A stretch of 63,919 nt of DNA, counting the filler, from Octopus bimaculoides (lineage: Eukaryota): NCBI RefSeq assembly GCF_001194135.2. It is 7 parts of 7 records of this genome, joined end to end, with 100 filler letters (N's around TTAATTAATTAA, not from the genome) between each part and the next. Parts side by side here need not be neighbours in the genome. Positions count along the whole stretch, not along the records: positions 59,316 to 62,380 come from NW_026355172.1; 6 more parts are not named here. One strand, given 5' to 3'. Below the pieces are notes generated by a model that was not told where the DNA came from, did no database searches, and saw only the letters and a program-made list of their open reading frames with translations. Position numbers and translations under genes: made by a program. Positions 1 to 63,919 of this stretch are shown in pieces. The first letter of the stretch is position 1. Each line of letters opens with the position of its first letter.

Positions 1-1
1 T

Positions 2-295
2 GACAGACCATGTCTGTCCTTGGCTGGCCTCAAATCTCACCTGCGAACCCATGGAAAACAAACCTCATCCAGCTATTCTGATTATATGTCTGTGCACACG
101 TTTGAATGTGGTGTGTGCCAGAGGGTTTGCAAATCCAATGGGGGTCTTAAAAGACATGTTAGGATCCACAATGAGCAGAACTTACTTGCAGGTATTGGTA
201 GTGCAAATCAGAGGTGCAATCTGTGTGGGTGTTTTTTCAAAACACTGTCTGGTTTAAAAAGCCACATCAGACGCCATGAAAGGGCTAAGGTGTAG
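2..295 (+). CDS. Partial ORF (runs off the window start) with three C2H2 zinc fingers; probably the C-terminus of an RTE-clade LINE ORF
   Basis: Frame open from base 2: DRPCLSLAGLKSHLRTH...FECGVCQRVCKSNGGLKRHVRIH...CNLCGCFFKTLSGLKSHIRRH, stop at 293-295. Long non-TGEKP linkers and the GLxSHxRxH signature resemble RTE C-terminal fingers. Confidence 0.7.
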   Translation, partial: DRPCLSLAGLKSHLRTHGKQTSSSYSDYMSVHTFECGVCQRVCKSNGGLKRHVRIHNEQNLLAGIGSANQRCNLCGCFFKTLSGLKSHIRRHERAKV

Positions 296-1954
296 GTGCA
301 GGAGGTGGTCAAACTCTGTTTAAGGAGTAGACAACCACCATGTATTATACAAATGTTTGTGCGTGCGTGTGGAGATATACACATGTGAGAAACGGAAAGA
401 AGTTATAGATGTACATTGTTTAAGTGTAAATCTGTCTCAATTATAGAGAAACAGACAAAATTGTTTTCAAAATTTTCTAAGGAAGCTTGTATGGAATTCA
501 GTGTACCGTGTTTATAAGTAGGTAAGCAGATGTTCCTATATATGTGTGTTGCGTTTGTTTGTGTGTGTGCCTGCGAACCTGTGTGTGAATGTGCTTGTGA
601 GTGTATGGATAGATAGATGGATGGATGGGTGGATGATGAATTTTTCCTGTACGAATGTACAGCTTGTAAAAATGAAAGCTAAAAAGAGATATTCTGTTTA
701 GAGAAGAAATGATAGAAAGGGAGATAATCAAGAAACAACGGCCGTTAAAAACATTCTCTCTGATATTTCCTCGGCTAACAGAAAAACCGATAAAATTCAA
801 CAATATTACAAGCATATTCCTACACAAAATCAAATGAAAGGATACAGGAATCCCCTGCATGTTCAATTATTTCTAATTACTAATGAAAGCCTTAATGAGG
901 TGGTTGATTTGCAGCTGTCACAGCTTACAGAAACAAATATTTCTATAACAGCGACGAAATGTCGTAAAGACACTGAGATTTTTGGTGGTTCTTACATTTT
1001 CATTTCATTGGAAATTACAACCGTGAATAGAACAGTTATGTCAAGCACATCTTCTTAATTGTTGCCGTGTCATGCATCCTGTCAGAGACCAGGTTAGTGT
1101 GGAATTGTTTGTTTTTTATTATGCTTTTTATTAATGATTTAGATATGCGTGTTGTAAAGGAGTCATTGCTTTTGTGCAAGCTGTCACGCTGCTACGCTGT
1201 TAACAATCCTCTGCTGGAATTTCTTCACGGACTTCTCATAAAAACTATTTACACGAAATGATCCTATCTTTCCTGAGAAAATAGAATATTCTACGAGACA
1301 ACATTTGTTTTGTTTTTGTGTTTAATCGTTTTGTTTTAGTGAGAGACTATAGTAAAATGTAGTCGCCCTGTTGGCTGAGTTACTAAAGCGTGGAAATTGA
1401 ACACNNNNNNNNNNNNNNNNNNNNNNNNNNNNNNNNNNNNNNNNNNNNNNNNNNNNNNNNNNNNNNNNNNNNNNNNNNNNNNNNNNNNNNNNNNNNNNNN
1501 NNNNNNNNNNNNNNNNNNNNNNNNNNNNNNNNNNNNNNNNNNNNNNNNNNNNNNNNNNNNNNNNNNNNNNNNNNNNNNNNNNNNNNNNNNNNNNNNNNNN
1601 NNNNNNNNNNNNNNNNNNNNNNNNNNNNNNNNNNNNNNNNNNNNNNNNNNNNNNNNNNNNNNNNNNNNNNNNNNNNNNNNNNNNNNNNNNNNNNNNNNNN
1701 NNNNNNNNNNNNNNNNNNNNNNNNNNNNNNNNNNNNNNNNNNNNNNNNNNNNNNNNNNNNNNNNNNNNNNNNNNNNNNNNNNNNNNNNNNNNNNNNNNNN
1801 NNNNNNNNNNNNNNNNNNNNNNNNNNNNNNNNNNNNNNNNNNNNNNNNNNNNNNNNNNNNNNNNNNNNNNNNNNNNNNNNNNNNNNNNNNNNNNNNNNNN
1901 NNNNNNNNNNNNNNNNATATATACATGTATACACACACTCAGATACGCAAACAT

Positions 1955-2006
<52 letters not shown>

Positions 2007-4059
2007 TTTCAAAACTCGTTTCCATTACACGAACGTATCAATCGCCAATCATTTCACTTCTGTATTCCACAAACTTGGCCTTGAAATCCATGCAATACAT
2101 TAATGTCAATATTACTGATATCAGAGATTATCTGGAAATATTGGTGATCTATTCTCATATATTTGTTCAAGGAGATAATGCCAGTTACGTCATGTTCAAT
2201 CATTCTCATGTAAAATTACTTTTACCAGCGGTTACTTACATTATTGTCAGGCAAAATGGCAGCGCAATGAAATCCAATTCATATATCTCCTGTCCAATAA
2301 CGTGCGTATGACAGAATGGCTAAATGAACTTTATTACAACATGTATGAACCAGTTCGGAGGACAAACGGGAAGTCAGTAATGTTATCTAATGAAATATTC
2401 ATTAAACTATTCTTGCTGCTTAAAACAGATAGCTGTATTTCCTGCATGAGAACTGTCATATTTACAACGTCATAGACAGAATCAGAAGATAAGTATGTTG
2501 GTACTAAGGAGAACATAGTGTTGTTGATATGATAAGAACATTGAACTGTTGACCATTACTTCAACTACCTGTACAACCAGTGAGCTTTAGAATGTACGAT
2601 CACTATCTTCTAGATTGATACATGTCTGGTCAGTTTCACAAATTTCAGGATTGAATCAAAAAACCGATGTGCTGTCGTTGTTTCATATATTCAGCGCTAA
2701 AACGTTACAACTAATTGTTCTATTTCTGACTATCTCTAGGTTTCACTCTCTTTCTCTCTCTCTCTTTATCTCTCGATATATATATATATATATATNNNNN
2801 NNNNNATATATATACATACATATAGTAATAATATTAGGGAATAAAAACTGATTCCAACCTTGCAGGCAGACATCGGTATGATATTACACCGAGTTTCATA
2901 ATAAATAATATATATGTATATAACTAATTTAGAGTCGAACCACCACTCTACAACTCAGTCAACGAAGAACCCGTCCAAAAGCATGCTGTGAGGCATATAC
3001 CATATGAATATTTAACTAAGATTTTAATCTAAAATTTTAATAATTGTAATAATATATAATATATCATATAAAGAAACATTCATCCCAAATATATTAATTT
3101 AAAAATCAAATAAAGTATAAATAGGACAGGAAAAATTAATACAATAATATAATGTGTAAAAGTATACATGTATAAATGTATAAAAGTCAGGGCTTGTATA
3201 TAGACTACGCGCCTTTCATGGCTGAAACAGGAGTATATAAAATCATAAGCAAATCCTATCCAAGTTCATTAGAATGGGGAAATGATTTTACTCCCAAAGT
3301 CAGTCACTCTTCAGATCAAATTCCTAAAAAAAATACTTAAAATCATTCAAGGAATTAACATAAACATGAAAAATAAAAATATATATAAAGAGACATAACC
3401 TGTAAAATAATCCTTACGTTAACGGTATTAATATAATTATTAAAAGTTACAATCTAAAAATATTGAAAACGAGTATTATAGTGAACACGGTTAAATCATT
3501 ATGGAAGAAGTGAATAAAAGTAAAAAAATGTGTTAGCGTATAAAGTTAATAAAAGACGTGTGTCAATATTATTTAGAAAATTAAAATTAAAAACATGACT
3601 TATCTGCTGGCGAGTTACTGTAGATTAAACCAAAATAAGTGTACTATAGAATTTATACTGGAAGGTCACGTGATAAATAGGGGGTCTATTACCCAGAGGT
3701 AAATGGTTATTATAATTAATATAATAATAACGAAAATATCGAAAAAGAAAATCTACCTAAAGTAAAAAGTTTATTAAAGATTAAAAATACTTAAAATACT
3801 TAAAACCCTGAGATTTAGGCAGAATAATAACTATACTATATACGAAAATTATACACTACGTAAATAATGCTATGAAACATTATAAACGATTTCTCATATT
3901 ATCGTTAAATACTTTATAATCAAAGGTAGCTAAATGTTTTAATTTTGTATAATACTGTGATGATTAAAGTGCATTCTAAAGCTAATTTGATGTATTTAAC
4001 GTTACTGATCATAACTATAAGTTGGTACCTTATCGTAGGTTTAAATAAATAAATTAGTT

Positions 4060-6460
4060 ATCTAAACTTATTATGTAAGTAATTTAATTTATATCTGCAT
4101 TTACTATTACGTTCATCGTGGGAGTTAATCAATTTTTTATTAGCGAATAATATCTCTTTAAATTCGTTAGTATATAATAAGCAGAATTTATTCCCTATCC
4201 TAAATGATTTAACCTTGCAAACTATTTCCCATTTTAACTCGTATTCTATTCTTTTTTATTTAAGTTCCCAAATGTATTTACTAAGGCCCGTAGAGTTCAT
4301 AAAATTTCCGTTCTTAAAAGAATTCATATGTTGGGCCACCCGGTATTTAATTTTATTGGAAGTCGATCCAGAGTAAGTAGTATTTATCTTATCATTATTA
4401 CTAAAGTTTAATCCTTCAAAATCATTATACATTTATATACTACGTCCTCAACATTACATCTATTATTAAATTTACAATTAATCTTATGACTACAATTACA
4501 ATCAATTGTATTTTGGACTCCAATGGAGGTATTACTTAATTTATTAATGTAAAACTTATTTAATTTAAATTTATTAAAGGATGAAATGATGTTGCCAACG
4601 TTATTCGTGGTAGAGTAACCAACTCCAAATTTATTGCTAGAAAATGTGTCGTTATATTTCTCGTTGTCTTTAATAAATATCTTAATTATATTTAAAATCT
4701 GTTTAATAATCTTAGTTTTTACCTGCATTCCATAGGGAATTATTAGCCATATTTTCTTCTTCTTATTATTATTATTACTATGAGGTTTCTTGTTCATATT
4801 ACCACCTATCTCTGGCTTTAGATGATTCTTAATGCTGTGTTTATGATTATAGATGGTGTATTCATCATTTGAATTATCTTTTAAGTTATAATTATATTTA
4901 GAGTTGTTGAAAAATTTAATATTAATATTATATTCCGCCTTATGAAGCTCTTCACTATAATATGGTGCATGTTTATTGAATATCTCATAGTTGGAAGAAA
5001 GTACTGAAATTATTTTCCCTATATTATTCACTAACGCTTTCTTAATAGACGCTGGATGGTTACTCTTAGTATTAATATATTTCAGATTTTCGTTAATTTT
5101 GGATGGTTACTCTTAGTATTAATATATTTCAGATTTTCGTTAAGTTTGGGTTATACCTGTTATTAAGTTAAAAATTACATCTAAGTATTTGACATTGCTA
5201 TATTCGTTATAAATTGTAATCCTAAGCCCATTTCTTTTAAAGAAACTTTATATTTTCTTCTTAGATATTTCTAATGTTCTATTCGTGCTATTTTTCGTTA
5301 TTAGCAGGAGGTCATCTCTATATAATCCACCCTCCAATTTAAGATTTTCTAATTGGAGTTCTGCTCATAAATAAATTCCTACCTGGTCTGTAATCTGAGC
5401 AGAATCCGGTGTTCCCATAGGCATATCACAAAAATCCCTTGGTATCTTTTCTAGCCCACAATTTATTATTATACCTAATAAACGATTTTCTAGCCATTTT
5501 TATTACCTTAACTTCATCTTTAGTCATTCCCACCTTATTCATAGCATATAATAAGGCCTTATTAAGCACAATTTCATTAATAGACGAATAATAATCCTCT
5601 ATGTCTATTTGGATAAATTTGTAACTACTACTGTTTTTAATATCTTCCAACCATTTTAAAGTATTATCTGTGCTAGTCCAGAGTTTCAGGTAATTTAGAT
5701 TATTTAGTTTATTAATATATTTGTCTAAAATTAACTTAAATCCGATTTACTGGGACATATTAGTCTAACTTTAGGGTCAGAGTAGAAATTGTCTTTATGA
5801 TCCTTTAAAGTTATCCTAGAGTGCGTCGGTACATACGGTTCCGTTTTATTGTCTATCTCATATTTTTCCATTATTAGCCTAGTGGCTTTATTAATATTAT
5901 AAATGGTATTTTCCGGACCAATTTTATATTTTTTATTTGTTTCCTTTTCTAAAAGTTTATCATATAATTTTGTATCTAACTTATACAGGTTGCCAGTTTT
6001 ATCGGATTGTACGACTGTTCCTTCGACATTACGCATTTCTTTTATTTTAATTCCTAAATTTCTTAAATATTCATTGTGTCTGTTTGGGCATTTTTAAAAC
6101 TTAATGCTTTTAATCACCTTCCAAATTTTGTCTTCCAGAGGCTGAATTTCCCTATTATATGGGGGTTCCCTTTTAGTTTTTAATTTTGAGCTTATGTAAT
6201 TGGTATTCTCTACATCTGTTATGTTGGCAATGTTACAATTATTATAGTGAGCTATCCATTTTATTCTATTAATAAACTCTTTCATATTATTAATAAGTTT
6301 AAGGGTATATTCCCTTTTCGATTATTATTAAAATGAATTCATTATTTATAATGAAACAGTTATTTTCTGATTGTAGGCCAATAACAGTCATGTCATTTAC
6401 ACATGTAGGAATTTCATAATCGATGTGTTCCATTTTGTTGTAAGAACGTGTAAACAGCAA
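4060..6460 (-). mobile_element. Decayed, near full-length Penelope-like element (Naiad-like): RT plus C-terminal GIY-YIG endonuclease
   Basis: Ordered fragments EFINRIKW, QSDKTGNLY, ITLKDHKDNF..PKVRLICPSKS, FIQIDIEDYYSSI, DMPMGTPDSAQ, GLYRDD, NENLKYINTKSNHP, CNC..C..C.VEDVVYKC, YSGST...HMNSF...LSKYIWELK. Several stops and frameshifts. Confidence 0.9.
5053..5143. repeat. 47-bp tandem duplication inside the Penelope RT thumb (frameshifting)
   Basis: tggatggttactcttagtattaatatatttcagattttcgttaa occurs at 5053 and 5100. Confidence 0.95.
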
Positions 6461-9052
6461 GAGCGAATCGGTTGCATGGAATCCATCGTCTCCGCTGGTC
6501 ACGCTGGAAAATGCAGCTGGAAAGTATAACGACGGTTGCCCGAGGTCTCTACTTTCGCGACATTCTCAGGAATAGTGCGCAGAGAAGTCGGAAGACTGGA
6601 ATTTTTTGGTTAGTATAGTGCAATACTTAATAAAACTCTTTAGAATCTAAAATATTACAACTGAGCCTGCATGTCGTAGCAGTCAATCCTCAATGAAACA
6701 GGTCTGATCTGCGACTGGGGCAAAGTAGCATACACTAAATATAACATGGATTCACGTAATCCTGTGATTTACTAGAAATAGCAATCTGATGTCCCTGAAA
6801 ATAGGTTTCCGTAAAGGTAGACAGACAGTAGTTAATCTAGCCTAACGTACAGACCAGATATTCAATGGTTAAATTGGCTGAGATGAAGGTTCTACTACAA
6901 CTCCTGCATGATAGATATCCAGTATTTGGTAGGTGCAATATATTTGGTTAATGACCCCAGATTCTATAAAATATTTTTCTATTTAATCCCACCAGATTGT
7001 GGTTGTTGACGATCACCGTATTTACTCTTTGGATTACCGGGCAAACGACATTTAGCAAAGGAAAGTGGATTCTAGTTACGTCCACACATGTGCAGAGATT
7101 TCACTCGGATTATATTTCCGTTCCCCTCGGATCTACAATATATAAATACATCTAATTTTGTGTTTATATTCAACTTTATACCGAATGTTTAGATATCATT
7201 AATCCCTGAAGGCTTCCTATATTAGAAATGCATTTCCTGTTATAGATTGCGTTGCATATTAATAAAGTTTATAAAATTTACATGGTTATACATAGAAATA
7301 GCAAAATTAAACAAACAATTTAAACCTACTCTTTGGGAATTTCCCTTTACGTAACCCGATGAATTAAAAACAAAATCTTTGTACGTTTATATGTGACTGA
7401 AAAGACCAGAGAAGGAGAGAAAGAGAAAAGGAACGAAAGCAGGATGTTGAATTAGAGATATATATGTATGCGTGTATGTGGGTGAACATATAGACATCTA
7501 GAAGGATATAGCGAGTATAGCATGAGGATCAAGGCTGACACTCACATATATTCAGACATACATTTGTCTAAACACAAGTGCTTGTAGGTTTTGCGAAATA
7601 TTCAGATTATAGATTCTATCCTATTGTCAATCCATGAATTTGTCAAGTAAGAGAGAGTGGGGGGATAGAGCGGAAGAAAGAGGGGGGAGAGAATGATTCT
7701 CATTGAATTACAAATTTATTGAAATATCAATATCGTTTAATTATTATTCTTCCGCAAACGATATTGTTACGTAAATAAGATTCGTATTAATGTCATTTGG
7801 TATTATATTCTTAGGTATTTCACAACAAAATAATATCAGAATTAATATTTAATCTTAGGCTTCAAATCAAAATTAAGTAGAATTACGATTGTCTTTCATT
7901 CCTAGATGAATATTCTACTCAGGCATGTAATCGTCATCAATATATTCCAGGCAGGAAATTAATGCACAAATTATGGAAGTAAACAATACCAGTTGTCTAT
8001 CCCCATCCCATAATCTATTTTAGTCTAAATAACGTCATATCTGGATACATCAATATGGCGAAGATAAGGCTGTTTAACAGCTAACCACTTAGCGTGAAGA
8101 TAGGAATAATTTCCGTCTTATACAATACGACCGTTCCATATTGTGAAAGATTGCAGCTCAGAAACATAAAGACTGATGTGGTATCACTTAGCGTGATGTA
8201 AAATATAAAGCTATCGACAGATCTACAGGGATATCGGAGCTTAATTGCATGCAACAATTTGAGATATCATTTAAAGGTGGATAGATACGTTCTCCCATTC
8301 GTAATGGAAAGACTGAAATGAATGATCAACATTTCCTTGACTGCCATAAGTAAAACGGATGGCTATAATTATATGTACGTACATAAACATATAGACACCG
8401 ACATATATGCATGTATATATACACAAGTTACGGAATGATACGTATATGTATGAGTGTGTGCATATATACGTACATGAATACATACATACATATCTATATC
8501 TATTTATCTCTCTCTCTCTGTCACTCTCTCTCTCACTCTCTCTCTCTCTCTCTATTATATATATATATATATNNNNNNNNNNNNNNNNNNNNNNNNNNNN
8601 NNNNNNNNNNNNNNNNNNNNNNNNNNNNNNNNNNNNNNNNNNNNNNNNNNNNNNNNNNNNNNNNNNNNNNNNNNNNNNNNNNNNNNNNNNNNNNNNNNNN
8701 NNNNNNNNNNNNNNNNNNNNNNNNNNNNNNNNNNNNNNNNNNNNNNNNNNNNNNNNNNNNNNNNNNNNNNNNNNNNNNNNNNNNNNNNNNNNNNNNNNNN
8801 NNNNNNNNNNNNNNNNNNNNNNNNNNNNNNNNNNNNNNNNNNNNNNNNNNNNNNNNNNNNNNNNNNNNNNNNNNNNNNNNNNNNNNNNNNNNNNNNNNNN
8901 NNNNNNNNNNNNNNNNNNNNNNNNNNNNNNNNNNNNNNNNNNNNNNNNNNNNNNNNNNNNNNNNNNNNNNNNNNNNNNNNNNNNNNNNNNNNNNNNNNNN
9001 NNNNNNNNNNNNNNNNNNNNNNNNNNNNNNNNNNNNNNNNNNNNNNNNNNNN

Positions 9053-9098
<46 letters not shown>

Positions 9099-9671
9099 TG
9101 CAATATAAATTATGGTCATAGGGACATTGATTGCGTTATACATTCGGACGATATTCGTCTCTCTCTTTTTATATTGTGATTTAGAAACAGCACGTCCATA
9201 ATAGTTATTATCTCCGGGCGAATACTGAAGTAGTTTGCCTCTCATTATGCATTTATATTAAATATAATGCTGCATAAATGGATACACACACACATACGCA
9301 TACATAAAAACTCAGTATTGCAGATAATCCATTGGTACATAGTGTCTCTTTTAGTGTGTTCGTTTACTGCGACACCTTTAAACATTCCGTCAGCCAAGAT
9401 ATAGGATAATTGTTATTACCATACGATTTCCTCGCTCACTTGTCAGTCGCATCGATGCCTGATCTATTTGAACTGATGTTATCTGCAATGGTAATCTCCT
9501 CTACATTTCTCTTTCTCCATCACCTGACAAATGCATGAATTACGATATATTTCACATATATTAGATAATAACACTGAAGCACTATGTAACTGATAATTTG
9601 AATGTTTATTGTGAGAATATTATTGAGTGTGTCACTCATAATATGAGCACAGAGCATACCCAGATGATGGA

Positions 9672-9935
9672 GGAACGTGACTTACTGGCTTGAACTTTGC
9701 AGTCATCATCGAAAGATTGTGGTTTCGATTTCTGCACTAGGTGATGCGTTCTGTTCTTGAAAAAAAAAATGCACATTCATTTCACGTTGTCCCAATCAGT
9801 TCCGCTTGCGAAAATGATTAATCCTACGATGGCACCGGGTCCCATCCAGAGTTCAAGGGTGGGGTGGCAATGTATGCGCCACAGAATTCCGGAAACCGGC
9901 CTTATCGGCTTATGGCACGGGAGCTTCGATCTTTT
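9672..9935 (+). mobile_element. tRNA-derived SINE with a V/Meta-like conserved central domain
   Basis: B-box-like ggtttcgatttc, then cctacgatggcaccgggtcccatccag...ggaaaccgg and a T-rich tail. The head resembles the copy at 54640-54780. Confidence 0.6.
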
Positions 9936-12069
9936 TTCTTTTTTGATACAGGATAGAACCCGTGAAACACTTCCTCGGCGTGAATCCTATGAGGAAATTG
10001 GGCTTCTTTTAAAAGCCTAGAGGTAATTACTCTGTCTATCGTATTTCATTTGTAGTAAGCTCAAATAAATCCTAACACATTTTATAATACATTTAGGTAG
10101 TAGTCTGCAGATAGAATATTCCTTTTTACGTTCCTAAGAATTTAGTTCTCCTTGTTAAAGGTAACGCAGCGTCACGTCGTGAAGGTAAAGCTGTATAATG
10201 TTTTAGAATACGTATAAGTATGTATGAATCAGGAAGTCAGTTATTCCTTGTGAAAATCTAATATTTTTACAAGCAAAAGCTTTTAGTAAAACAATGCTTA
10301 CAATACATACACACTTCTTTATTGATAGGATTGGCGTAGCTGTCGTTTTCTATCGGTCTTGAAATAAATATAGAATGGTGCAAAAAAATACTTAAGAACT
10401 TGATTAGTGAACACTAGGTTCAAATGTAACCTATAAAATGTTAATCTGCGAATGAGTACCTCCACGTGGGGGAAGTAGAAGTATGAGTGTTGGCTTAATA
10501 TATTTAGATTTATTCACGGAAAAGTTTGTTGTAATCCAGATTATTATATTAAAGACTGTCACTAGAAATTCTTTATATGTAAAACGAGGAATTTAATTAT
10601 CATCACATCAAAAACACATCCAGTAGATAAAAATATTTGTAGGTTGCATATTGTTGGACTAAATGTCACCTTATTGGGAAAAAGTAAGAGAAAGATGCCT
10701 GGCCAAAGTTAGAGAGAGCAGAGGAGGAGTGGGAGGGAGATCTAACGGAATAAAGAGATGGCAAAAGAGAACTAACATAGATACAATGCTTTTGTTTTCA
10801 AAACTTGATCGACGTAATGAGAGAAAATAAAGACATTCAAATTAATTGCATCCTTTAACTTAGTTCATAACTTCATTTTAGGTGGATTGAAACGTAAATG
10901 AGATATTGATCACCGCAAGTTATCACAAAGACGAGAAAATTAATTTTTTTCTTTGACGGAAAAATCAATAGTAACACTCTTAAACACATCTTGCAATTTA
11001 GCCTCGCACCTATGCTTGTGGATGCAATAAGTGGTGTAACGTATGCTATTGTGGCAGGGTCGTCCACCGGTACATTGCTCATTTGAGTGTATGATGTATG
11101 AAATGTAAACTGACCATATTTTATACTATGTTTAAAACGCTATTAAAATGTATGAAAAATATATTCTGCAAATAAACAATGAATGTAAACAGCTCTTAGA
11201 TACTGGTCTAGAAACGCTAGGCAATAGTTGGGAACTGGTAATCTATAATAGTGAAACTAATGAAACTAAATTCAACGTTGACGCAACAGCAGGCTGTCTC
11301 TGATTATCACTGTTCTCTCCTCCGAGTCCACACATACACTCAAATACACACACACATATATATATACACACACGCACGCACACACTCAAACACACACATG
11401 TATATAGATAGATCGCTAGCCCCTAAATCTATTTCATTCACTCTCCCTGTTTATTTCTGTGTTCCTTTCTGTCGAAGAGCGTAGGCTCAACGCGTAAAAG
11501 ACTTTCTCACTTCCCGAGCGTTAAACTAATTCATCTGTTTGTTGTTTACACACCCGTCTTTGTCATTTGTTTTTTGGGTTTTTTTTTGTAAATTCTCATG
11601 TATAAACATAAGTGTGTGTGTGTGTATGCGTATGTGTATACTAAATAAATATACATAGATAAAACAATAGTAATAGTTTTTCTTATGATATCATCAATTA
11701 CATAGTCTTTACATGTGTTTCATTATGGAATCCTTGTATCTTGTAACTCAATCGTTATGTAACAAATGCATAAAGATATTGATAGACCAGAACATCACAA
11801 CAAAAGAGTACTTTGATCCATTATTAAATACCAACAGTATTATGTCCAAGTGCTCAGTCAGGACGAATGCTATAATAAAACATAAACTGATTTCTTTTGT
11901 ATTTTTTGTCCTCTCGGATACATCCTGTGAATTATTCGAATGTAAATTATATTAATAAAATTAATTTGGGTGTTTGATAAATCGTATTGAATACTTGAGC
12001 GGAAGTTAGATATGAATGGATTTTGAGAAATTGAGAGGGTTTGATTCAATCATTTAAATATAAATTCGT

Positions 12070-12260
12070 AGGCCGGACATAATGTTTAGTAGCATTTTGT
12101 CCGTCTTTGCATTCTATGTTGAAATTCCGCCAAGGTTGATTTTACCATTCATTTTCCCAGGGTCGATAAAATAAGTACCAGTTGAGCACAGGGATCAATG
12201 TGAACGACTAGCTACTCTCCAAGAATTTCGGATTTTGTACATATAACAGAAATAATTATT
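12070..12260 (+). mobile_element. CORE-SINE (octopus OR-type), diverged
   Basis: gaaattccgccaaggttgatttt...gggtcgataaaataagtaccagttgagcac matches the copy at 45834. Confidence 0.85.
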
Positions 12261-12268
12261 TAAATATA

Positions 12269-12740
12269 TAAGGTGTCCCTGAAGTCACTAATGGGTTTCA
12301 ATTTTTAATAAGTTCACAGCATTGATTCTCTTCTGCTACAAGCAGTTGCCCCATCTTGCTGGGACCATGTGTGAGGTCTACTCTGTATGGTTTTCACGTT
12401 CCCCAGACTTGACTAGCCCAGATTTTTCTTGTGAGGTTACATGTAAGAGAGGGTTTACGTCAACAAACCAGAGACCCTGGTGCAACTGAAGGAGGGCATC
12501 AATGGGGAAATCAGAGAAGTGGGACCTGAAAATCTTGAGTGTGTTATGGTGCAGGTTTTGGAAGGTGCCATTGAAGCGATATCATTTTTCGTATCTGCTG
12601 TAGTGGTGTTGCAGAATTTCCCTCGTGTATATTAATTTCCATTATGTCCTTTATATTGCATCAAAATTTCATGCATTTATTTGTAAAGTTAAGGAAGTTA
12701 TTAACAATTGAAAACCGTCAGTTACTTTTGGGACACTCTG
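12269..12740 (+). mobile_element. Internally deleted Tc1/mariner element (maT/DD37D-like)
   Basis: TA on both sides (12267-68, 12741-42). 35-bp imperfect TIRs, 26/35 identical. Internal transposase C-terminus SRSPDLTSPDF..GYM.ERVYVNKPETLVQLKEGI. Confidence 0.85.
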
Positions 12741-13543
12741 TATGATACTTTAAGTATATGACTTTTCGTGAAACCTTTTCGATCCGCGAACAATTACCGG
12801 TATTTATGTCTGATGTTACATCTATCGAATTAGCAATGATTATATATTGAATATGACTTTTAATATTAGAAGGGTAAAACATGAATATGTGAATCATTTA
12901 GTTCTATGTGTAAGTGTAAATGATGGTCAGAGAAATGTCGGCTAAGAAAAAATCTAAAATATATTCCATAGTTTGTGCAGTATGAGGCTGCAGTAACATC
13001 ACTCTTGAATAATCATATGATTAGGAATTTTAGTTGGGCTTTTAGTTTTGTTTGTCATCGTTGATATTTTATCAACAATATAGTGACGTTTTTTGAAGAA
13101 TGGATATTTATTAGCGCCTATTATTATTCCAACATCGTTTCTATTGATGATATCTTTTCTACCCCTCTCCAAAATAACCATCCATTAGAATAAATTTTAA
13201 TATCTCCATATAAAATAGAATACAATTTGTCAAAATCTTCGTGAAGCCATATTTGAAAGACTAAAGTGAAGGTCACTTTTGTTTCATTGTCAGATTAACG
13301 AGCGAACACATCCCGTCATTCTGCCATTCGACTCAAACATATAATCAAAATATGGAAATGCATTCAAAAATAACCCAAAATCTTCATACAGAGATGGCGT
13401 AAAAGAAAGTTACGAACAAAGCAAACTTTTGGAGTGTGTATAAAGGTGCGGGAACAATAACAAAACATCAATTTCTCTAACATTTACTTCTATTTTTATT
13501 CAGCTCTCAAATTAACCAATTTGTATTAGAATATACAGATTGC

Positions 13544-13753
13544 AAGGCGGCAAGTTGGCAGAAACGTGAAAACGCCGGGCGGAATGCTCAGCGGTATTTC
13601 GTCTGTCTTTATGTTGTGGGTTCAAATTCCGCCGACTTTGGCTTTCATCCTTTTGGGGTCGATAAATTAAGTACCATCGGTGTACTGGGGTCGATCTAAT
13701 CGACTGACACTCTCCCCAAACATTTAGCCCACGTGCCTAGAGTAGAAAAGAAT
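13544..13753 (+). mobile_element. CORE-SINE (OR-type), full length
   Basis: aaggcggcaagttggcagaaacg head; gggttcaaattccgcc B box; tttcatccttttggggtcgataaattaagtacc CORE. Confidence 0.9.
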
Positions 13754-13888
13754 ATGCAGATTCATTAAAATATGCAATCAAATGCTTGTGATTCACTTGT
13801 CTTTTTCTTTTGCATTATTAAAAAGAATGGGGTTTTTTTTTACTCATAGAAAGGCTAAATTCTATTTTATTTTAAACTTTATGTTGCT

Positions 13889-14010
13889 TTATATATAATT
13901 TAAATTTTGTTTTATATATAATTTAAATTTTGTTTTATATATAATTTAAATTTTGTTTTATATATAATTTAAATTTTGTTTTATATATAATTTAAATTTT
14001 GTTTTATATA
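13889..14010. repeat. 23-bp minisatellite, about 5 perfect copies
   Basis: Unit tatataatttaaattttgtttta; the single G recurs at 13909, 13932, 13955, 13978, 14001. Confidence 0.95.
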
Positions 14011-15203
14011 TGTTTATGTCGTCATATATACAAAGATTTTCACACAAGAGTACACAGAAACGCGTGGTTGTGCATACATTTAAGATTGTTTTGTATATTT
14101 ATGTTTCTGTGAAGTATATAACTGAAGAATTCCTAACGTAGACTATAAAGCTGTGAGAATTGAACTCCAAAATATAATTACTGGGTGAATTATGGAAATC
14201 GGAACATTCATCATTTGCCTGATTGTAAAGCACGGTATGGAAAATCTTGCAGATTTTCTCCCTGCCCAATGCATATCTGCCTGAAGTATGATACGTATTC
14301 CAGACCCGTTTTGGAGTTTATTCCAATCCCAGTGATTTATTTTTAAACCTTACCAACTTGTCCTGGAAAGGACAAAGATTGAGGGGATATAACGAAAAAT
14401 GGTACTGGTGTCCTGGAAACAGTCGTCGTGAGGGTCAACGGTGTAAAGAGTTACACACACACATAGTAAAGCTCTCAACTCTGAAGAGGGACAAACAAGT
14501 TGAAATCTTATAACTAACAAATGCTGGACGAATATATAACATTATAATTAAGTTCAGAGTGTATTTATCGAATTTCATGAGAATGAATATGCATCTTCTT
14601 GGAATAAAGCAAATGCAATATTTTGTGAAAAAAATGAACAGATAAATAAAAAGAAACTGGAAATATCTTCTTGAAGAAGATATTTAAGAATTGCAGAATA
14701 TTAAGTAGCACAGCGTTCTAAAGTGTGTGTTAGATAACCATAGTGATTGGGAAGAGCTATAGGAATATCGATCTTCATGTTTCTTTGTAAAACATTAAGA
14801 ACTATAATTGAAAATAAAGAAAGATGCAGTTTAAGAACAATTTCTATAAATGCGCCCTAAATGAAAACGGAAAGATTTCTTTATGAATATGGCAGATTGT
14901 GTTATCCATGAAATAATATTAATACACTTGCACGCATATACGAAGTGTGTGTCGGTTGTGAGCGTGTATTTGTGTGAGTGTAATAGGGTTTGAGTACGTG
15001 AAAGCATGTTTGTACATGCCTGTATGTGTATGTATGCCGGCGTATGTGCATGTGTGTGTGTGTGAGTGTGAGAGAGTGTGCTAATCACTAATGGAAATAG
15101 TTTATAATCTTATACTGTCGACCAGAATCGAATTGGATGATCGAAATCAGTTATGCAAGACCACGCATACACACACACATACACACACATGTATCTAACC
15201 TGG

Positions 15204-15269
<66 letters not shown>

Positions 15270-15729
15270 GTGTGTGTGCGCGCGTGTGTGTGTGTGTGTG
15301 TGCTTATAAACATGTGTGTGAATGTGTGTATGTGTGTATGTGTATCTGAGCGTGAGTGTGTGTGTGTACCTATAGTGTGTATCTGTGAATGTTAGCTTGT
15401 CAGGTGCGGCGTAATACGAAAATAACACCTTCCGAACTAAATGCTTTATTACTCCCCATTCGAGATGGTGTTTTCCATTAAATATATTTCTATTCATACT
15501 TCATCAATCGGTTTGAATTTAATTCTCTTTTTTACTTTTATTTTTGTAAACACGAACTATCATTGAAGAATGTATTTAAATTACGTCTCCATTCCTTTAT
15601 ATGACTTTCACTCACGTCTCCCACAGGGAACACCAATATTTACGTGGTTCATTATCTTTATAGAAGCGAAAATATAATGTAAATTTTTACCATCAATTTT
15701 GCATGGAAAAAATATTCCGGTTTCAATCA

Positions 15730-15857
15730 ATAATAAATAGATAAATAGATGGATAAATGTATAGATAAATAGATAAATAAATAGATAACCTCATAGATAT
15801 ATAGATAAATAGATAACGTGGTAGGTAGATAGATAAACTGATAGATAGATAGATTGG

Positions 15858-15903
<46 letters not shown>

Positions 15904-16060
15904 CATAGATACATACATACATACATACATACATACATACATGCATACATACATACATACATACATACATGACAGACACACACATACGTACGTACATTCA
16001 TACATATATACATACATACATACTTACGTACATACATACGTACATACATGCACACGTACA
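15730..16060. repeat. Compound tetranucleotide array, (TAAA/TAGA)n grading into (TACA)n
   Basis: Directly visible; abuts the truncated 5' end of the R4/Dong fragment. Confidence 0.95.
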
Positions 16061-16062
16061 TA

Positions 16063-17330
<1,268 letters not shown>

Positions 17331-17687
17331 CAACTGAACATTGCAATACATACTTCTCAAGAAATGCCTTAGATGGATTCTAAATGTTTAAATTTCTAAA
17401 GAAGTAGAAGGCAGACNNNNNNNNNNNNNNNNNNNNNNNNNNNNNNNNNNNNNNNNNNNNNNNNNNNNNNNNNNNNNNNNNNNNNNNNNNNNNNNNNNNN
17501 NNNNNNNNNNNNNNNNNNNNNNNNNNNNNNNNNNNNNNNNNNNNNNNNNNNNNNNNNNNNNNNNNNNNNNNNNNNNNNNNNNNNNNNNNNNNNNNNNNNN
17601 NNNNNNNNNNNNNNNNNNNNNNNNNNNNNNNNNNNNNNNNNNNNNNNNNNNNNNNNNNNNNNNNNNNNNNNNNNNNNNNNNNNNNNN

Positions 17688-17790
17688 GGAGGAGGTGGAG
17701 GAGGAGGTGGAGGAGGTGGAGGAAGTGGAGGAGGTGGAGGAGGACAAGACAAAGAAGAAGAAGAAGAAGAAGAAAAAGAAGAAGAAGCTG
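17688..17790. repeat. Purine triplet array (GGA)n-(GAA)n
   Basis: Directly visible next to an N gap, just upstream of the HERO element. Confidence 0.9.
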
Positions 17791-17799
17791 TTGGATAAA

Positions 17800-20700
17800 A
17801 ATAAACGGTAGTGATCAGAATCAATAAGCTTGAATAACGACCAGAATTAGTGGAGAAAATATGAAATATTTCACTTCAGTAGTATGTAGAACTTTTGCAA
17901 CTGTAAGAGGCTTCAAGACTTGTGGGAAGAAGACAGAGCAGTGTAGATCATCTGATCGTAAAACACGTGGCAAATCATCCCCGGACGCAAACCACAGCGG
18001 ATCGATAAATGCTACAGCAAAGACCTCTTCCCGTCAGGAAACTACAAGTCATGAGTCTGGTGCATCAGATAGTACTCGGAGGAGACGAAGGTTTTGTGGC
18101 ATGTTGCTAATGAGAAAGAGATATATAAAGAGTTTGAAAACAAGGTATGTCGAGCTCTTTATAAAATGACAGGCTCTACAGTGGAGAAACTGGGAAAATT
18201 AACAAGCACGATTTACGATACAGGGAAGGAATTGTTTGGAGTGAAAGAGAATATCCGATTAGCGAAAGGAAGGTGTAGACCAAGGAGGAGGATCAGGAAA
18301 ATGAAACAGTTGAGGAAGCGATGGAAATGTGCTGCAGAAGATGAAAAACCTGGCCTCGCACTGCTGTATAACGATTTGAAAAAGAAATATCGTTATGTGC
18401 AACGACATATCCACTGATATAAGCGTCGAAAGGAGAGTAAAAGAACTCGGGGGCAGTTTCTGAAGGACCCGTACGGGTTTTCTAAGAAGCTGTTCACTGA
18501 ACCGAAGAGTGATTCTTTATCGTGCACGAAAGAAGAATTGGACGCTCATGTTAAAGAAATCTACAGCGATCCGCACCGTAACCAGCCACTGCCACCTCTA
18601 CATGGGCTAATCATTTCTCAGAACCTGATATCGAATTCCAAATTGGGGACATCAGGGAGAAAGAGGTGAGTGATTTCGTTAGAAAAGATAGAGCAAAGAG
18701 TGCCCCAGGAGGTGATGGCGTCTCATATAAAGTTTATAAATATTGCAATCGTCTGTGAAAGAAGCTCTTTGCCCTACTCCAACCGCTGTGGCGCGAAGAG
18801 ACTCTAGTAAAAGATTGGTGTAAGGCAGAAGGTATATACCTGCCGAAAGAGGCCAATGCAAAGACTTTAGACAGTTTAGGCCGTTATCGTTATTGAATGT
18901 GGAAGGCAAGATCTTTATGGGAATTCTTTCGAGGAGAACAGTGACGTATTTACAAAATAACGGGTATGTTGATGAATCTGTTCAAAAGGCCGGAATCTCC
19001 GGGATCCCTGGATGTGTTGAACATTGTTTTTAGATTTGGAAAGCGATCCAGGATTCCAAGCAGAAAAAAAAAACAAGACTGAACGTGATATGGCTTGACC
19101 TAAATAATGCATATGGCTCACTGCCACACGAATTACTGATCAGAACCATGGACAATTCCACATTCCAGACAAAGTGTTCAAAATAATGAAGATATATTAT
19201 GACAGTTTCGAGATGAGGTTTACAGCTGGAGATTTTACAACAGATTGGCACCGATTGGCGATTGGCATTGCTGCTGACTGTAAACTATTTTGTCACATGG
19301 TTTATCATTTTCATGAAAATGATTTTGAAAGCCGTGGATTTTTCGGAACAAATCGCCCATATACAATCGCTTAAGAAAGCCTTCATGGATGACGTGACAC
19401 TTCTATCTACAGATAAGCAAATCATGCAGAATGCCCTCTTTAAACTAGACGAGTTTGTGAGGAGGTCAAGGATGCAGTTTAGAGCAAAAAAGTCGTGTAG
19501 CCTGACATTTTTAAGGGAGTGCAGAAAGAATTTATGTTTCTAATAACTGAAGAAAGCATTCCAACAGTCAAAGAAGAACCCGTCAAGAGCTTGGGGCGAG
19601 TATATGCTGGAACATTTTCAGAGAGAAGTCGCGGAATGGAAATTATGAACAAGCCGAAGCTGGATAATCAGCGATTGAGAACTCGAAGTTACTAGGTAAC
19701 TAAAAAAATTGGTGCTTGTAGTTCGGTTTGTTCCCGCGAATTTCCTGGCCACTTTTAATATACGAGGTAGCCTTGTCACGAGTTCAGATCATTGAACAAA
19801 ATGTAATGTGTTCATTAGAAAGTGGCTAGGCCTACCTCAGATGTTGAACAGTTCAGCTCTTTATTGTAAAAGTGGTTCGTTGCAGTTACCACTAGCATCA
19901 ATAGTCGAAATATACAAACTAGGGAAGATACGGACGATGATGATGCTGAGAGAATCGAAGGATACGGAAATCAGGCATAACCCACCAGAGGTGAAAACAG
20001 CCAGGAAGAGGAAAGCAGAAGCAGAGACTGATGGCATCTTGTCTTCTCTTATACACAGAGATATGGTGGGTGGAAGGCAAAACCATCGGAAAGGACTTGG
20101 TTTTGGCGCAAATCAGTTCAGACCGTTTGCAGATATGATGCGGAGCGAATGCAGATCTGTTGTTAGCAACAGCGTCAAAACAAGAGAAGCAGAGAGAATG
20201 GAGCTTCATTTGATCCGATGTAGTCAACTAGGGCAGATGAAGAGATGGGAAGAACATGTTGTTGAGAGGAACATACGTTGGCATGAGAGATGGAAGTGGA
20301 CGATATCTCGGCTAAGTTTTCTGATTCGTTCATCCTATGATGTTTTGCCGTCACCTAGGAACCTCGTAAGATAGAACATCTAAGAGAATGACATATGCAA
20401 ATGCGGAAAGGTCGGAACACTGAAACATATTCTTTCCAACTGTTCCTTAGCATTCAATAGGTATACATGGAGACACAAACTGGTCCTGAAGGTTATCTTC
20501 AATGCTATGAAGAACCAAATTCATCTCAACAACACTGAGAAAAAACCGTTGAAAGAACCATCTAAAGTTTTTATTACCTTCGTGCGCTCAGGTCAGCGGA
20601 TCCGTTTCAAAACAAAAAACAAGAAACCTCCTGTGAGAAATGAAAAGTGGAACGACTATTGGGAAGTGACTGCAGATTTACCTGGATGCCAGGCATTCTT

Positions 20701-21060
20701 TCCCATCCCAGTTACGGAAAAACCGGACTTTTTAATGTGGCGTGAAAGAAGGAAAGTTGTAAATCTAGTCGATTTAACAGTTCCTCATGAAGAAAAATCT
20801 GGACGCCACCCGGGTTCGAAAGATTGATTGTTATGTAAACCTCCTCGAGAACTGTGAAGACGCAGGCTGGAAAGTGGAGAATTTTCTAATCGAAGTTGGA
20901 TGTAGAGGGTTTGTAGGACACAGTGTGAGACGACTGCTGTTATCGTTAGGCCTAACTCATCGTAAGTTAAATACCACCATGAGTGATATCCAAACTACAG
21001 TGGGGAAGGCTAGACACTGGATTTGGTTAAAAAGAGACGATGGCTAGAGAAATATTGAGC
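17800..21060 (+). mobile_element. Near full-length, decayed HERO-clade (R2-group) non-LTR retrotransposon
   Basis: KSAPGGDG; FRPLSLLNVEGKIF; GIPGCVEH; VIWLDLNNAYGSLPH; AFMDD; RKWLGLP; SYDVLPSPRNL; CKCGKVGTLKHILSNC; KPDFLMW..VNLVDLTVPHE; IEVGCRGF. Multiple stops and frameshifts. Confidence 0.88.
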
Positions 21061-22357
21061 CTTGTTTTGGTAGCACTTGCATGTGCGAGTTGTTTGCAAG
21101 ACATCAGAATTTGTAAAGGAAATAATCGTGAAAAGTATTTTTAGACGGAGTGAAATTATATGAAGCTTATACGAAGTAAGTTTAGATATGAGTATATAAG
21201 CGGCAAAGAAGCAAGTTAATAATGACTGAAGTATGTCCCTGCATGCGTGTGACGGAGAGAAAGAAATATGAGATAACTATATTAACAACCGAGGTCTAGT
21301 CTCTTCTAGTAAACACAGATTTAGTACAGAGCAGTAAATGACAGTTCTAGTGGAGTAGTTAGGAAAAGCACATCCTGAAGGCCGTGATGTTTTTAAATAT
21401 CAATGGTTCTGGCTGAAATGAGAGCGGACAAAACATGTTGATTGGTAGACCAGTTGGTTACCAAGACCCCAAAGTGTGCTCCTAATTTTGGAGAGAGAGA
21501 TAGAAAGATGGGTGGGGAAGTCAGTGTTGGAAGTAGCCGGCTCGGATTAGGGGTGACGAATGATTTGAAGGATGGTGCACTGGAGAGGGGTGCTGGTTTC
21601 ATAGAACGCTGAAGAACGAGCATTTAATGTGTGTGTAATTATGTCTTTGATAGAGTCTCGCAGTAAGGAGTGACATTGTAACAGTAAAACATCGTAGGAT
21701 CCAACAGTGAGTGCTGTTTTTAGGAACTTCTGTTAGTGCTTTGTTCATCTTTGTTTAATCTTCTCAGGTATAAACCATTTTGGGGGTTTCTTTTCTTTCT
21801 ATATTCCTTTGCATGAAATGTTGTAATTAAGTTTCTCTTTATTTCAAATTCGTTTCTCTGCATGTTCCATCTCCTTCCTAATTTTCTGTTATTCCACCAA
21901 TATGAATTTATGACTCGCTCCTTGTGTCCATGCTTTGTAACTTTCGAAGTCAGTTTACCATAGGCATTTGCCAGCTTAGAATATAAATGAAATAATTTCC
22001 AATTTCTGTTCAACCATTTAATCTCTTTCAACTTGATGAATAAACAACTTCCTTGTCATATTTGTGTAGTGCTTTTTTAATGCCACCAATATATTTATTG
22101 ATTTTCTTGCCCATCATCGCACTTTTATCTTACCGCTGACAAAATAACAACTACAGTTTATTATTGAAAGAGCTCTTCATTTCTGGAAAATAATTCAATT
22201 ATAAATAAAGCTCAAATCGTATCTAATAATTGTTTCCACGTGAAGCGGGTGACGCACACAGGATTTTGAGTTCTAAAACACTAACGCTTTCCGTCTTAAT
22301 TCATTGTGCAAGATTAGAATATAAAAATCGGATGGGTATCGTTTTGTCAATCGATAT

Positions 22358-22373
22358 CACTTCCGCCATGTTG
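22358..22373. promoter_or_regulatory. Overlapping ETS/YY1-type motif (candidate core promoter)
   Basis: cacttccgccatgttg contains ACTTCCG and CCGCCATNTT in a CpG-containing patch of unique sequence. Confidence 0.3.
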
Positions 22374-23369
22374 ACTTTGAGTAGTTTCGATTGCCGCTGT
22401 GCTGCGCAACTCTATCCATTATTCTCAATGTTTAAGGCATCAGCACACATTAGAAAATACGTTATTTGCTAATCTGTATAAATACGTATCAGCGGTGTGG
22501 TTCGCTTCATTGGTCAGTTGAGGTCGGTGTGTCTGAGGAGACGCACAACAAGACTGGAACACAACATGATTTATGAGGACACACATCGTCTAAAATGAGG
22601 AGGTATTATCTGATGACAGAAAAGAAGAGCAATCAGGTATTCCCTTCAAACGTGCAGGAAGGAATCAAGAAAAAAATAAATACATTATATATTAATAATT
22701 TCTCAATTTGTTTCTGAGGCAAATTATCGTTTGTTGGAACTGATCGATTTTGGCGTTTCTTTTTAGCGCGTTTCATTGACTTTATTATCGATGGTTTGAG
22801 GGATACATTTTGCAACAAGAACTAGTCATACCCTGCAGAATTATATATTTGTTCAAGTTTAATACAAATGTTAATGGATGCAAATATGTGCAGGATTAAT
22901 AAAAGTTACATTGGCTAACGGAAATATTCAATATTAAACATTTCTAGAATTATTATCGATGATAAATATGGTGTTCATCGTTAACGGAAATACCGAGCGT
23001 AAAGAAAATATGATTAGGATTAATAAAGTTACAGAGATATAAGAAACCCTACCTATCAAAGTTTCTGACAATGATATGGCTAGTTTCTGTAACCTTCCAA
23101 TACCTAATCTTAGATGTAATTTACGAAAGGCTCAATATTAATGACTATATGAATGCGGAAAGCTTTTTATTTCAAATACCATGTCATTTTAATTCATTCC
23201 TTCTTAGGTCATTTGTATTAATCCTTCAGTATTTGGCATTGTTATATTCAAAATTACAATGCTATTTTTATGATTTAGTATTTCTTTATGATGTAGACAC
23301 AACTGGCTTATTATTTTCAATGGAATGATATATCTGGATGCTAAAGTTCTATACGTTTTAAAATATTGG

Positions 23370-23577
23370 TCTAAAATTTTTAGATCAAACCAACAATTTC
23401 AGAGAGGGGTACTTCAATTAAATCAATCCGGAAATTTCGACTGGTACATATTTTATCGACCTCAAAAGGATGAAAGGCAAAGTCTATCTCGGCGGAATTT
23501 AAACGCAGTTCGTAAAGGTGGATGAAATACTGCTAAGCATTTTCCCGGTATGTTAACGATTCTGCCAGCTCACCACC
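23370..23577 (-). mobile_element. CORE-SINE (OR-type)
   Basis: Reverse complement of the family: tttatcgacctcaaaaggatgaaaggcaaagtc...ctgccagctcaccacc. Confidence 0.88.
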
Positions 23578-24679
23578 CGATGTTATTTAAATATTGTAAT
23601 ATATTTTGTAACACAAGCAGAGTTGTATGTGAGGACGCGTTTCTAGACATATGTTGAGTAGTTTAGTTTTATTATTTTTCGCCAGCAGTACTTTATACGA
23701 ATTAATATGTTTATTTTATTGACTGAGCTGTTTCATTGTAGCAGCAAATATTCACTGAACAGACATGTATGAATTATATTTTAGGCGTGAATATTCATTT
23801 CAGTACATCCAGTGGTGATGGGCTACTCTTCTAGCTTGAAAATAGTTATTTCTGCTCCCCGATTCAGACGTGACATTTATATACTGGACGATCGGGCTGA
23901 CGATGTTAACCATATAAATCATATCTTTATGACATTTGATCCCAATTAATTTTGTAGCACCATGATAGTTGCTTATGCTGATTTTGCTGATAGAAATCAA
24001 ACCGCATTACCCGAGAAGATTATGCAGTTTTGTATACAAACAATTTTTGATATTTTTCATCAAATTTAACAAAAGTATGTCGCAGAAATTCGAAGGCTGG
24101 GAAAATTAAAATAGACAAATTAATATCCAGCTTCTTATTTTGTTCACTGGTGTTGGCTTGGTTCTTATGATTCCCACTGATAGAGATGTGCTGTAGCTCT
24201 GTATCAGATTTATTTTATTGTGAGGTGAGTGTTAAAAATGGCACCATGTTGCAGAGAAGAGAATTTCGTTCTCTCACGCGTCATTTCAATCGAAATCGAG
24301 TTTTGTTTCAGATACATCAGCAATTGTCTTGATGTCGCATATAATATTTTTGACCTAAAGTTTATTTTAAAATATTTAATTTAGCTCCAGTATCACTATT
24401 TCATTTCACTGTTGTTTCTAGCAGAGCATGCTCAATGTAATGTCTAGAAAGTATAGTTATTCTCTTTGAGGTTAAGTGAGAAGCCGTGTGTACAATTTAG
24501 CTGTAAGTTTGTATTTCACTGATCGTTTGCCGTCAAAAACTCTCCCGTTTCTATCGACAGACTGATTTTTAGAAATTCTTGTTTGCGTTCGCTTTAACTG
24601 ACTGTAATGAGATGTTTGTTTCTACGTGGTTATCTGATTAGTATGTTTATTGCCTTTTGCAAGCTCATTTCCTGTACTC

Positions 24680-24829
24680 ATGGCCGCCCCGATTTTCTTC
24701 ATTCTTTTCTTCCTTCTTTTTGCCATGGAGTATCTCTGTGATGGGAAGTGTTTTGGTGATATCAATTCATTTCCTTATACCAAGTCATGTTTATTCATGT
24801 CTAAAGTCGGTCGATTTGGTATATTTTAA
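24680..24829 (+). CDS. Candidate first coding exon or small ORF of a secreted peptide (signal peptide)
   Basis: MAAPIFFILFFLLFAMEYLCDG-KCFGDINSFPYTKSCLFMSKVGRFGIF*. ctcATGg context; acceptor-like tgccttttgcaag ends at 24663. Confidence 0.4.
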   Translation: MAAPIFFILFFLLFAMEYLCDGKCFGDINSFPYTKSCLFMSKVGRFGIF

Positions 24830-25745
24830 TGTGTATTTTATTTCTATAGCTTGTTCTATTTCAATTATTTTTGGATAAAATATGATATATCATATCCGAT
24901 GTACGAGTAGCGCCGATTTCATTCCATCACACCCTTCGGAAACAACGCGCAGTAGAGAAGTGTTTCGTCAATGGTATTTCTATCTGATTCTGTATTAAAT
25001 TTCTGATATCTTTGCCTCACTTGATACCATTGCTTCTTTGCTATGAAATATATCTATTACTTTCGATGAAATTACAATAACGAAAAGGAAAAGTAATTTT
25101 CTAAATATGCAGAAGCAATTTTTATTGAAATATTTCCGCGATTCTCTAACGAAAATTTTCCATTAGATTCGATCAAATATCAATGAACAAAACGTAAAAC
25201 GCATTTTGTCAAATAAAAGGAACAGTTCTGGTTGATCTCACTGCAGCTTACGATACGAGAATTCTCATCTACCTTCGATTAAAATACATACAAAATATTT
25301 CAATAAGTATATCTTTGTTTTGTCTTCTACAGCTTTGTTGTTTTTTTTCTTTTATTCACACACAATAGTGTTAATATTAATTCATTCACAGATGTTGTTT
25401 GCTTTATGCACACGAATCTTTGTTTCTTAGTGCTTCCACCAAACCCGCAATCATTGAACGCGGTAAATGCTATTATTGTTATTTGTACAAGGTTACGGTA
25501 CTGATTTTATGTATGCATAACAATGTTATGCATTACCTTTCTTTCTCACATCCTTGTAAGTAACATTCATTGTACTAATTACAATAAAATGCTGGATCTT
25601 GATTTCATATTTACTGAATGATATATATATATATATATANNNNNNNNNNNNNNNNNNNNNNNNNNNNNNNNNNNNNNNNNNNNTTAATTAATTAANNNNN
25701 NNNNNNNNNNNNNNNNNNNNNNNNNNNNNNNNNNNNNNNTATATG

Positions 25746-25777
<32 letters not shown>

Positions 25778-26489
25778 CATGTATATATATAAACATATAT
25801 TTGTATATATTTACATATATGTAAGCACTATGAGATACATACCGTCTGACGTGCACACGTAGAGTAAACGGAATGTATATGTTCCGAATTCTATTCATAT
25901 CAGTGTGATTGTAGGATCACAACGTGTGCATTGAAAATAATATATTAGAAGAAAAGGTCACGGCAGATCACACATTTTATGTGTTAGTGTAAATATTTAT
26001 AGAAATGCATTTAGTGAAATAGTTTTGAAATATGAAAGTAACTAATTCTATGTTACTTTTATGTATATTTATAAATATATATTTCTGTATTAATGAATAT
26101 GATTATCCAACTTTCTATAACTGTCTCACTCTCGCCCTCTGACAATATATATATATATATATATATATATAGGTATATGAATACATATATCTACATACAT
26201 TCATGCATATATACAAAATCATGTTATATTATATTATGTTATATTGTGTTGTATTGAATTGTATTGTACTGTTCTGTATTGTATTGTATTGTATTATACG
26301 TATTATGCATTATGAATAAAATATGACTACCTGAAACCTCGTGAATCGATATTCAGCGTTTCTCGGTTCCGATATTAGAACGATATACAAAATATCGAAT
26401 AATGATTTGGGACATCAGTTTCCAACAGAATGTAACATAACACACTTCTTTTAGTATTGAGTACAACTACTTCTCCTCCCTGTCCACTT

Positions 26490-26779
26490 ACATGGGGCCG
26501 AAGAGATGATAGTCAAGTGACGATGATAGTCCAGTGACGAGGAAGTGAAAACTGTAGTGAAGAAGTAACTCAAAGAACAGTCAATAGAATTTTACGGGGC
26601 AGGGATATATGCTCTCATTCGAAGGTGGAACATTGCTGTTGAGAGAAACAGTAACTACGTTGAGAAGTAGGGACGTGATCTACAGAGGACCAGCTTTATT
26701 TTGATGTATGATACATGTCCCTGTGTTGGAAATTATACCTGTCCTAAACAAAATGGCATTACTTTTTGACTCAACCTCG
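26490..26779 (+). mobile_element. Mariner transposon 3' end with right TIR
   Basis: SDEEVKTVVKK*LKEQSIEFYGAGIYALIRRWNIAVERNSNYVEK*; TIR ggcattactttttgactcaacctcg followed by TA. Confidence 0.85.
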
Positions 26780-26784
26780 TATAT

Positions 26785-26998
26785 TCTTTTCTACTCTAGT
26801 CACAAGCCTGAAATTTTTGATAGTGGGCCAATCGATTAGATAGATCCCAGTAGGCAACTGGTACTTAATTTATCGATCCCGAAATGATGAAAGGCAAAGT
26901 CGACCTCGGCAGAGTCTGAATTCAGAACGTAAAGACAGACGAAATACCGCTAAGCGTCTCGCTCAGTGTGCTAACATTTCTGCCAGCTCGCCGTCTTA
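26785..26998 (-). mobile_element. CORE-SINE (OR-type)
   Basis: ggtacttaatttatcgatcccgaaatgatgaaaggcaaagtcgacctcggc...ctgccagctcgccgtctt. Confidence 0.9.
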
Positions 26999-27049
26999 AG
27001 TGACAAATATATCGTATTCGCTCATGCCAGCTTGAGTTTTGACACTGGG

Positions 27050-27595
27050 AATAATCAGCTCAAAATATTTGGGCGCTTGCCTAAGATCTTGCAAAGAATC
27101 TTCCCGCTTATGAAAGGATAAGAACGAGTGGTGGTTCTAGGGTGAGATGAGAATGAATTCAAACGTCGGAAGTACAAAAACCGGAAATGATTCGATGCAA
27201 TGATGCAATGACGCCCCATCTGTCAAACCTTATGATGTGGTGTTTTAGCTGTTGAATCCGAACGAAAAGTGAAAATTGATCTCTGCCGGATTTGAGAAGT
27301 GGAATAGCTAAACTGAGAATAATCAAGTGAAAATATTTGGGTTCTTGCCAAAAATCTTGAAAAAGAATCTTCTTGCTATTGAAAGGTTAGGAATGACCGG
27401 TGGTTCTAGGGTGACGTGAGAATGAATTCAAACTCCGGAAGTATAGAAGCGGAACCGATTCGACGCAATGACGAACCATCAATAAGACAGTTGTGAAGTG
27501 GAGCTTTAGCTGTGGAACCCCCATCGAAGAAAAATGAAAATTGATCTTTGCAGGATTCGATGTTAATGATTAGAAAAGTAGAACAGCTATTGCAA
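27050..27595. repeat. Two diverged ~268-bp tandem units
   Basis: Collinear shared blocks: gaataatca, aaaatatttggg, aagaatcttc, ggtggttctagggtga, tgagaatgaattcaaac, cggaagta, gcaatgacg, tttagctgt, gaaaattgatct. Confidence 0.9.
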
Positions 27596-27788
27596 AACAT
27601 TCCATTTTTTAGTCTAGATACTGTGCGAATTAGATGCTATGTGTGTATATGGTTTCTGTATGTACATACCATTATCAATAACTATGCATATACATGCTCA
27701 TGCAAATGCATATGTATGTAAAAATATATGTATGTCTGTATATATATAAGAATATATATCCATATGTACATACATACATATACATACA

Positions 27789-27854
<66 letters not shown>

Positions 27855-43029: not shown

Positions 43030-44267
43030 GCGCACACACACTGTACACGCACTCATAAACTTACACTCATACATGCTTATAAATGTATGCATATATACAT
43101 GTTTGTATATGAAGCTGTATTTTGTAGTTAGGTGCAATTCAGAATATGCTTAATACCAATCGATGTAACAACATGAAACTGTTTCGCACATGTCGATATC
43201 ACTGCAGGATTCTAGGAGAGATCACGAGAATTGATGAACATCCTGTGTTCATTTAGATTATTGTGAATGAGGGATTGTTTTGTAGTTCCTTGCGGAAACT
43301 TACAGCTTCTCACTATGAAAATCATTTAGTTTTTCACGAATATCCCACTTAAATTTCCGGATACCTCATGCTGTACAGCTTTCCAGAAAACTTTCCAAGA
43401 ATAGACGCTAACTGCGGGGTAAAACATGATTTCATAAACCTGTATTTGTAAATCCACGTACACATGTATACATGCGTGTCAGTATAGATATATTTGTTTA
43501 TTTATATTTATTTATGTACATGTACATATATATGCATACATATGTATACATCCATCCATATATATATATATATATATATATANNNNNNNNNNNNNNNNNN
43601 NNNNNNNNNNNNNNNNNNNNNNNNNNNNNNNNNNNNNNNNNNNNNNNNNNNNNNNNNNNNNNNNNNNNNNNNNNNNNNNNNNNNNNNNNNNNNNNNNNNN
43701 NNNNNNNNNNNNNNNNNNNNNNNNNNNNNNNNNNNNNNNNNNNNNNNNNNNNNNNNNNNNNNNNNNNNNNNNNNNNNNNNNNNNNNNNNNNNNNNNNNNN
43801 NNNNNNNNNNNNNNNNNNNNNNNNNNNNNNNNNNNNNNNNNNNNNNNNNNNNNNNNNNNNNNNNTATATATATGTATATATATGTATATTTATATATACA
43901 TGTATATACATATACATATATATGCATACATATATATACATATATATGTGTGTGTGTGTATATATATGTACATGCCAATAAGTAAATTTATATTTCTCTT
44001 GATTTGATGTTTATATTTAACATTTAAAATAGGTAGTACGTACACACACATCACACACACACATCACACACACTCACTCACACACACACACACACACACA
44101 TATACATACGCTCATGTATGTACACATACATATATATGTATTTATCTGGATGTATACACATATATATATATAACACTCACATACACAAACAGACATATAT
44201 TTACGTGTATAGAGACACATACACATACGTGCACACACACTCACACACACATACACGTATACACACA

Positions 44268-44479
44268 TCTCCTTTCTAATTTAGACACAAGTCTTGAAAT
44301 TTGGGGGAGGGGGATAATCGATTACATCGACCACAGTACGCAAATGGTACTTAATTCATCGACCCCGAATGGATGAATGGCAAAGTCGACCTTGGCAGAA
44401 TTAGAACTCAGAACGTAAAGACAGACGAAATATTGATAAGCATTTTGCCCGGCGTACCAACGCTTCTGCCAGCTCACCG

Positions 44480-44480
<1 letters not shown>
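44268..44480 (-). mobile_element. CORE-SINE (OR-type), full length
   Basis: ggtacttaattcatcgaccccgaatggatgaatggcaaagtcgacc...ctgccagctcaccgc. Confidence 0.9.
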
Positions 44481-44520
<40 letters not shown>

Positions 44521-44748
44521 TACAATTACTTTACATACATAATTCGTTCAATAGTCACATGGATATAAAAAAATATATATGTGCGTCTATTTGTAAGTAT
44601 ACATAATTTTGTATCTATTTTAACTAACCTAAGCGAGACATCCCCTGTGTGGATAGAGTGAAAATACATTTACAGGGATGCATTTAAAATACTTTTAAAC
44701 CACTCACCTTTTATTTAATTGGCTTTGCGGGAAGGACTGTTCTAACGA

Positions 44749-44812
44749 ACTCGCGTCTTGTCCTTACCTTCGAAACGCGGAGTGGATAAAACAGGGGACA
44801 ACTGATGAAGGG
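44749..44812 (+). ncRNA. Candidate hammerhead ribozyme with non-circularly permuted strand order
   Basis: GUC 44755-57; GAAA 44772-75; CUGAUGA 44802-08. Stem III ACUC-GCGU/ACGC(G)GAGU; stem I UUGUCC/GGACAA; short stem II CCUU(C)/AGGG. Confidence 0.6.
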
Positions 44813-45399
44813 AATGTTCTTTATGTTGCATTTCTCTGNNNNNNNNNNNNNNNNNNNNNNNNNNNNNNNNNNNNNNNNNNNNNNNNNNNNNNNNNNNNNN
44901 NNNNNNNNNNNNNNNNNNNNNNNNNNNNNNNNNNNNNNNNNNNNNNNNNNNNNNNNNNNNNNNNNNNNNNNNNNNNNNNNNNNNNNNNNNNNNNNNNNNN
45001 NNNNNNNNNNNNNNNNNNNNNNNNNNNNNNNNNNNNNNNNNNNNNNNNNNNNNNNNNNNNNNNNNNNNNNNNNNNNNNNNNNNNNNNNNNNNNNNNNNNN
45101 NNNNNNNNNNNNNNNNNNNNNNNNNNNNNNNNNNNNNNNNNNNNNNNNNNNNNNNNNNNNNNNNNNNNNNNNNNNNNNNNNNNNNNNNNNNNNNNNNNNN
45201 NNNNNNNNNNNNNNNNNNNNNNNNNNNNNNNNNNNNNNNNNNNNNNNNNNNNNNNNNNNNNNNNNNNNNNNNNNNNNNNNNNNNNNNNNNNNNNNNNNNN
45301 NNNNNNNNNNNNNNNNNNNNNNNNNNNNNNNNNNNNNNNNNNNNNNNNNATATATATATATATATATATATATAATCAATCCAAACAAGAACAAGCAAT

Positions 45400-45830
45400 A
45401 AAAAATAACAACGCGAAGACGTCGTACAAGTCCTGTGTCATTGGACGCTCAGGAAGGGAAAGAAAAGAAAAAGAATTTCCCGTTTCGAGCTGAGCTCTTC
45501 ATCAGAAATATAGAAAAAGTCCAAAGAAGGGAAGACAGAGAAAGAAAATCACCAATGATACACACGCGGTCACATATTGAAATGACCGGAAGGAAATGGG
45601 TGAAGAAAAAGTTCTTTCTAAGACAGGAGAGTGCAAGAGAGGATTTGTGTGTATGTGTGGGTATGCAGGTCCGTGTGTGTGTGGCTGTGGCTGTTTATGT
45701 ATGTGTGTGGTTGGACTTTGTCTCGCTTAATGCCGTAGGAAGAATTTATAGTAAGAATTTTGGTAGGAGTGGCTGTCTGTTGTGTGCCTCCCTTCACATG
45801 CCCGTAGGAGAATGGTCAGTAGAAGGTGTT
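45400..45830 (-). mobile_element. Probable Penelope-derived terminal-repeat-like element
   Basis: Contains the minimal hammerhead motif at 45475-45509 and is interrupted by a SINE with an 11-bp TSD. The Penelope link is inferred from the ribozyme type. Confidence 0.5.
45475..45509 (-). ncRNA. Minimal type-I hammerhead motif, cleavage triplet mutated
   Basis: Minus strand ATTT-CTGATGA-A-GAGC-TCA-GCTC-GAA-AC-GG-G-AAAT: stem I attt/aaat, stem II gagc/gctc; ACGU palindrome changed to ACGG. Confidence 0.65.
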
Positions 45831-45833
45831 TAA

Positions 45834-46068
45834 GGCGGTGAGCTGGCAGAAACTTTAGCACGCCGGGCGAAATGCTTTGCGGTATTTCGTCTGCCGTTAC
45901 GTTCTGAGTTCCAATTCCGCCGAGGTCGACTTTGCCTTTCATCCTTTCGGGGGTCGATAAATTAAGTACCAGTTACGCACTGGGGTCGATGTAATCGACT
46001 TAATCCCTTTGTCTGTCCTTGTTTGTCCCCTCTATGTTTAGCCCTTTGTGGGCAATAAAGAAATAAGA
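45834..46068 (+). mobile_element. Young full-length CORE-SINE with target-site duplication
   Basis: Cleanest family member in the window; flanked by AAGGTGTTTAA at 45823-33 and 46069-79. Confidence 0.95.
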
Positions 46069-46094
46069 AAGGTGTTTAACTGGTAGTTTGAAGT

Positions 46095-46735
<641 letters not shown>

Positions 46736-47756
46736 TGTATGTGTATATACATACATACATGGTTTCTATAACTTCGGAAAGTTAAAGTATGAACTTTTAT
46801 GCTTCTTTATTCTTCTTTCTTTCTATTTCCTCATTCTTTTACTCCCTTCCTCTATGTTCCTCATCTTAGTAATATATACCATTCATATTTTCCATATTTT
46901 TTTCCCCCAATTAGTTTCTGATGACGGTATATCCCATACTTGGGGATATCTCAGAAACAGCTGTAAGATCTTGAATTTCTCCTTATAATAATATTGTATA
47001 TGACTTGAGATGTTTGCCTTGCCTTAATGCTTGCTGTCCTGTTTAACAATGATATATCTATATATATACACACACATACATAGATGTGTGTTAGTGTGCT
47101 TGAGCATTCTGTATCTGAATATATACAAATATATATATGCATGCACACACATACGCACACAGTCTTATTCCCAAAGTTTGCCCACTTCAGACTATTATGG
47201 AACTCACTTGCCTAACTAGGGTATTTCGTGTTTGAAAGCAGGAAGAAATGAATAGAACATAGATTCCGGCGCCAATGGTTGATAGAACGTTTGACATAGG
47301 ACAAATACAAGACATTTCAGTACATTTCAGTGATTTGTTCAGGAAAAGGAAGGGTCTATGCACACGGTCATCGAAAACACATTTCTTTTAAATAGTTTTT
47401 ACTTGATGGCAACAGAACAAGTGGATTTCAACTAAACAACAGAATTTGCTGAAAATATTTGTTGTTACGTCGCTGATAATATAACACTAGCATTATAACT
47501 CAATGTGTTCTGTGCATATAAAGATTTCGTAATAAGCATTAAAAACTATTCGCATAATGAAAACGCTGTTTGGGACATTTATCGGCGATTGTTCAAGCGT
47601 TGATATTTATTCATCAGTCTTGAGCATAGGGTGAATAAATATTCATAGGTAAATTAAGTATTGGGACGCTGTAGTTAGTTGTTGTATGTGTGAGTGTTTG
47701 TGTGTGACCGTGTGTGTGTGTGTGTGTGACTGTCTGTGTGTGTGTGTGTGTGTGAC

Positions 47757-47795
<39 letters not shown>

Positions 47796-47832
47796 CTACA
47801 TATATAAATATATAAATATTTAAATATTCGAC

Positions 47833-47871
<39 letters not shown>

Positions 47872-48739
47872 CAGACATTCAGGCGTATATAAATGTGCAT
47901 GCGCATGTGTATATATATATATATATATAGATAGATAGATAGATATATGTGTGTATGTGTGTGCGTATACAGGGAAATAAATTTACAGAGATGGATAAAT
48001 ACGTATCTATCTATCTATCTGTCTGTATGTATGTCTGTATGTATGTATATGCCTGCGTATTTCGCTAAATATTTTGCACAATATTTCGCTGGTTGTAACA
48101 TCTTTCACTGAATAACAAACACAGCCAATTTTCTGTAACATAACCTGTGGAAGATTTAGTTTGTTTATCTTCAATTACTATTAATACAAGACATGTGCTC
48201 TGCATATATTATATTGTAAACTGTAGAACCATATCTCTTGTATAAAACATTGAGCGTAGTCTGCATGTGTTGTGTGTATTTATATGCGTGTGTTATTGTT
48301 AGTGAACCAACATCTGCATGTGTTTGCTTCTGTTAATATTTTAGTGTGTGTAAATGTTATAATGTCCTATTTACTTTATCAAATCTCGGAAGATTACCAT
48401 TGTTTGAAAAGGGTGCTAAAAAAAAATGAAAGTATAAGACAGGAAAAAAGAAATTTGATTTTAAGCGCGCCTGATAAAACAAATAATATTAATCCATCAA
48501 CTGCTTCTCGATAAACAACAAATTATTCCACATATTTCGAATATACTTTCAGAAATATATGAAGATATATTTGCAAAATGTTACGTTAGATGCTTTCTTT
48601 ATATAATATAATATAATGTAATATAATATTATATATATATATATAGTTTTAGGGAAAATAACCAATTTTCAAGAACTCATCGATGAAAATCCACTATATG
48701 CATATATATACATACACATATATATACACACATACATGC

Positions 48740-48797
<58 letters not shown>

Positions 48798-49669
48798 ACA
48801 TACATATGTGTACATTATGGTCTCTGTATCATATTTTGTATATAGTATATCCCCAACATTACATTTTGTTTTATACGTGTGTCCATAAAATCACGGTTCC
48901 TAAAATAAATACTATTTTCTTTTCCGTTGCTTTATCTAAATATCTAATCACAAAATGATGGAGTTATTCTATTGTATTATGGCTTTTTTTTTCTGTGTGT
49001 GTATGTTGTCTTTATATTTTATTTTCTATCAAATTTACAAACTACTGTAACAGAACTTCATAATTATAGCTTTGGAGAAAAAGAAGCAAATGCGCTACGA
49101 AAATAGACATGTACATAGGTAAACAACAGAAACTTGTATATTAGAATATTCAATTAATCGTCAACTTCTATAATAAAATATACTATTCCTAAATGTTGTC
49201 ATGCATGCATTAAAAAACATGGAAAATAATAAAAAAAAAGCGAAACTACTGAAATTATTATTCAGGGACATTTTTTTTTTTTATCAATTATTATAATTTT
49301 ATTGCAGTTATTTTTTCATCTTTGCCGTTTGTCCTTTCCATTCTTATTCCTAATGCCAAATTGTTATGCCATAAAGAGATTTACGCATGTTCGATGTTTC
49401 TAGAAAATTGGTCTGTTGCCTATTTCACAGGGAGGAAATATATCATATTTCTGGTGGATTTGGACGCAAGATTAGTTTTCGTGGAAACATCATCCATCAT
49501 GCTTCTATTACTCTACACGAGAAATATTTAACATTTAACCCAGAGACCTCTATTTATCAGCATATATATNNNNNNNNNNNNNNNNNNNNNNNNNNNNNNN
49601 NNNNNNNNNNNNNTTAATTAATTAANNNNNNNNNNNNNNNNNNNNNNNNNNNNNNNNNNNNNNNNNNNN

Positions 49670-49705
<36 letters not shown>

Positions 49706-51224
49706 CTACACCCCCGTTATCCAACCTGGAAGAACGAAAACCAAAGTTAATGGAAGGATTTGAAATTCGAACCGAAAGAACGCGAACCTCAAGCCATTTA
49801 ATCTGGCACGCTTTGGTCAGTATTATGCTTTTCAAATACTGAAAGTTAAATGTATGAAAAATAATTATTATTGGCGCAGTGAAAAAAAAAATGTTGCTGA
49901 GTTACAGAGACCGAGTAATATGCAAACTTTTGAAAATGGACAACATGCAGAGAAAAAAAGAGTTAGAGCTTAACCACTCTTCATATGCACGTGCTTTGAG
50001 TATTTTGAAGATCGAGGACGGTGTGAAAACGCAGGCAAAATTACTAGAAAGCTTGTCCGTCAAATCATTGCACAACCTCTGTCTATCTATACATGCCGCT
50101 CTTCAAATAAATGTCCTTTACTAGAAAATAAGGCGAATTCAACACGTCCAAATAAACTCCTATTGAAAACTATTTATAAATATATTTTTAAAACCGTTTT
50201 CCATATTATTTTTCTCTAAAACATTTTTAAAATTCGTTAATCGGAGTAGTTGGTCTTTTTGAGCTAAGCCGGATGTTCCTGCATATAAAAAGCAGCAAAC
50301 AATACATTTGCTGGTGAATGCTTAGGCTTACAAAGGTGGAATTATTTTAGTATACGCATGTGAAGAAGAGAGAATTGCAATAAAGGCGTGTGCGTTTATT
50401 TTCAACAGGTTCTTTTACACTAAAACCTGAAAGGCGTACGCTGACATTTCATCTCGGAGAAAAAAAAATTCTCTATTTTGTATGTAAAAACATATCGAAC
50501 CGAACTCCATGCAATGTCACCAGAGATGTTGCTTCGGTGAGATTTCGCCTCTTCAGTTACAGATACCGTCTTGGTCGTTTGGAGCTCAGCATTTGAGGAT
50601 GGCAGGACCTAGACTATTAGCAGTCAAATTTAATAATCATGTTAGATTTGACCGTGTCTTCAAATTTCGAATTAGCGGTTTATTTTACTGTAACAATTGT
50701 AAATATTGTAAGGTAAAATGTCAAGTGCTTCCAATAAAACATGATTGACGATAATTTCTCTTGCTCATAATTCAACAATGTTAACATAACACCCTTTCAC
50801 CATATTAGGTATTGGTAAGATTGAGAAATAGATATTTTGAATTAAGTGCAATATAAATTATTAGTGATATTTTCCTTTTAGAACCAACATCGGACTGTTC
50901 GATGGATCTGCGGGTTCAAGTCCAACTACATACACCATTGTTTGATAGGAAAATAAGGATGTTGTACTACGTATTAAGATTTGTTAAAGCGTTCCCAATT
51001 CAGTCGTACTATAGCAATATAAATATCATAGACAGGTTGTGACTTCGATTTCGTTCTGTTCTATGGTTGAGGCTGCTTAAAGCTTTTACTATCTACATTA
51101 TTCTTTCTGCACATTTTCAAAAAGTTTAATAACTTTGCCACCGTGGAAAGATGAAGGGAAGTGAACCAGAGTATATTTTCATGGAAACACTGGTTTGCAA
51201 TTACACAAACAGAAAAATGGAGAG

Positions 51225-51725
51225 AGAGATGGGGGGAGGGAAGGGAGAGAGGGAGGGGAAAAGACAGAAGGAAGGGAAAGAGCGAGAGAGGGAGAGGAGA
51301 AAAGAGAGAAGGAAGGGAAANNNNNNNNNNGGTAAAATTGGGAAGGTAAAGGGAAGAGGGAGGGAAAGAGAGAGAGAGAGAGGAGAGGGTGAAGGAAGGG
51401 AAGGGAGGGGAGGGAAGGAGGGGTAGGAGGGAGAGATAGAAGAGATAGAAGAGGATATATAGGAAGAGCAGAGAGAGAGGGGAAGAGGAGGAGGAAGGGA
51501 GGTTATAGGAGAGAGGGAGGGGAAAAGACAGAAGGAAGGGAAAGAGCGAGAGAGGGAGAGGAGAAAAGAGAGAAGGAAGGGAAACAGAGAGAGGAAGGGA
51601 AGGGAGAAAAGTGAGAAGGAAGGGAAAGGGAGAGAGAAGGAGGAGAGAGAGGGACAGACAGACTGACAGACGATAGACAATCTGAGGTAAGTAGGGAAAG
51701 AGGGAGGGAGGGAGAAAAAGAGAGC
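51225..51725. repeat. Polypurine tract with a 74-bp direct repeat
   Basis: 51247-51320 is repeated at 51511-51584; a 10-N gap follows the first copy. Confidence 0.9.
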
Positions 51726-52346
51726 GAACGATGGAAACATAAAAATGGCTATCGTCAAATAAGCCAGCGTCGAATCAGCGACGCCGAGTAAGGGCTGTGA
51801 TAAAACATCTCATACTCTTCATGTATATATCTTTTTCTAGAGCATGTTCGGTCCTTGACGTAAAGGTAAAAGTAATACATAACAATTTTTAAGTTTGAAG
51901 AGATAGCAAATGCATAACACAAACTATAAGACTACGTTTATAGGCTGTACCGTTTATACAGCCTATGAGAACTTTTACACTATCTCCATGAATCAGATGC
52001 TTCAGGAAAAATAACACAAATATACATTACTAGCTGACCACGTGCCGTCGATAATGATGGCTAATTGTAGTGTTTTATATATAAATAAGGTACGAAGTAA
52101 GGTGCATAACAATCACGCATACAAACATTCACATCCTTTGTACAGCACACACATACACACTATATTCACACAGAGTTGAAACGCTGATTTTTTCACCCTT
52201 TCCTTCCTCATTTGTCTATCACCCCTTCCTTTCTCTCATTGTTATTACTTTCTCTCACTCCCTCTCAGTCAGGGCTATTACTCTCACTACTTCTCCTTCA
52301 CTGAATTACTATTCTTTCTCCTCCTCCGCGTCCGTCGTGATTTTGA

Positions 52347-52383
<37 letters not shown>

Positions 52384-53534
52384 NNNNNNNNNNNNNNNNN
52401 NNNNNNNNNNNNNNNNNNNNNNNNNNNNNNNNNNNNNNNNNNNNNNNNNNNNNNNNNNNNNNNNNNNNNNNNNNNNNNNNNNNNNNNNNNNNNNNNNNNN
52501 NNNNNNNNNNNNNNNNNNNNNNNNNNNNNNNNNNNNNNNNNNNNNNNNNNNNNNNNNNNNNNNNNNNNNNNNNNNNNNNNNNNNNNNNNNNNNNNNNNNN
52601 NNNNNNNNNNNNNNNNNNNNNNNNNNNNNNNNNNNNNNNNNNNNNNNNNNNNNNNNNNNNNNNNNNNNNNNNNNNNNNNNNNNNNNNNNNNNNNNNNNNN
52701 NNNNNNNNNNNNNNNNNNNNNNNNNNNNNNNNNNNNNNNNNNNNNNNNNNNNGCATATATATATATACAAATATATAAAAACACTACGCGCATTATTATA
52801 TTAGGAGATGTATTTTTTAATAAGCATCCAATAATCGTTGGTTTCTCAGAATAATTGTGAAATTTCCGATGGTACTGCAAGTGTATATTAGTACGTTTGG
52901 TTTTGAAAATACAAGAGAGGAAAAATCTATAGATAATGTACAGATTTTGTAGTTTTATAGCTTTGAAGCCATAAATAGAAAAAAAAAATACTTCAGTATT
53001 TACTTAAGAGCCGAGTTTTCTGAGTGAAAACACTTTACGAACTGGATTCAAAAGTATTCCAGAAGCAGTATTTACAGCTTTCGATAGAAGCCATAAATAC
53101 CGCTATAGTATCGATAGAAATGAATTGAATCTACTTAAAATAACAGTTAACATTACGTGATTGCACTACATAAATAAACTACATAAAGCAGTTTATTCGT
53201 TGTGAGGTGAAATGGCCTACCGTCATTTGCACATACACACGCGCGCACACTCACACGCACACACATGCAAACTCCCGCACGTATACACACCTCCACACAC
53301 ATACTCACGAACACACATGCATACCCGTAAAGCTCAAATGCTTACACAGACATATGAACACAACTGATTGAATATGCGCATACAATCACAGGTGTGAACA
53401 TATTAAACACATACATCCGCACAAATATGCCTATATGAACACAAATGTACCTGTATATAAAAGTGTTTTGTACGCGCACAAACGTATGTGTATATTTGTG
53501 TGCGTATGTGTATAACTATCTATCTATCTTGGCA

Positions 53535-53870
53535 TCAGTCTACTGCAACTGACAACAAAACGGGAGAATTCCCGGTTTCGTGAGCCGAGGTGCAGTGACA
53601 TTGCTGAAGAAAGACCCAAACAAGGGGAATTTTATAGATAAGTTCAGGCCCATCACTCTGCTCAACGCAGATTTGAAAATTTTGGCCAAAGTAATAGCCG
53701 AGAGGTTGGCGCTTGTCATCGATAAACTGGTCGACAGGGCGCAAACATGCGCCGTGCCGGGCAAAAGTATCCATGACAACCTCCACCTCATGCGCTACAT
53801 CATGGACAGGGTAGTTAAGGATCCTGGCATGGGTGGGGCGCTGATCAATTTAGATCAATCTAAAGCCTTC
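53535..53870 (+). mobile_element. L1/Tx1-clade LINE reverse-transcriptase fragment, cut by a gap
   Basis: GAVTLLKK...FRPITLLNADLKILAKVIAERL...QTCAVPGKSIHDNLHLMR...ALINLDQSKAF. Confidence 0.92.
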
Positions 53871-53993
53871 NNNNNNNNNNNNNNNNNNNNNNNNNNNNNN
53901 NNNNNNNNNNNNNNTTAATTAATTAANNNNNNNNNNNNNNNNNNNNNNNNNNNNNNNNNNNNNNNNNNNNGTGTGTGTGTGTGTGTGCGTGTG

Positions 53994-54057
<64 letters not shown>

Positions 54058-54071
54058 CTTACACATGTATA

Positions 54072-54520
54072 TTAGGTTGTCTCACATGAAATGTGTATTT
54101 TAATTGGGTTTCTTATGAGTCGTCTATAAATGGATTTTTAATGAGTTTCTATGTATATACATGTGTTTACTCTTTTTCTTTCTAGACAATACTATTATTC
54201 AAAATTGCTATCCACAGCTCTTGTCACGATGTTAACAACTGAGCAATACCGAGTGATTTTCTTGTACGAATACAAGTTGTGTCACTCTGCCACCGAAGCT
54301 CTGCGAAACATCAAGCGGGCTTTTAGTAACGATTCTGTTGACATTAGAACTTTTCAGAGATGGTTCCAAAGATTTCGTTCAGGAAATGAAAGTCTTAAAA
54401 ATAAACCAAGCCACTCCTACGCCTATTGTAAAAAAACACTTATTGTGAAATATGTCCCTTTGTGGAAAAGGACCTGAGACAACGAGTCTAGCAAAGCACG
54501 CTTCTTAACCATATAGCCGT
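54072..54520 (+). mobile_element. Mariner (cecropia/Hsmar1-like) 5' end with TIR and HTH region
   Basis: TA then ttaggttgtctcac; RVIFLYEYKLCHSATEALRNIKRAF...RTFQRWFQRFRSGNESLKNKP. Confidence 0.85.
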
Positions 54521-54639
54521 ATGTAAAGATAGTTCTGCAGTTTCTTAGTGAGCAACCTGCACCATTGACTTATTTATAGTGCTCGAATGTGTTGTACATT
54601 AGTTCACTTCCTTCATCAAATCAATGTTATCTGAACAGG

Positions 54640-54777
54640 TGCAACGGGTGCCACAGGTCACATGTCGAAATGATCGCAGAACAACGTAAATTAAAGTATT
54701 TTGCTCAACGCACCACACAACCAAGAAATCGAAGCCACGATCTCGTGGTATTGAATGCCAAACCATAACCACTAGAC

Positions 54778-54780
<3 letters not shown>
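54640..54780 (-). mobile_element. tRNA-derived SINE 5' part
   Basis: Minus strand tggtctagtggtt A box, ggcttcgatttc B box, then ttgagcaaaatactttaatttacgttg. Confidence 0.6.
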
Positions 54781-54811
<31 letters not shown>

Positions 54812-54872
54812 NNNNNNNNNNNNNNNNNNNNNNNNNNNNNNNNNNNNNNNNNNNNNNNNNNNNNNNNNNNNN

Positions 54873-54926
<54 letters not shown>

Positions 54927-55672
54927 GCTATCTCTCTCTCTCTCTCTCACGCACGCACACACATATACACACACACCTACATATGTGCGTGATTGTATAT
55001 ATATGTATGTTTGTCAATTCCATATATTTAACAACTGACTTCTTCGCTAACATCTCATCTCTTCTCTACACACCATTCATCATTCATACATCACCATATA
55101 TTCATGTCATAACTATTTTAATGCAGTTCTTTCTATGGCCGCCATTTTCTTCCAGTTCATCGAACAGGTTTTACTCATATTGGATTTTCCGATACCTATT
55201 TTTGTATTCCTCTCTGCTTCAAGTTCTGCAAACTAATGTATCCCGTCTATAACTGCTTTGTCATTATAAGCATTATAATCTCAATACTTTATTTGCGTGC
55301 CATTTTTTTCCTAGTTCAACTGGAGTTCAAATTAGAAGAAACTGCACTGATGTAAAACATGGGCAAAGAAAATAAAAGTAGAAATATTCCGAACCTACTT
55401 TTATGAGATTACATATATTTATTACATATATTTATACAAACATACATGCATACGTACGTACGTATAATCATATATATACATACACACAGAGACAGACACA
55501 CAGAGACACACACATACACACACACACACACACACANNNNNNNNNNNNNNNNNNNNNNNNNNNNNNNNNNNNNNNNNNNNNNNNNNNNNNNNNNNNNNNN
55601 NNNNNNNNNNNNNNNNNNNNNNNNNNNNNNNNNNNNNNNNNNNNNNNNNNNNNNNNNNNNNNNNNNNNNNNN

Positions 55673-55705
<33 letters not shown>

Positions 55706-55849
55706 ACGCGAAAATGAATTTGTAGTTATTTGGAATCATAGCGTCTCGAAATGGACTTCACTGCGCTGCATATTGATCGTACGCTGACCTAAGCCTTGTG
55801 AGTGTAGTATCACACACGCGCACACATACGCACACACATGCATACACAT

Positions 55850-56440
55850 ACATACATACAAAAATAACCTATTGATGTTGTTGAAATTCCGAAGAAGGAG
55901 CCTTGGGTCTAAGTTAGAAACCGATTGTTTCTCTTTTGGCAAGAAATCTTGAAATAAAACTGAATAGAGACTTATATAGATATAATCACCGTAAAAGGAA
56001 TATGTACGCTGAGCAATTGTGTAATTTACAGCTACTCTACTCAGGTTTATACCTGTTATTATTGTAGCACAGAGATATGTAACAAACTGCCAAAGCACCA
56101 ATCTTGAGAAATTAGGCTTCTCAAAACCAGAAAGTAGAATGCTACTGAGACTACAGACTCAAGCCATCAACAACTGCGAAAATTTGTAAGACTTTCCAAA
56201 CGTTTGGTCTTTGGTTATATATGCGTATGTCTAAGATTTCAGCTATATGCACGAGAATAAATACTTAAAACAAGGCATACAAATCTGCGCCTGCCCTGAC
56301 ATCAACTGTTGCACATAAACGCACAAACATGCAAAAGTACCTTCTTGATGTTGTTGAAATGCCAGCGAAGGGGGTCTTGAATCTAGATTAGAAATCGACT
56401 CGTTCTCAATTGACGAAAGATCTTGAAATACAAATGAATA
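55850..56440 (+). mobile_element. Two head-to-tail 3' ends of the R4/Dong-clade element
   Basis: The terminal block (gatgttgttgaaat...aatcttgaaata) occurs at ~55875-55965 and ~56348-56440; accaatcttgagaaattaggctt is shared with 16958-16980. Confidence 0.85.
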
Positions 56441-56531
56441 CAAACGTACATGGATGTAGCTATGTATCTGAATCTGTGTTTCAACGTATATTGTATCTGA
56501 AACAGTTTGGCTTCAGAGAAATCAAGATATA

Positions 56532-56584
<53 letters not shown>

Positions 56585-56845
56585 CAGAATTTCATGAGAA
56601 ATGTATTTATGTGATTGGAGATTATCATAAAAGAAAAAACAAGCAAACAACAGCATATTACGTTCCTTTCTTTTAAGATAATCAAACATTTTGATGATTC
56701 ACCGTTATTAATTATCTAATGGCAAAGAAGCATTGTATAAGCAATTGGTGATTTCTCTGTAAGGCAAAGTTCGTAACCAGATTATAAATTCACTTTGCTT
56801 ATATATATATATTCTTGAAAACATTATGAATACTCCGTTACCATG

Positions 56846-56877
<32 letters not shown>

Positions 56878-57167
56878 CTATATGTGTGTGTGTGTTCTGA
56901 TGAGTAAGCAGAAGAATCCGTTCTGAAAATATACAGAGTAATCCATTAATCAGTATAAGATGTTTGCTGTATATACGTTAACTTACCTTTCGAGATTAGT
57001 ATGTCATTGTTGGCAGTGACGGTAATGGCAGTGACGGTAATGGCAGTGACGGTGGTGGTGATGGCGGCGGCGGTAGTGGTGGAGATGGACGTGGTGGTGG
57101 TGGTGGTGCAGATGCTGGTGATATTTACATGTAATGACTAACGTATGTATGAATGTATATACAAACA

Positions 57168-57211
<44 letters not shown>

Positions 57212-57332
57212 CACAATAAGAGTAGAAAATTAAGAGAAATTTTCTACCAGTGGCTTGCATATGTAATAAAGTCAATTAACAACATATTTTTCATATAAAA
57301 TAGTGTACGTATTTATACACAAAAGAGGTGAC

Positions 57333-57706
57333 CTTTAACAGGACACCTTACATGATAGCAAAAGGCCGTTAAAACTCAATCAACGAATAAGAGTAATTTG
57401 AAAAAGTAAAATAAATATTTCTGTAGTTACACCTAGACTCGAGTTTCTGCTTTAATGTGCAAATAAATTAATTTGCCGTCCGTGCTTCTTCAGTAAAAGG
57501 CGCTAAGATTAATGCATATTTGTGCAGCACGGAGAATACAAGCGTTACATTCTCATGACAAATTAATTGATTTGCACTTTAATGCAGAAACTCGATTCTA
57601 GTGGTAATTATAAAAATATATTTATTTTTCATTCCCTTTGAAATTACTCTTATTCGTGTTTTGGGCTTTAACTGCCCTTTCTAGTATGTAAGGTGTCCTG
57701 TTAAAG
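57333..57706. mobile_element. Foldback/MITE with ~145-bp inverted arms and TTAA flanks
   Basis: Outer 20 bp identical in inverse (ctttaacaggacaccttaca). Arms 57333-57475 and 57559-57706 around an 83-bp spacer. TTAA at 57335-38 and 57701-04. Confidence 0.9.
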
Positions 57707-57900
57707 AGACAACTGATGAAGGGAAATATTTTTTTATGTTGCATGTCTCGTTTCTCTGTTTTTTCGTTTTCTGTTTTCGTTTCTCATTGTGTTTAAGGTT
57801 GGTTTTTTTGTGTGTGATGTCCTGTACCCATATATGCATGTATGTATACATATAGATGTAGGTATTTACATATATGTATGGATACATTATTTATATTATC
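57707..57900 (+). repeat. 5'-truncated second copy of the repeat carrying the 44.8-kb hammerhead
   Basis: gacaactgatgaagggaaata...tttatgttgcat aligns with 44797-44838; the GUC and GAAAC strands are absent. Confidence 0.75.
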
Positions 57901-59141
57901 ATATGATCAAACGCCACGCATCCTTCTCCAAGTAAGTATATATACACATACATATATATATATATGGTGAAGGGAACCAGTGAAATAAATACACAGGACA
58001 GGAAAGGGTTTACCACGTTAAGCATGATTTAACAAGCATGTTTGATTTAGACTGATTGCCAACCATCTAGAATAAAGCAAATGGGAATATATGATATGTG
58101 CTTAAAATGACAGCACATCCATCTGCTGCGATATACAAATAAACACAGGCACATTCACATAAAGATACACAAATAAAAACCACAACACAACACACAGATA
58201 CATTTACCAATGCAGACACACACACAGCATCAATGGCACAGAAATGCATGCTTATACCAGACACAGAAACGCACACCGAAATCTACACAGATTCTACGTG
58301 CTCTGAGGAGTAATAATAGATTTAATATTTAGATATCTCAAACTTGTCACTCCAGGTTACTAGTGTCAATAAGAAGCTAATATAAACATCTAATTTAATC
58401 TTTAAATTATATCCAGTGATATTTCTTTGAACCTTTTAATCCATTCTGTGCGAGATTTGTTGTAAAAGTACACGAAACGTAAGCCTTACAATAATGATTC
58501 TCAACAGAGATTCATATAGCATTTGTCGGTTCATAAGGGTCCGTTCTTAACATTTATCTACTATAAGCTGATTTTATAAAGCACAACATATTTTAATTTT
58601 TTAATCCAGTTCTTAAGAAAATTTAATTATAAAACAAGGTTGGATTCTTATATATATATATATATATATATAGAATGGCTATGGAGGTCGCGTGATAAAA
58701 AAAATAGGAACCAATGAGAACCATTGCCTTAAGGATTTCTGAAAGTAGTTTAGACGTGGCACAGGTCTGCCAAATCAACGATCTGGCTTTCAATCAACTG
58801 CCCTGTAGGAGAGTCCATCTCCGTCAAAATGCCGGTAAATAGCAGGCATCAATGAATATATTCTCAAACAGGCTAGGATTACGAGTTTCAATTTGTTTGC
58901 GTGCGCACGATGTGAAAAGTGAGAAATTCTTGACATATGTGCGATGACACAAATGTGAATGCACATATGTCAATACACTCACACACGCATACACACAAAC
59001 ACATACACAAGCACACCAACACACACACACACACACACTGTTGTATATACACAGACACACACATACACCAAAATATAATTCTGTATTTGTGTGTGCGTGT
59101 GTGTGTGTGTGTGCGTCTGTGTCTATATGGGTGTATGTGTA

Positions 59142-59215
<74 letters not shown>

Positions 59216-59479
59216 NNNNNNNNNNNNNNNNNNNNNNNNNNNNNNNNNNNNNNNNNNNNTTAATTAATTAANNNNNNNNNNNNNNNNNNNNNNNNNNNNN
59301 NNNNNNNNNNNNNNNCTGAAGCTCTGCAAAGAATGGAAATGCCACTATCATTGGAAAGCAGGATGGTAGTAGGGAATGAAATGCATGCATAAAAGAATAC
59401 TTTGTCGTCAAATTTTTTCCCCACTTTCTTGAAGTTATCAAACAAGGAGCGCTTCCTGCTGTAGTTCCGTTCTAACTAG

Positions 59480-59670
59480 AGTTAGAGTCGGATTTCAAGG
59501 TTGAGGTTTAGGGTCAAACTCAGGATGTACGGCTAGAATTAGGGTTTAGGGTTGAGCTTTGGAATTACAATAAGGGTCTAGGGTTTAGGATTTAGGGTTA
59601 GAGTAGGGTTTTGCGTTGGAGTTTAAGATTTGAATTAGGGTTTAGGATTAGGCTGAGGGTTTAGCGTTGG
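59480..59670 (+). repeat. Degenerate interstitial (T)TTAGGG-like array
   Basis: Several ttaggg and tttaggg units mixed with variants (ttagga, ctaggg, ttagag). Confidence 0.75.
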
Positions 59671-59689
59671 TGTATAGGGTCTCTCTGAC

Positions 59690-59870
59690 CAGTGGTTGAT
59701 CTGGGGTTAATCAATTAGTTACATTCTTAGTGAACATTTTTTTATAGTTTTCTGGGACAAGTAAATACGAAAATCAGATTCAATGAGAACTTACATCAAC
59801 ATACCAAATTTGAAAATTTTAAATTTCAAACACTGTCACAGCAACAGAAAAGACCCATTAGTTTTTCTGT
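59690..59870. mobile_element. MITE-like repeat fragment (same family as 30290-30410)
   Basis: acttacatcaacataccaaatttgaaa...ctgtcacagcaacagaaaaga. Confidence 0.6.
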
Positions 59871-60348
59871 CTAACAAAAGAATGCAAAACAAACGTTCGA
59901 ACAGGCATGCAAACAATTTAAATAGAAAAAGTCCTCAATGAAGTTTGTTTGCGAATAAATTGTAATAAATACTGTAATAAGTTGTAATAATATTGTTCAG
60001 TTCATGTAAACAATTAATACATTTTTTTAATCGAAAATTCAAAAACGAAAGTTCAGAATATCGGTACATTGTGGTTGTAATAGTTTTAAGCAGATAACAG
60101 CTTGGCTTGTTACTTGTGGAGACAGGCAGCAATATGTCTGTGGCTTACGACTGGCTAAAATTGCCCAAAATAGGCAAATTTTAAAAAGCTAATAATTTTG
60201 TTATTAATTTATGGCAAAAATGAATTTCATTTCCATAATTAGCATGCATAACTACATCAATACACCAAATTTGAAATCAACTGTAACAAAATTGAAGGAA
60301 TTGAAAAGTGAAAGCCTAAGAGAAAAAGACCACAAAGGTTTTAGACTT

Positions 60349-61167
60349 TTAATAAATGCTTGCATAATCAATAGTGCTCACTTTGTGGTTCTGTTGAGTG
60401 CTGTATCTTGTCTGTGTTGAATGTTCCCTTTGTTCAAAGGGAGCTGATGATAATAAAAATTTCATGCGTTCATGAACAATTTGCAAGTCATCCTCTTGTC
60501 CAGTATATTCTGTCAGATCTGACAAGTCCTGAAACCATTCGATACGGAAGTTAAATACAGTTGTCCCCGTATAAAGAGCAGCTGCCGCTATAAGACTTGG
60601 TCTATAGTAATTTCTTACGGTGAGAAAGTCATCATATAGCACTAGTTCCACTATATAGTTCATCAAATGAAACAAATCGTGACGAGGTTTTAATTTGAGA
60701 ATAACCTGGAAATACGAAATGAAGATATAGGGAGTCATAAAAAACATCCTACCATGAAAACATTCAGAAACCGAAATGTACATGTTACGAAGCTCCTCCT
60801 CTGAAGACTCTGGGTCGACTGCAGCAGTCATGTGAATAATATTCAAACCCTCATCTGTTATACGAAGAAGCATCGTGTCAAAAGCAATTCTAAGACATGT
60901 TGCTCCAACACATTGCAGTTTTTCGCTTGAAATCGGTGGTGAGTTTCTAGAAGACAGGAATAAGTCAAATAATACAACTGATAGGTGGAGAACTTCCAGA
61001 GGAGCGCTGAAATGATCTGCGCATGCTATCATCCAGTTAACCACAGCCTTACGATCTCCAGGATGAAAACGATGGCGACCTTCTTGAAAATAATCACGGA
61101 CTTTCTTTTGCCGTCTTTCCATAAAACCTACCGAGTCTAATCTTCCAGCAACAACTGCAAAATCCAT
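60349..61167 (-). CDS. Divergent intronless cyclin (A/B-type cyclin fold), 272 aa
   Basis: Uninterrupted ORF with accATGg start. Cyclin box DRKAVVNWM, EVLHLSVVLFDLFLS, KLQCVGATCLRIA. Second fold YRPSLIAAAALY. C-terminal RYS..NHKVST. Confidence 0.9.
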   Translation of the reverse strand: MDFAVVAGRLDSVGFMERRQKKVRDYFQEGRHRFHPGDRKAVVNWMIACADHFSAPLEVLHLSVVLFDLFLSSRNSPPISSEKLQCVGATCLRIAFDTMLLRITDEGLNIIHMTAAVDPESSEEELRNMYISVSECFHGRMFFMTPYIFISYFQVILKLKPRHDLFHLMNYIVELVLYDDFLTVRNYYRPSLIAAAALYTGTTVFNFRIEWFQDLSDLTEYTGQEDDLQIVHERMKFLLSSAPFEQREHSTQTRYSTQQNHKVSTIDYASIY

Positions 61168-61499
61168 GGTCGTTCTTCTGCGAAATTAAACGTAACTCTT
61201 TTGTTTAGAAAGTACAGTGAAGTGTCAAGCGACGAAAATCAAAAACATTTCTCACTTGATTACGTCATTCAAACGTAACAATCAGTAAATGTCGTTCCAG
61301 TTTATTTCAATAATCAAAATCTTCAGTTGTATTTTCGATATTAAACTATTTATTGTTCTTTAACATTTGAAGTGTACTAAATTGATTGTTATTTACAATA
61401 TGATAGTTAAGCAATATATAACATTGAAATTATATAATTGAACATGTGTTACAATTCAGTTACGTAAATAGCATGAAATAATTTAAAATCAATTTAATG

Positions 61500-62110
61500 C
61501 ATAAAATTATCATAATAAAATTGCAAGGCATAACCTTTATGATACTTGGGCCTATAAAACACACAAATCATAATTCTAACCTATTTGCAAAGGGTATCAT
61601 TCTGTATTCTGGGAATGCAATCTGTTATCGATGCAGAGTGCATCTACGTCTGAGCGATAATCCCGTGGATCGTATGTAGTTTTGGTGCCAGCCCGAGCAT
61701 CTTATGACATAAATTAGGTTTTCTGAAGCACAAGTAAAGTCAGATTTGATTTTGAATTTTTGTCCTTCTTTGAAAAGGAATTCTGATCCTTCTAGAATGT
61801 TTGGGCATGTTGCGCAATTTGGTCGACCACATTTTTTCACTTTTACATCTATTATTTTGGAAAATAATTTTGCCTTAGTGAGGATCTTTTTTCGTGATTT
61901 CGGTTGTTTGTAGCTTTTAGTGATTTTATGTGTGTGTAAAATTTCCTTTAATTTGGAGTCCTTATGTAGCATTGGTAAATTTTGGGGGAAGACAAGGGTG
62001 TTATTTTCCTTGATTTCCGGAACATAGTTGTGCTTTAAACAGCGAATGGTATATTGAGACATTCAGAAATCTTTGAGTAGCAATCACGAGTAAGAAGCCG
62101 AATAAGAATC
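61500..62110 (-). mobile_element. Penelope/Neptune-type element 3' fragment (Zn finger plus GIY-YIG)
   Basis: KQPKSRKKILTKAK, KKCGRPNCATCPNI, FTCASENLIYVIRC...YIRSTG..LRRR..LHR*QI..PEYR. Confidence 0.9.
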
Positions 62111-62194
62111 TGCAAACAATTAACATTCACGATGACAATATGCAGCTCCACACACCTTTAGCGACAAGGCCCCAACTTTCCACCACATCTACAT

Positions 62195-62345
62195 TGAAAC
62201 TTTGGACCAAAACCAGTCAAGCTATCCAGTGGTTCAATTCTCTACGCCCGAAGTACACCTTTGAATATATACAAATCGACATTGATCAATACTACTCCAG
62301 CCTATACCCTATTCGTCTAACTAAGGCCCTAGTTTTCGCCAAAAA
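62195..62345 (+). mobile_element. Naiad-like Penelope RT fragment
   Basis: LWTKTSQAIQWFNSL..KYTFEYIQIDIDQYYSS...LTKALVFAK, homologous to 5560-5690. Confidence 0.75.
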
Positions 62346-63250
62346 CATTCCAACTTCCCTTGTGACAATATTGATATATTNNNNNNNNNNNNNNNNNNNN
62401 NNNNNNNNNNNNNNNNNNNNNNNNTTAATTAATTAANNNNNNNNNNNNNNNNNNNNNNNNNNNNNNNNNNNNNNNNNNNNGGCATTACTACACAGTTAAT
62501 GCCCTTTATATATAATTATATATATATATAGTTACAAGTGATGCTATCTGTGGGATTCTCAACTTTTTAGCTGCTATTTCTGAACTTCGGTATATGGTGA
62601 AGCAAATATTTGCTGATCCCTTAATTATATTTATAAATATATATGAGCTTTTAAATAAGTTCTCCACCAATAATGGTGCTTTCATACCGATGGGCTTGGT
62701 AAAAATTATTAATTGTTAATTGATTTATTAATTAATAAATTGATAATCCTTTACCCTTTTAATTTGTATATATATATATATATATATATATTTAAATACA
62801 TTATATGCATATATACTTATACGCGTAGATATATATTGCTATTTTTTTTATCTGCAGACGTTAAAAATTAACTCAAAGGTGCGATAAGTGTCATGCACGA
62901 AACTCTTGCTACTCGAGTCAATTTGAGTCTCCACCAGGTTAAAAATTAAATATGCACAAATACACATACATACATACATACATACATACATGCATGTATG
63001 GATGGGATTGACTCGTGAAACAATGCCTCAAAAATAAATAAATTTCTGTCATTTGGTTCCGCCATCCTTACGACCCTTCACAACGAGACTCAATTTGCCT
63101 TTTTTTTTTTTCCTACAAAGCAATTTAACAAAACGAAATAAAAACACACACAAAAAATAACGAATACTAAGTAAAAAAAAAAAAATCATATACAAACAAA
63201 CAAATAAATGAATAAGAGAAAAACAAATGCTCAAGACAAGATGATGCAAG

Positions 63251-63371
63251 CACAGCAGCTGTTGAAAGACACTATTGCGAATGGTGTAGCAGTTCACAGT
63301 CGCTGTGAAGCACTGCAGCTGTTAACAGTAGCTGCTGCGAAGAAAGATCGCAGCCGTTAACAGCAGCTGTG
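63251..63371. ncRNA. Two related tandem ~60-nt hairpins (pre-miRNA-like)
   Basis: Units 63251-63307 and 63311-63371 are similar to each other and each folds back on itself. Confidence 0.35.
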
Positions 63372-63629
63372 GTGGAAACGTCTGCAGATGCTAAGCAGCT
63401 TCTACCTGGTCGCTAGGTCTGCTGAAAATGGTTGCTAATAACTTCCTCAAATTACATCCGATATTCGTAAAAAGTAACTGATTCACTGAGAAAGTAAATC
63501 ATAAACATACTAAGGATGGCATGGTCACGGTTGGCATGCCTTTGATTACAAGTCTGCTCAATAAGAGTTGATCTAAGATTAGAGAATATTGGTTACAAAT
63601 TTTTGACAGAAGAGCAGCAATTTTCGCGT

Positions 63630-63900
63630 GCAGTGGGATAAGTCTATGGATCGAACTCAGAGCGAAACGGCTACTTAATCGATCCCGAAAAGATGAACGC
63701 AAAGTCAACCATGGTGGGACTTGAATTCAGAACATAAAGAGCCCCCACCCCGCCAAGAAAAAAAAATGAAAATAATATCAAATTTAAAAAATAATAAAAT
63801 TGAGACTGATGCTTTATTTATCGGCCGCAGAAGGAAAAGTAAATTTGAGGATTTGAACCCAGAACACGTAAATTCAGAGCATTTCACGTGAAGCAGCTTG
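63630..63900 (-). mobile_element. Highly degenerate CORE-SINE remnants
   Basis: tacttaatcgatcccgaaaagatgaacgcaaagtcaacc...ttgaattcagaac; a second relic tttatcggccgcagaaggaaaag...ggatttgaacccagaac. Confidence 0.55.
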
Positions 63901-63919
63901 ACTTATACTCTAACAGTTT

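What the first reader, a model, noticed from the sequence alone, without database searches (positions are those of the whole stretch)
60349..61167. Intact cyclin that has lost the CDK-contact residues: candidate pseudo-cyclin or decoy
Seen: a lesion-free 272-aa ORF with an ideal start context, in a window where the recognisable retro- and DNA-transposon ORFs are fragmentary or decayed. There is no N-terminal extension or destruction box. The helix-3 motif IAxKxEE reads IAFDTML, and the helix-5 Glu position (LRMEH in cyclin A) reads LRNMY. Knowledge: these are the Lys266/Glu295 equivalents that contact CDK2. The Arg and Trp of the MRAIL/W substrate patch are retained. Inference: a lineage-specific retrogene under selection that may bind substrates or inhibitors without activating a CDK.
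Basis: partly seen in the sequence, partly recalled or inferred. Interest (0 to 1): 0.72.

Follow-up and report, generated by a model that had tools for sequence, protein, structure and literature searches.

The report
Fast-evolving octopus cyclin lacking CDK contacts
This is an intact gene from a small, octopus-only family of short, intron-free cyclin-like proteins that have lost the three residues ordinary cyclins use to grip their kinase partner, and whose protein sequence changes about three times faster than the surrounding DNA, which points to a repurposed, adaptively evolving protein rather than a dead gene copy.

Summary
Window 60349-61167 (minus strand) is an uninterrupted 272-aa ORF with a GACCATGG start. 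It folds confidently (pLDDT 95) as a complete two-lobe cyclin closest to cyclins A2 and B1. It lacks Lys266, Glu295 and Phe304, which are invariant or always aromatic in 51/51 aligned canonical cyclins; the window has D97, Y130 and G139.

It is not a one-off retrogene. It belongs to an octopod-restricted family of single-exon, core-only cyclins (Octopus bimaculoides, O. sinensis, O. vulgaris, Argonauta hians) with at least four clades, all lacking the triad. The window copy is one of three recently duplicated paralogs in a tandem cluster, and the duplication carried the flanks along.

The flanks are 96-97% identical but the CDS only 90-91%. Pairwise dN/dS is 2.3-3.2 (p=0.0015-0.0044). The branch model gives omega=2.85 (p=1.7e-4). 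M2a against M1a gives LRT=70, with 21% of sites at omega~4.3 and 23% at omega~0. Older clades show purifying selection (omega 0.14-0.25), and the promoter-proximal flank is more conserved than the CDS.

So it is a functional, diversifying protein and probably independent of CDKs. There are no expression or binding data.

The parts
60349..61167 (-). Single-exon CDS of a 272-aa core-only A/B-like cyclin (stop TAA at 60349-60351)
61164..61171 (-). Start context GACCATGG. Met1 is invariant in all 11 family members.
61186..61188 (-). In-frame TAA six codons upstream of the ATG. It sits inside an invariant TTTAATTTYRCAG block (61178-61190) that resembles a splice acceptor, so a 5'UTR intron is possible but untested.
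60760..61062 (-). N-terminal cyclin box, residues 36-136 (helices a1-a5 of the model)
60436..60732 (-). C-terminal cyclin box, residues 146-244
61111..61161 (-). N-terminal helix, residues 3-19, as in cyclins A and B. It contains three sites with posterior >0.9 for omega>1 (residues 5, 11, 16).
60877..60879 (-). Codon D97 at the Lys266 position in the HMMER alignment. In the MAFFT alignment the 'SK' dipeptide is deleted. Neither alignment gives a Lys.
60778..60780 (-). Codon Y130 at the Glu295 position (E in 51/51 canonical cyclins; Y/H/R/L in the family)
60751..60753 (-). Codon G139 at the Phe304 position (aromatic in 51/51 canonical cyclins)
61024..61056 (-). MRAIL-equivalent stretch D38-R39-K-A-V-V-N-W45-M-I-A48. 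Arg and Trp are kept, Met210 is Asp and Glu220 is Ala.
61168..61592 (-). Co-duplicated 5' flank (putative promoter/5'UTR). It is more conserved than the CDS in every comparison with a copy outside the O. sinensis/O. vulgaris P0157 lineage. Homology in most copies ends at 61592.
61257..61278 (-). Nearly invariant TTACGT-N7-ACGTAA inverted repeat (two ACGT-core, bZIP/CRE-like half sites) in the conserved upstream block. A regulatory role is inferred only.
59797..60348 (-). Co-duplicated 3' flank (putative 3'UTR). 96% identical to O. bimaculoides L012. The only ATTAAA signal candidate is at 60026-60031. There is no poly(A) remnant.
59475..59680 (.). Degenerate TTAGGG-like repeat array at the distal 3' end of the duplicated unit, shared with paralogous loci L013, L014 and L001

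Best explanation
The ORF is a functional member of an octopod-restricted family of intronless, 'core-only' A/B-type cyclin-fold proteins: an N-terminal helix plus two cyclin boxes, with no regulatory N-terminus. The family lost the Lys266/Glu295/Phe304 triad that canonical cyclins use to dock on the PSTAIRE region of a CDK, and the loss predates the Octopus/Argonauta split. The window copy is one of three young paralogs, co-orthologous to a single O. sinensis/O. vulgaris gene, inside a tandem cluster. After the duplication the coding sequence diversified under positive selection, while the fold core, the start codon and the promoter-proximal flank stayed conserved. Shown: the fold, the loss of the triad, the family and its taxonomic range, the single-exon structure, duplication with flanks, omega>1 in this subclade and omega<1 in older clades. 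Inferred: the protein no longer forms a canonical activating complex with a CDK. It most likely acts as a CDK-independent cyclin-fold binding module (adaptor or competitor) whose surfaces co-evolve with fast-changing partners. Such patterns typically occur in germline/reproductive or host-parasite conflicts.
For: Fold: Pfam Cyclin_N and Cyclin_C. AF2 pLDDT 95 and pTM 0.92. Foldseek finds cyclin A2 and B1 at TM 0.78-0.84. The family profile scores best against cyclin A2 (6e-21), then B1 (2e-14), then D1.
Triad: K, E and an aromatic residue are invariant in 51 canonical cyclins and absent in the family. The Lys-Glu pair H-bonds the loop before the PSTAIRE helix and is conserved from Pho80 to v-cyclin (PMC3590450). 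[quoted passage not shown]
Family: an exhaustive HMMER search of 1.84 billion representatives finds only 6 close representatives, then a gap to E~1e-10. Named members are all octopods. All CDSs are single-exon.
Selection: flanks are 96-97% identical against 90-91% for the CDS. dN is 0.115-0.125 and dS 0.045-0.054. Pairwise ML omega is 2.7-3.15, with LRT p=0.0015-0.0044. There are 83 amino-acid-variable codons against 8 with only synonymous differences. Lineage-specific changes in the window copy are 23 nonsynonymous to 1 synonymous. M2a against M1a gives LRT 70.2, p=6e-16. The branch model gives omega 2.85, p=1.7e-4.
Constraint: the window deviates at 0 of 39 family-invariant columns. About 23% of sites have omega~0. 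Clades C and D have omega 0.14-0.25. The 5' flank is more conserved than the CDS.
Against: No expression data and no binding data were available here. Loss of CDK binding is inferred from three residues, and other contacts (the N-terminal helix, a3/a5 hydrophobics) could still support a non-canonical complex. The positively selected sites are scattered (N-terminal helix, 52-54, 102-103, 123, and especially 206-270) rather than forming one obvious interface, and I could not map them in 3D because no coordinates were available. Shared-derived sites in the trio support all three pairings (13/9/9). That indicates homoplasy or gene conversion, which can inflate site-model LRTs. The window's terminal branch alone is borderline (omega 2.56, p=0.051). 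One O. vulgaris copy carries a premature stop and one Logan copy a frameshift, so individual copies do die. The species of the window and its exact relation to scaffold L011 (paralog or ortholog) are unknown.
Confidence: 0.6

Rival explanations
1. It is still a CDK activator. The family binds a CDK (perhaps a lineage-specific one) through a remodelled interface, and the fast evolution reflects co-evolution with that kinase or specialisation of three new paralogs for different CDK/substrate sets.
For: The complete A/B-type architecture, including the N-terminal helix that packs on the CDK in cyclin A, is predicted with high confidence. Several variable or selected sites lie in the N-terminal helix, the a3-a4 loop and the start of a5, the former CDK face. 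Non-cyclin activators such as Speedy/RINGO show that a CDK can be activated without these residues (my own knowledge).
Against: All three hot-spot residues are lost, and the replacing residues are not conserved between family clades (D/S/E/I; Y/H/R/L; G/I/F/H). That argues against a conserved alternative interface. The same triple change is used experimentally to abolish CDK binding, and cyclin F, which lacks these residues naturally, does not bind CDKs.
Confidence: 0.2
2. One reading: a decoy that keeps the MRAIL hydrophobic patch and soaks up RxL-containing substrates or CIP/KIP-type inhibitors without activating a kinase.
For: W45, L84 and Q85 (=Trp217, Leu253, Gln254) are kept. The a2 helix and the following loop (57-85) are nearly invariant in the trio, and 'DRKAVVNWMIAC' (38-49) is nearly invariant in the window's clade. 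Cyclin F is a precedent for CDK-independent RxL recruitment.
Against: Met210 is Asp/Asn and Glu220 is Ala in all ten family members aligned, and Ile213 is Ala in the window. By my own knowledge of the cyclin A-p27 and RxL peptide structures, these are a patch hydrophobic and the acidic residue that reads the Arg of RxL. The retained Arg is structural. Conservation of a2 is equally explained by fold constraints.
Confidence: 0.15
3. It is a young non-functional duplicate or retro-pseudogene that has not yet acquired a lesion.
For: It lies among transposon fragments. Other copies in the family do carry a stop or a frameshift. At 9-10% CDS divergence, an intact ORF could survive by luck.
Against: Neutral decay predicts dN/dS near 1 and CDS divergence equal to flank divergence. 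Observed omega is 2.3-3.2, significantly above 1, and dN is about three times flank divergence. The window violates none of the 39 family-invariant residues. About 23% of sites have omega~0. The start context and upstream 170 nt are conserved across paralogs. Sister clades have been under purifying selection since before the Octopus/Argonauta split.
Confidence: 0.04
4. It is a cyclin carried by a virus or mobile element (endogenous viral cyclin or transposon passenger).
For: It is short, intronless, box-only and fast-evolving like viral cyclins. Penelope-like fragments lie upstream and a telomere-like repeat lies at the 3' end of the unit.
Against: Viral cyclins match worse (TM 0.58-0.68) than cellular A/B cyclins (about 0.8). 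The transposon fragment is shared with only one paralogous locus. Copies sit in a conserved chromosomal cluster in O. bimaculoides, O. sinensis and O. vulgaris. No terminal repeats or viral genes were seen in the fetched flanks.
Confidence: 0.02

Closest known systems
Cyclin A2 / cyclin B1 (A/B-type mitotic cyclins)
   Same: They share the overall architecture: an N-terminal helix plus two five-helix cyclin boxes (Foldseek TM 0.78-0.84). They are the best profile match (A2 78 bits, B1 57 bits). The Arg211-Asp240 pair, Trp217, the KLQ motif and the C-terminal 'RY...VS' signature are retained.
   Different: There is no N-terminal regulatory region or destruction box. Lys266, Glu295 and Phe304 are lost. 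The gene is intronless, only about 20-22% identical, octopod-restricted, multi-copy, and shows omega>1 in the window's subclade.
Cyclin F (CCNF)
   Same: [quoted passage not shown] This is the best functional analogy.
   Different: Cyclin F has an F-box and a PEST region and keeps a working RxL patch. The octopus proteins are bare cyclin cores with an altered patch. Sequence similarity to cyclin F is much lower than to cyclin A (39 against 78 bits), so the loss is independent.
CNTD1 / COSA-1 (cyclin-like meiotic crossover factor)
   Same: It is a cyclin B-related protein that works without binding CDKs in vivo in mouse (bioRxiv 10.1101/750596). It shows that germline cyclin-like proteins can act independently of cyclin function.
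   Different: CNTD1's in vivo form lacks the N-terminal cyclin domain, whereas the octopus proteins keep both lobes. CNTD1 is a widely conserved single-copy gene, not a lineage-specific amplifying family. No specific sequence relationship was seen in the searches.
Viral cyclins (gammaherpesvirus v-cyclins, giant-virus cyclins)
   Same: They are short, box-only, intronless and fast-evolving.
   Different: Viral cyclins keep the Lys/Glu pair and activate CDK6. They are structurally more distant (TM 0.58-0.68).
Speedy/RINGO E (SPDYE) expansion in primates (my own knowledge, not tested here)
   Same: It is a lineage-specific, multi-copy, rapidly evolving family of cell-cycle-regulator-derived proteins.
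   Different: Speedy proteins are CDK activators with a different sequence family and gene structure.

Membership tests
Cyclin superfamily | Two tandem five-helix cyclin-box domains | tested here: met
   Pfam Cyclin_N 44.6 bits (cut-off 23) and Cyclin_C 48.6 bits (cut-off 22). AF2 pLDDT 95. Foldseek TM about 0.8 to cyclins A2 and B1.
CDK-activating cyclins (A/B/D/E and others) | Helix-3 Lys (cyclin A2 Lys266) contacting the loop before the PSTAIRE helix | tested here: not met
   K in 51/51 canonical cyclins. The family has a gap (MAFFT) or D97 (HMMER).; role of the residue from PMC3590450.
CDK-activating cyclins (A/B/D/E and others) | Helix-5 Glu (Glu295) | tested here: not met
   E in 51/51 canonical cyclins. 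The window has Y130 and the family has Y/H/R/L.
CDK-activating cyclins (A/B/D/E and others) | Aromatic residue at Phe304 | tested here: not met
   F/Y/W in 51/51 canonical cyclins. The window has G139 and the family has G5/I2/F2/H1. The triple mutant is used to abolish CDK binding.
CDK-activating cyclins (A/B/D/E and others) | Buried Arg211-Asp240 pair that stabilises the first cyclin box | tested here: met
   R39 and D68 are invariant in the family.
CDK-activating cyclins (A/B/D/E and others) | MRAIL hydrophobic patch competent for RxL docking | tested here: inconclusive
   W45, L84 and Q85 are kept. Met210 is D38, Ile213 is A41 and Glu220 is A48. Binding was not testable.
CDK-activating cyclins (A/B/D/E and others) | Physical binding to and activation of a CDK | not testable with these tools
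   No multimer prediction or wet assay was available.
Mitotic A/B cyclins | N-terminal regulatory region with a destruction box or KEN box | tested here: not met
   The ORF starts 35 residues before helix a1, with an in-frame stop six codons upstream. No RxxL or KEN motif occurs in residues 1-35 (direct reading).
Cyclin F | N-terminal F-box linking to SCF | tested here: not met
   Only Cyclin_N and Cyclin_C were found and there is no N-terminal extension.
Processed retrogene (this copy) | Intronless CDS | tested here: met
   All family CDSs are single uninterrupted ORFs.
Processed retrogene (this copy) | Poly(A) remnant and target-site duplications, with homology to relatives confined to the mRNA-derived part | tested here: not met
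   No poly(A) tract occurs downstream; A7 is the longest run. The 5' flank to 61592 and the 3' flank to 59797 or 59475 are homologous between paralogs. This copy therefore arose by DNA duplication. A retrocopy origin of the family founder remains possible but untested.
Pseudogene | Disabling lesions, or neutral evolution (omega=1, CDS divergence equal to flank divergence) | tested here: not met
   There are no lesions. Omega is significantly above 1, and a class of sites has omega~0. 0 of 39 invariant residues are violated.
Viral cyclin | Closer to viral than to cellular cyclins; viral genomic context | tested here: not met
   Searches compared; conserved chromosomal cluster in three Octopus species.

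The most novel reading that the evidence does not exclude
A cyclin fold has been uncoupled from CDKs and recruited into an evolutionary arms race. On this reading the octopod tandem cluster encodes 'pseudo-cyclins' whose surfaces are under recurrent positive selection because they interact with rapidly changing antagonists. These could be germline or meiotic-drive factors, or pathogen proteins that target host cyclins, in which case the pseudo-cyclins would act as decoys. New copies would be born, diversify and die within single Octopus lineages.
Probability: 0.25. Interest if true: 0.8.

Novelty: new variant of a known kind. Interest (0 to 1): 0.58.

Why it matters
Cyclins are among the most conserved regulators in eukaryotes, and the Lys/Glu/Phe docking triad is essentially universal. 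Cyclin F is the textbook exception. Here a whole lineage-specific family lost the triad independently and has still been kept, since before the Octopus/Argonauta split, under purifying selection in some clades. In one tandem cluster it is now evolving adaptively, with dN about three times the neutral rate, behind a conserved promoter. If the proteins really act without a CDK, they are a natural experiment in what a bare cyclin fold can do. They would also be a candidate cephalopod-specific innovation in cell-cycle, germline or conflict biology. In public databases these genes carry only automatic names ('cyclin-B2-1-like', 'uncharacterized'), and I found no paper that mentions them.

Tried and rejected
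(1) The search for homologous proteins timed out twice. It later worked but with poor recall: the profile search missed known members. Family membership therefore rests mainly on the exhaustive HMMER search.
(2) The exact window protein is not on record, so the source species and locus could not be fixed. The closest DNA is O. bimaculoides scaffold LGKD02024015.1 (L011) and chromosome CM046604.1 (L012).
(3) The parent subfamily could not be resolved. The top canonical hits are B-type cyclins of unrelated eukaryotes, while the PDB profile search favours cyclin A2. The family is a long branch in the A/B group.
(4) Viral origin is rejected.
(5) Clade D (P0006/P0160) could not be assigned to a taxon. 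It has no named relatives, no DNA similarity to the Octopus loci, and the SRA/ENA accessions appear in no paper.
(6) The Logan contigs could not be used as evidence of expression. Identical contig ends in three runs look like genomic graph boundaries, and there are no poly(A) tails.
(8) Model coordinates are not exposed, so the selected sites could be mapped only onto secondary structure, not onto surfaces.
(9) I considered low dS from constraint on synonymous sites (for example RNA-editing structures) as an artefact. I rejected it because dS (0.045-0.054) is at least as high as flank divergence (0.03-0.04), including a transposon fragment at 2.7%.
(10) I considered gene conversion from distant paralogs as the cause of the fast CDS. 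I rejected it as the main cause because it would raise dS as well. It remains a caveat for the site-model test.
Full report
**1. The observation**

The piece 59316-62380 contains a 272-codon ORF on the minus strand, 60349-61167, ending in TAA. At the local base composition, the probability that 272 codons stay open by chance is about 1e-9. The start sits in GACCATGG (61164-61171), and an in-frame TAA lies six codons upstream (61186-61188).

Pfam finds Cyclin_N (E=1.4e-11) and Cyclin_C (E=9.6e-13), both above their curated cut-offs. The Cyclin_N match stops at profile position 84 of 127, which already shows that helices 3-5 of the first box are unusual.

**2. What the protein looks like**

AlphaFold2, run on an alignment of the family plus 51 canonical cyclins, gives pLDDT 95 and pTM 0.92. 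The model has an N-terminal helix (3-19), five helices in the first box (36-136) and a complete second box (146-244). Foldseek against the PDB returns cyclin A2 and cyclin B1 over the full length (TM 0.78-0.84, about 20-22% identity). Viral cyclins match worse (TM 0.58-0.68). A profile of the family scores best against cyclin A2 (78 bits), then B1 (57), D1 (53), F (39) and E1 (36). It is therefore a bare A/B-type cyclin core.

**3. The CDK contacts**

In the 61-sequence alignment, the column of cyclin A2 Lys266 is K in 51/51 canonical cyclins, Glu295 is E in 51/51, and Phe304 is F/Y/W in 51/51. The window protein has D97 by HMMER, or a two-residue deletion of 'SK' by MAFFT. Neither alignment gives a Lys. 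It has Y130 and G139 at the other two positions.

The literature supports the meaning of these residues. The Lys-Glu pair H-bonds the backbone of the loop preceding the PSTAIRE helix. It is conserved in CDK2-cyclin B and E1, CDK9-T1, CDK4-D3, CDK6-v-cyclin and Pho85-Pho80 (PMC3590450). A K266/E295/F304 triple-alanine mutation is used to stop human cyclins from binding Cdk1, and cyclin F, which naturally lacks these residues, does not bind CDKs (PMC12356897). The window protein is in effect a natural triple mutant.

The structural Arg211-Asp240 pair (R39, D68) and Trp217, Leu253 and Gln254 (W45, L84, Q85) are kept. However, Met210 is Asp/Asn and Glu220 is Ala in all ten family members in that alignment, so a classical RxL patch is doubtful.

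**4. It is a family, not a single retrogene**

An exhaustive HMMER scan of 1.84 billion representative proteins finds six close representatives (E 1e-89 to 1e-26), one odd two-unit protein (1.7e-16), and then ordinary cyclins from about 1e-10. The 90%-cluster search adds three 272-aa proteins at 70-78% identity.

Every named member comes from an octopod: Octopus bimaculoides (4 genes), O. sinensis (2), O. vulgaris and Argonauta hians. They are auto-annotated 'cyclin-B2-1-like', 'cyclin-B1-2-like' or 'uncharacterized'. Two further sequences, P0006 and P0160, come from unlabelled SRA and ENA assemblies, and I could not assign them to a taxon.

There are at least four clades. All members are 257-276 aa and all lack the triad, and the replacing residues differ between clades. 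All CDSs are single uninterrupted ORFs, including O. sinensis P0151, whose public model has a spurious intron.

The genes are clustered:
- In O. bimaculoides, P0156 and P0001 lie 17 kb apart on CM046604.1.
- In O. vulgaris, three copies lie within 24 kb.
- In O. sinensis, P0157 and P0151 share a chromosome.

**5. Where the window copy sits**

A neighbour-joining tree of the eight sequences of the window's clade gives ((Ob001,OvC),OvA),((Os157,OvB),(Ob156,(Ob155,WIN))). The window gene and O. bimaculoides P0155 and P0156 are thus a young triplication, co-orthologous to one O. sinensis/O. vulgaris gene.

The duplication carried the flanks. The piece aligns to L012 over 59797-61592 and to L011 over 60231-62380 at about 94% overall. 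Homology in most copies stops at 61592. No poly(A) remnant follows the gene. This copy therefore arose by DNA duplication. A retrocopy origin for the family's founder is plausible but untested.

**6. Selection**

This is the main new result. Between the window and the two O. bimaculoides copies:
- The 5' flank (61168-61592) is 96.5-96.7% identical.
- The 3' flank is about 96% identical.
- The upstream transposon fragment is 97.3% identical.
- The CDS between them is only 89.9-90.7% identical.

The codon-based tests agree:
- Pairwise estimates: dN is 0.115-0.125 and dS 0.045-0.054, so omega is 2.3-2.5 (NG86) or 2.4-2.8 (YN00).
- Pairwise GY94 likelihood: my own fit gives omega 2.7-3.15 and rejects omega=1 at p=0.0015-0.0044 for all three pairs.
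- Codon counts: in the trio, 83 codons vary in amino acid and 8 carry only synonymous differences.
- Window lineage: changes specific to the window lineage are 23 nonsynonymous to 1 synonymous.
- One-ratio model (M0): on the eight-sequence tree, omega=1.37 (LRT against 1 = 6.75).
- Site models: M2a beats M1a by LRT 70.2 (p=6e-16), with 23% of sites at omega~0, 56% at 1 and 21% at 4.3.
- Branch model: omega is 2.85 on the post-triplication branches (LRT against 1 = 14.2, p=1.7e-4), about 2.5 on their stem, and 0.4 on the O. sinensis/O. vulgaris ortholog branches.

Sites with posterior >0.9 for positive selection are 5, 11, 16, 35, 52-54, 102-103, 123, 206, 210, 224-229, 237, 240, 243, 246, 248, 257-259 and 270. 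Helix a2 and the following loop (57-85) are almost invariant.

Elsewhere in the family selection is purifying. P0006 against P0160 gives omega 0.14-0.21, and Argonauta against O. sinensis clade C gives about 0.25, with dS saturated.

The window copy violates none of the 39 residues that are invariant in the other ten members.

The 5' flank is more conserved than the CDS in every comparison with a copy outside the O. sinensis/O. vulgaris P0157 lineage. For example, window against Ob001 is 86.5-88.8% upstream and 73.8% in the CDS. Nearly invariant blocks include a TTACGT-N7-ACGTAA inverted repeat (61257-61278) and the sequence TTTAATTTYRCAGAAGAACGACCATG.

Together these results exclude a decaying pseudogene. 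They indicate a functional gene with conserved regulation and an adaptively changing protein.

**7. Caveats**

- Shared-derived sites within the trio support all three pairings (13/9/9) and are interleaved. That points to homoplasy or short gene-conversion tracts, and recombination can inflate site-model LRTs. The pairwise result does not depend on a tree.
- The window's own terminal branch is only borderline on its own (p=0.051).
- There is turnover in the family. One O. vulgaris copy has a premature stop and one Logan contig carries a frameshifted copy.
- I had no expression data, no multimer prediction and no model coordinates.

**8. Mechanism**

Shown: the fold, the loss of the triad across the family, retention since before the Octopus/Argonauta split, and positive selection in the window's subclade.

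Inferred: the protein does not form the canonical activating complex with a CDK. It acts instead as a CDK-independent cyclin-fold binding module. Tandem amplification, omega>1, birth-and-death of copies and a conserved promoter form the pattern seen in genes engaged in germline or host-parasite conflicts. I put about 0.6 on 'functional and CDK-uncoupled'. Pseudogene or mobile-element explanations get a few percent.

**9. Comparison with known systems**

The gene works most like cyclin F (CDK-independent use of a cyclin fold) or CNTD1 (a cyclin-like protein acting without CDKs). It belongs to neither family: it has no F-box, it keeps both lobes, and it is closest in sequence to cyclin A/B. It meets the definition of the cyclin superfamily but fails three tested defining features of CDK-activating cyclins.

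**10. Novelty and verdict**

I found no paper mentioning these genes or a comparable octopus cyclin expansion. I rate it a new variant of a known kind: an atypical, CDK-contact-deficient cyclin family that is lineage-specific and under positive selection. Interest is moderate to fairly high at 0.58. The evolutionary signal is strong and clean, but the function is unknown and no long-standing question is directly resolved.

Noticed in passing
window 61625-62062 (-) and 62140-62380 (+): The 145-aa ORF contains '...CGRPNCATCP...NLIYVIRCSGWHQNYIRSTGLSLRRR...'. From my recollection this resembles a decayed zinc-finger plus GIY-YIG endonuclease domain of a Penelope-like retroelement, but Pfam found nothing significant. 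It faces, head-to-head, an ORF that runs off the piece edge and looks like the N-terminal part of a reverse transcriptase. This fragment is shared at 97.3% only with O. bimaculoides scaffold L011. In O. sinensis and O. vulgaris the 61964-62378 part lies about 5 kb further upstream.
   Followed up: partly
window 59475-59680: A degenerate TTAGGG-like (telomere-repeat-like) array. It recurs at the distal 3' end of the paralogous cyclin units in L013, L014 and L001, so it is part of the ancestral duplicated unit. Its significance is unknown.
   Followed up: partly
window 61257-61278 and 61178-61190 (-): Two nearly invariant upstream blocks occur across eight paralogs and orthologs. One is an ACGT-core inverted repeat, TTACGT-N7-ACGTAA. 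The other is a polypyrimidine-CAG 10 nt before the ATG that looks like a splice acceptor. They could be a bZIP/CRE-type promoter element and a 5'UTR intron boundary. This is untested.
   Followed up: partly
L014 13443-14261 (O. vulgaris); L004 10001-10807 (O. sinensis): The O. vulgaris ortholog of P0157 has a single premature stop at codon 35, and its public model (P0158, 191 aa) bypasses it with an upstream exon. The public model for O. sinensis P0151 replaces the true C-terminus through a 4-kb 'intron', although an uninterrupted 268-aa ORF exists.
   Followed up: yes
L009/L010 (Logan SRR11869391 and SRR11869394): A copy from the window's clade, in an unidentified sample, carries a stop and a frameshift (P0005 is its truncated product). 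It still shares the conserved 5' flank.
   Followed up: partly
P0007 (ENA contig, 603 aa): This protein has two tandem complete cyclin units in one chain and is the next-best hit after the family (E=1.7e-16). It keeps the Glu295 equivalent and has Arg at the Lys266 position. The organism is unknown.
   Followed up: no
window 60240-60296 vs 59780-59835: A direct repeat of about 55 nt in the 3' flank (TTCAAATTTGGTRTRTTGATGTA...). Related segments occur in inverted orientation in L001 and L014, so it is probably a small interspersed repeat.
   Followed up: no
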